From Bacteroidota bacterium (GTDB taxonomy: Bacteria > Bacteroidota > Bacteroidia > NS11-12g > UBA9320): DNA of 64,000 bases. A model generated the notes under the pieces. The model was not told the origin of the DNA. It saw nothing but the letters and a program-made list of their open reading frames with translations, and made no database searches. How positions within the stretch are numbered: position 1 is the stretch's first letter; the number at the start of each line of letters is the position of its first letter. Position numbers and translations under genes: made by a program. Location of the stretch: the NCBI GenBank assembly GCA_002746305.1, contig NVWV01000005.1, positions 205,126 to 269,125 on the forward strand, given 5' to 3'. Shown here piece after piece: positions 1 through 64,000 of this stretch.

Positions 1-155
1 AAACGAGAACACAATTGAACGCTAACCCCTTCTTTACCATCTATATAGAATTTTAGATTAGTTTCTGCTTGGTTAACATTTATGCCTACCAAAAAGCAAT
101 CAGAATCTTTCAATTCTTCTTCAATAATTCTCGATATAATTTGTTTTACGCTCAA
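1..155 (-). CDS. Possible 5' portion of a minus-strand gene, continuing beyond the window start. The N-terminal region is RimP-like (…LSVKQIISRIIEEELKDSDCFLVGINVNQAETNLKFYIDGKEGVSVQLCSR).
   Basis: Manual translation of the reverse complement of 1..167 gives an open frame with no stop. Its pattern (acidic helix, LVGI, YIDxxxG, C..SR) resembles ribosome maturation factor RimP N-termini. There is no in-frame ATG before the stop at 207-209 (minus strand); a candidate TTG start lies at 153-155. Confidence 0.25.
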   Translation of the reverse strand, partial: MSVKQIISRIIEEELKDSDCFLVGINVNQAETNLKFYIDGKEGVSVQLCSR

Positions 156-301
156 ATTTTTTTCTAAGAAAAAAGGGGCTTTTAACCCCTTCCTATTCTT
201 GTATATTTAGTGCAAACCTAAGGTAATTGTGAATAATTTACAAGGGATTGAGCAATTGGATTACTTTGAATCCTTAATTTTGGTGTTAAAATCACTAATA
301 A

Positions 302-1102
302 ATGAATAAAAGACTCACTAAATTTAAGGTAATCGTTTTATTAATTGGATCTACATTGCTGATGGCCAATAGGGGAGGAACTCCAGGAGGTAGAACAGGT
401 TCATCTACTGATGGAAGTACCTGTGCAACTAACGGAGGGTGCCACGGTAACAACAATTCAACTGCAACAGCTCAAGACTTTATTACAAGTGACATACCAA
501 GCACAGGTTATGAAATAGGAGAGACGTATACTATAACCGTGAGTCCATCTAAATCTGGGGTATCAATTTGGGGTTTTGAAATGATGGCTGAAGGGGCAGG
601 AGGAGATGGAGTGGGGAGTTTTACTGGCAATTCAGAGGTCAACACACTAGAAGGTGGAATAAGAGCAACTCATAAATTTGCAAGTTCTAGCAACAGTGAT
701 GGGCAAACATGGTCTGTTGAATGGACGGCACCAGAACAGTCTGAAGGTGAAATTAGTTTTTATGCCGCTTCTTTGGCAGCAAACGGAACGGGTAATACAA
801 ATGGCGACAATGTTTTATTTGATACTTTGAAAGTATCGAGTAATGGACTAACCAATATTCAAAAAGTGTTGTCAAAATCAGTTACAGTTTATCCGAATCC
901 AGTAATAAACGTACTTAATGTAAAGGGATTAGGACGTGAAGAAGTGCGTCTAACACTATTAGATGCTAAAGGAAATAAGGTTTTACAACAGTCTTTTGAA
1001 AGTGAAAGTGGGGTAGATATTTCACGATTATCATCAGGAACATATTTTGCAAGTTTTTTTATTAGGGATGAGACCATCTTTAAGACTATTATTAAAGAAT
1101 AA
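302..1102 (+). CDS. Secreted protein with a type 9 secretion system (T9SS) C-terminal sorting domain
   Basis: The N-terminal signal peptide is MNKRLTKFKVIVLLIGSTLLMA. The C-terminal ~80 aa (VTVYPNPVINVLNVKG…GTYFASFFIRDE…) has the YPNP-containing type-A Por/T9SS CTD pattern. The central part is Gly/Ser/Thr-rich. Confidence 0.6.
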   Translation: MNKRLTKFKVIVLLIGSTLLMANRGGTPGGRTGSSTDGSTCATNGGCHGNNNSTATAQDFITSDIPSTGYEIGETYTITVSPSKSGVSIWGFEMMAEGAGGDGVGSFTGNSEVNTLEGGIRATHKFASSSNSDGQTWSVEWTAPEQSEGEISFYAASLAANGTGNTNGDNVLFDTLKVSSNGLTNIQKVLSKSVTVYPNPVINVLNVKGLGREEVRLTLLDAKGNKVLQQSFESESGVDISRLSSGTYFASFFIRDETIFKTIIKE

Positions 1103-1358
1103 CAACTTTTTTAATCTTAACAGGCTGAGCGGACTGGAGTACAATATCATCTGTTCAGTTTTCTAAAGTACTTTTCTTTTGTATTAATGATTATCATAAG
1201 CTGGAGCGTTTAAGTGGTCTTATTTTTCGAGCTCTAGCATTCAAGTTTGGATCGAAATTCAAGCTCGAAAAAATCAATCAATAAATTTTCAGAAGTTAAA
1301 CCACGTAAAACTGTATTTTCGCCGTTATCTACAAAAAGAATAAAAATTTTAACTCGAT

Positions 1359-4300
1359 ATGAAGAATTTTAAACTTATAAATACTATACTAGGCTGGGTG
1401 ACTTTTACAATTGCAACCATTGTATATGTGCTTACCTTAGAGCCATCGGTAAGTTTATGGGATTGTGGGGAGTTTATCTCAGCTGCATATAAATTACAGG
1501 TTGTACATCCTCCAGGGGCACCTCTCTTTCTTATGATAGGTAGAATCTTTACCCTTTTTGCAACTGAAGGTACCAATGAAGTGGCTATAGCAATGAACAC
1601 ATTTAGTGCAATTTCGAGTGCTGCAACCGTTATGTTTACTTTTTGGATAACAACTCATTTTGCAAAGAAAATTCTAAAGGTAGATATTAATGCTAAGTCA
1701 GTAGATTTAGCTAATGGTCTTGCGATATTGGGTGCAGGTCTAGTAGGAGCTCTATCCCTAACATTTATGGATACATTCTGGTTTAGTGCAGTAGAAGCAG
1801 AGGTATATGCTACTTCGTCATGCTTTATGGCTATGTCTTTCTGGGCTATCATTAAATGGGAAAAGATTAAAGAGGAACCAACCTCTGATAGATGGATTGT
1901 ATTTATTGCTTATATAATTGGTTTGGGTATTGGTCTTCACCTTTTAAATATACTTGTGGTTCCATCTATATTCTTATACTACTATATTAATAAGTACGGA
2001 ACGAGTACAGTCAATGTAGTTAAGGCTGGAGTTATTGGCGTTGGATCTATTGCCTTGCTACAATGGGGAATCATACCAAAAATTCCGGAAGTATCAGCCA
2101 ATTTTGATTTACTTTTTGTTAATACTTTTGGAATGTCATACAATTCTGGAACACTAGTATTTTTAATACTCTTACTTGTAACTATTATAACAGCTTTAAG
2201 AGCTTGTCATACAAAAGACAAGGTGTCCAAAATGGTTGCGTTAGTTGGTTTTGTAATTATTCTATTGATGTCTGGATTTGACAGCCCTTTAAGAATTTTT
2301 ATAAGATTATTGTTAGGAGCTAGTGTTATTTATGGGTTTATATATGCTCAAAAGAAAGGTAAGTTGCAGGTAGCAAATCTGGTTCTTGTATGCTTTGCTT
2401 TTATTATGATTGGATTTTCATCTTATGCTATGGTTGTGATACGGTCTAGTGCAGAGCCTGCTATTGACATGAATGATCCGCAAGATGCTCAAAGTTTGTT
2501 GAGTTACATTAATCGTGAACAATACGGGGATAGACCTCTAGTTTATGGCCCATATTGGACAGTTCAGGACTATAGAAATGCTACAGGAAGAGGACTCGAA
2601 ATAGAGGATGGTGGACCCCGATATAGAAGGGGCGATACGGAATATGAGGAAATAGGAAGAAAGCAGGATTTAAAGTGGGATGATAGTTATTCCACCTTTT
2701 TACCACGTATGGGTGACATGTCTGAGAAAGCAAAGTATTACCCTATATGGTGTGGTATGGAAGACATGTTCCTTCGGATTAATGTCTTAGAGCAACAAAT
2801 CAAACGGAATCCAAAAGATCAAGACTTAAGGGAGCAGCTTGCTAATATCAAAATGAAAAAGCCAAGCTTTAAAAATAATTTGACATTCTTGTTTAAATAT
2901 CAAATCCGATGGATGTATGTACGTTACTTCATGTGGAATTTTGCCGGAAGACAAAATGATATGCAAAATGTTTCCGGAGATAGGCAGAATGGTAATTGGA
3001 TATCTGGTATACGTTGGGTGGATGATAAGGTATTAGATATACCTCAGGATGTACCTAAGCACTTGAGCTATAATAAAGCTCATAATACATATTATTTCCT
3101 GCCTCTGATTCTTGGTTTATTAGGAATGATTGTTATGTTTAAGAGAAGTAAAATGGATTTTTATACGGTCTTAATTATGTTCATATTTACAGGTCTTCTG
3201 GTAGTTTTATACCTAAACCAACCACCACTTGAGCCAAGAGAAAGAGATTATACTTTTGCTGGGTCGTTCCAAACATTTTGTATCTGGATAGGTCTTGGGG
3301 TATTGTTTATTTATGATTTATTGAAGAATAAAATTGGTGGAGTAGGTACTGCAGTTGGAGCTACAGCTATAGCATTGGTGGCAGCACCATTTTTAATGGG
3401 TTCTCAAAACTGGGATGACCACGATAGATCAGATAGATATTTGGGTATTTCATTTGCTAAGAATTACTTAAATAGTTGTGAGAAGAATGCAATACTCTTT
3501 ACTAATGGAGATAATGATACATACCCACTTTGGTATGCTCAGAATGTAGAAAATTATAGAACAGATGTTCGTGTAATTAACCTTAGTTTACTTCCAACGG
3601 AATGGTACAGTAGTGCTCTTCGAAGAAAGGTCTTTGAGTCCGAAGCATTGCCATTTGGAATACCCGCCGAGAAAATGGAGGCAGGAAAGCGTGACTATGT
3701 AAGATTCTATGACACCAAGAAGTTTAATCAGAAGCAGTTTTACCCACTAGGCGAGGTATTGAATTATATTACTTCAGATAAGAAAAGTAAAATGCAGGCT
3801 ACTGCTGATGGTGAATTTATTAATATAGTACCTGTTAAGAATTATAGTTTGGCAGTAGACAAGCAAGCTATAATTGATCAAAAAATGGTTCCAGAATCTG
3901 ATACTTCTAAAATAGTAGATAAGCTGTTCTGGAATATTGGAAGGAATGCCTTGAGCAAAGGAGATTTAATCGTACTAGACATTATTGCAACGAATGCAAA
4001 ACAAGGATGGAAGAGACCAATTTATTGGACCACCACAACAGGCCCTTCTGTATATCTGAATCTCGATAAATACCTTAGAAACAATGGGTTGACTTATCAA
4101 TTGATACCAGTAGAAGCAAATCAAGGTAGACGGGGAATGGATGATGTAGACATGTTGTATGACAAATTTATGAACGTCTATGTATGGGGTAATATGGATA
4201 AAGGAACTATGTTCCTAGATGAGAAGGCACAATTAGTTCCTCAAAACTTGAGATCATCTTTTGTTCAGCTAGCCTCTTTCTTAGAAAGTGATGGAAGAGG

Positions 4301-4646
4301 TGATTCTGCTGCCAATATTTTAGACAAGTGTTATGCATCTATGCCAGAGTCAATTCTGCCGTTTAGTCTTAGATTAAAGGCTGGAAGTGCTGATATTTAT
4401 TATAAAGTAGGTCAACCAGAAAAGGGAGATAAATTTTTGAAAGAAGTTGGAGATGATGCATTTGAGTTAGTCAACTACTATAGAAAGATTAAAGCCAAAG
4501 GCATCAGTGGATATAATATAGATAGTCAAAAAAATGAGAACCTAAGTGTGCTAAGGAATGTTGGGCTTATGGCTAAACAATATGGTAGAGATGACTTGGC
4601 AAAGAAATATACAGATCTCTTTGATCAGTTGAATACAACTTACTAG
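1359..4646 (+). CDS. DUF2723-family giant polytopic membrane protein (PMT-like putative glycosyltransferase fold at the N-terminus, large extracytoplasmic C-terminal region)
   Basis: The N-terminus (WVTFTIATIVYVLTLEPSVSLWDCGEFISAAYKLQVVHPPGAPLFLMIGRIF) matches the conserved DUF2723 signature. Many hydrophobic helices occupy the first ~650 aa, followed by a long soluble region. This family is typical of Bacteroidota. Confidence 0.6.
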   Translation: MKNFKLINTILGWVTFTIATIVYVLTLEPSVSLWDCGEFISAAYKLQVVHPPGAPLFLMIGRIFTLFATEGTNEVAIAMNTFSAISSAATVMFTFWITTHFAKKILKVDINAKSVDLANGLAILGAGLVGALSLTFMDTFWFSAVEAEVYATSSCFMAMSFWAIIKWEKIKEEPTSDRWIVFIAYIIGLGIGLHLLNILVVPSIFLYYYINKYGTSTVNVVKAGVIGVGSIALLQWGIIPKIPEVSANFDLLFVNTFGMSYNSGTLVFLILLLVTIITALRACHTKDKVSKMVALVGFVIILLMSGFDSPLRIFIRLLLGASVIYGFIYAQKKGKLQVANLVLVCFAFIMIGFSSYAMVVIRSSAEPAIDMNDPQDAQSLLSYINREQYGDRPLVYGPYWTVQDYRNATGRGLEIEDGGPRYRRGDTEYEEIGRKQDLKWDDSYSTFLPRMGDMSEKAKYYPIWCGMEDMFLRINVLEQQIKRNPKDQDLREQLANIKMKKPSFKNNLTFLFKYQIRWMYVRYFMWNFAGRQNDMQNVSGDRQNGNWISGIRWVDDKVLDIPQDVPKHLSYNKAHNTYYFLPLILGLLGMIVMFKRSKMDFYTVLIMFIFTGLLVVLYLNQPPLEPRERDYTFAGSFQTFCIWIGLGVLFIYDLLKNKIGGVGTAVGATAIALVAAPFLMGSQNWDDHDRSDRYLGISFAKNYLNSCEKNAILFTNGDNDTYPLWYAQNVENYRTDVRVINLSLLPTEWYSSALRRKVFESEALPFGIPAEKMEAGKRDYVRFYDTKKFNQKQFYPLGEVLNYITSDKKSKMQATADGEFINIVPVKNYSLAVDKQAIIDQKMVPESDTSKIVDKLFWNIGRNALSKGDLIVLDIIATNAKQGWKRPIYWTTTTGPSVYLNLDKYLRNNGLTYQLIPVEANQGRRGMDDVDMLYDKFMNVYVWGNMDKGTMFLDEKAQLVPQNLRSSFVQLASFLESDGRGDSAANILDKCYASMPESILPFSLRLKAGSADIYYKVGQPEKGDKFLKEVGDDAFELVNYYRKIKAKGISGYNIDSQKNENLSVLRNVGLMAKQYGRDDLAKKYTDLFDQLNTTY

Positions 4647-4656
4647 GTAAAGTATA

Positions 4657-5388
4657 ATGGCAAAAGAAGGGGTAGTTATAGGTTACCATGCGGTAGAAGA
4701 ATTGCTTCAAAGTGGTGAGACTATTGGTAAAGTGTATATCAATAGTCAAGCTGATCGACATAAAATTGGGACACTCCGGCAACTAGCAAAGGCGAATGAT
4801 ACTCCCTTTCAGATGGTGCCAGTTGAAAAACTAAATCGCATTAGTAGAGCCAATCATCAAGGAGTTATTGCCATAAAGAGTCCAATTGATTTTGTACCTT
4901 TAGAGGAGACAATTACTCGAATGTATGAGGAGGGGAAACCGCCGAAGATTTTGGTAGCTGATGGAATTCAAGATATAAGAAATATAGGAGCAATATCTAG
5001 GTCTTGCCTTGCCTTTGGTGTAGATCTAATGATTGTTGGGGTAAAAGCCAATGCCGAAATTGGTGAGGGAGCTATAAAGTCATCGGCTGGAGCATTGTTG
5101 AAGTTACCTGTAGCTCGTGTTAGCAGTTTGTCCAATACATTAACATATCTGAAGAGTTGGGGTTTGGATCAAATAGCTGCAAGTGAAAAGTCTGATGTGG
5201 TATTAAAGTCTGATACATTTAAGGAATTAGACTCCTGGGTGCTATGGATGGGTAATGAGGATAAGGGCCTTTCCAAAGAACGATTAGCACTAATGGACGC
5301 TACAGTATGCATAAATATGCCTGGAGATACAGACTCATTGAACGTTTCTGTTGCCGCTGGGATAGTGCTTCACTCACTAATTAGCTGA
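4657..5388 (+). CDS. rlmB: TrmH/SpoU-family RNA 2'-O-methyltransferase (RlmB-like)
   Basis: Length is 243 aa. A SpoU-type C-terminal knot region is present (MGNEDKGLSKERLALMDATVCINMPGDTDSLNVSVAAGIVLH), with an N-terminal SpoU substrate-binding-like domain. Confidence 0.6.
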   Translation: MAKEGVVIGYHAVEELLQSGETIGKVYINSQADRHKIGTLRQLAKANDTPFQMVPVEKLNRISRANHQGVIAIKSPIDFVPLEETITRMYEEGKPPKILVADGIQDIRNIGAISRSCLAFGVDLMIVGVKANAEIGEGAIKSSAGALLKLPVARVSSLSNTLTYLKSWGLDQIAASEKSDVVLKSDTFKELDSWVLWMGNEDKGLSKERLALMDATVCINMPGDTDSLNVSVAAGIVLHSLIS

Positions 5389-5518
5389 TTTGCAGCTGAT
5401 TGTATAATTTTGTACTAAGTATGCGGTTAATTGCATAAAAAAATTATTTTCGCAGCAAGTGAAAGGGCATATATTTTGCTATTCATGAATTAGTATAATT
5501 ATTTAAAAATTTAACTGA

Positions 5519-5740
5519 ATGTATTGGACTTTAGAACTAGCATCTTACTTAGATGACGCACCTTGGCCAGCAACCAAGGACGAGCTAATTGACTTTGCCA
5601 TTAGAACTGGAGCTCCTTTGGAGGTAGTAGAAAACCTGCAAGAGCTAGAGGACGATGGTGAGCCATTTGAAACAATTGAAGAGATTTGGTCAGAGTATCC
5701 GTCGACAGACGATTACTTTTTTAACCAAGACGAACTATAA
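5519..5740 (+). CDS. DUF2795 domain small acidic protein
   Basis: This 73-aa product has the PATKDELIDFAIRTGAP…VVENLQEL…FETIEEI pattern characteristic of DUF2795. It has its own terminator hairpin immediately downstream. Confidence 0.5.
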   Translation: MYWTLELASYLDDAPWPATKDELIDFAIRTGAPLEVVENLQELEDDGEPFETIEEIWSEYPSTDDYFFNQDEL

Positions 5741-5769
5741 TACTTAAGAAATAATTAAGATTACAAAGG

Positions 5770-5802
5770 GCCTCACTATTTATTTAGTGGGGCTTTTATT
5801 AT
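5770..5802 (+). terminator. Rho-independent terminator hairpin (GCCTCACTA-TTTATT-TAGTGGGGC then TTTTATTAT) between convergent genes
   Basis: Read directly: a 9-bp stem with one G·U pair, followed by a T-rich tract. It overlaps the stop codon of the minus-strand lytic transglycosylase gene. Confidence 0.5.
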
Positions 5803-6675
5803 ATATGGTTTATTGGTGATGATCAATTCATTGCCCTTTATCCAAGGATTAAGGCTTTTAAGAACGTGATAATTAGTGCCTAATGAAGCAGCATATTCAG
5901 ATATGTTTTGAATGGTGCTATCTGCATATATATCAATGGTTTCTATCGGACTATAAAAGTCCTTATCTTCAATATAAAATCCGTAAGAACTGGGATTTTC
6001 AATTATTGTTTTCAATGCAATTATTCTGAGGATATATCTAGAGGTTTCAGTGTTTAAGTGCATGTCAAAGTAATCTGAAACAAGCTGTTTGTTGAGGTCC
6101 TTGTTAATTCCATTTATACCCCTGTTATAAGAAGCTGCGGCAAGCGTCCAACTTCCAAATCTGTTATACGCTTTTTTCAGATATAGGCACGCTGCTTCTG
6201 TACTTTTTTCTAGATGATACCTCTCATCAACCATTCTATTAATTGATAGACCGTATGACTTACCAGATGAAGGCATAAATTGCCATATTCCTTTCGCACC
6301 AGCAGGTGAGGTTACATTTAATAAACCACTTTCTGCAACTGCAAGGTATTTGAAGTCATCTGGAATGCCATTTTTAGCAAGGATGGGTTCTATAACTGCA
6401 AAAGCTCTTTGGGTTCGTTTTAAAATTAGTAGTGTATTACTTTGCCAGTAGGAATTTACCAGTAGTTCTCTATCAAGTCTTTCTTTTATTTCAAATTTTT
6501 CTAGAGGGACAGCTTCTCCAGCAAATTGTAATTGACTAGGAATTGGTACAGGGTAAACCTTCATCCCATCGGACATCTTATTTTCCTGATCCATTTGTTC
6601 GGTTTGCTTACCTGATATGATCAGTACGGCGGTGAAGCCTAAGATTAATAGTGCTAAAAATTTGAATTTTTTCAT
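5776..6675 (-). CDS. Lytic transglycosylase (SLT/MltD-like domain) with signal peptide
   Basis: The signal peptide is MKKFKFLALLILGFTAVLI. The SLT catalytic region (LAVAESGLLNVTSPAGAKGIWQFMPSSGKSYGL) has the ES-GxWQFM motif of family 1 lytic transglycosylases. Confidence 0.65.
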   Translation of the reverse strand: MKKFKFLALLILGFTAVLIISGKQTEQMDQENKMSDGMKVYPVPIPSQLQFAGEAVPLEKFEIKERLDRELLVNSYWQSNTLLILKRTQRAFAVIEPILAKNGIPDDFKYLAVAESGLLNVTSPAGAKGIWQFMPSSGKSYGLSINRMVDERYHLEKSTEAACLYLKKAYNRFGSWTLAAASYNRGINGINKDLNKQLVSDYFDMHLNTETSRYILRIIALKTIIENPSSYGFYIEDKDFYSPIETIDIYADSTIQNISEYAASLGTNYHVLKSLNPWIKGNELIITNKPYIIKAPLNK

Positions 6676-6679
6676 TATG

Positions 6680-7288
6680 CTAAAACAACAATCCTATTTC
6701 AAAACTTAGATTTCTAATTTCTCCGCCTTTGCCAGTCTTTGGAAAGTATCCATCAAAATTAACTCCATTGTTTGCATTACTCAAGCCGACTTTTACACCA
6801 AACTGGAAACCTACAATTGGTCCATTAATGGTATAGTAACTTGCTAAACCGAAATCGAGGTCTTTAAAATTTAAATCGTTCAATTTTGATTTTTGATCAT
6901 TCCCAATATATAGGGATGAAAGGCCAAGATAAGATAAGTAAGGTCCAATGGAAATATTATTCTTATCAAGTAAATAAGATGGAAGAATAGCTGCTTCAAT
7001 GTAGAACAAAGCAATTTTAGTATATGCAGTATCTCCATTTTTAAAATTGGAACCTCTAAAACTTCCTAAAATTTCAGAGTGAAGAGACCATTTTTTGTCT
7101 AAAGGGGTCTCTAAGTATGCTCCAGCTGTATAGCCAAACTTGGGTCTTGGATTTTCAAACTCTGTTCCCGATAAAGTTGAAATATTTATGCTTGTCTTTA
7201 TACCAAGATCGAGTTCTGGTCGCTCTTTCTTTTGAGAAAACCCTAAGGTGTAAATAATAAGTCCTAGTATTAATGCAAATATTCTCAA
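6680..7288 (-). CDS. Small outer-membrane beta-barrel protein (porin/OmpA-like barrel family)
   Basis: It has a signal peptide, alternating hydrophobic/aromatic beta-strand pattern, and a C-terminal …FEIGLLF aromatic terminus typical of OM beta-barrels. Confidence 0.45.
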   Translation of the reverse strand: MRIFALILGLIIYTLGFSQKKERPELDLGIKTSINISTLSGTEFENPRPKFGYTAGAYLETPLDKKWSLHSEILGSFRGSNFKNGDTAYTKIALFYIEAAILPSYLLDKNNISIGPYLSYLGLSSLYIGNDQKSKLNDLNFKDLDFGLASYYTINGPIVGFQFGVKVGLSNANNGVNFDGYFPKTGKGGEIRNLSFEIGLLF

Positions 7289-7291
7289 TTC

Positions 7292-9145
7292 TTAATCTAT
7301 TTTTTTCCCTTGAAGAGCTTTTGCAATTTTTTCATCCATTGCCTTTTCCGCAAATTGACGCGAAAAATTATTCAATTCTTCTGTAGAGGTAACGATTAAA
7401 TTCCTGTCTTTAGCGTTTACAGCCTGTCTTAAAATTTGAACGTGCTTATTAATACCATCAATATCGGATGAAGTAAGAAGGTGAGCATTTTGATTTATAA
7501 ACTTGTCAGTAGCATAAATTAATTGATCTCCTTCTGCAATAGCTTCAGCTAGAGATCTTGTTTTCATATCTGATTCTGCATTATCTATGCTTGCTTTAAG
7601 CATGGATTTTATCTCGTCATCTGTAATGCCATATTGGGGCTTCATTTCTACTTGCTGTTGTACCCCAGATCTCTTTTCTTCGGCACTTACTTGAAGAATC
7701 CCATCTGCATTCAGCATAAAAGTCATTTCAATCTTTGGCATACCTGCAGGCATTGATGGAATATTTTGTAATATGAATTCTCCTAGTTTTCTGTTGTCAG
7801 CGACCATTTCTCGCTCCCCTTGATATACATTAATAGCTAAGTTCACTTGTCCATCCACTGACGTTGTATACTCTTTACGAAGTTTAGTGGGAATCTTGTT
7901 GTTCCTTGGAATAAGTACATCCATCATTCCTCCTAAGGTTTCTATTCCCAAAGATAAAGGAGTTACATCCAACAATAGCATGTCAGTTCTGTTTCCAGCT
8001 AGTATATCTGCTTCTATGGCAGCACCAAGAGCTACAACTTCATCAGGATTAATATTATTATTTACTTTAGCACTCATAAAGAGTTTTGATACTTTCTCTT
8101 TTACAAAAACAGTTTTAGTACTACCTCCAACCAAAACTATCTCATCAATGTCTTCAGCACGTAATTCAGCGTCTTTAAGAGCATTTTGAGAGCAAATCAA
8201 TGTCTTACATACAAGAGGATTAATTAATTCATTAAGTTGCTTAATATTTAGACTTAAAGGAATGTTTTTTCCACCCAAGAGTAAAACCGAATGAAATTCA
8301 CCACTTTCTCCGAGTATTTTTTTTGCGTTCTCAGCGGTTAGCCTAAGTGATTGTTTTTCGTTTTTAGATAGATTTTCGAGATTAAACAAGTCTTGCCAAA
8401 AATTGACAATCTGTTGGTCAAAATCATCCCCTCCAAGGCTGGTATCCCCATTCGTTGCAAGAACTTCAAAAATGCCATCTTGAATGGAGAGAATTGAGAT
8501 ATCAAAAGTTCCTCCTCCCAAGTCATATACTGCCACTGTACGGGGTTTTTCTGTGTCTTGACCAAGACCATAAGCTAAACTAGCAGCAGTTGGTTCATTA
8601 ATTATTCTAAGTACATCCAAACCAGCAAGCTTACCTGCATCACGTGTAGCTTGACGTTGAGAATCATTGAAATATGCAGGAACGGTAATTACTACTTTAG
8701 AGATTTGAGTATTTAGTTTTAATTCAGCTATGTTTTTTAATTCTTTAAGAATATACGATGATAGCTCGGTGGGAGAATATAATCGCCCTTCAATCCTCAC
8801 TTGAATCAACTTATCATCGTTGTCTACTATCTCATAGTTCAATTTGTGATTTCCTTTCATCACATCTTGATAGCTTTTACCCATTAATCTCTTAATAGAG
8901 TAGATGGTATTTTCAGGCTCATCAACCATTTTGTTTATTGCTGATTGACCAATGGATATTGCATCATTGCTAATGTGAAGGACACTTGGAACTATGCTTG
9001 CTTCATCTTTGGTAATGCAATATGGCATTCTGCTAGTTTCTTCTATACTAGCTATTAAGCTATTTGTTGTGCCTAAGTCTATACCTATGACTACAGAGCT
9101 TTTGGCAACTGTGCCCGAGGTAAGATTTATGGATATTTTAGCCAT
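7292..9145 (-). CDS. Hsp70-family chaperone paralog (HscA-like, not the canonical DnaK)
   Basis: The actin-like ATPase phosphate-1 motif IGIDLGTTNSLIA is present, along with DLGGGTFDIS, a substrate-binding domain and a helical lid. At 617 aa with a non-DnaK N-terminus and C-terminus, it matches the HscA-type second Hsp70 of Bacteroidota. Confidence 0.7.
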   Translation of the reverse strand: MAKISINLTSGTVAKSSVVIGIDLGTTNSLIASIEETSRMPYCITKDEASIVPSVLHISNDAISIGQSAINKMVDEPENTIYSIKRLMGKSYQDVMKGNHKLNYEIVDNDDKLIQVRIEGRLYSPTELSSYILKELKNIAELKLNTQISKVVITVPAYFNDSQRQATRDAGKLAGLDVLRIINEPTAASLAYGLGQDTEKPRTVAVYDLGGGTFDISILSIQDGIFEVLATNGDTSLGGDDFDQQIVNFWQDLFNLENLSKNEKQSLRLTAENAKKILGESGEFHSVLLLGGKNIPLSLNIKQLNELINPLVCKTLICSQNALKDAELRAEDIDEIVLVGGSTKTVFVKEKVSKLFMSAKVNNNINPDEVVALGAAIEADILAGNRTDMLLLDVTPLSLGIETLGGMMDVLIPRNNKIPTKLRKEYTTSVDGQVNLAINVYQGEREMVADNRKLGEFILQNIPSMPAGMPKIEMTFMLNADGILQVSAEEKRSGVQQQVEMKPQYGITDDEIKSMLKASIDNAESDMKTRSLAEAIAEGDQLIYATDKFINQNAHLLTSSDIDGINKHVQILRQAVNAKDRNLIVTSTEELNNFSRQFAEKAMDEKIAKALQGKKID

Positions 9146-9198
9146 GCTGCAAAGGTATTTATTCTATTCTCAGAGAATTAAGAAATGGATATATAAAT

Positions 9199-11151
9199 TT
9201 GTTTGCACCAAACATTGTGATTATCCGTAAAATCCTCACCATATCTATTTGTTTTTTACTTTTTGAAAGTAGAGCAGATATTAATTACGATAGTCTAATT
9301 CGAATTTCGGATTCTACTCATGTAAAGATGAAGTTGTATAGCGAATGGGTTAATTCAATCGCAGACTTAGATGCCGAACTCCAAGACCAAATAATCACAC
9401 AATTCATAATTGCTGCTGAACGTGAGGGAAGTGAATTTGATATTTACAATGCATATGCGTCAAAAGTATATCGGTATCGGTTGTTTGCTGAGTATGAAAA
9501 AAATCTTGTTTTAATTGAGCGAATAGAGGAAATGCCGTATTATCAAAAGCACATTGAAGCACAATTTTACATGCAAACCCAAAATGCTCTTACGCTTCAT
9601 AGAATGGGCAACTATGATGGAGCAATCGAATTATATACTCGTGTTCTAAAAAAGGTGAGAAATAGCAAGAAGGCCCAAAAGTGGAAGACCTTTAGATTAG
9701 GTAAAGTTTTAAGGATGATTGGTGAAGTATATGAAAGCCAGAAAAGGTATGATAAAGCTATAAACTATTTTAGAAAGTCTATTATATTAATGTCTCAAAT
9801 GGACTTTGACCCTGGGGTTTATAACAACTATAAAGAGCTTTCGTCGGTATATGCTAAGAAAGGGTGGTGTGATTCTGCATTGATATTTGCTAGGTTATCA
9901 GATAGCTTCTTTTACGCTAGAGGTAATTTGTTCTTTGCAGCTTCTTCAGAAAGAAATAAGGCAGCAGCGTATGGATGTCTTAATGATTTTGAGAATCAAT
10001 ATTTCAATTTAATATCAGCTCTTGATAAGGTGGAAAAAACGAAGTATAGAAGCCTTGAATTTTCTGTTTTACTAGATATAGCGATTTATTATTATGATCA
10101 AAAGCAATCTAGTAGTTCATTTAATTTTTTAGACTCGGCAGAAGCATTGTTAATTAGAGCTCCACAATCAGAGCGGTTACGTTTTTTTAATTTTTCGTAT
10201 CAAATTAATAAAGAAGAGCGGAGGTGGACTAAATCCTATGAAGCGAAGGCTAAGTATCAGGAGGTAAAAAATGAAATATATGATACGAGGACTTTAGCAA
10301 ATTTGGCCTTCTTGAGTATAAAATCAAATAACTTATTAGAAGACAAGGACTTAAGATTAATGCAAGATGCAAATCAACTAGAAATATTAAAAGTTGAAAA
10401 TTCTAAGTTTAATCAAAAAATACTCATAGTTAGCTTAATAGTTCTTGGTACATTAATAATAGCCTTGATTACTTTGTTTTTTATTATTAGAAATAACATA
10501 AAGAATAAAAAGGAGTACAATGAGCTTCTGGGTTTTACAAATGCAAAAACGTCTGAACTTCTGCAGCAGAAGGAGCAATTGCTAAGAGAGATACATCATC
10601 GAGTAAAGAACAATCTGCAGATAATAATTAGTGTCCTCAACCTGCACAAATCTGAGCAAACGGACAAAGCTAGGGTGTTGGAAAGTTGTAGGAGTCAGAT
10701 TCAAACGATGGCCTTAATTCATGAGGAAATATATAAATCTGAGGATTTAAAGAGCATTAGCTTTCATAAGTATATGAATGAAATGGTTAGATACTTTTTA
10801 AAGGCGAACTCAACAAACAAGGATTTGAAGATTAATCTTAAGCTGGATGAGTTCGAACTTGATTTGGATACTATAATTCCTACAGGGTTAATAGTCAATG
10901 AACTCTTTAGCCTCTTTATTAACGAGGATGGGCAATTTCAGAATATTGTATTGACAGCTAGGAAGAATGAGGATTTATACGTTTTTACAATTGAAGATTC
11001 AAATCCAAAGAAATTATCAAGTAAAGAAGATTTACGAGTAAGAATAGTAGAAAAGCTAGTAACAAAGCAACTCAGAGGTGATATCCATTTTGAGTACATC
11101 AATAGGATGATAAAAACTGTGAAGTTTAATTTTAGAATAACGTGCAAATGA
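9199..11151 (+). CDS. Sensor histidine kinase: signal/TM, extracytoplasmic TPR-repeat region, TM helix, HisKA_2 + HATPase_c
   Basis: TPR-like repeats are present (GNYDGAIELYTRVL, YDKAINYFRKSI). The TM segment is ILIVSLIVLGTLIIALITLFFII. The H-box EIHHRVKNNLQIIISVLNL is the HisKA_2 signature, followed by an ATPase region. The exact start codon is uncertain. Confidence 0.65.
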   Translation: MFAPNIVIIRKILTISICFLLFESRADINYDSLIRISDSTHVKMKLYSEWVNSIADLDAELQDQIITQFIIAAEREGSEFDIYNAYASKVYRYRLFAEYEKNLVLIERIEEMPYYQKHIEAQFYMQTQNALTLHRMGNYDGAIELYTRVLKKVRNSKKAQKWKTFRLGKVLRMIGEVYESQKRYDKAINYFRKSIILMSQMDFDPGVYNNYKELSSVYAKKGWCDSALIFARLSDSFFYARGNLFFAASSERNKAAAYGCLNDFENQYFNLISALDKVEKTKYRSLEFSVLLDIAIYYYDQKQSSSSFNFLDSAEALLIRAPQSERLRFFNFSYQINKEERRWTKSYEAKAKYQEVKNEIYDTRTLANLAFLSIKSNNLLEDKDLRLMQDANQLEILKVENSKFNQKILIVSLIVLGTLIIALITLFFIIRNNIKNKKEYNELLGFTNAKTSELLQQKEQLLREIHHRVKNNLQIIISVLNLHKSEQTDKARVLESCRSQIQTMALIHEEIYKSEDLKSISFHKYMNEMVRYFLKANSTNKDLKINLKLDEFELDLDTIIPTGLIVNELFSLFINEDGQFQNIVLTARKNEDLYVFTIEDSNPKKLSSKEDLRVRIVEKLVTKQLRGDIHFEYINRMIKTVKFNFRITCK

Positions 11152-13085
11152 GATTTTTAGCAATCATTTTACTTTTTACCGTGTCAGTATGCTATGCTGA
11201 TGAGGCTGATAAGTTATATGATTTGGCTCAGTCTGAGGTGGAAACTGCCGCAAAGATTGAATTACTCAAAAAGGCTTATAGGATTAAGAAATATAGCAAT
11301 TTGCAAACTGCATTGTCATGGAACAAAGAAGCTCTTGTACTTGCTCGAGAAAATGGTGTAGACTCGTTATTGGGATATGTTTTAAATGATATGGGAATTA
11401 TTTATGGAGTACTAGGAGAAGTGGATAGTACCTTGAAGTACTACAAAGAGTCTAGAGATGTTCATTCGTCGTATGGATCAAATATCATGGTGGCTGTCTG
11501 TAATTCGAATATTGGCTTGGTCTATTCTGCTAAGGGACAGTTTTCTTTGGCAATAGAAAGTTACGACAAGGCTATTGCTACTTTTAGGAAGCATAATGGT
11601 CAGAAATATCTTTCTGGGGCCTATAGAAGTCTAGGTAATCTGTACAAGAAGTACAAGTTGTTTGATAAAGCACAAGAAAGTTTAAATAGCTCTTTGGCTC
11701 TTGCTATACAAATGAATCTCAAAAAGGAAACGGCATTGGCTCATTATTCTTTGGCATCATTATATGAACAGACAAATGATTGTACAAGAAGTTTAAGTGA
11801 AGGACTTGCGGCAAATGCTATTTTTAAGGAGTTAAATCAGCCCCGAAGCATTGCTCGATGTGATAGAAATATTGGCCATTCTTATGTGTGTGCTTTTGAT
11901 TATAATAAAGCGTTGAGATACTATAACAAGGCATTGGATTATTTTAAAAAAGGAAGAAAAAGGCCATATTATCATCTGCTAATTGCAATTGGAGAGGTTC
12001 ATTTTAAACAGGAAAATTATAAGCTTGCTCAAGACTTTATTCACCGTGGTCTAGAACCATTAGATTCTTCAGTTCTTAATAATTCCAATCAGCAGCTAGC
12101 CAATTATATATTGGGTGAGATAGCTTTAAAGTTGGGAGACTATGAAGATGCATTAAAATATCAAAGCACTTACAATGAATTGAGGCAGCGAGAAAATGAG
12201 AAAAGAATGCAGAATGCAATTTTGACTAAGTCTCAGATGCTAGAGAGAGAAGAACAATTGGAAAATCTGCAAATTCTCAAAAAGGAAAGAGAAATTAGAA
12301 TTGAAGAACTCGATAAGCTAGATGGGAAGAACAAGGCTCTTAAAAGAACTGGACTGGGAGTTTTCTTTCTGTTGGTTATCTTTAGTGCTGTCTTATGGAT
12401 AAATAAACAAGGTTCAATTCGAGCAGAACGGTACGGCAAAGAGTTATTAGTTGTTAGTGATGACCTGAAAAAGTCATTAGACGAGAAGGATTCTCTACTA
12501 CGCGAAATACATCATAGGGTAAAGAACAACCTTCAATTGATATCTAGTATCCTGAGTTTAGAACAAGGATTAGGAAAGACTAAAACAGTTAATCAAATCA
12601 TTGAAGATAGTAGTGCTAAGATAAAATCAATGGCCCTAATTCATGAGCTTTTTTACAGCAACAAGAATGAAGAGGAGGTAAATATTGCTGAATACACAAA
12701 CAAATTAGCAATGTTAATACTTGATTCTTATGGTGACACTCGTTCAATTAAGATTCATCAGGATTGTGATAATGTTTTCATCTCAATTGAGAGAGTTACG
12801 ACTCTTGGGCTGGTAATTAATGAATGTTTGTCAAATTCTATAAAATATGCTTTTACTAAAGAGGGAATCATAAATTTGATGATACGAGAAGAAAACGGGA
12901 ATGTAAAGATTGTGATATCTGATAATGGTAGAGGCTTACCAATAGATTTTGATCTTACTACCGTTAAGTCTTTGGGATTAAAATTAATTAGACGACTAAC
13001 AGAAAAACAGTTGCAAGGAAAATATACTATTGAAAATATGGAGTCTGGAGGTGTAAGGAACATAATAATATTTAGTAAAACATGA
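11142..13085 (+). CDS. Second paralogous TPR-containing HisKA_2 sensor histidine kinase
   Basis: Signal peptide MQMRFLAIILLFTVSVCYA. Multiple TPR repeats, a coiled-coil, TM GLGVFFLLVIFSAVLWI, and H-box EIHHRVKNNLQLISSILSL. An HATPase_c region follows (ISDNGRGLP). It overlaps the upstream kinase gene by 10 nt and the downstream regulator by 4 nt (operon). Confidence 0.65.
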   Translation: MQMRFLAIILLFTVSVCYADEADKLYDLAQSEVETAAKIELLKKAYRIKKYSNLQTALSWNKEALVLARENGVDSLLGYVLNDMGIIYGVLGEVDSTLKYYKESRDVHSSYGSNIMVAVCNSNIGLVYSAKGQFSLAIESYDKAIATFRKHNGQKYLSGAYRSLGNLYKKYKLFDKAQESLNSSLALAIQMNLKKETALAHYSLASLYEQTNDCTRSLSEGLAANAIFKELNQPRSIARCDRNIGHSYVCAFDYNKALRYYNKALDYFKKGRKRPYYHLLIAIGEVHFKQENYKLAQDFIHRGLEPLDSSVLNNSNQQLANYILGEIALKLGDYEDALKYQSTYNELRQRENEKRMQNAILTKSQMLEREEQLENLQILKKEREIRIEELDKLDGKNKALKRTGLGVFFLLVIFSAVLWINKQGSIRAERYGKELLVVSDDLKKSLDEKDSLLREIHHRVKNNLQLISSILSLEQGLGKTKTVNQIIEDSSAKIKSMALIHELFYSNKNEEEVNIAEYTNKLAMLILDSYGDTRSIKIHQDCDNVFISIERVTTLGLVINECLSNSIKYAFTKEGIINLMIREENGNVKIVISDNGRGLPIDFDLTTVKSLGLKLIRRLTEKQLQGKYTIENMESGGVRNIIIFSKT

Positions 13086-14032
13086 GAAAAATCCAAATAG
13101 TTGAGGATGAGGTCGCAATTGCAATGGATTTAGAAATGAATCTGGATATGTTGGGTTATGAGGTGAGCGGTCATGCAGTATCTTATGAAGAGGCATTGGA
13201 ATTGTATCGAACCAATAAACCGGATTTGGTATTGATGGATATTAATCTTTTTGGAGATAAAACTGGAATTGATGTAGCCAATTGGATTAAGGAAAATGGG
13301 AATACCCCAGTGGTGTTTTTAACTGCATTTAATGATGCTACTACTTTTAATAATGCCATAAATACGGAACCATATGGATACATAATAAAGCCATTTACAG
13401 CTGATGATTTAAGAATTCATATTGAAATAGCTCTAAAGAGATCAGAAAGTTTACTAGATGCTAGAGCATACTTTCAAGCAATTTTTGCAAATGCTACACA
13501 GGGTATTGTAATTTTTGCAAATGGGAAGAAGGTGTATTCAAATACTGTTTTTGACAAGTTTGAATTTAATTTTCAGGAATTGGCCGGATTAGATGTCGGA
13601 GTACGTGATATTACCATAGAGGGAAACAATCATCTAGTCGAGGTTCTTGAAGCTAGGTTAGATAAGGTTTATTCTATTGTAAGCTTTGGAAGGCATAATG
13701 ACTCTGAGTGGTCTGAAAACATCGAAGAGAAATTTCTGTTCGTGAAAGATAGGGGTGAGTATCACAGAATTGTATTTTCAGACATATTTTGGTTAGAAGC
13801 TTTGGATAATTACACGAATATTTATACGTGTACTAGTAAGTTCACCATACATGGTTATTTAAGCGACTTTGAATCTCGGTTAGATGATTCTTTTGTAAGA
13901 GTTCACAGGTCACACATATTGGCTGTTAACAGGGTTGATAGAATAGAAGGGCATACAGCAATATGTGGTGATTTACAAATTCCCATAAGCCGAACAAGGA
14001 AGGAGGTCTTAGTGGGGCTTTTAAAGAGTTAA
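13082..14032 (+). CDS. Two-component response regulator, REC receiver + LytTR DNA-binding domain
   Basis: The N-terminal REC domain (VEDEVAIAMDLEMNL…DLVLMDINL…) has a conserved Asp pocket. The C-terminal LytTR pattern is FLFVKDRGEYHRIVFSDIFWLEALDNYTNIYT…FVRVHRSHILAVNRV. Confidence 0.7.
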   Translation: MRKIQIVEDEVAIAMDLEMNLDMLGYEVSGHAVSYEEALELYRTNKPDLVLMDINLFGDKTGIDVANWIKENGNTPVVFLTAFNDATTFNNAINTEPYGYIIKPFTADDLRIHIEIALKRSESLLDARAYFQAIFANATQGIVIFANGKKVYSNTVFDKFEFNFQELAGLDVGVRDITIEGNNHLVEVLEARLDKVYSIVSFGRHNDSEWSENIEEKFLFVKDRGEYHRIVFSDIFWLEALDNYTNIYTCTSKFTIHGYLSDFESRLDDSFVRVHRSHILAVNRVDRIEGHTAICGDLQIPISRTRKEVLVGLLKS

Positions 14033-14033
14033 A

Positions 14034-14441
14034 ATGGATTATAAAAGACTAAATAATGTGGTTCTTTTTGATGGTGTGTGTAATTTATGCAATCGGTCCG
14101 TGGACTTGCTTATTCGTAAGGAAAAGGGCAATGAACTGTTATTCGCGTCTTTACAATCAGAGGTAGGAAGAGTGTTAATAGAACAATCTGGTTTGAATGA
14201 TGTCCCAGATAGCATCTTGTTCTATAGTGATGGAGAATTATATGCCCGTTCGGAAGCGGTTATGAAGGCCGCTGTATTTTTAAGAAGACCCTATAAATGG
14301 ATTGGTATTTTCTCAATCGTACCAGTTCCAATACGTGACTACATCTATAATTTAATAGCAAGAAATAGGTACAGCTGGTTTGGTAAGAAAGAGACGTGTC
14401 GTGTGCCAACTGAGGCTGAAAGAAAGAAAATATTAGGCTAG
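14034..14441 (+). CDS. DCC-family thiol-disulfide oxidoreductase (DUF393)
   Basis: VVLFDGVCNLCNRSVDLLIRKEK is the DxxCxxC signature of the DCC1-like family. Size is ~135 aa. Confidence 0.6.
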   Translation: MDYKRLNNVVLFDGVCNLCNRSVDLLIRKEKGNELLFASLQSEVGRVLIEQSGLNDVPDSILFYSDGELYARSEAVMKAAVFLRRPYKWIGIFSIVPVPIRDYIYNLIARNRYSWFGKKETCRVPTEAERKKILG

Positions 14442-15464
14442 CTTATTAGCTAATTGACCACAAGCCGCGTCGATGTCTTTGCCTCTACTTTTACGTATAT
14501 TTACAATAACTCTGTTCTTTTCAAGATAGTCGGCAAACCGTTGTATTTTTTCTGCTGAACTGGATATGAATTCAGCTAAGTCAATTGGGTTATATTCTAT
14601 GAGATTTACTTTGCATTTTATCCTACGGCAAAAGGCTACTAATTCTTCGGCTTCGAATGGATTATCGTTTATATCATTTATTACACAGTATTCTAATGTC
14701 ACTCGTGTTCCCGTCTTTTCATAAAAGTAATTAAGTGCTTCTACCAAATCATCTAGCGAATTACTATCAGTAATAGGCATAATCTTACTTCTTTGTTCAT
14801 TGTTTGCAGAGTGCAATGAGAGAGCAAGGTTAAATCGTACCCCATCATCACCCAGTTTTTTGATCATTTTAGCAATCCCTGCTGTTGAAAGAGTAATTCT
14901 TTGTGGAGACATGGCTAATCCATCGGGAGCTGTAATTCGTTCAATTCCATTCAGCACATTGCTATAATTTAACAAAGGCTCACCCATTCCCATTAAGACA
15001 ATGTTACTAAGGTTTATACCATACTCTTTGGCTGCTTCTTCTCGAAGTATTGATACCTGATCGTATATTTCATCTGACCGTAGGTTTCTTTCTCTTTTGA
15101 GAAAACCAGTAGCACAAAAAGTGCAACTAAGACTACACCCAACTTGTGAAGAGATACAGGCGGTGACTCTGTCGCTAGTTGGAATCAGAACACCTTCTAC
15201 TAGAAATCCATCATCCAATCTAAAAGCGTATTTAATGGTACCATCAGAGCTCTTTTGAGAATTTGCAATGGTCATTGTAGGAAAGGAAAATTCAGAGGCT
15301 AGTGTGGCTCTAAAATCCTTTGAGAGGTTTGTCATATCATCAAAAGATCGAGCACCTTTTTGCCATAACCACTCCCAAAGCTGGTTAGCTCTGAACTTTT
15401 GTTGACCCAGTGCTTCGCATAAGGTTATCAGCTCATTTTTACTAAAAGACCGGATATTTTTCAC
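14433..15464 (-). CDS. rlmN: 23S rRNA (adenine2503-C2)/tRNA methyltransferase RlmN, radical SAM
   Basis: The Cx3Cx2C radical-SAM cluster is GCSLSCTFCATG. The conserved RlmN N-terminal region is FRANQLWEWLWQKGARSFDDMTNLSK, and MGMGEPLLN is present. Length is 343 aa. Confidence 0.8.
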   Translation of the reverse strand: MKNIRSFSKNELITLCEALGQQKFRANQLWEWLWQKGARSFDDMTNLSKDFRATLASEFSFPTMTIANSQKSSDGTIKYAFRLDDGFLVEGVLIPTSDRVTACISSQVGCSLSCTFCATGFLKRERNLRSDEIYDQVSILREEAAKEYGINLSNIVLMGMGEPLLNYSNVLNGIERITAPDGLAMSPQRITLSTAGIAKMIKKLGDDGVRFNLALSLHSANNEQRSKIMPITDSNSLDDLVEALNYFYEKTGTRVTLEYCVINDINDNPFEAEELVAFCRRIKCKVNLIEYNPIDLAEFISSSAEKIQRFADYLEKNRVIVNIRKSRGKDIDAACGQLANKLA

Positions 15465-15492
15465 AAATACAAAGGTAGGTCCTAATTATTTG

Positions 15493-15531
15493 GCAAAAAA
15501 AAGCCTCTCCCGATAATTATCAGGAGAGGCT
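15493..15531 (-). terminator. Rho-independent terminator for the lipoprotein gene (stem GCCTCTCC/GGAGAGGC, loop CGATAATTATCA, followed by U-run on minus strand)
   Basis: Read directly: an 8-9 bp GC-rich inverted repeat at 15503..15530, adjacent to A8 on the plus strand (T8 on minus). It lies just downstream of the minus-strand stop at 15558. Confidence 0.55.
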
Positions 15532-15557
15532 TTAATATTTTATTAGGTTACTAGAAA

Positions 15558-16391
15558 TTACTCTACCAAGTTACCTAAAGATGCGTTAACAAATTCGTAC
15601 TTAGTACCAACTTTGTTATACATTACTACACCAATGGTAAGGTGACTTTCGTCCCAGTCAGAGTCAATATCTAAAGTAGCTTCACCTGAAACAGTTGAAC
15701 CTACATTAAGACCATCAATAGAAGAACCGTATCCTTTACCACCAGTAGCTTCTGCTCTTAATACAAATTTGTGAAGAGCACCATTACCTTCAGAATGACC
15801 GGATTGGTATCCTTTAACTTTATTCTCTAGAACATATATAGCCAAGTATGGAGCATCTACAGCAGAATATGCTTGAGATAAATACTTCATGTTGATTTTA
15901 CCATCCACTATTTCGTAGTTAAGAGTAGTATTAGCTACAACATCTGCAGCTTTATGATCATTAACTCTTTGATAAATTTCATCCTTTTCTGCTGTAGTAT
16001 TTACACCAGAACCACGATCAATACTAGTTACACTACCATTAGCCCCAAAGTGAGGGTATCCCGTAGCACCCCAAGCATTTTGAAGTGTAGTTGCTTCAGA
16101 AATGATGTAGTTTTCGGCAACGAAATTCTGTCCATAAGCAGTCATAGCAACGGCTTCACCTTCAACAGCATCAACTAGTTCTGCCATCATAGCCCATCCC
16201 CAAGTTCCACAAGGAGGACAATTAGTACCACTATATTTTACTACGAGTGATTTGTTTTCTTTAGTTACAGCAGTAACCGCAAGTTTGTCTGTAGATCCAC
16301 CTCCATTATCTGGATCTGTAGTTGTGTCATCTGGTCCGCAACCAAATAGAAACATTGAAGCTACTAAGCTAAGTACAAAGATTTTTTTCAT
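15558..16391 (-). CDS. Lipoprotein of unknown function with a CPPC motif
   Basis: The likely true start is MKKIFVLSLVASMFLFGC (lipobox LFGC) at 16391, not the upstream Met of the track ORF. An internal NCPPCGTWGW motif is present. Glycine-rich; no confident family assignment. Confidence 0.45.
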   Translation of the reverse strand: MKKIFVLSLVASMFLFGCGPDDTTTDPDNGGGSTDKLAVTAVTKENKSLVVKYSGTNCPPCGTWGWAMMAELVDAVEGEAVAMTAYGQNFVAENYIISEATTLQNAWGATGYPHFGANGSVTSIDRGSGVNTTAEKDEIYQRVNDHKAADVVANTTLNYEIVDGKINMKYLSQAYSAVDAPYLAIYVLENKVKGYQSGHSEGNGALHKFVLRAEATGGKGYGSSIDGLNVGSTVSGEATLDIDSDWDESHLTIGVVMYNKVGTKYEFVNASLGNLVE

Positions 16392-16474
16392 TTTATTGTT
16401 AATTTTAAATATTTTTAGGAATCCAAAGATACTCAATTTTATCTATTGGATTTAAAATCATGAAATTATGACAA

Positions 16475-17629
16475 TTAGTAGTCAATATTACCTATACTAA
16501 GTTTTTTGGTAGTGCTTGCTTCGCACCTTCCTATGACCTTAGCATCAATATTGAATTGGGAAGCAATATCAATAAGTAAATCTGCCGAATTTCTATTACA
16601 GTAGATTTCTAAACGGTGTCCCATGTTAAAGACTTCGTACATTTCTTTCCACGATGTTTCCGTTGTTTCTTGGATGGTCTTGAACAATGGAGGAGTTTCT
16701 AGTAATGAGTCTTTGATAATGTGCAATGGCTTGTCTAAAAATTTCATTACCTTGGTTTGAGCACCTCCTGTGCAATGAATTATTCCGTGAATAGAGTCAA
16801 GCAGCTCTTTATTTCCTACAATCTTATTAAGTATTGGAGCGTAAGTACGTGTAGGGGATAAAAGTGCCTTTCCTATATCTAAGGGTGTCCCAACTAATTT
16901 ATCGGTGAGTTTAAATTTACCAGAGTAAATATATTCTTCATCTGTATTGATGTCATAGGTTTCGCTATACTTAGAGTGATAAATATGTGAAAGTAAATCA
17001 TGACGTCCAGAAGTGAGTCCATTAGAACCTATTCCTGAGTTGTATTCTGACTCATAGGTTGCTTGTCCGTATGAAGCGAAGCCTACAATAACATCATCCT
17101 CTTGAATATCCACTTCTTTAATCTCAGCTCTGGTTGGTCTACAAGCAACTGTACTGTCTACTATGAGTGTTTTTACCAAGTCTCCTACATCCGCAGTTTC
17201 ACCTCCAGTAAACTTAATTTTAACACCATAAGATGACATAGTATGAATGCATTCTTCAAAACCATCAATAATCTCCTTTATTACAGCACCTGGAATTAAG
17301 TGTTTATTTCTACCTATTGTATTCGAAAGTAGAAATGGACCAGTGGCACCAGTACATATAATGTCGTCAAGATTCATTACTAGGGCATCCTGAGCTATAC
17401 CTCTCCATACAGAAATATCTCCTGTTTCTTTCCAATAAAGGTATGCAAGCGAAGATTTAGTGCCTGCACCATCTGCATGAACAATGTTACAATAAGCATC
17501 ATCGCCAGCTATGTAATCTTCAACTACTTTACAAAAGGCATTCGGAAAAATTCCTTTGTCTATATTAGATATTGCTTTATGAACGTCCTCTTTTTGTGAC
17601 GAAACCCCTCTTTTCTCGTATCTACTCAA
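16475..17629 (-). CDS. AIR synthase-related (PurM-like fold) protein
   Basis: The N-terminal region (VHADGAGTKSSLAYLYW…DALVMNLDDIICTGA) resembles the PurM N-domain nucleotide-binding motif. At ~384 aa it is typical of AIR-synthase-related proteins in Bacteroidota. Confidence 0.45.
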   Translation of the reverse strand: MSRYEKRGVSSQKEDVHKAISNIDKGIFPNAFCKVVEDYIAGDDAYCNIVHADGAGTKSSLAYLYWKETGDISVWRGIAQDALVMNLDDIICTGATGPFLLSNTIGRNKHLIPGAVIKEIIDGFEECIHTMSSYGVKIKFTGGETADVGDLVKTLIVDSTVACRPTRAEIKEVDIQEDDVIVGFASYGQATYESEYNSGIGSNGLTSGRHDLLSHIYHSKYSETYDINTDEEYIYSGKFKLTDKLVGTPLDIGKALLSPTRTYAPILNKIVGNKELLDSIHGIIHCTGGAQTKVMKFLDKPLHIIKDSLLETPPLFKTIQETTETSWKEMYEVFNMGHRLEIYCNRNSADLLIDIASQFNIDAKVIGRCEASTTKKLSIGNIDY

Positions 17630-17647
17630 ACCTGATAATATTGTATT

Positions 17648-20245
17648 CTATTCGTCCTCGTCTTTTAGAAGCCAGATTTTATCATCTTTGATTTCAAAAT
17701 CCACGTACTCCCTATCAAATATATTGTACCCTAAGATAATATTCTTAGACTGAATCATTTTGCATTTTACTTTCTTATACACCTTATCGTTAATCTTTAA
17801 TTCTTTAAGAGTGAAAGAAGTCCCAAATATTTTGGTTCCATCAGAAAGCTTTATCTTATCTCCACTGTCTCTAAAATCCTTGGCACTTAGTTTATTTGAC
17901 TTCATGAGTTGTTCCACTAGTGATTGAGGTATAAGAGTTCTTCTTTCCTCACCATTGTAGATGAACTTGATTTTTTTACGACCAATGTATCCGTATAAAT
18001 TATACACACCACCTCTGCCTTTTGTTAAAGGAATAAAATCATATTTAGCTAATAATTCTTCTTCAGCTTCTTTAACGAGTGTTATACTATCTTTAAGAGC
18101 TACTGCTCTCATAAAACTATCTATGTCACCTTTGGTTTTAGTTAAAAATTCTCGTTGTTTTCCTAAAAGGTAAGGACTGTATACAGAACCTTTTCCGTTC
18201 AGTGCATCATCATTTCTTTGAGCATAGTCAACCCCGATAGAAAGTACGTCAAAATTACAGTTTACAACCTTTACAGTTGTACGTCTGTTCTTTTGGTGAT
18301 CTTCATCACTACAATCAGATTTTACAGGGCCTTCACAAGGGCAATCAGTTACTAACTGGGATTCACCATAGCCTCTAGCTTCGAGTCGGAATGGATTAAT
18401 GCCACCTTTTTCTACTAAGAATTTTATTGCTTGATTTGCTCTTCTTTGTGATAAATCTAAATTGTACTCATACGAAGCTCTACAATCTGTATGTGATCCT
18501 AGTTCTACTGCCATTCTAGGGTATTTTTTAAGCGTTTTAATTAAATCATTTAATACAGGTTCAGCATCAGTTCTGATATAATCTTCGTTTAGGTCATAGT
18601 AGATAGGAAGAACGAAGACATCATTACAAGTGTTCTTCATACAAAAATCTTTTATATGTTGGCAATCCAATGAGTTTTCAACGCCCTTCGTACTTACGTA
18701 TTGTGGCTTGGCATCATAGTAATATGCATTTCTCTTAGAAACTTCAATGGTGTAATCCTTATTGATTCCTAAATCTGTTTCATAGTATCCTTTGTCGTCT
18801 GTTCTAAGTCTAATCTTACTAGAATCCACATTATTGCTAACTACAACAAGTGCATTTACAATTGCGGTTCCACTATCACAATCTGTAACTTGACCTTTAA
18901 GCTTACACTCAATAGGCTCCATATGAAATGAGAATATATCGTCTTGACTCTTGTTTCTGTTAGAGGTAAGATATCCATTTTCTTTGGTATCATCCATAAT
19001 AATTCCAAAATCATCACCTGAAGAATTTATTGGACTTTTCATGTTAGTAGGTACGTCCCAATCTGTTGGCCCCTCACCGGTTTTTGTAGTTTCAAAAATA
19101 TCTAGTCCACCAATACCTGGATGTCCGTCAGAAGCAAAGTAAAGAGAGCCGTCAGGGTGTGCATATGGAAACATCTCATTGTCTTCAGTATTAACATTTG
19201 GTCCTAAGTTAATAGGGGTACTCCAAGTTCTTCCTCTTCTCACAAATGTTACCATCCAAATGTCTTTAGTTTTTTCCAACGCATTGGTGTCTCCGTATCC
19301 CCCAGGTCTATCAGATGAGAAATACATAACCTTGTCATTGTTAGCTAATATCGGGTGGCCGTAGTTCCAATTATTATTTTCATCACCAGAACAAAAACTT
19401 AAAGGGTCGAGTGACATTTGCCATCCCTTGCCAGATTTTCGTGCTTCGTAAATCTTACACTTAGGCTCCTTACCCGAAACCCCATTGCACTGAGTAACGT
19501 ACATTTTGGACAAACGTCGATTAAAGGATATTGTCCCATCATTGTACTTTGTATTTAACCCCTCAACAAGTTCTGCTTTCTTCCATTTTTCAGATTTACC
19601 TCTTCCTCCACCTTTTTTTACTTGCCATACATCACTATGGCTTCTTAAAGTTCTAGAATATTGGGTTTTGCTGATTCCTTCTTGGCGATCAGAAGTGAAC
19701 ATTATTGTTTTCTTCTTTCTGTCAGCCCACATAGGGGAGAAATCATCTGCTTTTTTATCATTGGCAGGTTTAAAAGATTCAACTTTATATCTTGATTTTT
19801 CTTCTTTCCATGTTAAAGCTTTTTCGCAACCTTTAATCATAACTCCGACACGCTCATCTCCGGGCATTTCTTTTTGGAATTTTTTAAATTCTACTATAGC
19901 TACTTCATACTCACCAAGCTGCTTTTGCATTTGACCAATTCGGTAAATTACCTCTGGGTCTTTTGCACCATACTTTATGGCTTTAGTATAAAGTTTGATT
20001 GCCTTCTTTGGCTGATGATTAAACCTATAGCTTTCGGCACCTCTATAAGAAGCGGTTTGACGATCTTCCTTGGAAATATCCGGGTTACTGGCCAATTGAT
20101 CGTACATATCAGCAGAAATTGCATAATCTTTTTTATTCATGGCTTCGTTGGCCTTTTTCATAGTGGGGCCGCCACAACTAGCTAAAAGAATAATAAGACT
20201 GAAAGCTAAGAAAGCCCTCATAGAGTGATTTAATTTCAGATTCAT
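17648..20245 (-). CDS. OmpA-family protein with N-terminal TPR, WD40-like (PD40/TolB-like) repeats, an OmpA peptidoglycan-binding domain and an additional ~220-aa C-terminal extension
   Basis: Lipoprotein-type signal (LLASCGG). TPR-like helices and PD40-like repeats are present (FSPMWADRKKKTIMFTSDR, YFSSDRPGGYG, YFASDGHPGIGGLDIF). The OmpA domain motif is NLDLSQRRANQAIKFLVEKGGI…ARGYGES. The OmpA domain is not at the very C-terminus. Confidence 0.6.
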   Translation of the reverse strand: MNLKLNHSMRAFLAFSLIILLASCGGPTMKKANEAMNKKDYAISADMYDQLASNPDISKEDRQTASYRGAESYRFNHQPKKAIKLYTKAIKYGAKDPEVIYRIGQMQKQLGEYEVAIVEFKKFQKEMPGDERVGVMIKGCEKALTWKEEKSRYKVESFKPANDKKADDFSPMWADRKKKTIMFTSDRQEGISKTQYSRTLRSHSDVWQVKKGGGRGKSEKWKKAELVEGLNTKYNDGTISFNRRLSKMYVTQCNGVSGKEPKCKIYEARKSGKGWQMSLDPLSFCSGDENNNWNYGHPILANNDKVMYFSSDRPGGYGDTNALEKTKDIWMVTFVRRGRTWSTPINLGPNVNTEDNEMFPYAHPDGSLYFASDGHPGIGGLDIFETTKTGEGPTDWDVPTNMKSPINSSGDDFGIIMDDTKENGYLTSNRNKSQDDIFSFHMEPIECKLKGQVTDCDSGTAIVNALVVVSNNVDSSKIRLRTDDKGYYETDLGINKDYTIEVSKRNAYYYDAKPQYVSTKGVENSLDCQHIKDFCMKNTCNDVFVLPIYYDLNEDYIRTDAEPVLNDLIKTLKKYPRMAVELGSHTDCRASYEYNLDLSQRRANQAIKFLVEKGGINPFRLEARGYGESQLVTDCPCEGPVKSDCSDEDHQKNRRTTVKVVNCNFDVLSIGVDYAQRNDDALNGKGSVYSPYLLGKQREFLTKTKGDIDSFMRAVALKDSITLVKEAEEELLAKYDFIPLTKGRGGVYNLYGYIGRKKIKFIYNGEERRTLIPQSLVEQLMKSNKLSAKDFRDSGDKIKLSDGTKIFGTSFTLKELKINDKVYKKVKCKMIQSKNIILGYNIFDREYVDFEIKDDKIWLLKDEDE

Positions 20246-20380
20246 CGTTTATTAAGAACGTCAAAAATCTAAAATTCTGCTACCAAAAACAAATTAATCA
20301 TCGGATATAACTAAAAACCTTTCTGATTTCAAGGTAAAGAAACTCAGAAGGTTTCAGAAATGAGGTGTTATTTTATGTTA

Positions 20381-22546
20381 TTATTTGATGAACAATAATT
20401 CTCTGTATTTTGGCAATTGCCACATTCTATCATCAATAAGTTGTTCAAGTTTGTCTACATGGTAGCGAATATCATCAAAAGTTTCCTTCACGTTTCTATG
20501 ATAAGCAAGGGCCATTTTTTGAGAGTCTGTCTCATTATTTGCTTTTCTTCTCGCCTCAATCATTTTATCCGTTTTGGCTTTAGTTTCGTCAATGTGATAA
20601 GAAATTTCTGAAATCAAATCTTGTTGAGCTTTCCCAACAGTTAATTTAGAGTCTTTAAGTATCTTCACATTTTGAGCAAGGGATGTAAGATACTCAATAG
20701 ATGGAGGCATAATATAGGTGTAGACCAAGTCAGCAAGGATACGTCCTTCTATTTGGATCTTTTTGATGTAATCTTCGAGCATAACTTCTAAACGAGCGTG
20801 TAATTCTTCTTTCGTAAAGATGCCGTTATCTACAAAAGTAGAAATAGCCTGTTTGCTGATATAAGCACTTAATGCTTCCGCTGTGTTTTTAATATTACTA
20901 AGGCCACGTTTCTTTGCTTCGTTGGCCCATTCTTCACTATAGTTGTTTCCTTCAAATAGAATGTTTTGGGCACTTTTTAGTACAGACTTAAGTTCTTTAA
21001 TAATTGCGACTTTTTGTTCTGCACCTTTTGAAATAGCTTCGTCTACAGCCTTTTTGAATTGAATTAATTGATTTGCCACTGCACTGTTTAGTGCTGTTAT
21101 TGGTTGTGCCGAGTTAGTGGAGGAACCTACAGCCCTAAGTTCAAATTTATTGCCTGTAAAAGCGAATGGTGAAGTCCTGTTTCTGTCAGTATTGTCACGC
21201 ATAATTTCAGGAATTTTTCCAATGGTTATGGATTTTTTATCATCCTTATCGGAGACTGTTGAGTCTTCTAAAAACGCATTTAAAACATCTGTCAGTTTGG
21301 ATCCAATAAAGGCAGAAATGATTGCAGGAGGAGCTTCGTTTGCTCCAAGTCGATGATCATTAGACGCAGTAGCAATACTGGCTCGAATAATATCAGCATT
21401 ATCATGTAGGGCTTTTATGGTATTAATAAAAATGGTCAGGAACAAAAGATTTGAATTAGGATCGGAACCTGGAGATAGAAGGTTGACTCCTGTATTGGTA
21501 ATCAATGACCAGTTATTATGTTTCCCTGAACCATTTATTCCTGCAAACGGTTTTTCATGGAAAAGAACTCTGAAGTGATGCTTATGGGCAACTTGATCCA
21601 TCAAGTCCATTAATAATTGGTTGTGGTCAATAGCTAAATTTACATCTTCAAACATTGGAGCACACTCATACTGACCAGGTGCCACTTCGTTGTGTCTAGT
21701 TTTCAATGGAATGCCAAGCTTAGCTGCTTCCATTTCTACTTCAAACATATAGTTAAACACTCTGTCAGGAATAGACCCAAAATAGTGATCATCCATTTGT
21801 TGTCCCTTAGCGGGAGCATGACCAACAACGGTACGGCCACACATAACCAAGTCTGGACGAGCATTATAAAGAGCTTCATCTACCAAGAAATATTCTTGCT
21901 CTATGCCAAGGGAGGCTGTACAGGAAGAAACTTTTTTTAGGAAATACTTACAAATATCTGTTGCTGCTTTATCTATAAGGCTTATTGATTTAAGCAGGGG
22001 TGCTTTATAATCTAGAGCTTCACCATTATAAGAAACAAATACCGTAGGGATGCATAGTGTTCTACCCGTTGTATTTTCATGGATAAAGGCTGGAGAAGAA
22101 GGGTCCCAAGCTGTGTACCCTCGGGCTTCAAATGTATTTCTCAATCCACCATTTGGTAGACTTGAAGCATCGGGTTCTTGTTGAACAAGTGAACCAGCAG
22201 AGAATTTTTCCACCGCTTTGCCGTTCTTTGGTTCCCAAAAAGAATCATGCTTTTCTGCAGTAGACCCAGTAAGTGGTTGGAACCAATGTGTATAATGAGA
22301 TGCACCCTTGCTAAGAGCCCATCTTTTCATACCTGCAGCTACATGTTCTGCCATTTTTCTATTGATGGTCTTTCCATCATTTATAGAGTTGCTTACAGAC
22401 TCGTAAGCTTCTTTACTAAGAAAGTCTCGCATGGCAGTATCATCAAAAACATTTGAATTATAAAGCTCTGTGAATGAAATGTTTCCTTTATAGGAAAACT
22501 TGTTTTTTCGGGATGTTGCCGTTTTTAGGGCTTGACTACGCATCAT
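20381..22546 (-). CDS. Glutamine synthetase type III (GSIII)
   Basis: Size is ~721 aa. The N-terminal region (FSYKGNISFTELYNSNVFDD) and catalytic core are characteristic of the GlnN/GSIII family used by Bacteroidota. Confidence 0.7.
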   Translation of the reverse strand: MMRSQALKTATSRKNKFSYKGNISFTELYNSNVFDDTAMRDFLSKEAYESVSNSINDGKTINRKMAEHVAAGMKRWALSKGASHYTHWFQPLTGSTAEKHDSFWEPKNGKAVEKFSAGSLVQQEPDASSLPNGGLRNTFEARGYTAWDPSSPAFIHENTTGRTLCIPTVFVSYNGEALDYKAPLLKSISLIDKAATDICKYFLKKVSSCTASLGIEQEYFLVDEALYNARPDLVMCGRTVVGHAPAKGQQMDDHYFGSIPDRVFNYMFEVEMEAAKLGIPLKTRHNEVAPGQYECAPMFEDVNLAIDHNQLLMDLMDQVAHKHHFRVLFHEKPFAGINGSGKHNNWSLITNTGVNLLSPGSDPNSNLLFLTIFINTIKALHDNADIIRASIATASNDHRLGANEAPPAIISAFIGSKLTDVLNAFLEDSTVSDKDDKKSITIGKIPEIMRDNTDRNRTSPFAFTGNKFELRAVGSSTNSAQPITALNSAVANQLIQFKKAVDEAISKGAEQKVAIIKELKSVLKSAQNILFEGNNYSEEWANEAKKRGLSNIKNTAEALSAYISKQAISTFVDNGIFTKEELHARLEVMLEDYIKKIQIEGRILADLVYTYIMPPSIEYLTSLAQNVKILKDSKLTVGKAQQDLISEISYHIDETKAKTDKMIEARRKANNETDSQKMALAYHRNVKETFDDIRYHVDKLEQLIDDRMWQLPKYRELLFIK

Positions 22547-22634
22547 TAGGTCGAATTTGAATGCAAAAATATTTTTTTGACCCGTTTTGACCTAAATAAG
22601 ATGGCTTTTTGTGAATAAAATCACAAAAAAGGAA

Positions 22635-23723
22635 TTATAAGCCTCCGGCTTTTAGTTTTTCGGCATTTTCAGCCATTTTTAAAGCGTCTATTAATTCAGA
22701 AATATCGCCGTTCATTACACCATTCAAGTTATACAGGGTTAAGTTAATACGGTGATCAGTAACTCTACCTTGTGGATAGTTGTAAGTTCTAATTTTTGCA
22801 GAACGGTCTCCTGTAGAGACCATAGTCTTACGCTGGGCAGCAATATCCCCATTTCTTTTAATTAATTCAATATCATAAAGCTTTGCTCGAATCATATCCA
22901 TGGCTATCTCTCTATTGGCCAATTGAGATCTAGCCTGAGAACAAACGACAACAATGCCAGATGGCTTATGAGTAAGTTGTACTTTGGTTTCTACTTTATT
23001 TACATTTTGACCCCCAGCTCCACCAGAACGCGAAGTTTGCATGTCAATATCAGCAGGGTTAATCTGTAAATCTATTTCTTCAACTTCGGGAAGAATAGCT
23101 ACCGTGGCTGCAGAAGTATGTACCCTCCCTTGCGTTTCTGTGTCAGGCACTCGCTGTACCCGGTGTACTCCTGCCTCAAATTTGAGAGTGCCAAAAATTT
23201 CTGCCCCTTCCACTTTAATGATGATTTCTTTAAAACCCCCAGCCGTGCCCTCAGTGACATCCATTATTTCATGTTTCCAGCCTTTAGTATCAAAGAATTT
23301 GGAGTACATACGGAACAAATCACCTGCGAAAAGGCTTGCTTCATCACCCCCAGCTCCTGCACGAATCTCTACCATCGCGTTCTTATCATCTTCAGGATCT
23401 TTTGGGATAAGGAGGAGTTTAATTTCTTCCTCTAATGGACCCTGTCGGGAGGTTAGTGTTTCAAACTCTTCTTTGGCAAGTTCCTTCATTTCTGGATCAT
23501 CGCTAATTTCGAGCATTTCTTTGGCTTCTTTCAGGTTGCCAATTAGGTTTTTGTATTCAAAGTAATGCTCAACTATTTGTTTGAGATCGCTATACTCTTT
23601 GTTAAGCTTCGTAAATTGCTTCATGTCCGAAGCTATCTCTGGGCTACTGAGTAAAAGTTCTACTTCTTTAAAACGTGCGTGTATTCCCTCTAATGTTTCG
23701 AGCATGATTTTATTAGACGACAA
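22635..23723 (-). CDS. prfA: Peptide chain release factor 1
   Basis: The GGQ motif is [17 protein letters not shown] PxT-type tripeptide region ([18 protein letters not shown]) fits RF1 rather than RF2 (SPF). Length is 362 aa. Confidence 0.8.
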
Positions 23724-23729
23724 AAATAT

Positions 23730-24521
23730 CTAATACTCTGTAGGGTAAGAAATTATTTTGTTCTTGGTGAAATATGTTAGCTTATTTTGATAAAAGCTAA
23801 AAGATGTGTTTTTGGGGAGATTTGAATGGATAGTTAATGGTTCTCTTAACAATTTGTTATAGCTAATAAGCTTTTCTTCCTGCTTGAAAAATAACATCCC
23901 TTTTGTACTGGACACCGCTTTGGTATTCTTGATATAGTATGTTTTGGAGTATGTTGCATAAATGTCGAACTGATATACCCCAACCAATGAATCTGCGATG
24001 TATACTGAATTGTTTATATCCCATATCTTATAGGTGTTTAGTTCTTGATTTAATACATTATTTAAGAATGGTGACTCTGCAATTATTTCTCCTTTCTTGT
24101 TGATTTTCAGTAATTTATATTGAGAAAGATCAACGATCCAAATATTGTTATCAAATGATCTAGAAATACAAGATACGTTGTTAAAGTAATAATCATTTAG
24201 ACGTAACTCACCACGTACATTGAGCATATTGTCATAAAATACAATGATATTTTGATCTTGATAGAAGGCATATATTTCAAATGGATTTGAACAGTCTATT
24301 GAAGTTAATTCACCATAAGACTTTATATTTACATTCGTAATGAGCTTACCTTTAACATCATATTTGAAAAGTGTAAATGCCTTGTCTGCAACGAAATAGT
24401 TTCCCTTTACGTCTACGTCAAAACAGGAAATAGCCTCAACTTCGGTTAGAATCAGAGTGTCCTGAGCAACTGCTTGTATAGCAGTAAACCAACTAATCGT
24501 TATAAGTATGTAGCGAAACAT
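23730..24521 (-). CDS. Hypothetical secreted protein
   Basis: The signal peptide is MFRYILITISWFTAIQAVAQ. No recognisable motif. It overlaps the lpxH-like gene by 29 nt (same strand). Confidence 0.35.
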   Translation of the reverse strand: MFRYILITISWFTAIQAVAQDTLILTEVEAISCFDVDVKGNYFVADKAFTLFKYDVKGKLITNVNIKSYGELTSIDCSNPFEIYAFYQDQNIIVFYDNMLNVRGELRLNDYYFNNVSCISRSFDNNIWIVDLSQYKLLKINKKGEIIAESPFLNNVLNQELNTYKIWDINNSVYIADSLVGVYQFDIYATYSKTYYIKNTKAVSSTKGMLFFKQEEKLISYNKLLREPLTIHSNLPKNTSFSFYQNKLTYFTKNKIISYPTEY

Positions 24522-25236
24522 TATTGTCTTCTAAAACAGCATACGTGAATTTAGTAATCCAATCACCTAGGTTTATTAAACGTGTATTATTATTTAATGG
24601 TATATCCATTGGTTTATGCCTGTGACCAAATATGTAAAAGTCAATTTCGTTGTTGCTAGCGTGGTCCATAGCAAACTGATATTGATATTCCTGTTCTAAT
24701 GGGATATCAATATCATCTTTCACACTGTTCTTTTTTCTGCTCGAAACTGACAAAAGTTTCGCAAGACCAATACCGAAATTTGGATGTAGCCTATGAAATA
24801 ACCAAATTGCCCATCTACTTCTAAACAATTTTCGGATAAATTTATAGCTGATTTCACCTTTCCAAAGTGCGTCACCGTGGTGCAAATAGAATCTAGTCTT
24901 GTCAATAGTGATAAGCAATTCCTCATCTATAACTTCTAGGCCAACTTCCTTATTTAAGTATTCAAAAGTCCACATATCATGGTTGCCTTTGAAAAAATAA
25001 ATTTTAATGCCCCTATCCGTCATGGTTGCTAGTTTACCTAACAAACGTGCGTAGTACTTGGGAATAACAGTATTGTATTCGTACCAAAAGTCAAAGATAT
25101 CCCCCATTAAAAATAAGGTATCGCAATCAGACTCAATTTGATTGAGCCACCGTACTACTTTTTTTTCACGCAAGAGAGACTCCTCATAATTAGGAACACC
25201 TAAGTGAAAATCCGATGCAAAGTATACCTTACCCAT
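24493..25236 (-). CDS. lpxH: UDP-2,3-diacylglucosamine diphosphatase-like calcineurin-type metallophosphoesterase (LpxH family)
   Basis: The DxH (FASDFHLG), GD (LFLMGDIFDFW) and GNHD (FFKGNHDMW) motifs are in LpxH order. Length is 247 aa. Confidence 0.55.
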   Translation of the reverse strand: MGKVYFASDFHLGVPNYEESLLREKKVVRWLNQIESDCDTLFLMGDIFDFWYEYNTVIPKYYARLLGKLATMTDRGIKIYFFKGNHDMWTFEYLNKEVGLEVIDEELLITIDKTRFYLHHGDALWKGEISYKFIRKLFRSRWAIWLFHRLHPNFGIGLAKLLSVSSRKKNSVKDDIDIPLEQEYQYQFAMDHASNNEIDFYIFGHRHKPMDIPLNNNTRLINLGDWITKFTYAVLEDNNVSLHTYND

Positions 25237-25260
25237 TATTCTTAATACGAAGTTACAAGT

Positions 25261-28056
25261 TTAATGAGCCTCAAGCCAATTGTCTCCATGTCCAGCTTCT
25301 GCAATTACTGGAACCTTAAGAGGCATAGCATTTTCCATTTCTTCCTTAATAACTGCTGTGATTTCCTCTAACTCAGCTTTTGGAACATCAAAAAGTAATT
25401 CATCATGGACTTGAAGTAGCATTCTTGTGCCAATGTCCATTTTGCTGAAGCGATTATGAATATTAATCATGGCTAATTTTATCATGTCTGCAGCACTGCC
25501 TTGGATAGGAGCATTTATTGCGTTTCGTTCTGCAAAACCCACAACCGTTTGATTACTAGAATTTATATCTGGGATAAACCGTTTTCTGCCCATTATTGTT
25601 TTTACAAAACCGTTGTCTCTACAAAACTTGATTGTATCGTCCATATATTGTTTAACTCCACCAAATTGCTCAAAATATGCATCAATTAGGTCCTTAGCCT
25701 CTCCTCTTTTTATACCTAGGTTTTGTGAAAGACCAAAAGCTCCTTGGCCATATATCAAACCAAAGTTTACACTTTTGGCTTTATACCGTTGCTCTTTAGT
25801 GACATCTTGTACTTCAATACCAAAAACCTTAGCGGCTGTAGCCACATGAATGTCAACACCTGCATGGAAAGCCTCCATCATTCCCTGGTCTTCGGCCACA
25901 GATGCGACTATTCTAAGCTCAATCTGTGAGTAATCTACTGCAAGCAGGGTGTGATTGTCATCTCTTGGTACAAATGCCTTTCGAATCTCCTTGCCCATAT
26001 CCGTTCGAATTGGAATGTTCTGTAGATTAGGGTTCGTACTACTTAATCTACCTGTTGCTGCTACAGCTTGAGCATAATTAGTATGCACTCTTCCCGTTTT
26101 AGGGTGTATCAATTTTGGCAATGCATCTACATATGTAGAACGAAGTTTATTGACTTTTCTATAGTCAACTATTTTGCTAACTATCTCGTGATCCCCAGCT
26201 AACTTTTGTAAGGTTGCTTCATCCGTTTTGTATTGTCCCGTTTTAGTCTTCTTTGCCTTGGAGTCGATTTTCATATGGTCAAAGAGTACCTCCCCCATCT
26301 GTTTAGGACTAGCAATATTGAAATTCGCTCCAGATATTTCAAAAATGGTTTTCTCGAGGTCTTTTGACATTCCCTCAAGTTCCTTCGAGTAGTCATTTAA
26401 AAAATCGGCATCAATGCGAATTCCTTCCATTTCCATTGCGGAAAGCACAGGTACAAGCGGCATTTCAAGACGTTGCATTAAGTGAGCTACTTGCTTGTCC
26501 ATAAGCTCTTTATGTAGCTTCCCTTTAAGTTGAAATGTAACATCTGCATCTTCAGATGCATATTCCGTAGCCTTGTCCAAGGGAACATCTCTAAAGTTAA
26601 GCTGGTTCTTACCTTTCTTACCAATTAATTCAGTAATAGAAACTGGTTTATAATTCAAATATTTCTCAGAAAGAATATCCATGCTATGCCTTCCATCTGG
26701 ATTTGTAAGATAGTGAGCTAACATAGTATCGAACTGTGGTCCAGCTATGTGAATATCATATTTCAAAAGTACTTTTAAGTCATACTTTAAATTCTGTGCT
26801 ATTTTTTCAATGTTTAAATCATTGAAAAGGTGTTTGAATTCTCCAAGAATTGCCTTGGTTTCTTCAAAGTTGTTAGGCATATTTACATAGTATGCTTTGC
26901 TATTTTCATACGAAATGGCAAGACCTAGAACTTCGGCATCCATTTCTTCCAAAGAAGTAGTTTCCGTATCAAAACAGAAAGACTTTTGTTTTTCTAATTC
27001 GCTGATTAAAAATTTTCTTTTGTCTTGGCTATCAATTAATTGATAGTCGTGTTTTGTGTTGGATATATCTTTTAGTTCGATTAGAGTTTCGTCTTTCTCT
27101 GCAATTAAAGGTGAGCTAGCAGTGGCTGAACTACTTGGGGCAAACAAATCCCCTTGAATTGAGACAGAAGCACTCATAGTTTCTTTGAAAACACGCTTAG
27201 TTAACGTCCTAAATTCAAGTTCTGTAAAGAGCTGATTAATTCTCTCTTTATTAGGTTCTTCTAGAATGAGAGACTCCTCATTAAACTCTACAGGAACGTC
27301 AGTTATAATTGTAGCCAAGTGTTTTGACAAGTATGCTTGCTCCTTATTATCTTCTATTCTCTCACGGAGTTTGCCCTTTAACTTATCTGTGTTTTCATAG
27401 ATAGCATCCATACTGCCAAATTCCTTTAAAAGCTTGGAGGCCGTTTTGGCTCCAACCCCTGGAACCCCTGGAATATTGTCTACTGCATCTCCCATTAGAC
27501 CAAGATAATCAATGATTTGTTCTGTTCTATCTAGACCAAACTTCTCACAGACTTCCGCAGGACCCATAATCTCAGGAGGATTACCCCCTCTAGCGGGTTT
27601 GAACATTAGAATTTTATCCGTTACAGCCTGACCAAAATCCTTATCAGGAGTCATCATATAGGTTATATAACCTTCTTTCTCAGCTCTGGTCGCAAGTGTT
27701 ACAATTACGTCATCCGCCTCGTAGCCTGCTTTTTCTATTATTGGGATATTGAATGCGTCTATTATTTGTCGAATAAAGGGTTCAGAACGTTTAATATCTT
27801 CTGGGGTCTCATCTCTATTTGCTTTGTACAGTGGATATTCCTTTTTTCTGATGTTTTCTGACTTATGGTCAAAACATACTGCAATATGAGTTGGATTATA
27901 CTTTTCTAATATTTCTAAAAGTGTGGTAGTAAAGCCAAATATAGCATTGGTATTCAGACCGTAAGAAGTGATTCTTGGGTTTTTTATAAAAGCATAATAC
28001 GAACGGAATATGAGTGCATAAGCATCAAGAAGGAATAGTTTTTTTTCGGATGACAT
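25261..28056 (-). CDS. polA: DNA polymerase I (5'-3' exonuclease, 3'-5' exo-like and polymerase domains)
   Basis: Length is 931 aa. The 5'-nuclease N-terminus (LFLLDAYALIFRSYYAF), and C-terminal family-A motifs (RRxxKxxNFGxxYG-like RYKAKSVNFGLIYG; motif C QVHDELLFDV). Confidence 0.9.
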   Translation of the reverse strand: MSSEKKLFLLDAYALIFRSYYAFIKNPRITSYGLNTNAIFGFTTTLLEILEKYNPTHIAVCFDHKSENIRKKEYPLYKANRDETPEDIKRSEPFIRQIIDAFNIPIIEKAGYEADDVIVTLATRAEKEGYITYMMTPDKDFGQAVTDKILMFKPARGGNPPEIMGPAEVCEKFGLDRTEQIIDYLGLMGDAVDNIPGVPGVGAKTASKLLKEFGSMDAIYENTDKLKGKLRERIEDNKEQAYLSKHLATIITDVPVEFNEESLILEEPNKERINQLFTELEFRTLTKRVFKETMSASVSIQGDLFAPSSSATASSPLIAEKDETLIELKDISNTKHDYQLIDSQDKRKFLISELEKQKSFCFDTETTSLEEMDAEVLGLAISYENSKAYYVNMPNNFEETKAILGEFKHLFNDLNIEKIAQNLKYDLKVLLKYDIHIAGPQFDTMLAHYLTNPDGRHSMDILSEKYLNYKPVSITELIGKKGKNQLNFRDVPLDKATEYASEDADVTFQLKGKLHKELMDKQVAHLMQRLEMPLVPVLSAMEMEGIRIDADFLNDYSKELEGMSKDLEKTIFEISGANFNIASPKQMGEVLFDHMKIDSKAKKTKTGQYKTDEATLQKLAGDHEIVSKIVDYRKVNKLRSTYVDALPKLIHPKTGRVHTNYAQAVAATGRLSSTNPNLQNIPIRTDMGKEIRKAFVPRDDNHTLLAVDYSQIELRIVASVAEDQGMMEAFHAGVDIHVATAAKVFGIEVQDVTKEQRYKAKSVNFGLIYGQGAFGLSQNLGIKRGEAKDLIDAYFEQFGGVKQYMDDTIKFCRDNGFVKTIMGRKRFIPDINSSNQTVVGFAERNAINAPIQGSAADMIKLAMINIHNRFSKMDIGTRMLLQVHDELLFDVPKAELEEITAVIKEEMENAMPLKVPVIAEAGHGDNWLEAH

Positions 28057-28147
28057 GGTTGTTCGGTCAAAAGTAAATTAAAATTGGGTTAATCATAATA
28101 GAACTACCTCACTCAAAATTTTACCTTTGTCCATATTTTGATTTGAA

Positions 28148-29434
28148 ATGACGTTTACACCGAAATACAACCTTATTGAAGAGCTTAAATGGCGTGGCTT
28201 ACATCATCAAGATATGCCGGGTACAGAAGAATTGCTGATGAAAGAATTGGTGAGTGGTTATGTAGGATTTGATCCCACAGCAGACTCTCTCCATATTGGA
28301 AATATGGTCCCTATTATTCTCTTGGTTCACTTGCAGCAAGCAGGACATAAACCCTATGCTCTTGTTGGAGGAGCTACAGGAATGGTTGGAGATCCGAGTG
28401 GTAAAAAAGCTGAACGGACATTGCTTGATTTGGATACTCTAAATCATAATCTTTCTTGTCAAAGAAAGCAATTGGAACAATTTTTAGATTTCGATTGTGG
28501 TGAAAATAGTGCGGAGTTGGTGAACAATTATGATTGGTTCAAGGATTTTAACTTCTTGGAGTTCATTCGTGATGTTGGGAAACATATTTCCGTAAATTAT
28601 ATGATGGCCAAAGATTCGGTAAAGAATAGACTGGAAGATGGCATGAGTTTTACAGAATTTAGCTATCAATTGGTCCAGGGGTATGATTTCTTTCACTTGT
28701 GGAATGAGAAGAATGTAAAACTTCAGATGGGAGGAAGCGACCAGTGGGGTAACATCGTAACTGGAACTGAGTTGATTAGAAGAAAAGGAGGAGAAAATAG
28801 TAAAGGCTATTCTCTTACTGCACCTCTGATTACTAAAGCTGATGGAAGTAAGTTTGGCAAAAGCGAAGGAGGAAATGTATGGTTGGATGCTGAAAAAACA
28901 AGTCCTTATGAGTTTTATCAGTTTTGGATGAATACCAGTGATGAAGATGCAGAACGGTATATTAAAATATTCACTTTATATGATAAGTCGTTCATATCTA
29001 ATATGATAACTGAACATAAGGGAGCCCCTCATTTACGTTTTTTACAGAAAGAATTAGCAAAATATGTTACCACTTGGGTTCATGGTGACGAAGGATTTAA
29101 AATAGCACTTACAGCATCTGAAATACTTTTTGGAAAAGGAACTTCAGAAAGTCTAAGAAGTTTATCTGAAAAGGACTTTCTTTCTATATTTGATGGAGTA
29201 AAAAAATCAGAAGTAGATGAAATTGAGGGAGTTAACATAATTGATATGTGCGGAGATACTGGTTTTTTAGCAAGTAAAAGCGAGGCAAGAAGAGCATTAA
29301 AGGAAAATTCTGTATCGGTAAATAGCGATAAAGTTTCCGAGGATTTTAATTTTTCGAATAGTGACCTTATCAATGGTAAGTATATACTGTTGCAGAGAGG
29401 AAGGAAAAACAAATTTTTGGTTATTAAAAAATAG
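28148..29434 (+). CDS. tyrS: Tyrosine--tRNA ligase
   Basis: Class I HIGH motif (SLHIGNMVPI) and KMSKS motif (KFGKSEG). A C-terminal S4-like domain is present. Length is 428 aa. Confidence 0.85.
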   Translation: MTFTPKYNLIEELKWRGLHHQDMPGTEELLMKELVSGYVGFDPTADSLHIGNMVPIILLVHLQQAGHKPYALVGGATGMVGDPSGKKAERTLLDLDTLNHNLSCQRKQLEQFLDFDCGENSAELVNNYDWFKDFNFLEFIRDVGKHISVNYMMAKDSVKNRLEDGMSFTEFSYQLVQGYDFFHLWNEKNVKLQMGGSDQWGNIVTGTELIRRKGGENSKGYSLTAPLITKADGSKFGKSEGGNVWLDAEKTSPYEFYQFWMNTSDEDAERYIKIFTLYDKSFISNMITEHKGAPHLRFLQKELAKYVTTWVHGDEGFKIALTASEILFGKGTSESLRSLSEKDFLSIFDGVKKSEVDEIEGVNIIDMCGDTGFLASKSEARRALKENSVSVNSDKVSEDFNFSNSDLINGKYILLQRGRKNKFLVIKK

Positions 29435-29436
29435 AC

Positions 29437-30285
29437 ATGTTAACATTAGATCCAAAAGAATTAGCAATACCTAAACTGCATCACTACTTGCTAGGTAGTA
29501 TTGGTCCTCGACCAATTGCTTTTGCAAGTACAATAGATACATCGGGTAACAGAAATTTGGCACCATTTAGTTTTTTTAATGTATTCAGTGCTAATCCTCC
29601 AATTCTAATATTTTCTCCCTCAAGAAGCGGTAGGACTAATGCTACCAAGAATACATACGATAATGTCAAGTCAGTTGCAGAAGTAGTTATTAATGTGGTT
29701 AATTACGATATGGTGCATCAAATGAGTCTAACAAGCTCACCCTTTGATGCAGGAATTGATGAGTTTGAAAAAGGGGGATTTACACCTATCCCATCTGAGA
29801 CTGTTGAGCCTTATAGGGTTAAAGAATCACCTATACAAATGGAGTGTAAAGTTTTAGAAGTAAAGGAGTTGGGTGTGAACGGTGGAGCTGGTAACCTAGT
29901 AATTTGTGAAGTACAAAGAATTCATATCAATGAAAAAGTACTTGACGAAAATAATATGGTGGATCAACAGAAAATAGACTTGGTGAGTCGCATGGGTGGT
30001 AATTGGTATTGTAGGACGAATTCAGGAAGTATGTTTGAGCTTGATAAGCCCCTTACAACAATTGGTATAGGAGTAGATGCCCTACCTGGGAAAATAAGAT
30101 TGAGTTCGGAGCTTACAGGAAATGATTTAGGCAGACTAGGTAATTTACAATACCTACCTTCAGAGGATGAATTGACTTCAGCTTTGAAGAATATTTCAAT
30201 TGAACTCTCTGTTTCAATTGCTAAAGAGTTTCTAAGAAAGAATGAACCGTTAATTGCCTATGCTGTATTAAATAAAATACTATAA
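29437..30285 (+). CDS. Flavin reductase-like (FMN-binding split-barrel) domain protein with C-terminal extension
   Basis: The N-terminal LGSIGPRPIAFASTIDTSGNRNLAPFSFFN matches the flavin-reductase-like domain signature. Confidence 0.5.
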   Translation: MLTLDPKELAIPKLHHYLLGSIGPRPIAFASTIDTSGNRNLAPFSFFNVFSANPPILIFSPSRSGRTNATKNTYDNVKSVAEVVINVVNYDMVHQMSLTSSPFDAGIDEFEKGGFTPIPSETVEPYRVKESPIQMECKVLEVKELGVNGGAGNLVICEVQRIHINEKVLDENNMVDQQKIDLVSRMGGNWYCRTNSGSMFELDKPLTTIGIGVDALPGKIRLSSELTGNDLGRLGNLQYLPSEDELTSALKNISIELSVSIAKEFLRKNEPLIAYAVLNKIL

Positions 30286-30819
30286 ATGAATATATCCAGA
30301 TTTTTTTTTAAACTTCTAATTATTACAACCTACATAGTCAGAGTGGCTTTGCTTGTATTTCCATTAGCTGCAATTATTGTCCTTGCAAAGGAGGGTGGTT
30401 GGAAATATGGATTTACATTTATTCAGAATAATATTGAGGTTGCGGCGTTTGTATCATTTGCAATTGGTTTTCTCTTGTCATTCTACCATGCCATGAGTTT
30501 TGAAGAGGTTGGAGGAGCTCCTATCAAAAATTATATGAGAACAAGACAATCAGTTCAAGTAAGAAGTAACAAGGGATTAGATGTTGTAGAAGAGTTTTTA
30601 TCCAATCATACAAAGTATAAGAACATTAGGCGAGTAGGGAATGTATTGACGGCTCGACGAAATGTGATATTCTTGAGTCCAGATAGGGTTAAGGTCACCG
30701 ACAATGGAGATACATTTACATTAGAAAGTGGGCCATTTATTTTTTTATGGTTTATTGATTTTGGGAGAAATTTCAAGAATGTAAAGGAGATAGCACGGTA
30801 CATTAAACTAGGTAAATGA
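30286..30819 (+). CDS. Hypothetical membrane protein
   Basis: There are two predicted TM helices (LLIITTYIVRVALLVFPLAAIIVLA; VAAFVSFAIGFLLSFY). No motif. The start is adjacent to the upstream stop and the end overlaps the next gene by 4 nt. Confidence 0.35.
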   Translation: MNISRFFFKLLIITTYIVRVALLVFPLAAIIVLAKEGGWKYGFTFIQNNIEVAAFVSFAIGFLLSFYHAMSFEEVGGAPIKNYMRTRQSVQVRSNKGLDVVEEFLSNHTKYKNIRRVGNVLTARRNVIFLSPDRVKVTDNGDTFTLESGPFIFLWFIDFGRNFKNVKEIARYIKLGK

Positions 30820-31385
30820 ATATAGGTATAATTTCAGGATCTGCTAGAAAAGATAACAATACCTTAAGAGTGGCAAAGGCAATTGGTTTAGAGTTAAACA
30901 ATTCAAATATCGTTGATTTTCAAGAGTATGATCTACCAAGCTTTGCAGATGGGTTTATCAGTCCTGATTCAGAAACACCTTTTCAATCACATCTTATAAA
31001 AATAATAAATGAATCTGATTTATTATTGGTTTTGACTCCAGAGTATAACTGGTTTCCAAGTGCTGAAATTATCAATACCATTCATCAGCTGGCAGGACCT
31101 ACATATAAACATATTTTTGATAATAAGGTCGTTGCCACAATTGGAGTAAGTGTGGGAAGAGGAGGGCGAATGCCTGCAGTCCAACTTGGGTATGTATTTA
31201 ATAAGATATTCAATGTTTTTGATTTAAACAGCATAACAAGTCCTCGTACGTTCGAAGCACAAGAAGTGACTAGATGTATTGATGATGAAGGCAATCTATT
31301 AGATAATGATATGTTTAACAAGGGTTTCAGATCATTCTTGGACTATTCACTTAAAGTTGCAAAAAGATGGCAGCTAAGTGATTGA
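30816..31385 (+). CDS. NAD(P)H-dependent FMN reductase family protein
   Basis: MNIGIISGSARKDNNTLRVAKAI is the flavodoxin-like NADPH-dependent FMN reductase N-terminal signature. Size is 189 aa. Confidence 0.6.
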   Translation: MNIGIISGSARKDNNTLRVAKAIGLELNNSNIVDFQEYDLPSFADGFISPDSETPFQSHLIKIINESDLLLVLTPEYNWFPSAEIINTIHQLAGPTYKHIFDNKVVATIGVSVGRGGRMPAVQLGYVFNKIFNVFDLNSITSPRTFEAQEVTRCIDDEGNLLDNDMFNKGFRSFLDYSLKVAKRWQLSD

Positions 31386-31421
31386 AAAAAATTATTTTGC
31401 GACCACGTAAAATAATATAAA

Positions 31422-34313
31422 ATGAAAAATCTTTTATTTCTTGGCTTATTACTATTCTCAGCCTTTGCAAAGGCACAAAATACAACCTTTACAAGGTTAA
31501 TTAATAATGACTCCGCAGATAATGTTCAAGCAGGGTTTCAAGTTTCAAATGGAGATTACTTTATTCTTTCGGTAACGGCAGAAGGAGGACAAGGAGGTAC
31601 CGATTTTCAGATAAGTCGTACAAATGGTCTAGGAAGTACGCTTTGGTCATATACCTACGGTACTTCTGGAGATGACTTTGGATCCGCTATGAAACCTACT
31701 TCTGATGGAGGTGTAATAGTCTGTGGTTATAGTGACGGTTTAATTGGTGGATCATTTGATCAGGCTTTTATATCTAAGATAAATTCTTCAGGAACAGTTC
31801 AATGGACTAAGTTATTGCAGACGGATAGTAATTCTAGGGCTTTGGATGTAATCCAAGCTCGGAACGGTGTTTATTATCTCACAGGGTACGTTGATTTAGA
31901 TACCATGGGAACAAATATGTTGGCTTCTCGAATAGATGGAACAGGTTCGGTAACTTGGATTAAGACTTTAGGAGGCGATGGTGATGATGTAGGTTATTCT
32001 CTTACTGAGGATGCTTTAAATAGAATAGTAATTGCTGGGAGTACTTCAAATGATTCTGTGAACATTGGAAGTTCTGGCGATGTTGATATTAGTTTCATAG
32101 CTCTTAATACTGGTGGATCAATCTTACTTTCAAAGAATTTTGGAACCACTTCTGATGACTATGCAACGGTAATTCGTTCGTATGTGGATGGTTTTTTATA
32201 TGTAGCAGGAAATACAATGGGAGGATCGTCGATTGATGAAGATGCCTTCATTCTAAAAATGGATACCAATTTTAATGTGTCAACATCAACTTGGTATGGG
32301 TTATTAGGAAATGATAGAGCAGAGGACCTCCTAGTAACAGGAAGTAACAATTTCTTATTGGCTACATCCTCAGCAGGAATGTTCTCTCCAAGAGATGCCT
32401 ATTTTACAGAAATTAATGCTTTCGTGGTTTCCGGAGGAACTGGAATTATTGGGGGAGTGAATGCAGATGCTAGTAATGGAGTATCTTTAATGGGTAATTC
32501 CGCATCAGGATATTCTGTGATTACATCTGGGACTTCCTTTGGAACAGGTACTTTGGAAGATGTGTATATTACAAAATTGGAATCAACTCTAAGTGCTGAT
32601 TGTGGTTACTTAATGGACATGATAGATTTTGGTTCAATGTCACTTAGTAGCAATACCTTTAGTAATTCTACTTCAACAGGTGCTAGCAATTCTGTAACGC
32701 TTACAAGATCAAGTGTAACGAATAGTGATTCAATTCTTTGCTGCAAACTTGAAGCAAGAACTGGTGCGACAGCTATCACAATATGTGAAGGAGATAATGT
32801 CAATATAGGTCGACAGAATATAACAGGTTATCAGTATTCTTGGACTACTTTAAGCGGGAATTCATTTACTAGTAACAGTTCAAATCCAAGTGTTTCTCCA
32901 ACGGTAACAACAGAATATAAGTTAGTGGTTTCATCTGCAGATGGAATATGTAGTCATGACTCCGCGACAGTATTGGTGACGGTTAATCAACGGCAAACTC
33001 AAGTGTTTTTAGGAGACACATTATTTTGTGATGGAGATAGTGTAATACTCGAAGCACAAAGTGGAATGAATTTTTACGAATGGGTTTACAATGGCAACAC
33101 AACAAATAATGCAAGTCTTAAAATTAAGGAAACAGGGACTATAAGATTATTTGCGATAGACAATAATTCGTGTATTTATAGAGATACCTTAGAGGCAGAA
33201 AAGAAGGCATTACCTGAATTCAACCTTGGGAATGATACAACCATTTGCGATAACTTATCGATAACATTAACAGGCCCTGCTGGTCTGCCAACATATGATT
33301 GGAATGGTACAATTGGAAGTTCAAATACATTAATTACAAATTCTTCACAGGATCATATCCTAATTGCCACAGATGCTTTTGGATGTCAATATTCTGATAC
33401 TGTTCGAATTTTAACGAACCCATCATCTTCTTTCTCTTTAGGAAATGATACAGCAATTTGTGCTGGGACTACTGTAGATATTTTTATAAATGCTGTATTA
33501 ACAGATTATAAATGGAATGGAGTTGCAAGCACTAGTTCTAGTTTTACCGTGAGCAGTGAAGGAACTTATTTTGCAGAGGCTCAAAATAGTTTTGATTGTC
33601 CTAGTTATGATACTATAGTAATTTCCGAGTTGGCTGCTCCTATTTTCTCATTAGGTGCAGATACTGGTTTTTGTGATGAAATAATTTACACCTTACAAGG
33701 CCCATCTGCAATGAAAAGTTACACATGGTCTGATAATACTGACTTAAGTACACTGGATATTTCTGCTATTGGTTTGTATTATTTGGACGTTGTCGGAGGA
33801 AATGATTGTGTATATTCAGATAGTATAAATATTGAGCTTTACACCAGCCCAACTATTAGTTTAGGAAATGATACAATCATACCTTCAAGTGGTTCATTAG
33901 CACTTACTCCAGGTTCAGACTTTGACGTATATGATTGGAGTACGGGTGAGTCATCAGAGTCAATAACAGTTTCAGATACTGGTCTCTATTCGGTAATTGT
34001 AACCGATACAAACGGATGTTCGGCAACTGATACTATTTGGATTCCAAGTACAGCAAGTATTGGATTTATTGACGGGGTAAAATATTCAATATTCCCAAAT
34101 CCAGTTTCTGAAAAAATTCAGATAATTACAGAAGGTGAAATGTCTAATGCCAAGTTTATATTGATTGATGTTACAGGAAAAGAAGTGTTTAAGGACACTC
34201 TAAAAGGAAATAGTAGTTCAATTAATGTTTCTTCCTTGGAGAATGGCATATATAAATTAATTCTTTACTCGGATGTTAAGTCACTAACTTTTAGCGTTGT
34301 AGTATCACACTAA
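31422..34313 (+). CDS. Large secreted repeat protein (beta-propeller-like N-terminal repeats, tandem Cys-containing Ig-like modules) with T9SS C-terminal sorting domain; adhesin-like
   Basis: Signal peptide MKNLLFLGLLLFSAFAKAQ. Repeated ~80-aa modules carry a C.GD.V.L….Y.W pattern. The C-terminus (YSIFPNPVSEKIQI…GIYKLILYSD…) is a type-A T9SS CTD. Confidence 0.6.
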   Translation: MKNLLFLGLLLFSAFAKAQNTTFTRLINNDSADNVQAGFQVSNGDYFILSVTAEGGQGGTDFQISRTNGLGSTLWSYTYGTSGDDFGSAMKPTSDGGVIVCGYSDGLIGGSFDQAFISKINSSGTVQWTKLLQTDSNSRALDVIQARNGVYYLTGYVDLDTMGTNMLASRIDGTGSVTWIKTLGGDGDDVGYSLTEDALNRIVIAGSTSNDSVNIGSSGDVDISFIALNTGGSILLSKNFGTTSDDYATVIRSYVDGFLYVAGNTMGGSSIDEDAFILKMDTNFNVSTSTWYGLLGNDRAEDLLVTGSNNFLLATSSAGMFSPRDAYFTEINAFVVSGGTGIIGGVNADASNGVSLMGNSASGYSVITSGTSFGTGTLEDVYITKLESTLSADCGYLMDMIDFGSMSLSSNTFSNSTSTGASNSVTLTRSSVTNSDSILCCKLEARTGATAITICEGDNVNIGRQNITGYQYSWTTLSGNSFTSNSSNPSVSPTVTTEYKLVVSSADGICSHDSATVLVTVNQRQTQVFLGDTLFCDGDSVILEAQSGMNFYEWVYNGNTTNNASLKIKETGTIRLFAIDNNSCIYRDTLEAEKKALPEFNLGNDTTICDNLSITLTGPAGLPTYDWNGTIGSSNTLITNSSQDHILIATDAFGCQYSDTVRILTNPSSSFSLGNDTAICAGTTVDIFINAVLTDYKWNGVASTSSSFTVSSEGTYFAEAQNSFDCPSYDTIVISELAAPIFSLGADTGFCDEIIYTLQGPSAMKSYTWSDNTDLSTLDISAIGLYYLDVVGGNDCVYSDSINIELYTSPTISLGNDTIIPSSGSLALTPGSDFDVYDWSTGESSESITVSDTGLYSVIVTDTNGCSATDTIWIPSTASIGFIDGVKYSIFPNPVSEKIQIITEGEMSNAKFILIDVTGKEVFKDTLKGNSSSINVSSLENGIYKLILYSDVKSLTFSVVVSH

Positions 34314-34316
34314 AGA

Positions 34317-35231
34317 ATGTCAATAGTTATTAAAAATCTTTCAAAACAGTATGGTAGACAAAAAGCAATCGACAATATCTCATTTACTATAGATTCTGGA
34401 GAGATTGTTGGTTTTCTAGGTCCAAATGGAGCTGGAAAAAGTACTACAATGAAAATTCTAAGTGGGTTTATCCCACAGACTTCAGGAAGTGCAGAGGTTT
34501 TAGGAATGGATATAGTTAATGATTCTTTGAAAATTAAAAAGAGGATTGGTTATTTAGCAGAACTTAATCCTTTATATACAGAAATGTATATAACTGAATA
34601 TCTCAAATTCAATGCTGATATTTATAAAATAAAAGATGCAAAAGGGGCAATTGAACGAGTGATAAAAGCTACAGGCCTTTCTTTGGAGAGGAAGAAAAAA
34701 ATTGGACAATTGTCAAAAGGCTATAAGCAAAGAGTTGGACTAGCCCAAGCATTGCTTAATGATCCAGATGTGCTAATATTGGATGAACCCACCTCAGGTT
34801 TGGATCCTAACCAAATGAGTGAAATTAGAAAGCTCATTTTGTCTTTAGGTAAGAATAAAACAATTCTATTGTCATCACATATAATGCAGGAAGTAGAGGC
34901 TATGTGCAGTAGAGTCATCATTATTAATAAAGGTAAGATTGTTGCGGATGATAAGGTAGATGCTGTAAAGAGTTTACTCTCAAAAGGTAGTCATACGATT
35001 GTAGTTAAATTTAGAAATGCAATAGATACCACAAAGCTGAAAGAGAATAGTGGAATTACGAAGATAGAAGGGCTGTCCGTTAATACATATAAAGTAACAT
35101 CTAGCAGCAAGGTCGATTTGGCAGGATTGCTTTTTAAATTTGCTATAGATTCAGAAACCATAATAATAGAGCAACGCGAAGAGGTTGAGACGTTAGAGTC
35201 TGTTTTTCAACAATTAACAGGTAATGTTTAG
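34317..35231 (+). CDS. gldA: Gliding-motility ABC transporter ATP-binding protein GldA-like
   Basis: Walker A GPNGAGKST, the ABC signature LSKGYKQRVGLA, and Walker B ILILDEP. It is followed directly by ABC-2 permease and GldG-like genes, the architecture of the gldA/gldF/gldG transporter. Confidence 0.6.
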   Translation: MSIVIKNLSKQYGRQKAIDNISFTIDSGEIVGFLGPNGAGKSTTMKILSGFIPQTSGSAEVLGMDIVNDSLKIKKRIGYLAELNPLYTEMYITEYLKFNADIYKIKDAKGAIERVIKATGLSLERKKKIGQLSKGYKQRVGLAQALLNDPDVLILDEPTSGLDPNQMSEIRKLILSLGKNKTILLSSHIMQEVEAMCSRVIIINKGKIVADDKVDAVKSLLSKGSHTIVVKFRNAIDTTKLKENSGITKIEGLSVNTYKVTSSSKVDLAGLLFKFAIDSETIIIEQREEVETLESVFQQLTGNV

Positions 35232-35952
35232 TATATTCAAGAAGGAAATACGAGGATTTTTAAGTTCACTAATTGCCTATGTGGTGATCATAGTATTTCT
35301 ATTGATAATAGGACTGTTTACTTGGGTTTTTGCTGATGGAAATGTTCTAGCCTTAGGCCATGCAAATCTTGATGTTTTATTTTTTATGGCACCTTGGGTG
35401 TTTATATTTTTGATATCAGCTATAACGATGCGTTCCTTTTCAGAAGAGATTAATCAGGGGACCTTTGAAATTTTAAGTACTAAACCCATAACAGATATAG
35501 ATATAATATTAGGAAAGTTCTTTGCAGCTATTTCTCTTGTTCTTTTTGCAATCTTACCAACTTTACTTTACTTCTTTTCTGTTTATCAATTGGGATTACC
35601 AAAAGGGAACATTGATGTAGGAGCAACCTTTGGTTCATACATTGGCTTATTACTTTTAGGTGCTAGCTATGCAGCCATCGGAATATTTTCTTCTGCTGTT
35701 ACACCTAACCAGATTGTTGCATTCATTTTAGGAATGTTCTTGTGCTTCTTTTTTTATGTAGGCTTTCAGCAATTAAGTAATTTGAACTTATTTGGGACAT
35801 TTGATAGTATTGTACAAGCTCTCGGGATTCAATTCCACTATGATTCCATAAGTCGTGGGGTTGTAGATACAAGAGACTTAATGTATTTTGGGTCATTAAT
35901 TACAGTTTTTTTAGGTTTAACTTATATCGTTCTTAACAGCAGAAAATGGTAA
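35224..35952 (+). CDS. gldF: Gliding-motility ABC-2 type permease GldF-like
   Basis: It is 242 aa with six hydrophobic helices, in the ABC-2 family. It overlaps gldA-like by 8 nt and the gldG-like gene by 7 nt. Confidence 0.55.
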   Translation: MFSIFKKEIRGFLSSLIAYVVIIVFLLIIGLFTWVFADGNVLALGHANLDVLFFMAPWVFIFLISAITMRSFSEEINQGTFEILSTKPITDIDIILGKFFAAISLVLFAILPTLLYFFSVYQLGLPKGNIDVGATFGSYIGLLLLGASYAAIGIFSSAVTPNQIVAFILGMFLCFFFYVGFQQLSNLNLFGTFDSIVQALGIQFHYDSISRGVVDTRDLMYFGSLITVFLGLTYIVLNSRKW

Positions 35953-37730
35953 AACTTAATAAGAAAAGGACTAAGAGAAATGGTGTTATTAAGAAGGCAA
36001 TAATTGTCTTTTTTGCAATTATCTTTTTGAATGTACTAGCAGATAAGTTCTATCAGCGTTTAGATTTAACAAAGGAAAAGAGATATACGCTTTCAGAGTC
36101 CACAAAGAGATTGATAGATAAAGTAGACGATGACATATATATAACTATTTTCCTTGATGGAGACCTGCCATTAGAGTACAAGAGGTTGAAATCTGCTACT
36201 AGAGATATGCTTAACGAGTTCAAGTTGGCATCCTCTGGCAATATTTCATTTGATTTTGATGATGTTCTAAGTGATAAAGAAATAAAAGAGAAAGAGTCGA
36301 TACTAAAAGATATTTACAAAAGAGGTTTGCGTATTGAAAGACCAGAAACCAGACCTGATGAGGCTCCATCTGAAAAATTTATAATACCAGCAGGGGTAGT
36401 TTATTATAAAGGGAAGGAATACCCTCTTAACCTCATGAAGAGGCAATTTGGTAAGCCATTGGAAGAAGAGATCAATGGTTCTATTGAGTTATTAGAATAT
36501 GAAATTGGAAATGTAATCAGAAAAGGAGTTGTTGGGCAAGAACTTAAACTTGCGTTCACAGTAGGCCATGGGGAATTGGATGAAGTTGAAACTGCAGATA
36601 TTACCAATGAACTGTTAGGATTCTATGACGTTAATAGAATTAACTTGAATCTTACAGATTCGAATTGTTATAAGCTTTTTTCAAAGGAAGTAGCCAATAA
36701 TCCAGAGAAAGAGGTTTTTACCATATTAGTAGAAGGCTTAATAAAAAAACTCAATGAGTATCAAGGAATAGTAATTGCCAAGCCAACTAAACCATTTTCT
36801 GAGCCTGAGAAGTTTATCATTGATCAGTATGTAATGAACGGTGGGAAGGTCATTTTTTTAGTTGAGAATTTAGTTGCTGAAATGGATTCAGTGGCCAAGT
36901 ATGGTCAGATGGTTACAACGAACCACAATCATAATTTAGGGGACATGCTTTTTCATTATGGTGTGAAGATAAAGCCTTCACTAATTCAGGATTTACAAAG
37001 TCATGGTATCCCTGCAATAAATCAGCAAACAAATAGGCCGGGCTTTTGGCCTTGGATGTTTTATCCTTTGTTCAATGCTATTGATGATAATCCAGTGTCA
37101 AAGAATTTAGAAAATGTATGGGGGAGGTATTGTAGTTCTTTAGATACGACTAAGAGTAAATCTTTGCGTAAAACGGTATTGCTAAGGTCGTCACCCCAGT
37201 CCAGATTGGCACACAGCCCAGTTCTTATATCATTGGACTTGCTAAAGGTGAAACCAGACCCTGTAAATTTTAGAAAGGGAAACCAGATTGCAGCAGTCTT
37301 AGTTAATGGAACTTTTACCAGTCCGTTTAGATACAGGTCTGGTGTTAAAAAAGCCTTTGATATTTCATTTATAGATTCTGTTGAATCCAATGCTATGATT
37401 GTCATAGGAGATGGTGATTTGATACGAAATCAGGTGTCGTCTGATGGGCAAGTATATCCTTTGGGGTACGACAAATATGGGTCTAAGCAATTTGGAACTC
37501 CAGTTGAGTTTGCTAATAAGAAATTCTTCCTCAATTGTGTAGATTATCTTTGTGATGATTCTAACTTAATAGAAGTACGAAGTAGGGAGATTATTTTGAG
37601 ATTGCTCAATAAAGGGAAAGTCAAATCAGAGAAATTATTTTGGCAGAGTTTAAATATGATACTACCCATAATTTCTATTATTATATTTGGGTTGGTAAAT
37701 GCTTTCATCCGAAAGAGGCGTTGGACATAA
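35946..37730 (+). CDS. gldG: Gliding-motility-associated ABC transporter auxiliary/substrate-binding protein GldG-like
   Basis: N-terminal and C-terminal TM anchors are present (AIIVFFAIIFLNVLA; ILPIISIIIFGLVNAF) with a large periplasmic region. The N-proximal DLTKEKRYTLS motif is typical of GldG. Length is 594 aa. Confidence 0.6.
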   Translation: MVKLNKKRTKRNGVIKKAIIVFFAIIFLNVLADKFYQRLDLTKEKRYTLSESTKRLIDKVDDDIYITIFLDGDLPLEYKRLKSATRDMLNEFKLASSGNISFDFDDVLSDKEIKEKESILKDIYKRGLRIERPETRPDEAPSEKFIIPAGVVYYKGKEYPLNLMKRQFGKPLEEEINGSIELLEYEIGNVIRKGVVGQELKLAFTVGHGELDEVETADITNELLGFYDVNRINLNLTDSNCYKLFSKEVANNPEKEVFTILVEGLIKKLNEYQGIVIAKPTKPFSEPEKFIIDQYVMNGGKVIFLVENLVAEMDSVAKYGQMVTTNHNHNLGDMLFHYGVKIKPSLIQDLQSHGIPAINQQTNRPGFWPWMFYPLFNAIDDNPVSKNLENVWGRYCSSLDTTKSKSLRKTVLLRSSPQSRLAHSPVLISLDLLKVKPDPVNFRKGNQIAAVLVNGTFTSPFRYRSGVKKAFDISFIDSVESNAMIVIGDGDLIRNQVSSDGQVYPLGYDKYGSKQFGTPVEFANKKFFLNCVDYLCDDSNLIEVRSREIILRLLNKGKVKSEKLFWQSLNMILPIISIIIFGLVNAFIRKRRWT

Positions 37731-37739
37731 TTATGAGGT

Positions 37740-38804
37740 ATGCGGTTAACTTTATTACATATCATTTTATTCTCAAGCCTAGTAGGGTTTTGTCAGGATA
37801 ACAAGTTTATTGCGACTAGTTATACGCCCGGTTTCCTTTTGGCTCATAGAGCAGATATAAAAAACTTGGCAGCTCACAATTTTGGATTAGAAGTGGCTTT
37901 TGAGAAAGAAGTTTCAAATTCTAGTTGGGGAGACTTCTATAATAAACCATCTATCGGATATGGGCTTTTGTATTATAATCTGGGTAAAGAAGAGACAGGG
38001 CATGCATTTGGGATTCTTACTCATGTGAAACTAAATCTTGTCACGTTAGGAAGCAGTGATATCAAATTTAGAATGGGAGCTGGTTTAGCCTACTTGACAA
38101 AGAAATTTGATGTTTATGACAACAGAAGGAATCAGGCGATAGGGAGTCATTTCAATGGTAGTATGCAGTTTGGTCTAATAGCTCACACTCCTATAAGAGA
38201 TAATCTAGATTATATAGACTATGGGATATCTATCTCGCATTACTCCAATGCTGCTTTTAAGGTGCCTAATCTTGGATATAATATCCCTTCGGTTACCATT
38301 AGGTATGGATTTAATATTGGGACAAGTGAGGGGCCTAAAAATGTTGATTCTACTGTTTTGAATAAATTTGACTGGAGAGCGACACTGTTTTATGCTAAAA
38401 AACAAAGAAATTTTGCAGACCCTACAGATTTTTACAATTTTGGAATACAGTTGAGAGGACTGAAAAACGTGAATAAAGCAAAGGCTTGGCGATTTGGTTT
38501 GGATTATACATTGGATAAAACCTACAAATTTTCAGAAGATAAGACTGTAGCTTTGGATTCTATTTCATTGATTGACAAGTCTGAAGTTGCAATTGCTGCA
38601 GGGTTTCAATGGAGTTTTGGAAAAACAGATGTTATAGCGGAAATGGGCGTTTATATTTTTAAGCCAGCAGTACTTAAAAATCAACTGAGCCAGAGGATGG
38701 GAATAGCCTATAGATTTACAGATAGATTATCAGGACTAGGAACATTGAGGTTTCATAGAGGGGTCGCTGATTTTTTTGAAATGGGAATTGGATATACGTT
38801 ATGA
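37740..38804 (+). CDS. Outer-membrane acyloxyacyl hydrolase / lipid A deacylase (PagL-like) candidate
   Basis: Signal peptide. ISISHYSNAAF contains the H-x-S-N catalytic motif of PagL-like deacylases. The C-terminal …GIGYTL is beta-barrel-like. Confidence 0.4.
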   Translation: MRLTLLHIILFSSLVGFCQDNKFIATSYTPGFLLAHRADIKNLAAHNFGLEVAFEKEVSNSSWGDFYNKPSIGYGLLYYNLGKEETGHAFGILTHVKLNLVTLGSSDIKFRMGAGLAYLTKKFDVYDNRRNQAIGSHFNGSMQFGLIAHTPIRDNLDYIDYGISISHYSNAAFKVPNLGYNIPSVTIRYGFNIGTSEGPKNVDSTVLNKFDWRATLFYAKKQRNFADPTDFYNFGIQLRGLKNVNKAKAWRFGLDYTLDKTYKFSEDKTVALDSISLIDKSEVAIAAGFQWSFGKTDVIAEMGVYIFKPAVLKNQLSQRMGIAYRFTDRLSGLGTLRFHRGVADFFEMGIGYTL

Positions 38805-39535
38805 AGTGGTTGGTTTACATATCATCTTTATTGCTTGTACTAGGATGTGGAGAGAATAGGAATGATGACTGCATAACATCTTTGGGAAACGATGGCAGCA
38901 ATACACGTCTGGTAGATAAATTTACTAAAATTTATGTAGAAGATAGAATTAAACTGCTACTGGTTCAAGATAGTGCGAATGCTGGAATTATAGAATTAAG
39001 GGGTCCTGAAAATTTATTGGAACAGGTAACTACAATAGTTGAGGATGGTGAGTTAAAACTAAAGAATCGGAATACGTGTAATTTTGTTAGGAGCTTTAAT
39101 TACGAACTAGCAGTAAAAGTATACTTTGCTGATTTGGATAAACTAACGGTGGAGTCCATTGCTGAAGTAAAAAGTCAAGACACTATAAAAATAGATAGAC
39201 TTGAAATATACCACAATGCCTTGTCGGATATTAGCTTATCACTATTTGGAAATGAAGTGTTCGTACAATCTAAGAATTCGGCTCAAACCACATTAAATGG
39301 TGTTGTGAGGGTCTTAAAAGGGACTATTGAGGAAATATCTAATCTAGATGCGTATAGCTTGCGATGTGAAGAGGTATTGCTGGATAGTCATACTCCATTG
39401 GCTTGTGAAGTGAATGCAACGAATGGTCTGTATATCAAGATCTATAACTCTGGTGATGTTTTATATAAGGATGAGCCTAGTGATTATAAGATACTTGAAG
39501 TAAACACTGGAAGTGGAAAGTTGAAAAAAAAATAA
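38801..39535 (+). CDS. DUF2807-like (GIN domain, adhesin-head-like beta-solenoid) lipoprotein
   Basis: Lipobox LLVLGCG. A repeated short beta-strand pattern (IELRGPENLL…VEDGELKLKN…, LTVESIAEV…IKIDRLEI) is typical of DUF2807 proteins. Confidence 0.35.
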   Translation: MKWLVYISSLLLVLGCGENRNDDCITSLGNDGSNTRLVDKFTKIYVEDRIKLLLVQDSANAGIIELRGPENLLEQVTTIVEDGELKLKNRNTCNFVRSFNYELAVKVYFADLDKLTVESIAEVKSQDTIKIDRLEIYHNALSDISLSLFGNEVFVQSKNSAQTTLNGVVRVLKGTIEEISNLDAYSLRCEEVLLDSHTPLACEVNATNGLYIKIYNSGDVLYKDEPSDYKILEVNTGSGKLKKK

Positions 39536-39587
39536 AGGACCTAAGATAAGGCCCTCTATTCTAACTAACCAATTATGAAAAACTAAC

Positions 39588-40007
39588 TTACTTTATTCTA
39601 ATTTCTTTTGGTTTAACCTCTTCCTGTTTTGCAATGGTGATGTTAAGAATACCATTCTCGTAGCTGGCCACTATGCCATCATGGGTCGCATTTTTTGGGA
39701 GTCTTACAGATCGACTGAAATTACCATAGTTAAATTCGTTTATCAATCTCTTTCCGGCTGTTTCAACAATTTTCCGTTCTCCTGTTATTCTCAATAAGTT
39801 CCCTTCTTGTTTTATAGATATCTCTTCTTTTTTGATACCAGGAAGAGCCAAGTTGAGTTGATAGTCTATATCATTTTCAATAAGTTCCAGTCTTGGTCTA
39901 AAGGAAGTTGGATTGGCACCTTCCTCTTTAAAAATGTCATTTACAATGCTTCCAAAGTTGCTTACGAGCATATCTGATAATAGTGTTGGATGTGTTTTAA
40001 CGTTCAT
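39588..40007 (-). CDS. Small heat-shock protein (Hsp20/alpha-crystallin family)
   Basis: The alpha-crystallin domain pattern is YQLNLALPGIKKEEISIKQEGNLLRITGER…FSRSVRLP…ASYENGILNITI. The probable start is MNVKTHP at 40007 rather than the upstream track start. Confidence 0.7.
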   Translation of the reverse strand: MNVKTHPTLLSDMLVSNFGSIVNDIFKEEGANPTSFRPRLELIENDIDYQLNLALPGIKKEEISIKQEGNLLRITGERKIVETAGKRLINEFNYGNFSRSVRLPKNATHDGIVASYENGILNITIAKQEEVKPKEIRIK

Positions 40008-40113
40008 AATAATTTTCTTTGGAATATGAAGGTCAATTCTTATTCCTAAGCGGAATAAACGCCATATTGGCACGTATTAATTTTTTGCATGATAAAATGC
40101 CGACATATTGGCG

Positions 40114-40773
40114 TTATTTTGCAATTATTATCTGATTTAAGTCTTGGAAACTGGCAGAGGATACGTTTTTATAGTGCCTGCTCAATTTTAGAATTAATTC
40201 CGAAATATTTTTATGGTCTAGTTCAGTTCTTTTGATTGTATTGAAGACAAGAATTGTATTTGTATTGGAAATGCTTTTTAAGCTAGAAATGAATGGTTTT
40301 GTAAAGATAAAATCTACGTTATCTAGTTCCTTAAAAAGATCAATAAATATTAAGTCGTATTGGTCCTTACACTGGTTTAGAAAGTCGAAAGCATCAATAG
40401 CAATAAGTTCGGGCTTAAGTGAATAATTGGGTTCAAAATGTTTTTTGAATAGTGAGATGATTATGGGGTCGTATTCAATTCCAGTAATTTCCCCGTTATA
40501 GGAATGTTTTTTTTCTAATAAATGGAGTATGCTTCCACAGCCAAAACCGAGTATTAGTGTATTTTGTACAGAAGAAATATCCTTTTCAATTAGACCAATT
40601 GCTTTTTCAAAAACACCATAACCATTGCCGAAGGAGAAATTTGCATCCTTTGTATTGAGCATTTTTTTTCCTTGACTCCAGACAACTTCCAAGTAGTCAT
40701 TATGCTCAGATGAGGTTTTTTCTATGGGGATGTCCCATAGAAAGGAAGCTATTTTTATAAGTATTTCTTTCAT
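40114..40773 (-). CDS. Spermidine-synthase-like (class I SAM-dependent methyltransferase/aminopropyltransferase fold) protein
   Basis: LILGFGCGSILHLL is the Gly-rich SAM loop. GIEYDPIII resembles the acidic loop, and DLIFIDLF resembles the third PABS-like motif. Confidence 0.35.
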   Translation of the reverse strand: MKEILIKIASFLWDIPIEKTSSEHNDYLEVVWSQGKKMLNTKDANFSFGNGYGVFEKAIGLIEKDISSVQNTLILGFGCGSILHLLEKKHSYNGEITGIEYDPIIISLFKKHFEPNYSLKPELIAIDAFDFLNQCKDQYDLIFIDLFKELDNVDFIFTKPFISSLKSISNTNTILVFNTIKRTELDHKNISELILKLSRHYKNVSSASFQDLNQIIIAK

Positions 40774-40829
40774 AAAAAAAGCCCTCTACAAATGGTAGAA
40801 GGCTTAGGATTATTTTTTGTGATTACAAC

Positions 40830-43541
40830 TTAATGTTGAACTATTATTTTAGAAACAGCCTTTGTACCATCACCAATAACTTCCACGAAGTAATTTCCGT
40901 TGTTAAATCTATCTGTAGCAATTTTAATTAAGCCAATGTTAGTACCCTCTTGAGAGTGAATTATCTGACCATTTATACCATAGACTTTTAGCATATATTT
41001 ACCTTTTACGTCGGTATCAATATTTACAAAGTTGTTAGCTGGGTTAGGATATGCACTGATATAAACTGTAGTTTCATTCTTTGTGAGTTTTGGTACACCA
41101 GTTAATAAAGACTTGCTTTCCCAAACACCCATTCCGTGAGTACCAGCATATATTCTTGGACCACTCCACGTCTTATTTTCAACCTGAGTAATATCAAATA
41201 CGGGTACTCGTGGCATTGGTCTATCTGTATCAATGCCGTCTAGAGCTTCTCCCCATGTAGGGTTAGTGCTTGTTCCATTATTGGTAGCCCATACGCCAAA
41301 CTCTGTTCCTAGTATTATAATATCTGGATCATCAACACTAATTAAAGCATGATAAACAGGAAAATCAGGAAGTGTTCCGTGTATACTATTCCATGTAGGG
41401 CTTGCCACTAAGGCGTCATTAGTTGTATAAACATAATTAGTATTTCCATAGTTACCCAAGGAGATAACAAGTCTACTTGCATTTGACTCGTCTATTGCAA
41501 TAGAGGTAACCACTCGGCCACTTATACTCATATTACCTGTGATATTTGTTTGATTTAAGTTGGCAGCAATTTGATTGTAGGCAGGTAAGGAAATAGTATC
41601 AAATTGAGTGGTTAATAAGCTGTCAATTCTATAAACTCGACCACTATTCGTTCCTATGAATAGTGAACTACCGTCAACAGTAGTTTCAATATAGTGAACA
41701 TTGGTTAAACTAGAAATTCTAAACCATCGAATTGAACCATCCTTGTTTACGTTAGGTTCGAATGGAGCAGAAAGTGCATTTTGACACATCCAAATACCAT
41801 CATCCATGGCATAGTATAATCTAGAATCAATTAAAGTATCTTCTCCTTCTACTGGTCCTCTTAGCTTAACAGAATCTACAATCAAAGGATCTTCCCATAG
41901 GCAAAGAGGGTTGTTAAAATAGCCAGTTGGCCTAGAATTAGATTGAAACGAAGCTGTTATTCTATTGTCCCATATACTGCCCATACTTGAGCCACTAGTA
42001 ACAGATCTTCTTAAGTTACCATATTGACTTTCTCCAAATAAGATGTCAGTATTAAACTCAGAAAATGCACATTCAAAACCATCTCCTCCTAAAATATCAA
42101 TACCAGGATTTCTTGGATAAGATTCGCCAGTTATGAGAATTGTATTATTATCTTGAGTACCTCCAATAATTCTGCCATTAAGATCGGCATCTACTGCGAA
42201 AAATTGAGTGCTAATAAGGCCAGTACTTAAATCTTTATATCTAGACAAATCTTCATCGGTAGTTCTTGCAACTCCCCCATCAGAACACACATACATTATT
42301 GGATCAGTGCCACTGTTATCAAATGTAATGTAATGTTTATCAGAATGTAGTCCGAATGGATTCTGAGGAGAATTGAATGTATTTCCAACCATTCTAGGTC
42401 CATTTTCAAGTGTCCATTCTGCAAATCCAACTCCACCAATGAATACTCTATTTTCATTTCTTGGGTGAACAGCAATTGCCATATCATATTCTCCTTGACC
42501 TTGGATTCCTATATTGGTAAAGGGTGCGAAGAACTGGCTAATTTGTCCTACTTCTTTAATAAATGTAATTCCGGCATCGTCCGATTTATATAAGCCAGTT
42601 AAAGATCCAGAGTAGGCTTGACCATCTAGACTGGCACTACCGACAGTTACAATATAGCAGAAGTTTGGGTCTGATTCAGACCATGCAGTTGCAGCTCTTG
42701 AGCTCGTTGGTATATCCGTTACTCTTTCGTAAGAAGTACTGGTTGTTGGGTCAGTAGATCGATATACGCTATTTCCGACATAAGCCATTACTGTACCTGT
42801 CTTGCTAATTGCAATATCTCTACAACTACCACCTCTTAATACTGTCCAAGAGTCTCCTCCATCATCTGAATATCTAAGTCCTGTTGTAGATCCTGCAAAA
42901 AGAATGTTTTGTGAAGGATGAGCTCTAAGTACTAGGATATTTCCAAATGAGGCTGTACCAGCTACTGAAGTAAAAGTCTCCCCATCTGTAGATTTATATA
43001 TTCCCATTCCGTCGAAACCACTGTTCTCTCTACCACTAGAGTTAATAAGCAAAAGGCCATTCTCACCCGTTCCGTAATAAAGATCTCCATCTGTGGTTTG
43101 GGCCATACTAACTACACCGAAATTGTCATCCCCTAAGTTTATTGGATACCAACTTCCTCCGCCGTTTTCAGACTTAAATACCGAGCCTGAAACACCCCCA
43201 GTGTATAGAAGTGAAGGGTTATCTTTATCAATTACTAAACATCTAGTTCTACCACCAACGTTATCAGGGCCTCTAAATTCCCAATTGATTGGCCAGTTAG
43301 CTTTAAACTTGTTATTGCTTTGACCTTTAATTTGGGCTACTGCATTTACAACATCATCATGTGCAATAACGCCAGTGATTTGGTTTGCTTTTAATGACTG
43401 TAAGTAGTCTGCATAACCGTTAATGGCCTGAGTCAGCTTTACTCTAGGTGAGTATGACTTATCATTATGCGATAGATTAAGAACTATGGTTCCTGTGATC
43501 AGGCACAATGTAAAAATGGATAGTAATGTCTTTTTATTCAT
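40830..43541 (-). CDS. Large secreted BNR/Asp-box repeat (sortilin/Vps10-like or glycosidase-like beta-propeller) protein with T9SS C-terminal sorting domain
   Basis: There are multiple S-x-D-x-G-x-T/S-W/F Asp-box repeats (SENGGGSWY, SDDGGDSWT, SDDAGITF, STDGETFT). A signal peptide is present. The C-terminus (…YPNPANNFVNIDTD…GNYFVEVIGDG…) is a T9SS CTD. Confidence 0.55.
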   Translation of the reverse strand: MNKKTLLSIFTLCLITGTIVLNLSHNDKSYSPRVKLTQAINGYADYLQSLKANQITGVIAHDDVVNAVAQIKGQSNNKFKANWPINWEFRGPDNVGGRTRCLVIDKDNPSLLYTGGVSGSVFKSENGGGSWYPINLGDDNFGVVSMAQTTDGDLYYGTGENGLLLINSSGRENSGFDGMGIYKSTDGETFTSVAGTASFGNILVLRAHPSQNILFAGSTTGLRYSDDGGDSWTVLRGGSCRDIAISKTGTVMAYVGNSVYRSTDPTTSTSYERVTDIPTSSRAATAWSESDPNFCYIVTVGSASLDGQAYSGSLTGLYKSDDAGITFIKEVGQISQFFAPFTNIGIQGQGEYDMAIAVHPRNENRVFIGGVGFAEWTLENGPRMVGNTFNSPQNPFGLHSDKHYITFDNSGTDPIMYVCSDGGVARTTDEDLSRYKDLSTGLISTQFFAVDADLNGRIIGGTQDNNTILITGESYPRNPGIDILGGDGFECAFSEFNTDILFGESQYGNLRRSVTSGSSMGSIWDNRITASFQSNSRPTGYFNNPLCLWEDPLIVDSVKLRGPVEGEDTLIDSRLYYAMDDGIWMCQNALSAPFEPNVNKDGSIRWFRISSLTNVHYIETTVDGSSLFIGTNSGRVYRIDSLLTTQFDTISLPAYNQIAANLNQTNITGNMSISGRVVTSIAIDESNASRLVISLGNYGNTNYVYTTNDALVASPTWNSIHGTLPDFPVYHALISVDDPDIIILGTEFGVWATNNGTSTNPTWGEALDGIDTDRPMPRVPVFDITQVENKTWSGPRIYAGTHGMGVWESKSLLTGVPKLTKNETTVYISAYPNPANNFVNIDTDVKGKYMLKVYGINGQIIHSQEGTNIGLIKIATDRFNNGNYFVEVIGDGTKAVSKIIVQH

Positions 43542-43653
43542 ATTAACCGTATAATTTTAAAAGATTGAACACACAAATTTAGTTTTTGATTTTACACTAT
43601 CAAGTATAAGTTAAGCAAGAAGCAGTTTTGATTAACAAACGTTTAGACTGGTC

Positions 43654-44400
43654 TCAATATCTGCCAATGGAATATGCAGTATATATTGATGTAAATACCT
43701 TTTGATTAGAGTTATATAAGATTTTGAAGTCCTTAGGAAAGTAGTCAATACGGATACCACTCTTCCATTCTTTAAAATGAAAGGAATTATTCCAGTTAAC
43801 TGTGAAATGGGCGTCAAAATTTAAACCCAATTTTGGTTCAATTTCAGAGAACCCTCTGGTCCAACTAGCTGGTCCATATATATAATCCTGATTTTCGTTT
43901 GTATATTCATTTTGTTGAATCAATTGTGGTTGATCAACCAAAGACTCAGGGTCTTGAAAACCAATGTAATAGGGTTTCAAAATACCTAGAGTTGGTCCTG
44001 CTGAGAACCCATAGGATAATTTTGGCAAGCTCAGTTTAGAAGCTCCTATATTCTTGTTAAATCCGTAGTTAAACCGGATAGTTCCTGCAGAATTTAACTT
44101 GCCAAATACATATGGCTTTGGATTACTCCGATTTGGATTTTGAACTTTTGTTTCATTAGGATGTGAAAAAGTGCTTATTGAGATTCTGAACTTAGAGAAG
44201 TCGCTTTTTAAAATTGCCTTTGTACCAAATGCTAGGTCTAACCCAACTCCATTTGTACTAATTTGACCTCCAATGGAATAATTATTCAGGACCTTGTTTT
44301 GTGCCATTGTACTGATTTGAAGAAATACTAATATAATCAAGAAGCTAAAGCACATAAAGTCTTTAAAATCTCTATTTTCTGTATTAATACCTCTCTTCAC
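43654..44400 (-). CDS. Hypothetical outer-membrane protein
   Basis: A hydrophobic signal segment (FLIILVFLQISTMAQN) and an aromatic C-terminus (…YSIGRY). The start codon is uncertain (alternative Met at MCFSF…). Confidence 0.35.
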   Translation of the reverse strand: MKRGINTENRDFKDFMCFSFLIILVFLQISTMAQNKVLNNYSIGGQISTNGVGLDLAFGTKAILKSDFSKFRISISTFSHPNETKVQNPNRSNPKPYVFGKLNSAGTIRFNYGFNKNIGASKLSLPKLSYGFSAGPTLGILKPYYIGFQDPESLVDQPQLIQQNEYTNENQDYIYGPASWTRGFSEIEPKLGLNFDAHFTVNWNNSFHFKEWKSGIRIDYFPKDFKILYNSNQKVFTSIYTAYSIGRY

Positions 44401-44451
44401 ATCGTAAAAATAGTAAATAATTATATTATTTGCTTTAACTAAAGTGAAAAT

Positions 44452-44853
44452 ATGACATCAAAGGTAATTTACGAAGGAAATTTAAGAGTGGTTTGTGAGC
44501 ATGTTAAATCAGGGTCTCAGATTGTTACGGATGCTCCTACTGATAATAATGGGAAGGGCGAGCGATTTTCTCCAACTGATCTAGTCGCTACTGCATTGGC
44601 TTCTTGTATGATAACTGTAATGGGTATCAAGGCAAATGAGTCAGGGATTCCTTTTAGTATGGTTAGTGCTGAAATAATCAAAGTAATGGCAGCAGGTCCT
44701 AGAAGGATTACAGAAGTTAAAATTCTTATAGAGGTTGCAGATAAATGGAATGAAAAGCAGCGAGAATTAATGGAGAATACAGGTCGTAGTTGTCCAGTTG
44801 CTAAGAGCTTACATTCAGATTTAATACAAAATATTTCGTTTGTCTATAAATGA
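44452..44853 (+). CDS. OsmC/Ohr-family peroxiredoxin-like protein
   Basis: GERFSPTDLVATALASCMITVMGI contains the conserved OsmC Cys region, and a second Cys is present in …GRSCPVAKSL. Length is 133 aa. Confidence 0.65.
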   Translation: MTSKVIYEGNLRVVCEHVKSGSQIVTDAPTDNNGKGERFSPTDLVATALASCMITVMGIKANESGIPFSMVSAEIIKVMAAGPRRITEVKILIEVADKWNEKQRELMENTGRSCPVAKSLHSDLIQNISFVYK

Positions 44854-45164
44854 GATAGGATAACGGAAGGACGAATATTCATGTGAGATGCGGTATGCAC
44901 GACCTTGCCATTTTTTAGTACGATTACTTGAGGGGATTCATGTGGAACATCTAGTTCCTCTGCAATCTGTAAGGATATAGACCTATTTGCAACTACGTCA
45001 ATGAGAGTGAATTTAGCAGAAGAGTTGAGCTCTTGTCGAGCATCTTTAATTCTTCTAAAAGCTATATCACTTATAGAACACCGATTGCTATGTTTGAAAA
45101 TAATAACAGGTGAATCACTGCTCAGCAAGGAGGCTATATCTATTGATGTAGAATACTCCCACAT
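44844..45164 (-). CDS. ytxJ: YtxJ-family (DUF2847) thioredoxin-like monothiol protein associated with bacillithiol systems
   Basis: VIIFKHSNRCSISDIAF matches the conserved K-H-S-x-x-C-S-I-S motif of YtxJ. Length is 106 aa. Its 3' end overlaps the convergent osmC-like gene by 10 nt. Confidence 0.6.
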   Translation of the reverse strand: MWEYSTSIDIASLLSSDSPVIIFKHSNRCSISDIAFRRIKDARQELNSSAKFTLIDVVANRSISLQIAEELDVPHESPQVIVLKNGKVVHTASHMNIRPSVILSHL

Positions 45165-45168
45165 AAAA

Positions 45169-45303
45169 TTAACCGATGTTGTTTACCTGTACAGTGGATA
45201 CATAGCCAACTCCTGGGCAGGCATCTCTAGATCTACAAGAAGAGAATAATGCAGAGATGAATAGAGCAATAGCAAATATGGATAAGATTTTTTTTACGTT
45301 CAT
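45169..45303 (-). CDS. Unlisted 44-aa small lipoprotein-like ORF (MNVKKILSIFAIALFISALFSSCRSRDACPGVGYVSTVQVNNIG), immediately upstream of ytxJ
   Basis: Found by manual translation. ATG at 45303, TAA at 45169-45171. It has a signal peptide plus an FSSC lipobox-like site and two further Cys. Only 4 nt separate it from the ytxJ start. It falls below the 60-aa cutoff of the track. Confidence 0.3.
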   Translation of the reverse strand: MNVKKILSIFAIALFISALFSSCRSRDACPGVGYVSTVQVNNIG

Positions 45304-45360
45304 GATTGTAATTTAATATTGTGATACTTATTTAATTTAACGATAAATATCACTTTAATA

Positions 45361-46551
45361 GTGCAAAGTAAAGACATTATAGATGTATTAGAAAGTAAAG
45401 AAGCGGTAAGCTTTATACGTGCTCATATCAATGATAACGTTAGTAAGCTGTCACTTAGGTTCTCTGGCAATGTAAATTTTAATATTACTGTATGCTTACA
45501 ATTGATGTCACTTTATAAAAAGGTTCAAAAGAAGATTCCTTTTTTTTATGATAATCTTTTGGCGTTGGATCAACGTTCATATGAACAATGCACTTCTTCT
45601 GAAGTTGCGAAGTATAAAAGTAGTTTCATTAGTGGTTCAAGCATTTTAGATATAACAGGTGGTTTAGGTATTGATAGTATTTTTTTGGCAAATGGATTTA
45701 GTGATACTACAGTGGTAGAACGAAATAAGGAGCTTCATGATTTAGCTTGTTATAATGTAAAAAAGCTTGGTTTTACTACAATACATAGAGTCCACGGCAA
45801 TGGATTGGATTACCTAAACGATTATTATGATTGGATTTATATAGATCCCGATAGAAGAAAGGAGTCAAAAAGAAATGTAGTACTGGAAAATTTGGAACCC
45901 AATATACTTGAGTTGATTCCAAAATTAAGAAAGGCCTGTAATTTTACCTATCTTAAACTGTCCCCTTTATATGATTTGTCAGAGGTCTGGAGATGCTTTG
46001 AGGATGTTAAAGAAATTCATATAGTAGCAGAGAAGGGAGAGATTAAGGAGGTTGGTGTTTTGCTAGATTTTAAGAATAAATGGTTGAATCCCTCCATTAT
46101 TTTAAAAGAGGTTACCACGAACTTTCTAGAAGTTATTTCAAGGAGCAATTGTGATTCGAAATTGTTAGAATATTATGATTCAGATGACACTCGGAATGTA
46201 TTAATTCCAACAGCATTGATTGCAAAAAGTAGATCTGAGAAATATTTCTTGAGAGCTATTAACGTCAAAAAACACTATGCTTTTAATCTTTACTTTAGCA
46301 ATGAAGATGAAGTTAAAGGGTTTAGAAGTTTTCGGATTCTTGAACGAACCACTAATTTGTCAGTGAAAAGAATCAAGGAGATTCTTCGGGTCAAGGGCAT
46401 TTCACAAGTAAACCTAGTTGTAAAAGGTCTTAGGGATAATCCAGAAATTTGGCATAAAAAACTAAAGACTAGAGATGGAGGTTGCTACTATCTGTTTATT
46501 TTAAAATCAAAAAAGAGCGAATCTTATCTCTGTGAGTTTATTTCTTCTTAG
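45361..46551 (+). CDS. Class I SAM-dependent methyltransferase with THUMP-like N-terminal region
   Basis: LDITGGLGIDSIFLA is the SAM Gly-rich motif I. It is followed by VVERNKELHDLA (acidic motif II region) and WIYIDPDRR. Length is ~396 aa. Confidence 0.35.
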   Translation: MQSKDIIDVLESKEAVSFIRAHINDNVSKLSLRFSGNVNFNITVCLQLMSLYKKVQKKIPFFYDNLLALDQRSYEQCTSSEVAKYKSSFISGSSILDITGGLGIDSIFLANGFSDTTVVERNKELHDLACYNVKKLGFTTIHRVHGNGLDYLNDYYDWIYIDPDRRKESKRNVVLENLEPNILELIPKLRKACNFTYLKLSPLYDLSEVWRCFEDVKEIHIVAEKGEIKEVGVLLDFKNKWLNPSIILKEVTTNFLEVISRSNCDSKLLEYYDSDDTRNVLIPTALIAKSRSEKYFLRAINVKKHYAFNLYFSNEDEVKGFRSFRILERTTNLSVKRIKEILRVKGISQVNLVVKGLRDNPEIWHKKLKTRDGGCYYLFILKSKKSESYLCEFISS

Positions 46552-47281
46552 AAATAATAAATGCATTTAATGCGGCCACCATACTAGGATGTTCAGAAGT
46601 CGGAGCATAAATGGTATTGTCAAGTCCTGCTTCTTCCAAGGCTGCGTTTGTTGTTTTCCCCCAGCCGGCTATAGCCCTATCTTCTTGAATAAAATCTGGG
46701 AAGTTTGCAAATAATGAAGAAATCCCCTGCGGACTAAAGAAAACTAAGATGTCATAGTAAACACTTGCAAGATCTGATAAATCAGAATTAACAGTATTGT
46801 ACATAATAGCCTCAGTATAGGTAATATTCATCTCATTGAGATAATTTGGGATACTTTCCTTTCTGATATTAGAGCAAGGAAATAGGTAATTAAGGGCTTT
46901 GTGCTTTTTTAGCAGCTCAAAGAACGATGCTTCAGTCCCTTTGCCAACAAACATTTTACGCTTTCTAAGTTGGGTATACTTTTGAATGTATAGTGAAACA
47001 CCTTCATTTGTACAGAAATACTTCATAGTAGGAGGTATTTCTACCTTCATTTCTTCTACTATTCTAAAGAAATGGTCTATTGCATTCCGAGAATTAAAGA
47101 TGATTGCATCGTGATTGAGAATACGTAGTTTTTGTTTTCGTAATTCTCTAGCTGGTACACCAACAACTTCTATAAAAGGGTGAAAATCAACTTTTACACC
47201 GTGTTTTTCGGCAAGAGTGTCATACACCGTTTTTTTGCCACCAGGATGTGGCTGGGATATTAATATACTTTTAACGCTCAA
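46538..47281 (-). CDS. hemD: Uroporphyrinogen-III synthase
   Basis: The N-terminus ILISQPHPGGKKTVYDTLAEKHGVKVDFHPFIEVVGV…ILNHDAIIFNSRNAIDHFFR closely matches the Bacteroidota HemD family. Length is 247 aa. Confidence 0.6.
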   Translation of the reverse strand: MSVKSILISQPHPGGKKTVYDTLAEKHGVKVDFHPFIEVVGVPARELRKQKLRILNHDAIIFNSRNAIDHFFRIVEEMKVEIPPTMKYFCTNEGVSLYIQKYTQLRKRKMFVGKGTEASFFELLKKHKALNYLFPCSNIRKESIPNYLNEMNITYTEAIMYNTVNSDLSDLASVYYDILVFFSPQGISSLFANFPDFIQEDRAIAGWGKTTNAALEEAGLDNTIYAPTSEHPSMVAALNAFIISKKK

Positions 47282-47291
47282 TATTACCTCC

Positions 47292-47972
47292 TTAGCTATT
47301 TACGAAAAGCACCTTTGCCGCAACTAGTGCAGGTACTATTTCGAACGTGCAAAGGTAAACAAAAACTGTAAGGATAGGGTACTTAAAGTGATTCTGTAGC
47401 ATTAGTATGGTGCCAAAAAGCCGTAATAGAAAGTAGATTACAGCTATAATTATTATCAAAATAAAAATGTCACTATCTAGTTTTAAATAGAAAATATCGA
47501 TAATTAGTAAAATGCCGATGATCAAGGTGAGCCATTGGTTTAAACTATATTGGAAGTCGATTATTTGGTCACCTAAAACAGGGGACTTGTGTAGTGAGAA
47601 GTACAATTTATTGGCGATAAATTTGATAAAAAATAGAAGTCCAACAACGCCTAAAATGATTAGAAAATTTGAAAAATTTATCGATCCAGATTTGTACTTT
47701 TCACCTATTTGATAGGTATAAATGAGCAAAGTTATGGTGAAAAGGGTCGTCACCAAAGAGCTTATTCTAAACAGATAGTTGGACGTATGTTTCTCACTTC
47801 GCCAATTAAATCGTTGTATAGGAATGATAGAAAGTAACTTCATTGATTGAAACCACTTATTATTGGCCGTATAGAGAAATGCTACTAAAATTAATAGAAA
47901 GAGCACTACAGCCTTAATTATTAAAGGTGTTTCATTCCTAAGGATTAAATCAAATAAAACGTGCAAAATCAC
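47292..47972 (-). CDS. DUF4271-like polytopic membrane protein
   Basis: About six TM helices, 226 aa. Its position directly upstream of hemD matches the conserved DUF4271-HemD pairing in Bacteroidota (from memory of the family, not searched). Confidence 0.4.
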   Translation of the reverse strand: MILHVLFDLILRNETPLIIKAVVLFLLILVAFLYTANNKWFQSMKLLSIIPIQRFNWRSEKHTSNYLFRISSLVTTLFTITLLIYTYQIGEKYKSGSINFSNFLIILGVVGLLFFIKFIANKLYFSLHKSPVLGDQIIDFQYSLNQWLTLIIGILLIIDIFYLKLDSDIFILIIIIAVIYFLLRLFGTILMLQNHFKYPILTVFVYLCTFEIVPALVAAKVLFVNS

Positions 47973-47995
47973 TTGTGCAAAGGTTGTCTTTTTAA

Positions 47996-49732
47996 TTAGA
48001 AATAATTAATCACTCCAAAGTGAAATTTTGCGGTATTTAGTTGTATTGGATTTCCTTGCTGACTTCCTAAGGCGTAGGCGAGGTTGAGAATCCCATTACC
48101 TATTTGAATATTGGCTACTGCACCAAAACCGTAAGGTATATCATAGATGAGTACGGTGCTTTGCAATGTGTTTTCAATTGCAGCAGCGTTTACAAACAGG
48201 CCAACATTACTATTTTCACCTAACAGATATCTATATTCTAGGGTGTAACTAAGAGCCTTACTTGCAAATATTTCATTTTCATCAAAGCCTCTAAGAGTTG
48301 AAAATCCACCAAAATTATAAAGCTCATTAAAAAATATTTGATTGGCAAATAGTGCTTTGAAATTGAACCTTTGATAAATGGTACTTCTCTTTTTTATAGG
48401 AATATAGAGTGATGTACTCACTGAGAAATCAAGCCGTAAACTTTTTGTATTCAAGGTGTCATATAGTGATATGAGCGTATTGTTGGTACTGTTAACAAAC
48501 TTTACGTTAGCAATCTCAGTATTTCTAAGGATTGTTTTTTGTCCTACCGCAAGATCTGCAAGAATAGAATAGCCTTTGCGGGGGTTGGGTAAATAGTCAA
48601 TATCTCTTTGGAAAATTGCCAAACCATAATTGTCAATTTTATAAGGGTTGTTATCTGGAATTCGTTTCTGAATTCTTACGGCATTAGTATCTGCAGTTAT
48701 TAAATTGCTATTTATATTTTGATAGTAGAACTGGTAATAATTATTCCCTTTTTGTTGGTATCTGAAAGAGATTTTGCTTTTTAGATTTACGAAAATACTA
48801 TCGTACTTATTGAGATTAAATTCTCCATTAATTCCTAGTTTAGTTTTAAATAAATAGGGGTATGTAAAGCCTAAATCTAACTTTTGTGAATTTTGAAGAT
48901 AGTTCCTCCAATGCATTTCAAGTTGTTTTCCACTTTTAAAAAGATTGTTTAGTTCTACATTGACTTCTCCCGTAATCAGCAGGCTATTTTCTTTACTGTT
49001 AGAACTGTTTGGTGCCAATCCAACTATTCCATCCACCCGGTCAGTGACTACATCATCCATATTGAGGATTATCTGAACTTTACCTTGAAAAAACACTATT
49101 TGAGAGTTCCCTTTCAGTTTTATCAACGGTAGATTCCGTAGTTTTTTATCAATGGTTTTTGCAACCCGTTCATTGTAAGGTTTACCTTTTTCTATGCCAA
49201 GATACTTGGTAATATATGCTTTGGATATTTTACTACTTCCAATATAGACTATAGTGTCATAAACAAACTTTACGTAAGGGTAAAACTTCAGGTTACTACT
49301 TAAAGTATCTTGAATAACTTGAGGATGAGTCAGTACAATATTTGCAAATGGATAACCAGCCCGTTCATACGAAGAAAGAACACTATTTTGAAGTCTGTCA
49401 AAGGCTTCTAATGAGAGAGTCGCATTTTTTTCAAGGAGGTACCCTTCAGTTAGATTGTGGTTTCTTATGTGGATGTGAGTGTATTTATCTCCTTTGCTTA
49501 AAAAGACAATGGTAGTGTCATTTTTATAAAAATTACTGTCTATCGAAGCAGCAAAAAAACCTTCGGATCTTAATTGTAAAATTTTTTCATTAATTGAAAG
49601 CTGAGCACTTAGACTATCAGCCATAGCCAGATGCCTAATACCGACATCTGAATGTATACTAAGTGTGTAGTTTTGTGCATTTGTAAACACACAAATAAGC
49701 ATTAAGCTCCAAATTGAAATAACTTTGTACAC
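47996..49732 (-). CDS. Outer-membrane beta-barrel protein of the POTRA-containing BamA/TpsB (ShlB/FhaC-like) superfamily
   Basis: Signal peptide. POTRA-like segments (SKISKAYITKYLGIEKGKPYNERVAKTIDKKLRNLP…). A long beta-strand-rich C-terminal half ends in …HFGVINYF. Confidence 0.4.
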   Translation of the reverse strand: MYKVISIWSLMLICVFTNAQNYTLSIHSDVGIRHLAMADSLSAQLSINEKILQLRSEGFFAASIDSNFYKNDTTIVFLSKGDKYTHIHIRNHNLTEGYLLEKNATLSLEAFDRLQNSVLSSYERAGYPFANIVLTHPQVIQDTLSSNLKFYPYVKFVYDTIVYIGSSKISKAYITKYLGIEKGKPYNERVAKTIDKKLRNLPLIKLKGNSQIVFFQGKVQIILNMDDVVTDRVDGIVGLAPNSSNSKENSLLITGEVNVELNNLFKSGKQLEMHWRNYLQNSQKLDLGFTYPYLFKTKLGINGEFNLNKYDSIFVNLKSKISFRYQQKGNNYYQFYYQNINSNLITADTNAVRIQKRIPDNNPYKIDNYGLAIFQRDIDYLPNPRKGYSILADLAVGQKTILRNTEIANVKFVNSTNNTLISLYDTLNTKSLRLDFSVSTSLYIPIKKRSTIYQRFNFKALFANQIFFNELYNFGGFSTLRGFDENEIFASKALSYTLEYRYLLGENSNVGLFVNAAAIENTLQSTVLIYDIPYGFGAVANIQIGNGILNLAYALGSQQGNPIQLNTAKFHFGVINYF

Positions 49733-49777
49733 GTCTACTCACAAAGGTAAACGATTAACAAGTAGCAGTATTATATC

Positions 49778-50908
49778 TTGGCAGGAATCTATATTCATAT
49801 CCCCTTTTGTAAGAAGGCTTGTTTTTACTGTGATTTTCATTTTTCAGTGTCTTTCAAACAAAAAGACAAAATTGTAAAAGCAATAAAGCAGGAGATTCTT
49901 TTACGCAAGGATTTCATAAATGAGGGTGAAATTATTGAAAGCATTTATTTTGGAGGAGGTACACCAAGTGTTCTTTCCGAAAGTGAATTGCAGGGGATTA
50001 TTAAGGTAGTTTACAAGACTTTTTCTGTTTCGAGTAATGCTGAGGTTACATTGGAGTGCAATCCAGATGACTTGAGTTTACAGTACCTTTATGACTTAAA
50101 GAAAAGTGGTATTAACAGATTGAGTATTGGGGTACAAAGTTTCAATGATGAACATCTTACTTGGATGAATAGAAGTCACTCAAAGGATCAATCTTTCTCT
50201 GCAATAGAGAATGCTGCTAAGGTAGGCTTCTCTGATATTACTATAGACCTGATCTATGGACTGCCACAATTATCTATACAGGAATGGACCCAAACTGTTA
50301 TTAGAGCTCTTGAATTGCCGATAAACCACCTTTCTGCTTATAGCCTTACTCTTGAAGAAAACACACCTTATACAAAGCTTGTATCTCAAAAAAAATACAA
50401 GAAACCAGATGATGATTTAGCCTCACAGCACTTTAAGATTTTAGTTGATAGAATCAATGAGAAGGGCTGGAATCATTATGAAGTGTCCAGCTTCTGTAAG
50501 GATAAAAATTACTCTAGACACAATACTTCCTATTGGCAGAATAAAAAGTATCTTGGAATCGGACCATCGGCTCATGGTTTTGATGGTGACAATCGATTTT
50601 GGAATGTAAGCAGTAATGCAAAGTATCTGGATTTGATAGATACAGGAAATGTTACTTATGAGATGGAAAATTTATCTCAAAGGGATAAGTTAAATGAAAC
50701 TATTCTAACAGGTCTTCGAACTAAATGGGGTATAAATTTGGCCTCGATTAGTTCATTGTATGGCTACGATATTGAAGCTCTTTTTTCTAATGAGTTAGAG
50801 CAATGGATGAATAAAAACTGGATAGTGAAGGACAAGGATAACTTAAGATTGAACTCAGAAGGTTTTCTGTTCGCAGATTTTATTGCAAGTGAACTGTTTC
50901 TACTTTAG
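49778..50908 (+). CDS. hemW: Radical SAM heme chaperone HemW (oxygen-independent coproporphyrinogen-III oxidase-like)
   Basis: YIHIPFCKKACFYCDFHFS gives the Cx3Cx2C radical-SAM motif at the N-terminus. GGGTPS is present. Length is 376 aa. The C-terminal HemN_C-like region is …YEVSSFCKDKNYSRHNTSYW. Confidence 0.7.
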   Translation: MAGIYIHIPFCKKACFYCDFHFSVSFKQKDKIVKAIKQEILLRKDFINEGEIIESIYFGGGTPSVLSESELQGIIKVVYKTFSVSSNAEVTLECNPDDLSLQYLYDLKKSGINRLSIGVQSFNDEHLTWMNRSHSKDQSFSAIENAAKVGFSDITIDLIYGLPQLSIQEWTQTVIRALELPINHLSAYSLTLEENTPYTKLVSQKKYKKPDDDLASQHFKILVDRINEKGWNHYEVSSFCKDKNYSRHNTSYWQNKKYLGIGPSAHGFDGDNRFWNVSSNAKYLDLIDTGNVTYEMENLSQRDKLNETILTGLRTKWGINLASISSLYGYDIEALFSNELEQWMNKNWIVKDKDNLRLNSEGFLFADFIASELFLL

Positions 50909-50914
50909 TTAGAA

Positions 50915-53398
50915 CTATTCATCCCATACATTATCGTAATCTTTGGTCTCTGCCGTTTCTTCTTCCAAAGTTCCTTCCCCTTTTAGTGCCTGTATAAACT
51001 TCTTTTTTTCAGCTGTTATTTCCTTCTTCACGTTTTCTTTTACAGCAGCTCTATCATAACGAATTGTTAAGTCATCAGGAGTACCCTCCATAATAATATA
51101 GGCAGTGAGACCACCAGAGGAATTGTTTTCAATTCGTTTTTCTTTCTTTTTAGCAATCCAGTTGGCTTTTGTAGCAAGTAGTTCTGCAACACTTAGACTC
51201 ATGTTATACTTCATATAGTTATCAAAAGTATGAGTGCCGGATATCTGGAGGTTTAAAGCATTGTTTTCAATTCTCATTTTTGGGATAAAAATGGTCTCGT
51301 CAAAAATCTCAATTGTGTTTTTAAGGGTATTAAATTTTACATTTTTCAAGTCATCAATATGAGCAAATGATGAAAGTTCTTTTAGAGGTTCATAACCAAT
51401 CAATGCCCCATTATTGATCGTTATATTAGCTTTTGCATACAGCTTTGATAAAATAGGTTCAAAATTTTGATCAAGAATAACCTTGGCTAAAATGGAACCA
51501 GAGATTTCTCCACTGATATGTTTATCCGTTATTTCATTTTGCTCAAAGTTGTTGAACTGCTTAAACAGTTTGCTAATATTGACCTTTTTAATGTCGGTAT
51601 TAATATCGAGGAGGTAGTTTTCACCCCATTTTTTAACGTTTATCGAGGCAATGGTTTTTCCATCAAGTGCAGTAATTTCACATTTAGGCATACCTATTTG
51701 TGTTCTGTTAGAAATTAGATTTCCTGTGATTAATGATGCATTGAAATCGTTGTACTTGAAATTAGTTAGCTCGGTTTTTAGTTTTAGATTAATAGGTACA
51801 ATTTCATTGTTGGTTAAGACTTCCGAGTTTTCCTCTTTTACAGCCGAAGAGCTTTGCAGTTCATTAATGTCCAAGTTATCTACGTACAGTTCACCTGCCA
51901 ACGTAGCTGAGGAGTTTTCGTTGAAAATTGACTGATATTTTTCAATGTAACCTTTGATAGATCCCGTTGTGTTATTGTAGTGGAAATCGGCAGAATTAAC
52001 GACTATTCTGTCGTTGTCTGCACTGAGGTCCACATTCATCTTTTTTAGTGTTAATTTTGGTTCAATAACATCGCCACTAAGATTTTTAATTTTTATCGTA
52101 CCCGTGTATCTCAAAGAGTTTGGTTCCAGACTCTCCTTCTTGGTATTGTAAGTCAAGCTTAGTTTACCTGTAGTTTCAATTCTGCCTGTTTTTGCTTTAA
52201 ATCCTTCAACTTTGGCAAATGCGAAAATGAATGGTGCATCCAATGAGGCATTCCCGTTCCACGTTATTCTTGGTTTTACGAAATTGAGAACCGATATCTT
52301 TCCAGAAAGGCTATTGGATCCAGATTTTGCTTTGGCCAATTTACAATTAGCCTTGGCGGTGTTTAGATTAGAGATATCGGGAATATTTAGACTTCCAGAT
52401 GCATTTATACCTGATAACCTAATGTCTTGATTGCTGAAGCCCAACGAAGTGTTATTGAGATTAAAGTCAAAACCAAAGGAGGGATTATGATTTTTATCAA
52501 TTCGACCTTTAAAAAATCCATTTAAGACCACTTCTCCTTTTAAATCCAAATTTTCTAGAGATCTTGAAATACTAGTAGGAAGTATACTCAGCAAGGATTG
52601 TGTTGTTGTATTGTCATTTGCAAAGGTGATATCTACTTCAGGTGTTTCACCATATCCAACAAAACCTCTTGTTTTTAAGCTAACTTCCTCGATAATTAAG
52701 TCACTAGGTGATATTTCTACTTTTTCTTCATTCACTACAATGTGAGTATTGAGTTTAAGATTCTTATTGGCTACATAAACCTCCTGTCCTTTTTGGATTA
52801 AAGCCTCGTTCAAAGTTGTTTGGATGACTAAATCAGTCGATTCTCCAATATATTTGAGCTTTAGTATCGAGGATGGAGTATACGCCTTACTCTTAAATTT
52901 ACTAGGAGTGTGTTCATATCTTATATGGCAATCAATTAAGGAGAGGTTCTTAATTTCAAAACTAAGGTTGGAAGAAGTTGTATCGGAAGTTTTTTTAATA
53001 ATGTCGTAGTTAGTTCTGTTTTTCAAGTCAACTACATTGAGGGTGCCGTTTCGTAGTGTTACTCCGTCTATGACATATTCTCCTTTGTAAAGTTTTAAGA
53101 CATCAATGAATAGGTTTAATTCTTTTGCTTGAAGAAGCTTCTTGTTATAATGAACTGTGCTTTCGTTGATGCTGACATCTGAGAATTTGATCCCAAGATT
53201 TGGGAAGTCTTTTATGCCTGAAATACTAATTTCTCCAACCTCTACTTTTACCGCTAAGGTTTTGTTGATTTCTGATACAAGAATGGGTTTTATGTTCTTA
53301 TAAAAATAAAACACCGTTCCACTTGCTGCCAGTATTAGCAGAAATAGTATGAATGACGTTATTTTTAGAAATCTTTTCACCTTAAAGTAACTGAGCAA
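50915..53398 (-). CDS. AsmA-family inner-membrane-anchored envelope protein
   Basis: A single N-terminal TM is ITSFILFLLILAASGTVFYFY. A long beta-rich periplasmic region follows, with the AsmA-like start LAVKVEVGEISISG and a C-terminal AsmA_2-like segment. Length is 827 aa. Confidence 0.5.
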   Translation of the reverse strand: MLSYFKVKRFLKITSFILFLLILAASGTVFYFYKNIKPILVSEINKTLAVKVEVGEISISGIKDFPNLGIKFSDVSINESTVHYNKKLLQAKELNLFIDVLKLYKGEYVIDGVTLRNGTLNVVDLKNRTNYDIIKKTSDTTSSNLSFEIKNLSLIDCHIRYEHTPSKFKSKAYTPSSILKLKYIGESTDLVIQTTLNEALIQKGQEVYVANKNLKLNTHIVVNEEKVEISPSDLIIEEVSLKTRGFVGYGETPEVDITFANDNTTTQSLLSILPTSISRSLENLDLKGEVVLNGFFKGRIDKNHNPSFGFDFNLNNTSLGFSNQDIRLSGINASGSLNIPDISNLNTAKANCKLAKAKSGSNSLSGKISVLNFVKPRITWNGNASLDAPFIFAFAKVEGFKAKTGRIETTGKLSLTYNTKKESLEPNSLRYTGTIKIKNLSGDVIEPKLTLKKMNVDLSADNDRIVVNSADFHYNNTTGSIKGYIEKYQSIFNENSSATLAGELYVDNLDINELQSSSAVKEENSEVLTNNEIVPINLKLKTELTNFKYNDFNASLITGNLISNRTQIGMPKCEITALDGKTIASINVKKWGENYLLDINTDIKKVNISKLFKQFNNFEQNEITDKHISGEISGSILAKVILDQNFEPILSKLYAKANITINNGALIGYEPLKELSSFAHIDDLKNVKFNTLKNTIEIFDETIFIPKMRIENNALNLQISGTHTFDNYMKYNMSLSVAELLATKANWIAKKKEKRIENNSSGGLTAYIIMEGTPDDLTIRYDRAAVKENVKKEITAEKKKFIQALKGEGTLEEETAETKDYDNVWDE

Positions 53399-53519
53399 AT
53401 GAAGACATAAAGTGGGTTAGATAGAAGTACAACGAATCAACAATGCACATTTATGTGTCCAGTAAAAAAAATAATTTTGCTAATATGAAATGGCTCCTAT
53501 ATTTGCAGCCCTTTTGAAA

Positions 53520-53594
53520 GGGAGCTTAGCTCAGTTGGTTTAGAGCATCTGCCTTACAAGCAGAGGGTCGCTGGTTCGAATCCAGCAGTTCCCA
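53520..53594 (+). tRNA. tRNA-Val (anticodon TAC)
   Basis: Folded by hand. The acceptor stem is GGGAGCT/AGTTCCC (one G·U). The D-arm is GCTCAGTTGGTTTAGAGC. The anticodon stem TCTGC/GCAGA has loop CTTACAA (anticodon TAC). The T-arm is GCTGGTTCGAATCCAGC with the GTTCGAATC box. Discriminator A; CCA is not encoded. 75 nt. Confidence 0.85.
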
Positions 53595-53616
53595 CATTGA
53601 ATATCAATCATTTACA

Positions 53617-53646
53617 GAGTCTCGCTTCGGCGGGACTTTTTTTATT
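53617..53646 (+). terminator. Rho-independent terminator after tRNA-Val (GTCTCGC-TTCG-GCGGGAC followed by T7)
   Basis: Read directly: a 7-bp stem with a GNRA-like tetraloop, immediately followed by TTTTTTTATTT. Confidence 0.7.
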
Positions 53647-53907
53647 TGCACACGATTTGCATAAAATTCTGTAAGTAAGTAGTAAGTATTCTTCATAGCT
53701 TTGTTTTACTATTTTTAGTGCAAAATGATTTGTAAGTTGATATATCTGTAGGTAAGGCCAAAAAAAATAGAAGCGCTAAGGTCTGTAATTGCTGTTTTTA
53801 CTGCATTAAGGGTGATGTTATCCCCTTTTGGGGATAGATGGTATACTCTTTTGGGGATGTCTTTATAATTAAAAAAGATAGTCTTTTGCATCTTTTAGAT
53901 TCTCAAT

Positions 53908-54864
53908 TTGTTTATTAAAGAAAAAACTATCGATGATTTATTGCTGTCTCTCTATACCAGTATTGAATTACAACCTAAATCAACAATTACAACATCTCGA
54001 GGAGAGTGTATCGAGGAGCTTGGTGTTTATCTTAAGTTAACTAATCCATTGTCCAGGGTTAGTTGGTCAGTTTCACGAGGTAAAGCTTTCAGCGCTCTTG
54101 GAGAATTTCTTTGGTATGTTTCAGGGAGTGATAAATTGGACTTTATTGAGTACTATATACCGAAGTACATTGATGAATCTACAAATGGTGAATCAGTTCA
54201 TGGCGCATATGGTAAAAGAATTTATTGTCAAGAATATTGTCAAATAGAGCAAGTAATTTCTTTATTATCCCAGAAACCAAATACAAGAAGAGCAGTTATA
54301 CAGCTATTTAAGGTCGAAGATCTAAATGTAGAACTAAAAAATATCCCTTGTACTCTTAGCCTTCAGTTTTTCATACGACATTCAAAATTGGATATGCATG
54401 TTTTTATGAGGTCAAATGATGCCTACAAAGGACTTCCTCATGATATTTTTTCATTTACTCTATTGCAAGAATATATTGCTCGAAGGTTAAATGTTGAGTT
54501 AGGTACATACAATCATTTCGTTTCGAGTATGCATGTATACAAATCAGATATTTCTAAAGTTAAAAAATACATTAGTGATGGATATCAATCTAGCTCAAGT
54601 ACTATGACTAAAATGCCTTTTGAAAAGCCTAAAGAAAATTTAGATATATTACTTTTATATGAGAGTAAAATCAGAAAAAAGGGCATTGCTAGCGCTAAGG
54701 GTATTAATGATTATTGGGCCGACTTAATAACTCTGTTAAACATGTATCGATGTTTTAAGGATAAGGATTCTGTTGAATTTGAAAGGCAAATGTCTCTTCT
54801 TAATAATACAGGTTATAGGCAGTTAGCAAAAGAAAAATTTTCACAATTGGTGGGTAAAATATGA
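53908..54864 (+). CDS. Divergent thymidylate-synthase-fold enzyme (pyrimidine-nucleotide C5 hydroxymethylase/methylase-like; not a canonical ThyA) with ~90-aa C-terminal extension
   Basis: Motif alignment to ThyA is clear. NIPCTLSLQFFI corresponds to LPPCHxxxQFYV (catalytic Cys conserved). RSNDAYKGLPHDIFSFTLLQ corresponds to RSCDVFLGLPFNIASYALL. SSMHVYKSD corresponds to GDAHIYSNH, so the ThyA Asn177/His region is altered and an Asp appears as in dCMP hydroxymethylases. It is far more divergent than housekeeping ThyA, which is nearly invariant in these motifs. Confidence 0.6.
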   Translation: MFIKEKTIDDLLLSLYTSIELQPKSTITTSRGECIEELGVYLKLTNPLSRVSWSVSRGKAFSALGEFLWYVSGSDKLDFIEYYIPKYIDESTNGESVHGAYGKRIYCQEYCQIEQVISLLSQKPNTRRAVIQLFKVEDLNVELKNIPCTLSLQFFIRHSKLDMHVFMRSNDAYKGLPHDIFSFTLLQEYIARRLNVELGTYNHFVSSMHVYKSDISKVKKYISDGYQSSSSTMTKMPFEKPKENLDILLLYESKIRKKGIASAKGINDYWADLITLLNMYRCFKDKDSVEFERQMSLLNNTGYRQLAKEKFSQLVGKI

Positions 54865-55778
54865 CAAAGAAATATGTAGAAATGTATGCTGAGGTTGACA
54901 AAGCAATACAGAAATGTAGCTCTGAAAGGCAAATGCCAGGACTAAATGATGAGGTTCGGAAAACTTTGAATTTACAGTTTGTAGATAGTATAAAGAGAAT
55001 AAAAATAATTGAAGTAATAGATAAAAAGGGAGTTGATGATACTTGTTTAAAACTGAATAGTGACACATTTAACCCTATAAAAGCCATTGCGTGGTATAAA
55101 AGTATTGGAAATTATAATGAGGCTATATGGTTGATTTTTCTGGTTACGCATTTTGGTAAGAACATAAATACAAATTGGAATTTGTTAGTTGATACGTATT
55201 CAGGAGCACGTGTAGATTCTATTTGGAATTGGGAAAGCACATCGACGGAGTTGGGAGATTTTTTGGATTGGTTGAATCTAAATGAAGGTAACCTTAAGAA
55301 AGTCGGAAAATTTGGAAATCATCGTAAATATCAGAGTATTAGTGCAGTCTGTAAAAATGGTACTGGTGACGCTTTTACGAGTTATATTAATTGGATTGGA
55401 GAAGATCGAGACCAACTGGCTAAATTACTCGAAGTAACTAATTCAGCTGGAAATTCGTTTGAAAGATTTGATATGCTTTATTCTGCAATAAAAAGAAATG
55501 TAAATTCGTTCGGTAGAATGGCCACTTTCGACTTTTGCACCATGCTTGGAAAGTTTCGACTTTTAGATATTGAACCGGGACACACCTATCTTGCTGGGGC
55601 TACTGGTCCAGTTTCAGGTTTGAAAACATTGTTCGGAAATAAAACATTAAAGGAATTGGATGAAGATGTTATGGTTCTATACCGAAACCTTAATCAGTTT
55701 TACGGTATGCAAATAATAGAAGATGCTATTTGTAATTGGCAAAAATCAACAGCAAAGTATAGATATTTTGGAGGTTAA
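54861..55778 (+). CDS. Unknown 305-aa Trp/aromatic-rich protein, translationally coupled partner of the thymidylate-synthase-like gene (candidate nucleotide/base-processing enzyme)
   Basis: An ATGA start/stop overlap at 54861-54864 indicates co-translation. No motif I can place. It is rich in W/F/Y and has conserved-looking segments (FGNHRKYQS, SFGRMATFDFCTMLGKF). It has no P-loop, HEXXH or Rossmann Gly-rich loop. Confidence 0.45.
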   Translation: MTKKYVEMYAEVDKAIQKCSSERQMPGLNDEVRKTLNLQFVDSIKRIKIIEVIDKKGVDDTCLKLNSDTFNPIKAIAWYKSIGNYNEAIWLIFLVTHFGKNINTNWNLLVDTYSGARVDSIWNWESTSTELGDFLDWLNLNEGNLKKVGKFGNHRKYQSISAVCKNGTGDAFTSYINWIGEDRDQLAKLLEVTNSAGNSFERFDMLYSAIKRNVNSFGRMATFDFCTMLGKFRLLDIEPGHTYLAGATGPVSGLKTLFGNKTLKELDEDVMVLYRNLNQFYGMQIIEDAICNWQKSTAKYRYFGG

Positions 55779-55784
55779 TCGTGA

Positions 55785-56855
55785 TTAAGAATCCAAAGAG
55801 AAAAAACGTTTGTAGCTATTGAGGTAACCTGGCTTTATTATCCCAAAATATTGCATTTGACCTACAACAATTCCCGGAGATATTCCTAGTTTACTTGCAA
55901 ACGCAATGATTTTTCGTTTGTTACTATTTAGTGTTCTTAATTCTTTGTGAAACTCATTTGGAATCAATACTTCCTGCGCAAATAGGTTAGCCTCATCTTC
56001 TTGTTCATTTATCGATTGCTCGATCTTTCGCTCAATTATGAAGTTGTCTTTTTTATGAAGAAAAATATGGCCTGCTTCATGAAAAAAAGTGAACCAAAAT
56101 TGATCATCGGATTTATATCTAAAACTTAATAAGATCATTGCTTTATCTGGTTTTATAAATCTTGTAGCCCCACTTTCAGTACATCCTTTAGGTGTCGGAA
56201 CTACGGCGACAGCAACTCCACATTCAGAACATATTTTTTTTAGTTCAGATATAAAAACACTTGGATTTTTTTTACGAGTAAGCTTTTTAATTTCTTGTAA
56301 TGCTAATTCAAATAATTCTTTATTAAAGGGCTTACAACTTAGTGCCTCACATTCTTTTTCACCTTGCCTTAACCATGTTGAAAGTGAAAATTCATTTGTC
56401 TGATAGGCTTGAGACGTCCTAAATGATATATTGGAGGTGTTAAGCACATAATGTTTTGACCATTCATGGATATTCTTAACGTTAAAAAAGTCTAAACATT
56501 CTTGAAAGGGATTATTTGACTCCCTTATCCAATTGTGCTTAAACATGTCTTTTAAAGGTAACTTCTTTAACCATTCAATTTGAGTAAGCCTATCAATACC
56601 ACTAATCTTATTTCTGTAATTAGCTTCTCTTTCAAGCCAAAAATTGGTAGATCCTCCAAGATGAATGGCTAAATGTTTTGATACTTCATTGTCTATGGTT
56701 ACTTCACTTCTCAATAATCTGCTTGTAAACTCAAACGTCCAGCCAGTTTTATGTGACAAGATTTGTGTAGATATTGATTTAAGTCTCATTAAATCAATAA
56801 TTGTACTCCCTGGACTTGAAGTCCAGTTTGGCTTAAAATTAACTTGATCTTTCAT
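55785..56855 (-). CDS. Fusion protein: N-terminal HigA-like XRE-family HTH domain + C-terminal ImmA/IrrE-family (DUF955, COG2856-like) HEXXH zinc metallopeptidase
   Basis: The HTH segment LKSISTQILSHKTGWTFEFTSRLLRSEVTIDNEVSKHLAIHLGGSTNFWLERE ends in the HigA-characteristic …FWL. The C-terminal FFHEAGHIFLH is the HEXXH motif of ImmA/IrrE peptidases, with the downstream Glu-rich region NEQEDEANLFAQEVLIP typical of the family. Confidence 0.6.
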   Translation of the reverse strand: MKDQVNFKPNWTSSPGSTIIDLMRLKSISTQILSHKTGWTFEFTSRLLRSEVTIDNEVSKHLAIHLGGSTNFWLEREANYRNKISGIDRLTQIEWLKKLPLKDMFKHNWIRESNNPFQECLDFFNVKNIHEWSKHYVLNTSNISFRTSQAYQTNEFSLSTWLRQGEKECEALSCKPFNKELFELALQEIKKLTRKKNPSVFISELKKICSECGVAVAVVPTPKGCTESGATRFIKPDKAMILLSFRYKSDDQFWFTFFHEAGHIFLHKKDNFIIERKIEQSINEQEDEANLFAQEVLIPNEFHKELRTLNSNKRKIIAFASKLGISPGIVVGQMQYFGIIKPGYLNSYKRFFSLDS

Positions 56856-57144
56856 TGGCTTTATTTATAGCTACTACTTTTATTCTACTTTCTTCGTATT
56901 CTTTGTTTAAGTCTTCTCTTAGAATCTCTACTGTTAAACTATATTCTAAATCTAGTTTAATTTCTATTAGTGTCTTGCTTAAACGGTTGATAGGAAATGG
57001 GAATTCATTAAAAGTGTTGACACTCAATAAATCAGATATTCTATTTTTTATTTGGGTGGCAATAGTAATACCAAACATTTGTTCTGCAATATCGGTGTTT
57101 TCACAAACATCTCTAATTTTTTTGTCCCCAAATGACAATATCAA
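56839..57144 (-). CDS. HigB-like toxin candidate (RelE/ParE superfamily) upstream of the HigA-like HTH-peptidase gene
   Basis: The size is small (≤101 aa; alternative start MFGIT… gives 78 aa). The toxin-first order and 17-nt overlap with the HTH gene are typical of higBA. The N-terminal ILSFGDKKIRDVCEN resembles the HigB opening (I-K-S-F-x-x-K-x-L). This is a weak, by-eye similarity only. Confidence 0.3.
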   Translation of the reverse strand: MILSFGDKKIRDVCENTDIAEQMFGITIATQIKNRISDLLSVNTFNEFPFPINRLSKTLIEIKLDLEYSLTVEILREDLNKEYEESRIKVVAINKANERSS

Positions 57145-57382
57145 ATCTCTGTTTATTAATGTTTATTCCTATGCGAATCTAAGTTTTGTAATGATAAAAG
57201 GTGAGTTCAGCTTCAAATAACTTGCATGAAACAATTTGTGTAAATAACAGTTATTGTGCATTTAAAGAAACAGAGACGCGTAAGCGCTTGAAAATGTGGC
57301 ATGTACGTTATTAATAATTTTAGCTGACCAATTTTTGCCCCCTCATACTATCTGGAGTTCAACGGATGATACTTAAAGTCAT

Positions 57383-59536
57383 TTATCTAAGCACTTCTAT
57401 TTTTTGACTTCCTGTATTCCCATCTTCATCTGTGAGACTAAGAATGTAATTTCCTGCTGTCAGTGTGGTGTGAATTGTAATAAGTGAAGAGTTCTTGGAT
57501 TTCTGAGTATATGCTAGCTTACCATTCATGTCAAGTATCTTAATGTTTACATTCAGTTGTTCATTGCCCAGTTCAATAGAGATGTTCCCATCACTTGGAT
57601 TTGGATAGATTTTGAATGGTAGACTATTGATTTTAGGAATTGAAGCAAAATCTACCAATAGACTATCGCTCAATTCACTTTCACAACCATACTCGCTCAC
57701 CAGTTGAACTTGCCAGTAACCATTGCTATCTGGGTCTAATCTTCTTTCTGTTGTTTCAAACTTAGCTACACCATCTCTGTACCATCTGTAGGTATGGGCC
57801 AGAGTGTTACTCACTACACTGTCTTTAAAGCGACTTATAAGGGACTTATTGGGATTTGGATATTCTGCAATGGTAAGTGTATCCCATGCTTGGCAAAAGG
57901 TCTTATTGGTAACCTTAATCCTATATACTCCTGCTGTATCTGCAATTAGAGTATCTGCATTAACCCCCTGAAAATGGTCGTAGTCTATTATAGGTCCGAG
58001 GGCATTATCTAGGTTAGGCTCTTCTATAGGTCCTTTGTCACCCCAATGCACACAATGCATATTGGCAGGAGCTTGGAGAACGAGATTGATAGAATCACCA
58101 GTACAGTAAAAAGTATCAGTACCGAGCATATTCAAATCCCACTTGGGATGAATGGTTAAAGTTTTAGTTACGGTATCTGTTCTGCTTCCAATAGTAGCAA
58201 AATGGCTCACTTGCCACTTTCCCGTGTCGGGGAAGGAGTAATTACAATGCTTAGTTAAACTACTGTCTTTGAAGTTACTAACCCCCACTTTTTGAAAACA
58301 CCATTTCCATGAAGTGGCTTGTAATGTATCTCTTCCTTCAAAACTGTAAGAATGACCCCAACAATCTTCGGTGTATGCAAAGTCTATGCTGGGTGTATAG
58401 AAGTAAGAAGCATTGAAGTTAGGAAGGCCGTAAGAAACTATTCTGTTGGGTATTTTATAATGTCTTAAATCTAGACCTGAATTGTTTCCTTGTAAGTTTG
58501 GATATTTAATAACCGATAAATATGAAGAATCTGGGATTGCACCATATATAAAACCATTACTGTAATTCTGAAGTGCCATGTTGGAAAAGGTGTTTTGAGC
58601 GGTCCACAAGATTGTTTTAGAATTATGAACGGAATCAATATTCAAGTTGGATAAGTCGTATTGAATTAGATGTCGACCTCTTTCAGAAGAATAAAGTTTT
58701 GTTTCATCAGGTGAAAAAACACTGTGTATCGGCAACCATAATTTTTGGGAACTCAGTATATAATCAATTTCACCAGTAGAATTATTAAACTTATATAACT
58801 CCACTATTCCATCAGCATTAAACTCATTGAGAGAATATATGGTCAATGCAAGCATTTTGCTTGACGCAGAAAAGGTTAGACTTCCTGCAGCATTTGAGCC
58901 TTTATTTCCAATGTAGTTTTGCGATTCGAAATTTTTTGGACAAATAGGGTCTTGATTGTCACGAATAAGAAAAATATAGCCCTTCTCAGACTTAAACTTA
59001 TGTAAGACTAACCAATTATCTTTTTGATTAGCATGTTTAACTATGCTTTGCATTTCGCAAACTGGGCTCAATATTTTTTTATCTCCTATTTTTACTCCAT
59101 CCTTAAAAGTATAAACATTTGCACCATTTGTTCCTCCAATATCGGTTGTAGTAATTACATTAATAATAGAGTCATTTCCTGAAATTAATACCCCTTGCAC
59201 AGAAGATTTATCTCCCTTGAGTGTTGAAATAATATTGAAATTACTATCATATAAGTTTGCTGCATCAGAGTAGTAAAGCAATTTTCCAGTTTTACTTGAA
59301 AAGGAGGAATATGCTTCAGACGTGTGTACATTCGAGGTGCTGACTATTATCGAATCATCAAAATTTAATAGAATGCTGTCGCCAAAAGTCCAATGCTTGG
59401 TTCTCAAAAAATCGGGATTAGTTTCAGGAATTTGGGCAAATGAGCTTATGTTCAATAGTAAAATTAAACTGAGCAATGTGGATTTCATCAACTGAGGCAT
59501 GTTATAAAGATATGTAACCTGAATCTTATGTTGCAT
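57383..59536 (-). CDS. Secreted protein with T9SS C-terminal sorting domain (beta-propeller/Ig-like cargo)
   Basis: The C-terminus (FKIYPNPSDGNISIELG…GNYILSLTDEDGNTGSQKIEVLR) is a type-A T9SS CTD. The signal peptide is likely at the internal start MKSTLLSLILLLNISSFAQ (about 59488), which would remove the 11-nt overlap with the upstream HTH gene. Confidence 0.55.
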   Translation of the reverse strand: MQHKIQVTYLYNMPQLMKSTLLSLILLLNISSFAQIPETNPDFLRTKHWTFGDSILLNFDDSIIVSTSNVHTSEAYSSFSSKTGKLLYYSDAANLYDSNFNIISTLKGDKSSVQGVLISGNDSIINVITTTDIGGTNGANVYTFKDGVKIGDKKILSPVCEMQSIVKHANQKDNWLVLHKFKSEKGYIFLIRDNQDPICPKNFESQNYIGNKGSNAAGSLTFSASSKMLALTIYSLNEFNADGIVELYKFNNSTGEIDYILSSQKLWLPIHSVFSPDETKLYSSERGRHLIQYDLSNLNIDSVHNSKTILWTAQNTFSNMALQNYSNGFIYGAIPDSSYLSVIKYPNLQGNNSGLDLRHYKIPNRIVSYGLPNFNASYFYTPSIDFAYTEDCWGHSYSFEGRDTLQATSWKWCFQKVGVSNFKDSSLTKHCNYSFPDTGKWQVSHFATIGSRTDTVTKTLTIHPKWDLNMLGTDTFYCTGDSINLVLQAPANMHCVHWGDKGPIEEPNLDNALGPIIDYDHFQGVNADTLIADTAGVYRIKVTNKTFCQAWDTLTIAEYPNPNKSLISRFKDSVVSNTLAHTYRWYRDGVAKFETTERRLDPDSNGYWQVQLVSEYGCESELSDSLLVDFASIPKINSLPFKIYPNPSDGNISIELGNEQLNVNIKILDMNGKLAYTQKSKNSSLITIHTTLTAGNYILSLTDEDGNTGSQKIEVLR

Positions 59537-59759
59537 TCAGTTGATTAAAAAAAACATCAATCTGACATTTATGTATGTTTAAAATTTTCATTAAATACAT
59601 CAAACTTATTTGCTTACCTGCTTCGGCAGCCCAGTAATGCCTTCTGCTTAGGTCATGGTCCACAGCAAATGTTTCATAGCTTGTATACCCTGATTCCAAC
59701 CTCATTTGTTTCAACTTCTTTCCAATTATACCGAATACTATTTCAGGGTTATTTACCAC
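59526..59759 (-). CDS. XRE-family helix-turn-helix transcriptional regulator (77 aa)
   Basis: IGKKLKQMRLESGYTSYETFAVDHDLSRRHYWAAEAGKQISLMYLMKIL has the HTH_3/XRE pattern (hydrophobic core, Q/R DNA-contact positions). Confidence 0.5.
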   Translation of the reverse strand: MVNNPEIVFGIIGKKLKQMRLESGYTSYETFAVDHDLSRRHYWAAEAGKQISLMYLMKILNIHKCQIDVFFNQLNAT

Positions 59760-59793
59760 GCCCGAAATGACATATCAAAAGTACAATTAATTT

Positions 59794-59809
59794 ACGCAAT
59801 TATTTGCGT
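59794..59809. promoter_or_regulatory. Perfect 16-bp palindrome ACGCAATTATTTGCGT in the divergent promoter region between the XRE-HTH gene and the M43 protease gene; candidate operator
   Basis: Read directly. The 6-bp arms ACGCAA/TTGCGT have a 4-nt AT spacer. It sits 35 bp upstream of the HTH gene start and 84 bp upstream of the protease gene start. Confidence 0.35.
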
Positions 59810-59892
59810 GTTGTATTTTTTCATATATTCGCTGCAACAAAATACCCCCTCAATTAATCTATATAGATAGAATACAACCTTTATTAAAACTT

Positions 59893-62800
59893 ATGATGAA
59901 AAAATTATCTTATTTTTCGATTGTACTATTTCTTTTTCTAAGTAGTCTTTCCCATGCACAAAACACGTCTTGTTCCTTTGATGAACAACTCGCTCGGTAT
60001 CAACAAGCAGACCCAATCGGCTATACAATGAGCAGAGCTGCTCATGTAGCTGCGGTAAAACAGTACCGAGCTAGCCACCCAAACACTAACCATCTTCTCA
60101 ACTCGAACCAAACGGGCAATAGCAATGCACTATTGGGCGGTTCGTGTGACAGTGCCAAATATATTCTCCCTGTAGTGATTCATGTCATTCACGATCCATT
60201 GGATACATTGGGAAGCGGGAGTAACATCAGTCACGCACAAATACAAAATCAGTTGGAAGAATTGAATCACGCCTTTGGCAACTACTATATGCCGCATGGT
60301 CCTAGTTCTGTAAACACTGGAATCAAATTTTGTTTGGCACAAACTCGACCTGATGGTTCTAGTTTCAACGGCGTGAACCGTATCGCTAGTAGCCGCAGTA
60401 CACATCCCCGTTGGGAAGAAGATAGCTTACTAGCATTAATACACTATCCAACGGATAAGTACATCAACATCTTTGTGGTAGATAAAATAATAGATAGCAC
60501 AGGAAACAATGGAGGGGTGCTAGCTTATGGTAGCTACCCGTATTGGGGCAGTAGAGCAAGTGACCTCATTGTCATCCGTCATGATTGGTTTGGAAAATAT
60601 ACCTCCTCACTACCTGCATTGGATGGTTTAGCAGAAGGCAAAGTATTGGCCCATGAAATGGGACATTATTTGGGTTTGTTTCATCCCTTTGAGGGTGGTT
60701 GTACTGGTACAAATGCTAACGATTGTATGAGTAAGGGAGATATGTGTTGTGATGTGCCTGCCGTTGCTGCTGATGTAAATGGAGGGTGTAACAGTGTAAA
60801 CACCTGTTTTGAGAGCTATAGCAGTAATCCACCCGACCAAAAAGAAAACTACATGGACTATAGCTACCCCAGTTGTAAAAACACCTTCACCGCCGACCAA
60901 GCAGATGTAATGTACACCACATTGGAAGGTATACGAAGTAGTTTGTGGAATCCGACCAGTATCAATTCGCTCAATCTGTCGTGCTGCATTAACTCAGCCC
61001 AGTTTATAGGGCATACCGATGGGTGTAACATAGATAGTTTGAACTTACAGGCTTATGCCTATTCGGGTGGAGCTTCATACACATGGAATTTTTATAAAAA
61101 CGGAAGTTTATTTAAAACAGAAACCGTCACTACATCTGTCTATCAAGTGTTACTGGACTCAGGCAACTACGATGTACAACTGACCATTACCACAGGAAGT
61201 CAAAGTTTTAGTAAACTGGTAGAGAATGCAATGACTATTTACAAATGCGATAGCTTATTACCCAGTACACAAGGTTCATGGTATTTCGGGCATAATGCAG
61301 GAATGCGGTTTTATGATAATGGCTTGGTATTAAAGGATATTGAACCTTGGAAAAATCAAGTCCCTACTCAAATCAATTCAGGAGGTGCAACCCTGAGTAT
61401 GAGTGATAGTATGGGTGATTTATTGTTTTATGGTGGAGCAGAGTATATCAATAGTAACCTAAGAATCTTTGATTCAGACTATAAACAAATGAAGGGTAGC
61501 CCGATACTGGGAGACTTTAATGCAACCCAAGGAGCAGTTACCATTCCAGTACCCACTAGTGATAGTTTATACTACATCATTCATACGGACAAAGCGGGTA
61601 GAAGTCCGTTTTATTCGATTATTGATATATCCATAGGTATAGATAGTATTATCTCAAAGAATGTATCCATAACAGGACCTGTAGGTGCAGGGGGCTCTAC
61701 AACTATTGGGCAACTAAAAGAAGGTCTTACCTGTATCCCAAAATGCGGGAATGAAGACTACTGGGTCTTGTTGAGTAGGTACGATACCAGTACAGGTAAT
61801 TCATCCATTGTGAAACTCATTGCTGCAAGTGATACGATTACCTATCATTCGGCACAGAACGTTCCTAACATGGAAGTAAGTGCTAGTATGGTAGTTTCTC
61901 CAGACGGTAAGCTAGTGACTATCGGTAATCATTTGTATTCTTTTTGTAACTCTGATGGTAATCTTACGCTCATAGAAACAGATAGTAGTGATTTTTTAAT
62001 ATACTCGTTAGCTGCATCCTTTTCTCCCAATAGCAAACTTCTTTATCGTCTAGAGTACTATTTTGATCCAGGCTTTGCGTTCTATCCCAAAGAACATAAT
62101 TATCTACTCCATCAAATAGATCCTTATGCGGTATCTCCTGTTAACACTAAAATACTTATTAAAGAAACAGAATACCACCGCTATATGCAGTTAGCTCCCA
62201 ACAACAAGATTTATATGTCCGTTCTAAACGGAGCTTTACCCTATGTTTCATCCATTAATGATCCCAATGCTCGAATTCAGGATAGTTCGCAGTTTGATTA
62301 TACCGAAGAATCCGTATTTACTATAAAGAATGGTATTGGAGGGATGTCACAAGGAATAACCAATCATATCAATGCCAAAGCCTTGGTAGACTTAGATACC
62401 AATTTTGTGATTCGAGAAATGAGTTGCTTTACCAAACGATTTTTACCAAGCACCTGTTGTGCATCTAGTTATTACTGGAATTTCGGAGATGGGACTACCA
62501 GTACCAGTATGGAAATAGAACATACATATGCCGACACGGGTTGGTATGATGTAAGTCTAGTAATGAATGGTTCAGATACAATCACCAAAAGAATCCGAGT
62601 GGGTATTTCACCTGAGAGTTTAGAAATACAAGGAACAGATGTATTCTGTACTTCTAACTCCCCCATCTTGTATTCTGTCCTCTTTGATGCAGATTACAGC
62701 TATTCTTGGACCGCTACAGGTGCTTTAGGTCAAAGCAGTACCGATGAGCGACAAACTGAGGTTACATGGCAAGATTCGGGAATACTCAAAGTAGTAGTCA

Positions 62801-64000
62801 CCGATAAAATTACCGAGTGTACGGATTCCAATGAAATAAAAGTGTACCGACAGGATTTTGTACCTGTAGACTTTGAATACAGTTCTGAGAACTGTGCAAC
62901 ATTTGTCTTTGAAACCTCACATCATTGCGATAGTTCCTATTACTGGAATTTTGGAGATGGAACGCTAGACTCTACCCAAAACACACTGCACACCTATTCA
63001 GATACAGGGTACTACCAAGTACAATTAATCTCAGGTGGAGATACGGTTAATAAATCCATCTATGTAGGTATGCTTGCAAGTGATTTGGTACTGACTGGTG
63101 CAGCTACCAATTGCGACGATACAGCATTCTATAATTATGCTGTTCCTTTTAATCCTAACCATACCTATACGTGGAGTAGTACAGGAACAGATTTGTTCTC
63201 ATCTACGGATAATAGTGCTGTTACCAAGTGGCTCAGTACTGGAACAATTGAAGTCATTATTTATAACACTATCAATTCTTGTACGGATACTATAGGAATG
63301 GATGTTACTAAAAACTTACCTGAATTAGATTTTGCGTTTAGCTCTTCCAATTGCAAGGATGTTCAGTTTACAACCGATTACTATTGCGGACTACCCATAA
63401 AATGGATTTTTGGTGATAGTACTATTTGGGATATTCCTAAAACAAGCTCCATTCAAAACCCTATCAACACATACGCAACTGGGAGAACATACTATGCCAG
63501 TTTAGTGGTAAATGGAGATACGATAACTAAGAAAATAGTAGTAGGATCAGAGTCCATTAGCGTATCAGGATTGCCCAATCCAATCTGTGATACCAGTCAA
63601 TTTTATGAAATGACAATAGATAATTACAACCCTGCGACGACCTATACATGGGGCTCTTTTGGAGATTCCGTTTCAGTAGTTAATGATTCCACCTATTCCA
63701 TAAAGGTGTCGGGGAACTTTACCAGTAAAGGCTTTTTTGCACAAAGCGTAAATTCATGTGTTAGTAGCTATGATTTGACCTACACGGTATATACAGGCTT
63801 GCCTTTTATGAATCCTCAAATAACGGGGACAACTATCTTTTGTGACACATCGAAGGTTAATCCATATAGTGTTCCTAACGATCCCTATCAATATGCATGG
63901 TCGGTAAACAACAACAGTATACTAATTGCTGGAGCATCGGATAATGAGGTTTCGGTAAAATGGAGAGCAAATGGACAACTTAAAGTGGTTATTTCAGATC
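59893..64000 (+). CDS. Giant secreted M43-family (pappalysin/cytophagalysin-type) zinc metalloprotease followed by tandem PKD-like repeat modules; 3'-partial (runs off window end); absent from the ORF track
   Basis: Translated manually with no stop through 64000 (>1369 aa). Signal peptide MMKKLSYFSIVLFLFLSSLSHAQ. The metzincin motif is HEMGHYLGLFHPFEGGC (HEXXHXXGXXH). There are repeated ~140-aa units each containing SYYWNFGDGT (PKD WxFGDG motif) plus a second Cys-containing module (TYTWSSTGTD…). G+C is visibly higher than the surroundings across about 60.0-61.2 kb. Confidence 0.75.
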   Translation, partial: MMKKLSYFSIVLFLFLSSLSHAQNTSCSFDEQLARYQQADPIGYTMSRAAHVAAVKQYRASHPNTNHLLNSNQTGNSNALLGGSCDSAKYILPVVIHVIHDPLDTLGSGSNISHAQIQNQLEELNHAFGNYYMPHGPSSVNTGIKFCLAQTRPDGSSFNGVNRIASSRSTHPRWEEDSLLALIHYPTDKYINIFVVDKIIDSTGNNGGVLAYGSYPYWGSRASDLIVIRHDWFGKYTSSLPALDGLAEGKVLAHEMGHYLGLFHPFEGGCTGTNANDCMSKGDMCCDVPAVAADVNGGCNSVNTCFESYSSNPPDQKENYMDYSYPSCKNTFTADQADVMYTTLEGIRSSLWNPTSINSLNLSCCINSAQFIGHTDGCNIDSLNLQAYAYSGGASYTWNFYKNGSLFKTETVTTSVYQVLLDSGNYDVQLTITTGSQSFSKLVENAMTIYKCDSLLPSTQGSWYFGHNAGMRFYDNGLVLKDIEPWKNQVPTQINSGGATLSMSDSMGDLLFYGGAEYINSNLRIFDSDYKQMKGSPILGDFNATQGAVTIPVPTSDSLYYIIHTDKAGRSPFYSIIDISIGIDSIISKNVSITGPVGAGGSTTIGQLKEGLTCIPKCGNEDYWVLLSRYDTSTGNSSIVKLIAASDTITYHSAQNVPNMEVSASMVVSPDGKLVTIGNHLYSFCNSDGNLTLIETDSSDFLIYSLAASFSPNSKLLYRLEYYFDPGFAFYPKEHNYLLHQIDPYAVSPVNTKILIKETEYHRYMQLAPNNKIYMSVLNGALPYVSSINDPNARIQDSSQFDYTEESVFTIKNGIGGMSQGITNHINAKALVDLDTNFVIREMSCFTKRFLPSTCCASSYYWNFGDGTTSTSMEIEHTYADTGWYDVSLVMNGSDTITKRIRVGISPESLEIQGTDVFCTSNSPILYSVLFDADYSYSWTATGALGQSSTDERQTEVTWQDSGILKVVVTDKITECTDSNEIKVYRQDFVPVDFEYSSENCATFVFETSHHCDSSYYWNFGDGTLDSTQNTLHTYSDTGYYQVQLISGGDTVNKSIYVGMLASDLVLTGAATNCDDTAFYNYAVPFNPNHTYTWSSTGTDLFSSTDNSAVTKWLSTGTIEVIIYNTINSCTDTIGMDVTKNLPELDFAFSSSNCKDVQFTTDYYCGLPIKWIFGDSTIWDIPKTSSIQNPINTYATGRTYYASLVVNGDTITKKIVVGSESISVSGLPNPICDTSQFYEMTIDNYNPATTYTWGSFGDSVSVVNDSTYSIKVSGNFTSKGFFAQSVNSCVSSYDLTYTVYTGLPFMNPQITGTTIFCDTSKVNPYSVPNDPYQYAWSVNNNSILIAGASDNEVSVKWRANGQLKVVISD

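Follow-up and report, generated by a model that had tools for sequence, protein, structure and literature searches.

Four genes in the window, the whole 64,000-nucleotide stretch of Bacteroidota DNA that was analysed, form one conserved, horizontally mobile accessory cassette. The cassette is tentatively read as an inducible anti-phage (conflict) system of two halves, a reading that falls somewhat short of probable. The best guess for the mechanism is an inducible sabotage of the dC nucleotide pool or of DNA. The genes, termed A to D, follow a tRNA-Val gene, which is a neighbour of the cassette and lies outside the cassette proper. The features are:

53520–53595, plus strand: tRNA-Val gene, anticodon TAC (ARAGORN; Rfam RF00005, 74.2 bits)
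53616–53639, plus strand: terminator-like hairpin, 10-bp stem followed by a T-run (consensus match only)
53814–53858, no strand assigned: two tandem 22-nt repeats, each with a dyad, 50–95 nt upstream of A
53908–54864, plus strand: gene A, 318 AA
54861–55778, plus strand: gene B, 305 AA; 4-nt overlap with A, predicted to be translationally coupled
55785–56855, minus strand: gene C, 356 AA
56839–57144, minus strand: gene D, 101 AA; 17-nt overlap with C, first gene of the D-C operon
57145–57382, no strand assigned: intergenic region upstream of D, presumed from the sequence to hold the D-C promoter

The tRNA gene and the four ORFs were recovered by ARAGORN, Rfam and the ORF calls exactly where the initial annotation had put them, and independent gene calls of the source contigs gave identical genes A to D. 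B and C are convergent, with their stop codons 6 nt apart. The cassette of the window is isolated: its neighbours are housekeeping and envelope genes, and no integrase or further defence gene is nearby. As had been claimed, the gene calls of the source contig include no integrase or transposase at less than about 10 kb from the cassette, and a repeat search found no copy of the tRNA 3’ end. The G+C content of the island (0.29–0.36) is similar to that of the flanks and shows no anomaly.

A, B, C and D were all present in 77 of the 79 related loci long enough to hold the cassette, and 76 of these 77 complete loci had the same order and strands (A+ B+ C- D-). The complete loci come from more than ten phyla, including Bacteroidota, Acidobacteriota, Planctomycetota, Proteobacteria, Actinobacteria, Chloroflexota, Verrucomicrobiota and Saccharibacteria, and this recurrence places the features far beyond chance. 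No further neighbour gene is conserved across the related loci. The cassette was found in 456 of 185,579 species genomes, in 236 of 5,426 complete E. coli genomes (4.3%), on 10 plasmids and in 28 of 2.9 million viral contigs, hence the accessory status proposed earlier was borne out. Its carriers include E. coli strains cq9 and SCU-152 and Flavobacterium litorale. Neither the cassette nor clade 3, the family of B, was found in any of 50,697 phage genomes searched. Neighbours or insertions at related loci are integrase, relaxase or T4SS genes and IS elements and, of the defence type, type I or type II restriction-modification (R-M) genes, a dGTPase-family gene and a Shedu SduA_C gene; in many cases the cassette is part of an integrative element or has R-M or Shedu genes next to it. 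A tRNA gene, of differing identity, lies within 1 kb of the cassette in about 6 of 60 related loci. The suggestion that tRNA-Val is a specific attachment site had to be abandoned, as the relatives adjoin various tRNAs, integrases, relaxases, IS elements and defence genes.

Gene A matches Pfam Thymidylat_synt at 2.7e-25 and remains under every NCBIfam ThyA cut-off (e.g. 81.7 vs. 327 bits). Its best solved relative is MilA (5b6d; 1e-40 over residues 13–289), whereas the best match to a true thymidylate synthase (TS) reaches 7e-16, in agreement with the divergent TS-fold hydroxymethylase that had been proposed. Cys148, Glu66, His209 and Tyr211 are conserved. Asp179 occupies the position of ThyA Asn177, which points to cytosine, and is Asp in 66 of 66 homologues; Arg127 and Ser169 correspond to the deoxyribose pattern, Arg/Ser being found in 64–66 of the 66. 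The equivalent of ThyA Leu143 is Asp or Glu in 54 of 66 relatives, which correlates with hydroxymethylation, but Asn145 in the A of the window. This residue signature indicates that A is a putative dCMP C5-hydroxymethylase of the T4 gp42/MilA type and not a ThyA, although RefSeq labels its orthologues ‘thymidylate synthase’ with the GO term dTMP biosynthesis. A 5ho-dCMP synthase was ruled out, since Asp171 is retained. With T4 gp42 and MilA/BcmA, A shares the catalytic Cys/Glu/His/Tyr, the Asp at the Asn177 position and a polar or acidic residue at the Leu143 position; in Arg/Ser it resembles the deoxy-specific T4 enzyme, whereas MilA and BcmA, which favour ribonucleotides, have Lys/Ala there. 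An N-glycosidase of the MilB/BcmB type is absent from the cassette.

The T4 dCTPase gp56 feeds the dCMP hydroxymethylase gp42. A likeness to this route is seen in Nudix or MazG-like NTP pyrophosphatase genes, with 14 matches in 80 genome loci (about 17%), all within 500 bp of the cassette. Both E. coli islands have a MazG-like gene, in one directly adjacent and in the other beyond an IS66 element. An extra gene X of 265 AA lies between A and B at some loci. These optional genes would be compatible with a flow from dCTP over dCMP to hm-dCMP; the cassette of the window has neither X nor a Nudix or MazG-like gene. Unlike T4, the cassette has neither a glucosyltransferase nor a dNMP kinase of the gp1 type, and among the related loci no dNMP kinase or 5-hydroxymethyl-base DNA kinase is conserved.

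Gene B had been regarded as an unknown of 305 AA, but its profile matches (Pfam PF18746, 7.3e-73; PF18724, 2.3e-53) predict with confidence a member of aGPT-Pplase3 / ADDT (amino-acid:DNA transferase). Its AlphaFold model (pLDDT 91, pTM 0.90) has a helix-hairpin-helix, DNA-glycosylase-like fold. The motif E287-D288-x-x-C291-N-W-Q-K occurs without variation in all 80 sequences. It is matched to the catalytic clade 2 motif E243-T244-x-x-C247 by an hhalign alignment that is statistically weak (E 0.22); together with the fold and the motif spacing, this suggests an equivalent active site. A near-invariant F-G-R-x-A-x-F-D element is read by us as hairpin-like. Phage thymidine hypermodification (M6, PaMx11, ViI, PhiW-14; PMC8989533, PMC11472151) likewise combines a TS-fold hydroxymethylase with an aGPT-Pplase/AADT enzyme. 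The cassette differs in being bacterial, in lacking a 5-hmdU DNA kinase alongside B as well as PLP, radical-SAM or FAD tailoring enzymes, in its cytosine-type A (Asp, vs. the uracil-type Asn of M6 gp58) and in Asp288 of B instead of the clade 2 Thr244.

By its sequence, C is an Xre-type HTH fused to an ImmA/IrrE (M78) zinc peptidase, homologous to protein B of PD-lambda-2, which confirms the earlier assignment. It matches Peptidase_M78 (2.6e-12) and, weakly, HTH_26 in Pfam, PD-Lambda-2_B in PADLOC (7.3e-31) and phrog_2439 (1e-26); across 67 sequences, the conservation of H259-E260-x-x-H263 and E286 is 95% or higher. C is the best conserved gene of the cassette, with E values down to 1e-118 against relatives. 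D was found in 70 of 80 related loci and has no Pfam, PDB or PADLOC profile match; 13 of 25 members of its family match phrog_3066, ‘toxin of TA system’ (best 2.8e-6). In its AlphaFold model (pLDDT 86), D is a small HigB/RelE/ParE-fold protein: the top ~40 Foldseek PDB matches are all toxins of the RelE/ParE superfamily, led by P. vulgaris HigB (TM 0.61/0.68, E 2.9e-3), and the fold therefore fits the HigB-like toxin that had been suspected.

PD-lambda-2 is a validated Abi system with a HigB-like protein A and an Xre-plus-peptidase protein B (PMC9519451; Vassallo et al. 2022). Like the cassette, it is on mobile or accessory DNA and has a small HigB-like gene followed by an Xre-HTH-ImmA/IrrE peptidase gene in one operon. 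PD-lambda-2 additionally depends on a third component, a relative of a P4 phage antitoxin, for which the cassette has no counterpart; the opposite strand of the cassette instead encodes two or three nucleotide- or DNA-modifying enzymes, and the PD-Lambda-2_A model gives no match to D. PADLOC and the literature searched yielded no validated system composed of A to D, and to this extent the cassette is undescribed, as had been supposed; a Pfam family name and a computational prediction do exist. DefensePredictor (2026; PMC13092281) gives in Fig. 6F and S12A a predicted, unvalidated system that combines an aGPT-Pplase domain with an HTH and a single homologue of a gene already known in defence; this system is probably identical to the cassette. 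The E. coli A orthologue WP_000174035.1 is a predicted novel defence gene there (mean log-odds 7.6); its unit does not appear among the screened units listed in that source. The validated DS-4 (PMC13092281) differs, consisting of a 361-AA TS and adenylate-kinase-like, 5hmdU-kinase-like and TIR proteins.

In the proposed system, D and C would be the control half, whose layout (and, for C, sequence) is homologous to the first two PD-lambda-2 proteins. The HigB-fold D would bind and restrain C until a phage or DNA-damage cue frees the peptidase and/or relieves repression. A and B would be the effector half: A would convert dCMP and methylene-tetrahydrofolate to 5-hydroxymethyl-dCMP, as judged from its residues, and B, which belongs to clade 3 and shares the Glu-x3-Cys motif with phage amino-acid:DNA transferases, would attack C6 of the 5-hydroxymethyl-pyrimidine, on a nucleotide or on DNA, and swap the hydroxyl for another nucleophile. 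The supply of dC nucleotides might be drained or poisoned, or replicating DNA decorated; phage replication would halt and the cell would pay a cost. Known nucleotide-depletion defences use a dCTP deaminase or a dGTPase and resemble the proposed outcome, in which a dNTP precursor is removed during infection; their enzyme families are unrelated to those of the cassette, for which depletion is conjectural.

Defence is suggested by the PD-lambda-2 match of C and the HigB/RelE fold of D, the four-gene conservation, the mobile distribution with its R-M, Shedu and integrase context, the dCMP hydroxymethylase signature across 66 A homologues, the AADT fold and invariant motif of B, the Nudix/MazG-like neighbours and the DefensePredictor calls. 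Against it, no kinase is conserved which would carry hm-dCMP into DNA or activate the substrate of B as in phages, the A of the window has Asn where Asp/Glu correlates with hydroxymethylation, its cassette is solitary, the third PD-lambda-2 protein is absent, PADLOC has a model for none of A, B and D, and making hydroxymethyl-C is not obviously harmful to phages.

An unlikely alternative is hypermodification of the cell’s own or the mobile element’s DNA: 5-hm-dCMP from A would be brought into DNA by host kinases, B (with X where present) would turn hmC into a bulkier base, the mark would shield host or element DNA from foreign restriction, e.g. during conjugative transfer, and C and D would be a regulator and addiction module. 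The substrates of characterised relatives of B are bases flipped out of double-stranded DNA (PMC8989533, PMC11472151), B keeps the hairpin-like element and a fold matching DNA glycosylases, integrative or mobilisable elements with relaxase and T4SS genes often carry the cassette, and phage TS homologues expressed alone left traces of modified dC in E. coli DNA (PMC13326640). However, neither kind of kinase is conserved, nor is a restriction partner to read the mark; the conserved partner is a PD-lambda-2-like abortive-infection pair, not a typical regulator of modification genes, and clade 3 is absent from the 50,697 phage genomes searched, even though protective hypermodification is used mainly by phages.

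Rather improbable is a small-molecule pathway like that of mildiomycin or bacimethrin, in which A would make a 5-hydroxymethyl-cytosine nucleotide and B, acting on the free nucleotide, would release or derivatise the base, with an antimetabolite or signal as the product. It would agree with MilA as nearest characterised relative of A, with the absence of a DNA kinase and with a glycosylase-like fold shared with the queuine-salvage enzyme DUF2419. The Arg/Ser deoxyribose pattern instead of the Lys/Ala of MilA and BcmA argues against it, as do the Cys-Glu transferase motif of B in place of the glycosylase Asp/Lys arrangement, the defence or mobile-element context and the lack of a conserved methyltransferase, exporter or other tailoring gene.

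The initial annotation had described a pair plus a separate toxin-antitoxin-like module. That a HigB-like/HTH-peptidase pair merely adjoins an unrelated two-gene nucleotide-metabolism operon is very improbable: the two pairs are convergent, presumably with separate promoters, and HigB-like plus Xre-peptidase pairs occur alone elsewhere (PMC9519451), but the four genes recur together as given above, with C the best conserved and no other neighbour conserved. That A is the ordinary thymidylate synthase of the genome with incidental neighbours, as its Pfam match and the RefSeq naming imply, can practically be dismissed given its score below all ThyA cut-offs, the replacement of the uracil-reading Asn177 and of Leu143, and the occurrence in only 4.3% of E. 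coli genomes; the thyA of E. coli K-12 itself is a distinct, well-known gene. Neither outcome named at the outset as fatal was found, namely A as sole thymidylate synthase among four syntenic core genes, or B in a mundane housekeeping family, and the finding thus survives both.

Concerning the local DNA, the hairpin at 53616–53639 is terminator-like and would end the tRNA-Val transcription unit. A σ70 scan of the region 57145–57382 gave nothing above chance. The repeat dyads at 53814–53858 are ATCCCC-TTTT-GGGGAT and ATACTC-TTTT-GGGGAT. They are the sole two matches in the window, which is not statistically exceptional, at least two matches being obtained in 27 of 100 shuffles, and no conserved dyad was seen upstream of A in the relatives. 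Speculatively, these repeats might be an operator for the HTH of C.

The four protein-coding genes that follow the tRNA-Val gene, named A to D here, form a single conserved cassette. The layout described in the initial annotation, one tRNA-Val gene and four ORFs, was confirmed using ARAGORN, Rfam, and ORF and gene calls, and the same four genes were obtained from the gene calls on the public contigs containing the window. The features of the locus are:

53520-53595, + strand, tRNA-Val(TAC), detected by ARAGORN and Rfam; the only tRNA of the window
53616-53639, terminator-like hairpin 3' of tRNA-Val
53908-54864, + strand, gene A, 318 aa; a spacer of 268 nt separates it from the hairpin
54861-55778, + strand, gene B, 305 aa; overlaps A by 4 nt
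55785-56855, - strand, gene C, 356 aa; the ends of C and B are 6 bases apart
56839-57144, - strand, gene D, 101 aa; overlaps C by 17 nt

Conservation was assessed across 185,579 genomes, each representing one species; relatives of B were present in 456 of these, belonging to many phyla. From these, 80 loci (L001-L080; higher numbers denote further related loci) were fetched for family HMMs, which detected B in 80, C in 75, A in 71 and D in 70 of them. After pooling with 28 loci from viral contigs, 79 loci had room for the whole unit. All four genes were present in 77 of these 79; thus, the ThyA-like gene A and the 305-aa gene B, whose co-occurrence in relatives was to be checked, do occur together, and they do so with C and D. 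The arrangement with A and B on the forward and C and D on the reverse strand was found in 76 of the 77. The initial annotation had distinguished two separate modules; the count of complete units contradicts a reading as two unrelated modules side by side. In the remaining locus (L049, Sorangium cellulosum So ce26, 12049-13669), D-C lies downstream on the same strand as A-B.

Clustering of all neighbouring ORFs revealed one further conserved gene, X (~265 aa), located between A and B in 53-54 of the 80 loci (e.g. L002, 2970-3761; L003, 9193-10014) and absent from the window. X has the strongly conserved motifs GLNPSNxEF, ACHLDLxPYAT and NHNxQSSxG and matched nothing in Pfam, the PDB sequences, PADLOC or NCBIfam. 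Membership in the UDG superfamily was guessed from the motifs, and hhalign against E. coli Mug (E 0.14) did not confirm it. Neither a kinase nor an integrase was conserved near the cassette in the clustering of the 80 loci. A Nudix or MazG-like NTP pyrophosphatase was encoded ≤ 500 bp from the cassette in 14 of the 80 loci and nowhere else in them; the window contains no such gene. Both inspected E. coli islands have a MazG-like gene, one directly adjacent to the cassette and one beyond an IS66 element. Genes of this kind near the cassette include:

L002, 1568-1951, MutT/Nudix gene
L015, 8589-8990, MutT/Nudix gene
L091, 11441-11824, MutT/Nudix gene
L092, 6744-7148, MutT/Nudix gene
L056, 12438-12701, MazG-like gene
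L084, 15384-15647, MazG-like gene (E. coli, adjacent to the cassette)

Gene A had been described as an enzyme of thymidylate-synthase fold other than thyA, and the comparisons agree. Its scores remained below every NCBIfam ThyA cut-off (best TIGR03283, 91 bits against 174.55; NF002497, 81.7 against 327), and it resembles the CMP hydroxymethylase MilA over the full length (1e-40), whereas the best true thymidylate synthase reached 7e-16. In ThyA, uracil is recognised by Asn177 (E. coli numbering), and position 143 holds a bulky hydrophobic side chain that keeps water out, which leads to a methyl product (PMC5175136, PMC13326640). Diagnostic positions were taken from the same two papers and counted over 66 cassette homologues.

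Diagnostic positions of A and their conservation among 66 cassette homologues
Catalytic Cys (Cys148); nucleophile; 66/66
Glu66; catalytic; 64/66
His209; ribose-binding; 66/66
Tyr211; ribose-binding; 65/66
Asp179 at the ThyA Asn177 position; cytosine substrate; 66/66
Arg at the MilA Lys133 position; deoxyribose; 64/66
Ser at the MilA Ala176 position; deoxyribose; 66/66
Asp171 at the ThyA Asp169 position; kept, hence not a 5-hydroxy-dCMP synthase; 66/66
Asp/Glu at the ThyA Leu143 position; hydroxymethyl rather than methyl product; 54/66 (Asn145 in the window copy)

Judged from these residues, A is a candidate cytosine-type (dCMP) hydroxymethylase of the T4 gp42/MilA type. An ordinary ThyA (EC 2.1.1.45) is contradicted by the scores below the cut-offs, by the invariant Asp179 and by the polar or acidic residue at the Leu143 position. 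A 5-hydroxy-dCMP synthase was rejected as well, the diagnostic change of Asp169 to Asn being missing in all 66 homologues. In RefSeq, the A orthologues of L084, L085, L087 and L088 are labeled 'thymidylate synthase' with the GO term dTMP biosynthesis. As their residues suggest that they use dCMP and form a non-methyl product, this naming is likely a systematic mis-annotation.

The 305-aa product of B had been listed as unknown, but belongs to a named Pfam family: it matches aGPT-Pplase clade 3 (PF18746; 7.3e-73, 245.8 bits, cut-off 25) and the amino acid:DNA transferases (AADT, PF18724; 2.3e-53, 181.7 bits, cut-off 26.2), and HMUDK_hel at 0.016 only. Searches of the PDB by sequence or profile gave no match. 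The fold search alone led to the entry 8z2m; it assigned B a DNA-glycosylase-like fold of the helix-hairpin-helix type, with a solved AADT as the closest structure. The motif E287-D288-x-x-C291-N-W-Q-K is invariant in all 80 sequences of the B family, and hhalign places it, weakly (E 0.22), on E-T-V-L-C-K-W of M6 gp51, i.e. the Glu243/Thr244/Cys247 site. In PaMx11 gp46, Cys247 is essential and Glu243 precedes it by four residues.

In phage thymidine hypermodification, a dUMP hydroxymethylase provides 5-hmdU, which is then phosphorylated in DNA by a P-loop kinase; an enzyme of clade 2, the clade assayed so far, exchanges the phosphate for glycine, serine or putrescine, for which it depends on an essential Cys with a Glu close by (PMC8989533, PMC11472151). 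The cassette differs from this pathway. It is without a 5-hmdU DNA kinase, and its A is of the Asp type, whereas gp58, the dUMP hydroxymethylase of phage M6, is of the Asn type, with Asn where A has Asp. By the residue signature of A, B would have a dCMP-type partner, which is a poor fit to the thymidine pathway that gave B's family its name.

C combines an Xre-type N-terminus with an ImmA/IrrE peptidase whose HExxH motif and downstream Glu are ≥ 95% conserved, as expected from the fusion of an XRE HTH and a HEXXH peptidase seen in the initial annotation. Its residues 60-335 of 356 match the PADLOC model PD-Lambda-2_B (PDLC03982) at 7.3e-31; PADLOC gave no hit for A and B. For D, profile searches in Pfam, PDB and PADLOC returned no match, and PHROGs and the fold search alone were informative. 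Half of the D family match a PHROG annotated 'toxin of TA system'. For the D model (pLDDT 86), the PDB fold matches listed were all RelE/ParE/HigB/YoeB/YafQ toxins, with P. vulgaris HigB as the best (TM 0.61/0.68), at marginal E-values (≥ 2.9e-3). The predicted structure is therefore consistent with the HigB-like small ORF noted initially. Only F5, R11, C14, D38 and R87 are conserved in the D family. HigB, the toxin of the type II HigBA pair, is a ribosome-dependent RNase held in check by the HTH antitoxin HigA. The catalytic residues of HigB are located at the C-terminus, and they were not seen in the D family alignment. In E. coli SCU-152, the D homologue (L084, 14914-15240, - strand, 108 aa) overlaps the start of the XRE/peptidase gene and is unannotated in RefSeq; for the Pantoea plasmid described below, the gene table in PLSDB, which is incomplete by design, likewise has no D homologue.

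PD-lambda-2, a validated abortive-infection system, has three proteins of its own: protein A is HigB-like, protein B fuses Xre to a peptidase, and protein C resembles a P4 antitoxin. Protein B is toxic alone and protein A neutralises it, the reverse of the HigBA roles (PMC9519451). Given the match of cassette gene C, which has the Xre-HTH and ImmA/IrrE domains of PD-lambda-2 protein B, and the HigB fold of D, the pair D-C appears to mirror PD-lambda-2 A-B. D has a predicted HigB/RelE/ParE fold and lies upstream of C, overlapping it; no member of the D family matches a PD-Lambda-2_A model. The required P4-antitoxin-like protein is absent from the window and not conserved in relatives; its place is taken by the enzymes A-B(-X). 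The cassette is rated as a PD-lambda-2-like control pair joined to a novel, putatively nucleotide-modifying effector. Two tandem 22-nt repeats (53814-53858), 50-95 nt 5' of A, each contain a 6+4+6 dyad (ATCCCCTTTTGGGGAT; ATACTCTTTTGGGGAT) and could be the operator for C. They are the only two matches of the dyad in the window, are not statistically exceptional and have no counterpart upstream of A in relatives.

Among 5,426 complete E. coli genomes, 236 carry the cassette, in each case as one chromosomal copy. It was also found on 10 plasmids and on 28 IMG/VR contigs (2.9 million searched), and the 50,697 sequenced phage genomes have no copy of it. Of the two E. coli islands inspected, one is integrase-bearing, lies next to tRNA-Sec and encodes a type I R-M system; the other is IS-rich and contains type I R-M and a dGTPase-family gene. 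In Bacteroidota, precomputed Pfam neighbourhoods show the cassette as cargo of elements with a relaxase, a T4SS coupling protein and an integrase. In Flavobacterium litorale (L090, 9930-11027), B and C are separated by an inserted Shedu SduA_C nuclease gene, a Shedu-type SduA_C gene lies directly upstream of A in L093 (6033-7133), and a C5-methylase/MutH-type pair is near the cassette in one locus. The tRNA-Val gene, proposed as an insertion hotspot, adjoins the cassette in the window; among the relatives, a tRNA, of varying identity, lies ≤ 1 kb from the cassette in ~6 of 60 loci. On the Pantoea agglomerans plasmid pFC61912-B_D (L088), the cassette shares its replicon with genes for a phage head-processing protein and a GH104 lysozyme, which points to a phage-plasmid, and its neighbour is a restriction endonuclease gene.

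No description of the four-gene combination was found in the literature search, whose reach ended short of Iyer et al. 2013, the paper said to have defined the aGPT-Pplase clades. DefensePredictor (PMC13092281) names a predicted, unvalidated system in which an aGPT-Pplase domain occurs with an HTH and with a single homologue of a known defence gene. In its E. coli table, WP_000174035.1 is entered among the predicted novel defence genes (mean log-odds 7.6); this protein is the A orthologue of the cassette in E. coli strain cq9 and does not appear in the accessible list of screened units. The validated DS-4 of the same source (TS, kinases and TIR) is a different unit. Thus, the combination itself is described in no paper found, as the claim of an undescribed system implied, but B's family already has a name, and the unit has probably been picked out before as a predicted defence system. 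The observation is genuine, and the cassette is more coherent, yet less unknown, than first supposed.

The analysis shows to which families and folds the proteins belong, what residue signatures they carry, and that the cassette is conserved and mobile. Beyond this, we tentatively favour, at a little under even confidence, an inducible anti-phage or conflict system in which a HigB-fold/Xre-peptidase switch controls a two-enzyme effector making C5-modified dC. On some trigger, the switch D-C would bring A-B into play; the effector would convert dCMP to 5-hm-dCMP and then to a further C5 derivative, with B acting on the nucleotide or on DNA; and replicating DNA would be starved, poisoned or decorated. 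The main rival, protective hypermodification of the DNA of the host or of the element itself, we regard as unlikely. A small-molecule pathway is less probable still, as the deoxy-type residues of A and the lack of tailoring genes argue against it. A bolder reading is likewise unlikely: the first cellular (non-viral) cytosine hypermodification, in which a clade-3 AADT-like enzyme would act on 5-hydroxymethyl-cytosine instead of 5-hydroxymethyl-uracil and without a base kinase. Under the HigB-fold/Xre-peptidase switch, it would serve as an inducible weapon of immunity, doing chemical damage to replicating DNA or to the pool of dC nucleotides.

If the inducible-system model holds, bacterial immunity would include a new effector logic, in which a modified nucleotide or base is made on purpose, as against cutting or nucleotide degradation. 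Clade 3, uncharacterised so far, would receive its first function within a DNA-modifying family hitherto known only from phages, and the PD-lambda-2-type HigB-fold/Xre-peptidase pair would be a portable control module wired to different effectors. With 3.3 kb, a distribution over > 10 phyla and presence in 4% of E. coli genomes, the cassette is directly testable. Corrections are indicated for the RefSeq entries naming A as thymidylate synthase with a dTMP GO term and for the inspected E. coli record in which D is unannotated.

Concerning the surroundings in the window, the G+C content of the four genes (0.29-0.36) resembles that of the flanks, whose products are HemN-like, AsmA-like and T9SS-sorted proteins. 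No integrase or transposase was called within ~10 kb of the cassette on the source contig, and no directly repeated copy of the 3' end of tRNA-Val, which would mark an att site, was found; in both points the initial observation stands for the four ORFs at tRNA-Val. A 19-nt inverted repeat around the cassette (53762-53780/57387-57405) was discarded as chance level, being one of ten similar pairs. A 77-aa Xre-like HTH ORF (59526-59759, - strand) is located just 5' of the gene for a T9SS-sorted 717-aa protein. Between 60000 and 61250, the G+C content rises up to 0.43-0.45 over a background of ~0.33; this is the start of an M43-peptidase/PKD-repeat gene of ~2,200 aa.

Follow-up and report, generated by a model that had tools for sequence, protein, structure and literature searches.

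The window analyzed here is a 64-kb stretch of DNA from a Bacteroidota bacterium. It contains a cassette of four intact ORFs, identical across three metagenome samples, the first of which encodes a protein with a thymidylate synthase fold (TS-like). The locus is laid out as follows.

53520..53595, forward strand: tRNA-Val(TAC), reported by ARAGORN, 310 bp upstream of the cassette and a possible landmark of island insertion
53616-53639: terminator-like hairpin after the tRNA-Val
53762..53780 (left arm) and 57387..57405 (right arm): 19-nt inverted repeat bracketing the four-gene cassette, 17/19 complementary
53814..53858, forward strand: two 22-nt direct repeats in tandem (GATGTTATCCCCTTTTGGGGAT / GATGGTATACTCTTTTGGGGAT), a candidate operator or promoter element lying 50-95 nt ahead of the TS-like start
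53908..54864, forward strand: TS-like gene (318 aa, intact ORF with a TTG start), a MilA-like enzyme of the thymidylate synthase fold and a predicted dCMP C5-hydroxymethylase; key residues Cys148, Glu66, Tyr101, Arg127', Arg168-Ser169-x-Asp171, Asp179, His209, and Tyr211; helical C-terminal domain at residues 241-317
54861..55778, forward strand: aGPT-Pplase clade 3 / amino-acid:DNA-transferase homolog (Pplase), with a helix-hairpin-helix glycosylase-like fold; overlaps the TS-like gene by 4 bp (ATGA)
55785..56855, reverse strand: fusion of a HigA-like HTH and an M78 (ImmA/IrrE) metallopeptidase (356 aa; HExxH is His259-Glu260-x-x-His263), convergent with the enzyme genes
56839..57144, reverse strand: small ORF (101 aa) overlapping the HTH-M78 start, from a conserved family of ~105 aa, possibly HigB-like

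Given the AT-richness of the sequence, the 19-nt inverted repeat is of borderline significance. No att-like copy of the tRNA-Val 3' end in direct orientation turned up downstream of the cassette. Within the window, TTTGGGGAT is found only at the two places of the tandem repeat, and no exact copy lies at the start of the HigB-like gene. An operator shared by the TS-operon and HigB-like promoters was also considered and discarded, the k-mers common to both being no more numerous than in shuffled controls (58 loci).

The TS-like ORF is real and has the thymidylate synthase fold. Gene callers report the identical 318-residue protein in three independent metagenome samples, and its N-terminus agrees with those of its family. 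Pfam analysis returns Thymidylat_synt (PF00303; E 2.7e-25) for residues 62-225 only, and the protein misses all NCBIfam ThyA equivalog cut-offs (91.2 bits vs 174.55, and 81.7 vs 327). In databases, all members of the family go by the name "thymidylate synthase" and bear the GO term dTMP biosynthesis. Residue mapping, checked against the published numbering, indicates that the ThyA catalytic set, i.e. the Cys, Glu58, Tyr94, and Arg166-Ser167-x-Asp169, is retained as Cys148, Glu66, Tyr101, and Arg168-Ser169-x-Asp171, which together with Asp179 are invariant in 201/201 homologs. Asp179, within the segment GLPHD179IF, occupies the base-specificity site, equivalent to T4 Asp179 and MilA Asp186; in E. 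coli ThyA this residue is Asn177, which recognizes uracil O4/N3, and the N177D change is a published determinant of dCMP specificity. The sugar determinants are of the deoxy type. Ser and Arg in place of MilA Ala176 and Lys133 are reported to select deoxyribose, the MilA A176S/K133R double mutant having lost CMP activity in favor of dCMP, and the window protein possesses Ser169 (201/201 in the family) and Arg127 (190/201, Lys in the other 11). The residues known from dCMP hydroxymethylases, an Asp at the Asn177 site with Ser167 and Arg126', are therefore all present as Asp179, Ser169, and Arg127. Taken together, the invariant residues form a cytosine plus 2'-deoxy signature, which predicts dCMP as the substrate.

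The residues that control the fate of the one-carbon unit are less uniform. Three positions before the catalytic Cys (E. coli L143, T4 D145), a change from Leu to Asp or Glu is a published determinant of the hydroxymethyl product, bulky hydrophobic residues have been linked to methyl products, and the carboxylate of T4 deoxycytidylate hydroxymethylase (dCH) activates water, the D145N mutant being inactive. The family has Asp or Glu at this position in 183/201 members (91%), whereas the window copy has Asn145. The Ser/Thr found two residues before the catalytic Tyr in dCMP hydroxymethylases of the T4 type is replaced by Gly99 (Gly in 189/201). A D169N change, which yields 5-hydroxy-dCMP in synthases of the RB69/DLP3 type, is absent; although enzymes of the AfhB/RB69 type are among the fold matches, this product is ruled out by the invariant Asp171. 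The family probably makes 5-hydroxymethyl-dCMP, as judged from these residues; for the window copy, efficient formation of this product is favored by a narrower measure, because of Asn145.

The preliminary description of this gene had pointed to the strings NIPCTLSLQFF, RSNDAYKGLPHDIFSFTLL, and SMHVYKSD, all of which are present, although the nucleophile motif reads P-C-T and not P-C(H). It took SMHVYKSD for the uracil-recognition region and deduced the loss of the recognizing Asn by comparison with the ThyA D-A-H-I-Y-S-N-H segment. This assignment does not hold: the segment provides His209 and Tyr211 of the sugar 3'-OH motif (E. coli H207/Y209), the missing Asn is E. coli N211 (HLYSNH), which does not recognize the base and whose site is hypervariable within the family, and specificity resides in Asp179. 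The conclusion drawn from it, a cytosine-type hydroxymethylase, is nonetheless supported, and the list of candidate substrates (dCMP, CMP, or dUMP) narrows to the cytosine type, with CMP disfavored because of the Ser169/Arg127 deoxy signature.

The closest relative of known structure is MilA, the CMP 5-hydroxymethylase of the mildiomycin pathway of Streptomyces rimofaciens (PDB 5b6d/5b6e/5jnh/5jp9). It ranks first in the PDB both in sequence (phmmer E 1e-40, residues 13-289, ~30% identity) and, when the predicted model (pLDDT 89.7) is compared, in structure, with a TM score of 0.87-0.90 over the full length and ~325 columns in Foldseek, whereas ThyA structures match the core of the model alone (TMq ~0.58). 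The fold shared with the CMP hydroxymethylases MilA and BcmA includes the C-terminal five-helix domain. The hydrophobic Leu143 and the folate-closing C-terminal tail that ThyA uses for hydride transfer are replaced by Asn145 and by this MilA-type helical domain. The extra ~90 C-terminal residues, rightly described at first as having no ThyA counterpart, are not unprecedented, since they align in sequence with the MilA C-terminal domain and superpose on it; a tail is also found in DS-4A and in homologs from ViI-like phages, Bacillus phage G, and a Mycobacterium phage. The TS-like gene thus encodes a cytosine-type hydroxymethylase-like enzyme and not a housekeeping thymidylate synthase. That its substrate or reaction should differ from thymidylate synthesis, as originally proposed, is borne out by Asp179, by the proximity to MilA, and by the sporadic, mobile distribution of the family.

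The obligate association of this gene with those for an aGPT-Pplase3 and a HigA-M78 module does not figure in the preliminary description and is the most informative fact about the locus. To our knowledge, the aGPT-Pplase/transferase family comprises the only enzymes that graft amino acids onto DNA bases. Its clades were reportedly defined by Iyer et al. in 2013 and Burroughs et al. in 2015. Pfam analysis of the window Pplase reports matches to aGPT-Pplase3 and ADDT. A Glu287-Asp288-x-x-Cys291-Asn-Trp-Gln-Lys motif is at least 95% conserved; its E-D-x-x-C spacing is that of the PUGT active site (E243-T244-x-x-C247), an equivalence that holds at the motif level only, and it recalls the essential Cys and Glu of clade 2. 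As in the aGPT-Pplase/AADT pathways, the TS-family enzyme has a neighbor of the aGPT-Pplase/AADT family in which a Cys is conserved, with a Glu close by; the 5-hmdU DNA kinase and the uracil-type (dUMP) hydroxymethylase of these pathways are missing. Sequence searches with the Pplase or its family profile against solved structures returned no match, and a fold search alone succeeded. A tblastn search of 50,697 sequenced phage genomes returned no match either.

The third gene encodes an Xre/HigA-type HTH fused to an M78 peptidase with a conserved HExxH motif, as in PD-lambda-2, a validated abortive-infection system of E. coli made of a HigB-like A, an Xre-HTH-peptidase B, and a component C. It is matched by Pfam Peptidase_M78 (E 2.6e-12), PADLOC PD-Lambda-2_B (E 7e-31), and HigA structures (E 0.003). 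The small ORF precedes the M78 gene in 69/72 loci; it is at most tentatively HigB-like, with a single sub-threshold Pfam match (HigB-like_toxin, E 0.0046) and no PDB sequence match. Other Bacteroidota copies of the cassette contain a further gene, gene X, which is absent from the window. Gene X was considered as a relative of uracil-DNA-glycosylases on account of its GLNPSNREF and NHNiQSS motifs, and this was rejected, as Pfam, PADLOC, and PDB searches gave no match and hhalign against E. coli MUG gave a probability of 0.2%. PADLOC does not match the TS-like protein or the Pplase either.

The TS-like gene opens a cassette of four to five genes that is widespread and moves horizontally. In the assessable genomic loci it is always followed by the Pplase gene (75/75), and the M78 gene comes next in about 72/80 (E 1e-57 to 1e-117); a search seeded with the Pplase recovered the same arrangement in 26/26 loci on viral contigs. 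The cassette spans at least 10 phyla. The TS-like family is found in ~0.2% of species genomes and on mobile elements. Ten plasmids (conjugative plasmids among the carriers) and 27 viral contigs bear the cassette, and on P1-like phage-plasmids it lies beside darA/ddrA/ddrB of the dar anti-restriction operon. Neighbors at individual loci include an integrase with Gabija and AbiJ, IS elements with an AAA_15 ATPase, a Bil-like system, and, at another locus, two Mrr nucleases, a PIN protein, and PycTM. The flanks are otherwise heterogeneous and often housekeeping (148 flanking ORFs, in which 136 Pfam families are represented), and the window locus has no defense neighbors. The cassette encodes neither a dNMP kinase nor a 5-hmdU-type DNA kinase, and neither is a recurrent flanking gene. 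Their absence leaves hm-dCMP without an evident route to DNA, and its hydroxyl without an evident activation as a leaving group, which counts against the explanation that we favor.

This explanation is a cassette of a dCMP hydroxymethylase, a Pplase, and a HigB/HigA-M78 pair acting in conflicts with phages or mobile elements; taken as a whole, we give it even chances. The TS-like enzyme would use methylene-tetrahydrofolate and the Cys148 thiolate to place a one-carbon unit on C5 of dCMP, producing 5-hydroxymethyl-dCMP and no dTMP. The Pplase, which is translationally coupled to it and is a Cys-dependent homolog, with a helix-hairpin-helix fold, of the amino-acid:DNA transferases known from phages, would activate the 5-hydroxymethyl pyrimidine through attack of Cys291 at C6 and exchange the hydroxyl for another group, on either a nucleotide or DNA. 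The convergent HigB-like/HigA-HTH-M78 pair, of PD-lambda-2-like architecture, may control or execute the response, and the whole cassette would serve in phage or mobile-element conflict, either as an anti-phage defense or by modifying the DNA of the invader or of the element. The integrases, IS elements, and defense genes beside some copies, the carriage on plasmids and phage-plasmids, the PD-Lambda-2_B match, and the precedents of DS-4 and of a predicted defensive aGPT-Pplase system (see below) speak for the conflict setting. A role in defense is somewhat short of an even bet. Whereas the analysis establishes the protein fold, the residues for catalysis and specificity, the linkage of the genes, and their mobility, the reaction product, what the Pplase acts on, and the part played by the cassette are inferred. 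More tentatively still, we suggest a nucleotide-modification immune or conflict module in which a bacterial dCMP hydroxymethylase and a first cytosine-directed, kinase-independent aGPT-Pplase produce a C5-hypermodified deoxycytidine; this product might act on the replicating DNA of an invader, as a poison or as a mark, or signal the release of the PD-lambda-2-like HigB/HigA-M78 switch, the enzyme pair replacing the third component of PD-lambda-2. Such a specific scheme is possible, if rather doubtful.

Alternatively, the cassette could hypermodify the DNA of its own carrier (bacterium, plasmid, or phage-plasmid) with a 5-hydroxymethylcytosine-derived base as a means of anti-restriction, akin to phage thymidine hypermodification. 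The family of the partner, which hypermodifies phage DNA, and the location of the cassette beside the dar operon, on viral contigs, and on conjugative plasmids argue for this. We nevertheless hold it to be unlikely: no dNMP kinase would take hm-dCMP to the triphosphate, nor is there a DNA kinase, the Pplase has no match among the sequenced phage genomes, many copies, including that of the window, are chromosomal without element genes, Mrr-type modification-dependent nucleases adjoin the cassette in some loci, and the TA-like module would be left unexplained.

Less probable again is a dCMP methylase producing 5-methyl-dCMP, or a catalytically weakened enzyme in the window copy. Asn145 at the site of the water-activating carboxylate, where the T4 D145N mutant is dead, and the absence of the T4 Ser/Thr signature ahead of the catalytic Tyr are in line with it, as is the lack of gene X, by which the window cassette may be derived or decaying. 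However, Asp or Glu prevails at this site in the family, Asn is polar and unlike the bulky hydrophobic residues tied to methyl products, the ThyA C-terminus that closes over the folate for hydride transfer is replaced by a MilA-type domain, none of the four ORFs is interrupted or differs between the three samples, and the partner belongs to a family acting on hydroxymethyl-derived substrates.

The likeness to MilA and BcmA raises the case of a ribonucleotide (CMP) hydroxymethylase in a small-molecule pathway, with the partner acting as a nucleotide hydrolase or transferase that sets free a modified pyrimidine serving as an antimetabolite or as a signal. We regard this as quite improbable, since the ribose-selecting Ala176 and Lys133' of MilA give way to the deoxy signature (Ser169 invariant, Arg127 nearly so), no MilB/BcmB-type N-glycosidase, methyltransferase, or other biosynthetic gene recurs nearby, and the family is distributed like a mobile conflict module. 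An ordinary but divergent thymidylate synthase making dTMP, as public annotation and the Pfam TS domain have it, is hardly credible given the invariant Asp in place of the uracil-recognizing Asn, the widely missed ThyA equivalog cut-offs, a match to ThyA structures confined to the core, and a family restricted to a small fraction of species genomes and to mobile elements.

Genes labeled "thymidylate synthase" whose residues point to dCMP as the substrate are thus present in several hundred bacterial species, plasmids, and phage-plasmids. Should the pair be active, hypermodification chemistry would reach beyond thymine to cytosine and beyond phages to bacteria, and a compact, two-enzyme route to C5-derivatized deoxycytidine would be at hand. 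Because of the invariant link to a PD-lambda-2-like module, the hypothesis of an immunity based on nucleotide modification is directly testable.

Among known systems, MilA resembles the window protein most. The two share the Tyr-Trp motif of the helical C-terminal domain, the Cys nucleophile, the Glu, the Tyr, the His/Tyr sugar contacts, the Asp at the base-specificity site, and P-C-T instead of P-C-H. They differ in the ribose-type Ala176/Lys133' of MilA as opposed to the deoxy-type Ser169/Arg127, in the residue three before the Cys (Asp in MilA, Asn in the window copy), and in their setting, MilA belonging to an antibiotic cluster with MilB and the window protein to a mobile cassette that also encodes an aGPT-Pplase3 and a TA-like pair. 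The deoxycytidylate hydroxymethylase gp42 of phage T4 would share substrate and chemistry with the window protein; both have Asp179, the Ser equivalent to Ser169, an Arg at the dimer-partner phosphate site, and a Thr after the Cys, and both lack a folate-closing tail. However, gp42 (246 aa) is devoid of the C-terminal helical domain, is only remotely similar in sequence, has Asp145 and Ser94, both missing in the window copy, and is accompanied by phage dCTPase, dNMP kinase, and glucosyltransferases.

The thymidine-hypermodification pathways of phages ViI, M6, PaMx11, SP10, and PhiW-14, composed of a dUMP hydroxymethylase, a dNMP kinase, a 5-hmdU DNA kinase, and an aGPT-Pplase/AADT, likewise join a hydroxymethylase of the TS family to an enzyme of the aGPT-Pplase family, and PaMx11 gp46 has its fold and a Glu-x-x-x-Cys motif in common with the window Pplase. 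In contrast, the cassette hydroxymethylase is of the cytosine type (Asp), the ViI-like and DS-4A homologs having Asn; the cassette is devoid of both kinases, is bacterial, and is tied to a TA-like module; its Pplase belongs to clade 3, without relatives in sequenced phages; and Asp288 stands where PUGT has Thr244. DS-4, validated as an E. coli defense system following DefensePredictor analysis, combines a TS homolog with a dNMP kinase, a 5-hmdU DNA kinase-like protein, TIR, and Nmad2. DefensePredictor also predicted an aGPT-Pplase system and a 326-aa E. coli "thymidylate synthase" (WP_000174035.1) to be defensive. DS-4 offers the precedent of a bacterial, protective, long TS-family hydroxymethylase with an Asp three before the Cys and a C-terminal extension, but DS-4A is 29% identical and of the dUMP type (Asn), and the system relies on kinases and a TIR effector, with no aGPT-Pplase or M78 module. 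Lastly, PD-lambda-2 differs from the cassette in that the cassette small ORF is weakly HigB-like and the P4-antitoxin-like component C is replaced by two convergent nucleotide- or DNA-modifying enzymes, whereas the HigA-type HTH-M78 architecture and the small ORF upstream of it are common to both.

TS-like, the product of the first gene of the cassette, is a thymidylate-synthase (TS)-fold enzyme that keeps the whole catalytic set and carries a dCMP signature. It is encoded by the following ORF:

53908-54864, + strand: TS-like ORF, intact, TTG start, 318 residues

Three independent metagenome samples yield the identical protein, and its N-terminus aligns with those of its homologs. The Pfam thymidylate-synthase domain matches residues 62-225 only (E 2.7e-25; profile positions 54-225 of 266), and TS-like scores far under all curated ThyA equivalog cut-offs. 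A sequence search of solved structures reports MilA, the CMP 5-hydroxymethylase of mildiomycin biosynthesis, as the best relative (E 1e-40, residues 13-289), ThyA chains giving weaker hits (E 1e-16 to 1e-11 at best). The AlphaFold model, with 28 family sequences as input, is confident (pLDDT 89.7, pTM 0.91) and superposes full-length on MilA (TM 0.87-0.90, about 325 columns), whereas ThyA structures match its core only (TMq about 0.58). The sequence strings quoted in the preliminary description are all found in the ORF, but the C-terminal tail, taken there for an extra without ThyA counterpart, is a MilA-type domain, since the MilA alignment spans most of it, the superposition covers it, and the MilA paper describes the same region as five helices away from the active site, required for solubility. 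Its (Tyr)-Trp motif is common to DS-4A (the TS homolog of the DS-4 defence system), ViI-like phage enzymes, Bacillus phage G gp319, and a Mycobacterium phage homolog.

Base and sugar specificity were read from an alignment of the window protein with 27 homologs, MilA, E. coli ThyA, and T4 gp42, the latter two both giving the published residue numbers. Asp179 occupies the position of E. coli ThyA Asn177, T4 gp42 Asp179, and MilA Asp186, and is thus of the cytosine type, as had been proposed, though from another residue: the uracil-recognizing Asn was sought in the ThyA "HLYSNH" motif, while the actual Asn177 sits in "GLPFN", and the family is hypervariable at the residue indicated, Ser213 (E. 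coli Asn211). Published mutants bear on this position, Asn-to-Asp turning TS to dCMP and Asp-to-Asn turning the T4 enzyme away from it. Regarding the sugar, Ser169 and Arg127 correspond to E. coli ThyA Ser167 and Arg126' and to MilA Ala176 and Lys133'; in MilA, the double mutation A176S/K133R abolishes activity on CMP and makes dCMP the preferred substrate. Cys148, Glu66, Tyr101, Asp171, His209, and Tyr211 are retained in the window protein, and the catalytic and specificity residues are kept in all 201 family sequences. In published work, a hydrophobic residue at the Leu143 position accompanies methyl products and Asp/Glu hydroxymethyl products, and D169N marks 5-hydroxy-dCMP synthases. Of the 201 sequences, 97 have Glu and 86 have Asp at the position equivalent to Leu143. 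Because the invariant residues and this Asp/Glu majority match the published assignments, the family bears a dCMP hydroxymethylase signature. The window copy alone has Asn (Asn145) there, and T4 D145N is inactive; the T4-type Ser/Thr preceding the catalytic Tyr is Gly in the family.

TS-like is obligately coupled, genetically, to a Cys-type aGPT-Pplase homolog and a HigA-M78 module. Its stop codon lies in a 4-bp overlap with the start of the Pplase gene (305 residues; aGPT-Pplase clade 3, E 7e-73; amino-acid:DNA-transferase family, E 2e-53). Two downstream genes are encoded on the other strand and run toward the enzyme genes: one encodes a 356-residue protein with a HigA-like HTH (E 0.003 against HigA structures) and an M78 ImmA/IrrE peptidase domain, matching the PADLOC model PD-Lambda-2_B (E 7e-31), and its start is overlapped by a 101-residue ORF. 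When each species was represented by a single genome, relatives turned up in 338 species of at least 10 phyla. Among the best 80 loci, on which linkage was counted, the Pplase gene follows in 75, the other five contigs stopping before its position; the HTH-M78 gene is convergent downstream in about 72, with a small-ORF homolog in 69 of these 72. An independent Pplase-seeded search reports 27 viral contigs, and the 26 complete ones all have the same TS-like and M78 neighbors. One Hyphomicrobiales locus (L057, 2864-3232) retains only a Pplase fragment, its M78 gene being undetectable, and is apparently a decayed cassette. In 48 of the 80 loci, a gene X of about 265 codons stands between TS-like and Pplase (L004-L080; 10985-11806 in L018); its product has invariant ATxGxNPSxxE, HxDxxPxxT, and GxNxNxQSS motifs and no match in Pfam, PADLOC, or the PDB, and it is absent from the window cassette. 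The 148 flanking ORFs of 38 loci represent 136 Pfam families, each in at most three loci; nothing recurs outside the cassette, which is therefore self-contained. Neither a dNMP kinase nor a 5-hmdU-type DNA kinase accompanies it.

The model of Pplase is likewise confident (pLDDT 92.2). Clade 2 enzymes depend on a Cys for the attack on C6 and on a neighboring Glu; in gp46 of phage PaMx11 (Glu243-Thr244-x-x-Cys247), Glu and Thr hold a metal contacting thymine O4. The family motif Glu287-Asp288-x-x-Cys291-Asn-Trp-Gln-Lys, at least 95% conserved, has equal spacing, with Asp replacing Thr. As no sequence-level alignment to gp46 was obtainable, the equivalence holds at the motif level only. An Asp by the base 4-position would suit the cytosine amino group. 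A tblastn search of 50,697 phage genomes with the window Pplase gave no match.

The cassette is horizontally mobile. One copy accompanies a tyrosine integrase, Gabija, and AbiJ; others lie with IS elements and an AAA_15 ATPase (Leptospira), a Bil-like ubiquitin-type system (Ralstonia), or two Mrr nucleases, a PIN protein, and a Pycsar-type effector. Proviral contigs carrying it contain integrases and transposases, and it is found on 10 plasmids, five of them conjugative. On a 118-kb viral contig it occurs close to each end, as would be seen if a circular genome had been assembled with overlapping termini. In P1-like phage-plasmids it adjoins the darA/ddrA/ddrB anti-restriction operon; its location between a restriction endonuclease gene and ddrB/ddrA/darA (L125, Pantoea agglomerans pFC61912-B_D; L107/L108) suggests a cargo hotspot. 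The window cassette lies between housekeeping-type genes, with no integrase there, and is preceded or bracketed by the following:

53520-53595, + strand: tRNA-Val(TAC), 310 bp upstream of the cassette
53616-53639: terminator-like hairpin after tRNA-Val
53762-53780 and 57387-57405: 19-nt inverted repeat (17/19), bracketing the four-gene cassette almost exactly
53814-53858, + strand: tandem 22-nt direct repeat with CCCCTTTTGGGG-type hairpins, just upstream of the TS-like start

tRNA genes are frequent island insertion sites; no att-like repeat was found for tRNA-Val. The inverted repeat could be a remnant of the ends of a mobile unit, or chance in AT-rich DNA. The tandem repeat, to which TTTGGGGAT is unique within the window, may be an operator. 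Further downstream (~59900-64000, + strand), GC climbs from about 0.34 to 0.41 across a very large Peptidase_M43/PKD-repeat gene (>2200 codons) that runs past the window end; the preceding 717-residue protein carries a Por_Secre_tail sorting domain of the T9SS, which fits a Bacteroidota host.

We propose that TS-like would make 5-hydroxymethyl-dCMP, and that Pplase, acting on a nucleotide or DNA, would activate the 5-hydroxymethyl pyrimidine via Cys291 and swap the hydroxyl for another group. The toxin-antitoxin-like pair (HigA-M78 and small ORF) would control or execute the response. Modification of the DNA of the host or of the element that carries the cassette is a live, if rather improbable, rival. 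Two precedents lead us to favor a role in conflict with phages or mobile elements. In PD-lambda-2, a HigB-like/Xre-peptidase architecture can confer abortive-infection defence, the peptidase fusion being toxic alone and a third component being needed for defence. DefensePredictor validated DS-4, a different system that contains a TS (TS, dNMP kinase, 5-hmdU kinase-like protein, TIR, and Nmad2), and its predictions include an aGPT-Pplase system (prediction only). This conflict role is held tentatively because the kinases are absent and the flanks heterogeneous.

A Pfam clade and this machine-learning prediction show that computational workers had already seen the family; our literature search, which did not extend to the founding papers, found no paper describing or testing the cassette. 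Two phage homologs are of note. In our alignment, Mycobacterium phage Zenon gp78 (L097, 2827-3831) carries Asn at the D169 as well as the N177 position, a combination not among the described ones we found; since it joins a 5-hydroxy-type substitution to a uracil-type specificity residue, it may be a 5-hydroxy-dUMP-type enzyme. Bacillus phage G gp319 (L096, 1426-2472; 348 residues) has the dCMP-hydroxymethylase signature of the bacterial family and its C-terminal domain, with a putative dCMP deaminase two genes away. Among known systems, DS-4A is of the uracil type and shares only 29% identity with the window protein. The latter looks like MilA but is devoid of its Ala/Lys ribose signature and gene cluster, and is predicted to work like T4 gp42 but without its acidic residue and Ser signature. 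Lastly, the enzyme pair resembles those of phage thymidine hypermodification pathways, whereas the cassette is cytosine-type, kinase-less, and bacterial.

Follow-up and report, generated by a model that had tools for sequence, protein, structure and literature searches.

Organization of the locus

The window, by which we mean the whole stretch of 64,000 nucleotides that was analysed, contains a two-gene operon directly beside a tRNA-Val gene (Table 1). The first gene encodes a ThyA-like enzyme and the second encodes a 305-residue protein, the subject of this work. The ATG of the second gene overlaps the TGA of the first (ATGA), as a preliminary description of this DNA had noted, and the gene (54861..55778) is also called independently in a public annotation. 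That description read the overlap as obligate co-expression, but it indicates operon organization and possible translational coupling only. A regulator-like or toxin–antitoxin (TA)-like operon runs towards the enzyme operon from the other side. Its two genes, which the preliminary description missed, are parts of the same conserved cassette.

Table 1. Features of the cassette and its upstream flank, numbered from the first position of the window
Feature	Position	Strand	Length	Remarks
tRNA-Val(TAC)	53520..53595	+		ARAGORN; Rfam tRNA 74.2 bits; directly beside the cassette
Terminator hairpin of tRNA-Val(TAC)	53616-53639			Terminator-like site
Tandem 22-nt direct repeat	53814..53858	+		Palindrome in each copy (ATCCCCTTTTGGGGAT, ATACTCTTTTGGGGAT); 50-95 bp upstream of the ThyA-like start
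ThyA-like enzyme, predicted dCMP 5-hydroxymethylase	53908..54864	+	318 aa	First in the operon; catalytic C148; further key residues E66, R127, S169, D179, H209, Y211
Clade-3 aGPT-Pplase, amino-acid:DNA-transferase-family protein	54861..55778	+	305 aa	Gene under study; candidate catalytic residues E287, D288, C291; basic loop N153-H154-R155-K156; HhH-type hairpin F217-G218-R219, then D224
Xre-type HTH and M78 (ImmA/IrrE) metallopeptidase fusion	55785..56855	-	356 aa	HEAGH motif; convergent with the enzyme operon
Small ORF, weakly HigB/RelE-like family	56839..57144	-	101 aa	Heads the regulator/TA-like operon; 17-nt overlap with the HTH-M78 start

Genes for tRNAs are typical insertion points of genomic islands. 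No second, att-like copy of the tRNA-Val 3' end was found within the window, and by GC content (0.30-0.36) the cassette cannot be told from its surroundings. The context in the flanks is defence-like. Scanned against Rfam, the cassette with its leader gave the tRNA only. Sigma-70 promoter sites, scored with a model not appropriate for Bacteroidota, did not rise above background (20 sites; 17.4 expected).

The tandem repeat upstream of the ThyA-like gene is a candidate operator for the window locus only. Its significance is marginal (two matches against 0.43 expected; 4 of 100 shuffles reach two), and no sequence-conserved equivalent was found across the loci. We also considered an operator common to both cassette promoter regions. 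A 10-mer is shared in 6 of 63 loci, against 8.2 expected by chance, and the idea was therefore rejected.

The 305-residue protein is a clade-3 aGPT-Pplase

The protein matches the Pfam families PF18746 (aGPT-Pplase3; E=7.3e-73; 245.8 bits against a cut-off of 25; profile positions 3-277 of 279) and PF18724 (ADDT; E=2.3e-53; 181.7 bits against a cut-off of 26.2). Its homologs number more than 3,000, and several of them are named by NCBI 'alpha-glutamyl/putrescinyl thymine pyrophosphorylase clade 3 protein'. The protein is a member of the bacterial clade-3 branch of the aGPT-Pplase/amino-acid:DNA-transferase superfamily, and the preliminary view of it as an orphan does not stand. The suggestion that it is a nucleotide- or base-transferase partner, as in phage thymidine-hypermodification clusters, was well aimed: phage amino-acid:DNA transferases are indeed among its homologs.

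Within the family, clade 3 forms the cellular branch, present in at least 456 species of more than 10 phyla and also on conjugative plasmids. The family has reportedly been catalogued since 2013. To our knowledge, biochemical characterization is confined to the phage clade 2, and no clade-3 protein has been assayed. The clade-2 relatives are Pseudomonas phage M6 gp51, PaMx11 gp46 (PUGT, PDB 8z2m), and Salmonella phage ViI gp247. Unlike these phage enzymes, to which it is about 11-17% identical, the window protein belongs to a bacterial and plasmid-borne group. A tblastn search of 50,697 phage genomes with the 305-residue protein gave zero matches at E<=1e-3; a phage or prophage origin of clade 3 is therefore unsupported.

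Fold and candidate catalytic residues

The 305-residue protein has an all-α, two-bundle fold like that of helix-hairpin-helix (HhH) DNA glycosylases. It gives a confident structural match to gp46, a solved enzyme of the family, so the fold is not the unknown one of the preliminary description. The active site of gp46 contains the essential Cys247 and, four residues upstream, Glu243, both within the ETVLC motif of the phage enzymes. In a sequence alignment, C291 and E287 of the window protein fall on these two residues, and both are present in 81 of 81 clade-3 sequences. They lie in the motif E-D-x-x-C-N-W-x-K, which is invariant in clade 3, although the preliminary description saw no recognizable motif. 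Basic character is also kept in clade 3 by the loops through which gp46 touches the DNA backbone, and the N-H-R-K loop is near-invariant there.

The protein has no sequence-level match to HhH-GPD glycosylases (AlkA, EndoIII/NTHL1, MutY, and OGG) or to DUF2419/Qng1. In contrast to HhH-GPD glycosylases, it lacks the Schiff-base Lys and has its Cys, Glu, and Asp candidates near the C-terminus instead. Inspection of the clade-3 alignment by eye did not reveal an invariant canonical glycosylase Asp about 20 residues past the hairpin.

The amino-acid pocket of the clade-2 enzymes is not kept either. In gp46, Trp146 of the FGPW motif is the glycine-stacking residue and Lys150 binds glycine. The position of Trp146 (220 in clade 3) is occupied by T, L, M, or I, and where gp46 has Lys150, clade 3 has an invariant Asp (D224). 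In addition, the Thr beside the catalytic Glu of the phage enzymes is an invariant Asp in clade 3. Since both glycine-binding residues are replaced, the co-substrate is probably different or absent.

The ThyA-like partner carries a dCMP-hydroxymethylase signature

The ThyA-like enzyme matches Pfam Thymidylat_synt (E=2.7e-25) and scores far below every NCBIfam thymidylate synthase (TS) equivalog cut-off. Its closest solved relative is the CMP hydroxymethylase MilA (E=1e-40), whereas true thymidylate synthases match at about 1e-16. We mapped the specificity residues via the MilA paper (PMC5175136), in which Asp at the position of E. coli TS residue 177 specifies cytosine and Asn specifies uracil. 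Like T4 gp42 and Streptomyces MilA, the ThyA-like enzyme has the TS fold, the catalytic Cys and Glu, and Asp in place of the uracil-specifying Asn177. Across 67 homologs, C148, S169, D179, and H209 do not vary, and 65 have Arg at the position of R127. MilA, which prefers ribo-CMP, has Lys133 and Ala176, whereas the window enzyme has Arg127 and Ser169, as do T4 dCH and TS; a deoxy substrate is therefore predicted. By these residues, the partner is predicted to have dCMP-hydroxymethylase rather than uracil or thymidylate specificity. On this point the parallel with phage thymidine clusters breaks down: the partner of the clade-2 transferases is a dUMP hydroxymethylase with Asn at the 177 position, whereas the clade-3 partner has Asp179.

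The ThyA-like gene adjoins the aGPT-Pplase3 gene in 71 of 72 informative loci, and the sole apparent exception is a 5'-deleted, decayed copy. Co-occurrence of the two genes, which the preliminary description had proposed as a test, thus holds.

The company of the ThyA-like gene differs from that of its relatives. The dNMP kinase, dCTPase, and glucosyltransferase of the T4 system do not accompany it. MilA and BcmA have a MilB-type N-glycosidase, whereas none of the four cassette proteins matches a MilB-type family in Pfam. With Arg and Ser instead of Lys133 and Ala176, the partner does not fit a MilA/MilB- or BcmA/BcmB-type pathway. The phage partners of the clade-2 transferases, 5-hmdU DNA kinase (5-HMUDK), PLP decarboxylase, and radical SAM enzyme, are absent as well.

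5-HMUDK makes 5-PmdU, the substrate of the clade-2 transferases. No kinase family occurs among the conserved neighbours of 80 loci, nor among the 25 most frequent of 66 Pfam families in the 42 long ORFs of the window; for comparison, phage M6 gp54 scores on HMUDK. The kinase is absent from the cassette, and here the phage pathway invoked by the preliminary description lacks a required enzyme.

A mobile bacterial cassette resembling defence systems

The aGPT-Pplase3 and ThyA-like genes, the pair of the HigB-like small ORF and the HTH-M78 gene, and an optional gene for a uracil-DNA glycosylase (UDG)-fold protein constitute a horizontally mobile bacterial cassette of 4-5 genes. Its carriers include Flavobacterium mekongense and Pectobacterium jejuense; besides the window, the four-gene form is known from P. 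jejuense and from Pantoea and Agrobacterium plasmid copies, and a five-gene form from Flavobacterium. That the cassette is bacterial and mobile, not phage-borne, had also escaped the preliminary description. In 75 of 80 related loci, the HTH-M78 gene directly follows the enzyme operon in convergent orientation (32-52% identity). Its product matches Pfam Peptidase_M78 (E=2.6e-12), HTH_26 weakly, PADLOC PD-Lambda-2_B over nearly the whole length (E=7.3e-31), and capP (E=1e-9). The small-ORF family is conserved in 70 of the 80 loci; two of 17 members match Pfam HigB-like_toxin (best E=1.6e-4), and the window copy does not.

The accessory gene is usually present, and absent from the window. Its product has no Pfam match and no sequence match in the PDB; structure prediction places it in the UDG superfamily, with a UDG/TDG-like fold and a GINPG-like motif. 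Loci without this gene are scattered across the aGPT-Pplase3 tree, and we therefore rejected the idea that they form a separate lineage. Neither a conserved cognate restriction nuclease next to the cassette (80 loci) nor a dNMP kinase, dCTPase, 5-hm DNA kinase, decarboxylase, radical SAM enzyme, or other tailoring enzyme in the cassette was found.

The layout of the small ORF and the HTH-M78 gene mirrors A and B of PD-lambda-2, in which a small HigB-like gene is followed by an overlapping Xre-HTH/M78 peptidase fusion (Vassallo et al. 2022). The match to that three-gene system is partial: B is matched, A is weakly HigB-like, and the P4-antitoxin-like C is absent from the cassette, with no PADLOC hit. 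PD-lambda-2 also lacks a convergent enzyme operon, whereas the pair described here is linked to one. HTH plus M78-peptidase regulators of the ImmR/ImmA and CapH/CapP type belong to the same comparison class. From these resemblances, the pair is putatively TA-like.

In the DefensePredictor paper (Science 2026; Fig. 6F, S12A), an aGPT-Pplase system appears as predicted only, while the validated systems there include thymidylate-synthase and 5-hmdU-kinase domains, kinases included. As in that predicted system, where the gene is sometimes in defence islands, the aGPT-Pplase gene of the window stands beside a homolog of a known defence gene. The DefensePredictor systems and, on our reading, probably also the cassette exemplify nucleotide-modification enzymes repurposed for bacterial defence, and the validated thymidylate-synthase/5-hmdU-kinase systems differ from it in having a kinase. 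The predicted aGPT-Pplase system, for which the gene content is not spelled out there, is likely the same as the window cassette. Taken as a whole, the cassette is probably an anti-phage defence system.

Proposed mechanism and alternatives

With moderate confidence, we propose that the clade-3 enzyme works like its phage relatives and is one effector of a mobile cassette likely engaged in anti-phage or inter-element conflict, the most probable role that we infer for the cassette. The Cys291 thiolate, aided by Glu287 and Asp288, would add to C6 of a flipped-out 5-hydroxymethyl-pyrimidine. This addition would activate the exocyclic C5 carbon, such that its substituent could be replaced or removed. 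Given the dCMP-hydroxymethylase signature of the co-transcribed ThyA-like enzyme, the base would most likely be 5-hydroxymethylcytosine (5hmC), not phosphorylated 5-hydroxymethyluracil; with the cassette as it is, no DNA kinase would supply a phosphate leaving group. The co-substrate would not be that of the phage enzymes, if one is used at all. The TA-like HTH-peptidase pair may control or sense, while the enzymes would alter DNA or its precursors. The proposal thus offers as predictions a Cys291/Glu287 dyad, a cytosine-based substrate from the dCMP-hydroxymethylase-like partner, kinase-free action, and a co-substrate pocket unlike that of the phage enzymes. If the cassette is defensive, bacteria would be turning phage-style base-hypermodification chemistry on invaders, and the enzyme might be of use for site-directed derivatization of 5hmC in DNA.

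A more elaborate version, which we regard as speculative and on the whole unlikely, is a 'mark and destroy' system against phages or plasmids built from 'stolen' hypermodification chemistry. Here, a triggered dCMP hydroxymethylase would supply 5-hydroxymethyl-dC to the nucleotide pool or to DNA under replication, most of it from the invader. Relying on its Cys and on no kinase, aGPT-Pplase3 would then act on hmC in DNA, jointly with the TDG/MUG-like UDG-fold protein in cassettes that have one, and leave an abasic or nicked site, a bulky adduct, or a crosslink between DNA and protein. If true, the enzyme would be the first in the amino-acid:DNA transferase family to target cytosine.

The cassette could instead hypermodify the DNA of its own host: hm-dCMP would be made, built into the genome, and decorated by aGPT-Pplase3 as an epigenetic or protective mark, comparable to the hypermodified thymidine of phages or the Dpd 7-deazaguanine system of bacteria. 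Post-replicative DNA hypermodification is the only known role of the homologous enzymes, which are tightly linked to a hydroxymethylase in phages too and whose homologs are present in eubacterial genomes (Lee et al. 2018). A new cellular DNA base would then be expected. We nevertheless hold this to be improbable, given that the cassette lacks the kinases, dCTPase, and tailoring enzymes listed above, that no conserved cognate restriction nuclease adjoins it, and that the glycine-binding residues are lost. Moreover, with a TA-like HTH-peptidase pair and a protein of glycosylase fold as partners, attack or regulation is a better fit than routine genome-wide marking.

Action on a free nucleotide strikes us as distinctly improbable. 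The ThyA-like enzyme would convert dCMP to hm-dCMP, and aGPT-Pplase3 would hydrolyse or derivatize it, as in MilA/MilB, BcmA/BcmB, or the HhH-like queuosine-monophosphate glycosylase DUF2419/Qng1, either draining the dC pool (defence by depletion) or yielding a toxic or signalling pyrimidine. The persistence of the basic DNA-backbone loops, including the N-H-R-K loop, argues against it and for DNA as the substrate, as we infer here. So do the UDG fold of the optional third enzyme, UDG enzymes being DNA enzymes, the apparent lack (in the alignment by eye) of an invariant canonical glycosylase Asp past the hairpin, and the lack of further conserved biosynthetic genes.

We are more doubtful still that the protein senses or restricts phage DNA in which hydroxymethyl-pyrimidines are already present (T-even-like hmC, SPO1-/SP10-like hmU, or M6-/ViI-like hypermodified bases). 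In this view, the role of the Cys would be to trap the foreign base or to process it, and the ThyA-like enzyme would have another function, for example as a decoy or in self-immunity. A fold and a Cys/Glu dyad that recognize C5-substituted pyrimidines in DNA would suit this role, as would the defence-like flanks and the UDG/TDG-like accessory protein with its GINPG-like motif. The UDG/TDG-like family includes enzymes that excise oxidized 5-methylpyrimidines (the substrate range of TDG and SMUG1). However, a pure sensor or nuclease-type system needs no hydroxymethylase, and the fully catalytic-looking enzyme in nearly all informative cassettes is left unexplained.

The literal view of the preliminary description, that of an orphan with an unknown fold whose richness in aromatic residues would identify it as a generic nucleobase-stacking protein, a partner or sensor of the ThyA-like enzyme, draws on the enriched and mostly conserved Trp and on the constant adjacency of the ThyA-like gene, but is already refuted by the Pfam matches, the thousands of homologs, and the confident structural match, and we give it practically no credence. 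The three peptides quoted for that richness are present, at residues 75, 119, and 134. Compared with the 36 long ORFs of the window, total aromatic content is ordinary (W+F+Y 12.1% against a median of 10.5%, SD 3.2, within 1 SD), whereas the enrichment holds for Trp (2.6% against a median of 1.1%, top 3 of 36), and most of the eight Trp residues are conserved across the family.

aGPT-Pplase3 is a catalogued family member

The protein encoded downstream of the ThyA-like gene (aGPT-Pplase3) was called an orphan in the preliminary description, a label that does not stand. PF18746 (alpha-glutamyl/putrescinyl thymine pyrophosphorylase clade 3) matches it with E=7.3e-73 over the whole profile, and PF18724 (ADDT, amino acid:DNA transferase) matches it with E=2.3e-53. 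The ADDT profile gives 181.7 bits for aGPT-Pplase3 vs 159.6 bits for phage M6 gp51, an experimentally validated transferase. A search of a large protein collection returns 3,030 homologs with a typical length of ~305 aa, some of which already carry the NCBI name 'aGPT-Pplase clade 3 protein'. It is nearly certain that aGPT-Pplase3 is a clade-3 member of the aGPT-Pplase/ADDT family with an HhH-glycosylase-like fold, and the biochemical neighbourhood guessed earlier, of the nucleotide- or base-transferase type, proves right. The protein is an additional member of a known, catalogued family.

Phage M6 gp55 (L084:17261-18232), a paralog that used to be named 'clade-1 aGPT-Pplase', now matches HMUDK_hel, the Pfam helical domain of 5-hmdU DNA kinase, at 8e-56. 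The match of HMUDK_hel to aGPT-Pplase3 is faint (E=0.016), indicating that clade 3 is much nearer to the transferase than to the kinase-associated clade.

The family goes back to Aravind and co-workers, who in 2013 defined it, predicted its fold and Cys/Glu site, and noted homologs in cellular genomes (as cited by Lee et al. 2018, 2021). Clade 2, the phage transferases, has been reconstituted (PMC8989533) and crystallised (PMC11472151); for clade 3, our literature search turned up no biochemical study.

Comparison of the active site with phage enzymes

The phage enzymes require a Cys and a nearby Glu. In the proposed mechanism, addition of this Cys to C6 of 5-PmdU expels the phosphate and leaves an exocyclic methylene for the amino acid to attack (PMC8989533). 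In the structure of PaMx11 gp46, the essential residues are Cys247 and Glu243/Thr244, glycine is held by Trp146 (of the FGPW motif) and Lys150, and the DNA backbone is bound by an Arg-rich loop (PMC11472151).

We aligned the clade-3 profile to M6 gp51 and to a clade-2 profile of seven sequences. In these alignments, E287-D288-x-x-C291 of aGPT-Pplase3 falls on E243-T244-x-x-C247 of gp46, N153-H154-R155-K156 on the Arg-rich loop, F217-G218-R219 on F-G-P, position 220 on Trp146, and D224 on Lys150. Covalent catalysis by Cys291, Glu287, and Asp288, directed at C6 of a pyrimidine with a hydroxymethyl group on C5, is likely.

The ThyA-like partner

The gene pair, its ATGA overlap (the ATG of aGPT-Pplase3 overlaps the stop codon of the ThyA-like ORF), and the peptides quoted in the preliminary description are all confirmed, and the same genes are called in the public annotation of the 312-kb metagenome-assembled Bacteroidota scaffold. 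The overlap shows operon organisation, but it is no proof of the 'obligate co-expression' read from it. Unusual richness in aromatics likewise holds only marginally: Trp is raised (2.6% vs 1.1% for the window's long ORFs) and mostly kept across the family, but it is the sole aromatic standing out, and W+F+Y together reach 12.1% vs a median of 10.5% (SD 3.2) for those ORFs.

The ThyA-like protein is of the thymidylate synthase family, but scores far under all NCBIfam thymidylate synthase equivalog cut-offs. Its best solved relative is the CMP 5-hydroxymethylase MilA (E=1e-40), whereas true thymidylate synthases match at ~1e-16. According to the structural work on MilA, Lys133 and Ala176 specify ribose, and Arg and Ser deoxyribose; Asp186 specifies cytosine, and Asn uracil (PMC5175136). 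Where MilA has Lys133/Ala176, the ThyA-like protein has Arg127/Ser169, and it carries Asp179 as well as the catalytic residues Cys148 and Glu66. Among 67 homologs from related loci, Cys148, Ser169, and Asp179 are invariant and residue 127 is Arg in 65. On this evidence, the protein is predicted to be a dCMP hydroxymethylase rather than a dUMP hydroxymethylase or a dTMP synthase. A plausible substrate base for aGPT-Pplase3 is 5hmC, supplied via the ThyA-like partner and attacked within DNA.

A conserved cassette

Pattern scanning, with one genome per species, found at least 456 loci with a relative, of which 80 were fetched and their neighbourhoods compared by tblastn and ORF clustering. Among their phyla are Bacteroidota, Acidobacteriota, Planctomycetota, Proteobacteria, Actinobacteria, Verrucomicrobiota, and Chloroflexota. 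A same-strand ThyA-like gene lies upstream in 71 loci, bearing out the proposed co-occurrence; in eight of the other nine, the available sequence on that side is too short, and the last, L012, is a copy with a 5' deletion. An HTH-M78 peptidase gene lies directly downstream in convergent orientation (75/80), preceded by a small gene of ~110 aa (70/80), and an extra gene of ~268 aa separates the ThyA-like and aGPT-Pplase3 genes in 54 loci.

The L012 copy (L012:4568-12236, Chryseolinea serpens) is decayed, with the ThyA-like gene deleted and the UDG-fold gene 5'-truncated, and is flanked by genes for an AbiEii-like nucleotidyltransferase and an AriA/OLD-like ATPase, a defence-island setting. At 13 of the 80 loci, one edge of the cassette carries a gene for a MutT/Nudix-type hydrolase, either upstream of the ThyA-like gene (L005, L018, L020, L043) or beyond the small ORF (L015, L021, L024, L031, L060, L081). 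It may be a further optional component, e.g., a modified-dNTP pyrophosphatase.

In the window, the convergent gene encodes a 356-aa protein with an Xre-type HTH and an M78 (ImmA/IrrE) peptidase with intact HEAGH motif; PADLOC matches it to PD-Lambda-2_B (7e-31) and capP (1e-9). A 101-aa ORF of a weakly HigB-like family overlaps its start by 17 nt. The two genes have their parallel in the A and B components of PD-lambda-2, a validated system of abortive infection whose B is toxic by itself and is neutralised by A. The third component is absent from the cassette. The pair may be regulatory or toxin–antitoxin-like.

Mobility and predicted role

Ten plasmids carry a family member with these neighbours, and five of the ten are conjugative; on an Agrobacterium plasmid, the same four-gene version adjoins an IS30 transposase. 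No family match was found in 50,697 phage genomes. A random sample of 148 ORFs from the 5-kb flanks of the cassette in 43 genomes, without a matched background control, has phage integrase as its commonest Pfam family (7). Resolvases and recombinases also occur, and PADLOC detects components of Type I, III, and IV restriction, together with AbiEi, AbiEii, GajB, AriA, Mrr, and mad genes.

The cassette probably serves as a mobile system for conflict or defence, under the control of the HigB-like/HTH-M78 pair or coupled to it. Alternatively, it could hypermodify self-DNA, act on the nucleotide pool by a mechanism of the MilA/MilB type, or restrict phages already bearing modified bases. Among the unvalidated predictions of DefensePredictor (2026) is a system in which an aGPT-Pplase domain adjoins a homolog of an established defence gene; other systems, with thymidylate-synthase and 5-hmdU-kinase domains, were validated in the same work. 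The clade and the cassette give rise to several sharp, testable predictions.

Setting of the cassette in the window

Coordinates of the two enzyme genes and surrounding features
Feature	Position	Strand	Remarks
tRNA-Val(TAC)	53520-53595	+	intrinsic terminator 53616-53639; 312 bp upstream of cassette
Tandem 22-nt direct repeats	53814-53858		16-nt palindrome in each: ATCCCCTTTTGGGGAT and ATACTCTTTTGGGGAT; 50-95 bp upstream of ThyA-like start
ThyA-like ORF	53908-54864	+	318 aa; upstream of aGPT-Pplase3
aGPT-Pplase3 ORF	54861-55778	+	305 aa
T9SS-sorted protein ORF	57383-59536	-	717 aa; Por_Secre_tail; just downstream of cassette
Xre-type HTH ORF	59526-59759	-	77 aa; overlaps start of 717-aa ORF
Region of very large ORF	59900-64000	+	GC climbs to 0.39-0.44 where ORF starts; >2,200 aa, exceeds window end; M43 peptidase domain and PKD repeats (public annotation)

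Housekeeping genes surround the cassette, which directly adjoins tRNA-Val(TAC). The position of the tRNA gene is typical of island insertion sites; within the window, we found neither a second, att-like copy of the tRNA 3' end nor a compositional anomaly of the cassette. The tandem repeats look like a candidate operator, with marginal statistics (2 matches vs 0.43 expected) and a sequence not conserved at the other loci. The 77-aa Xre-type HTH ORF is probably unrelated to the cassette.
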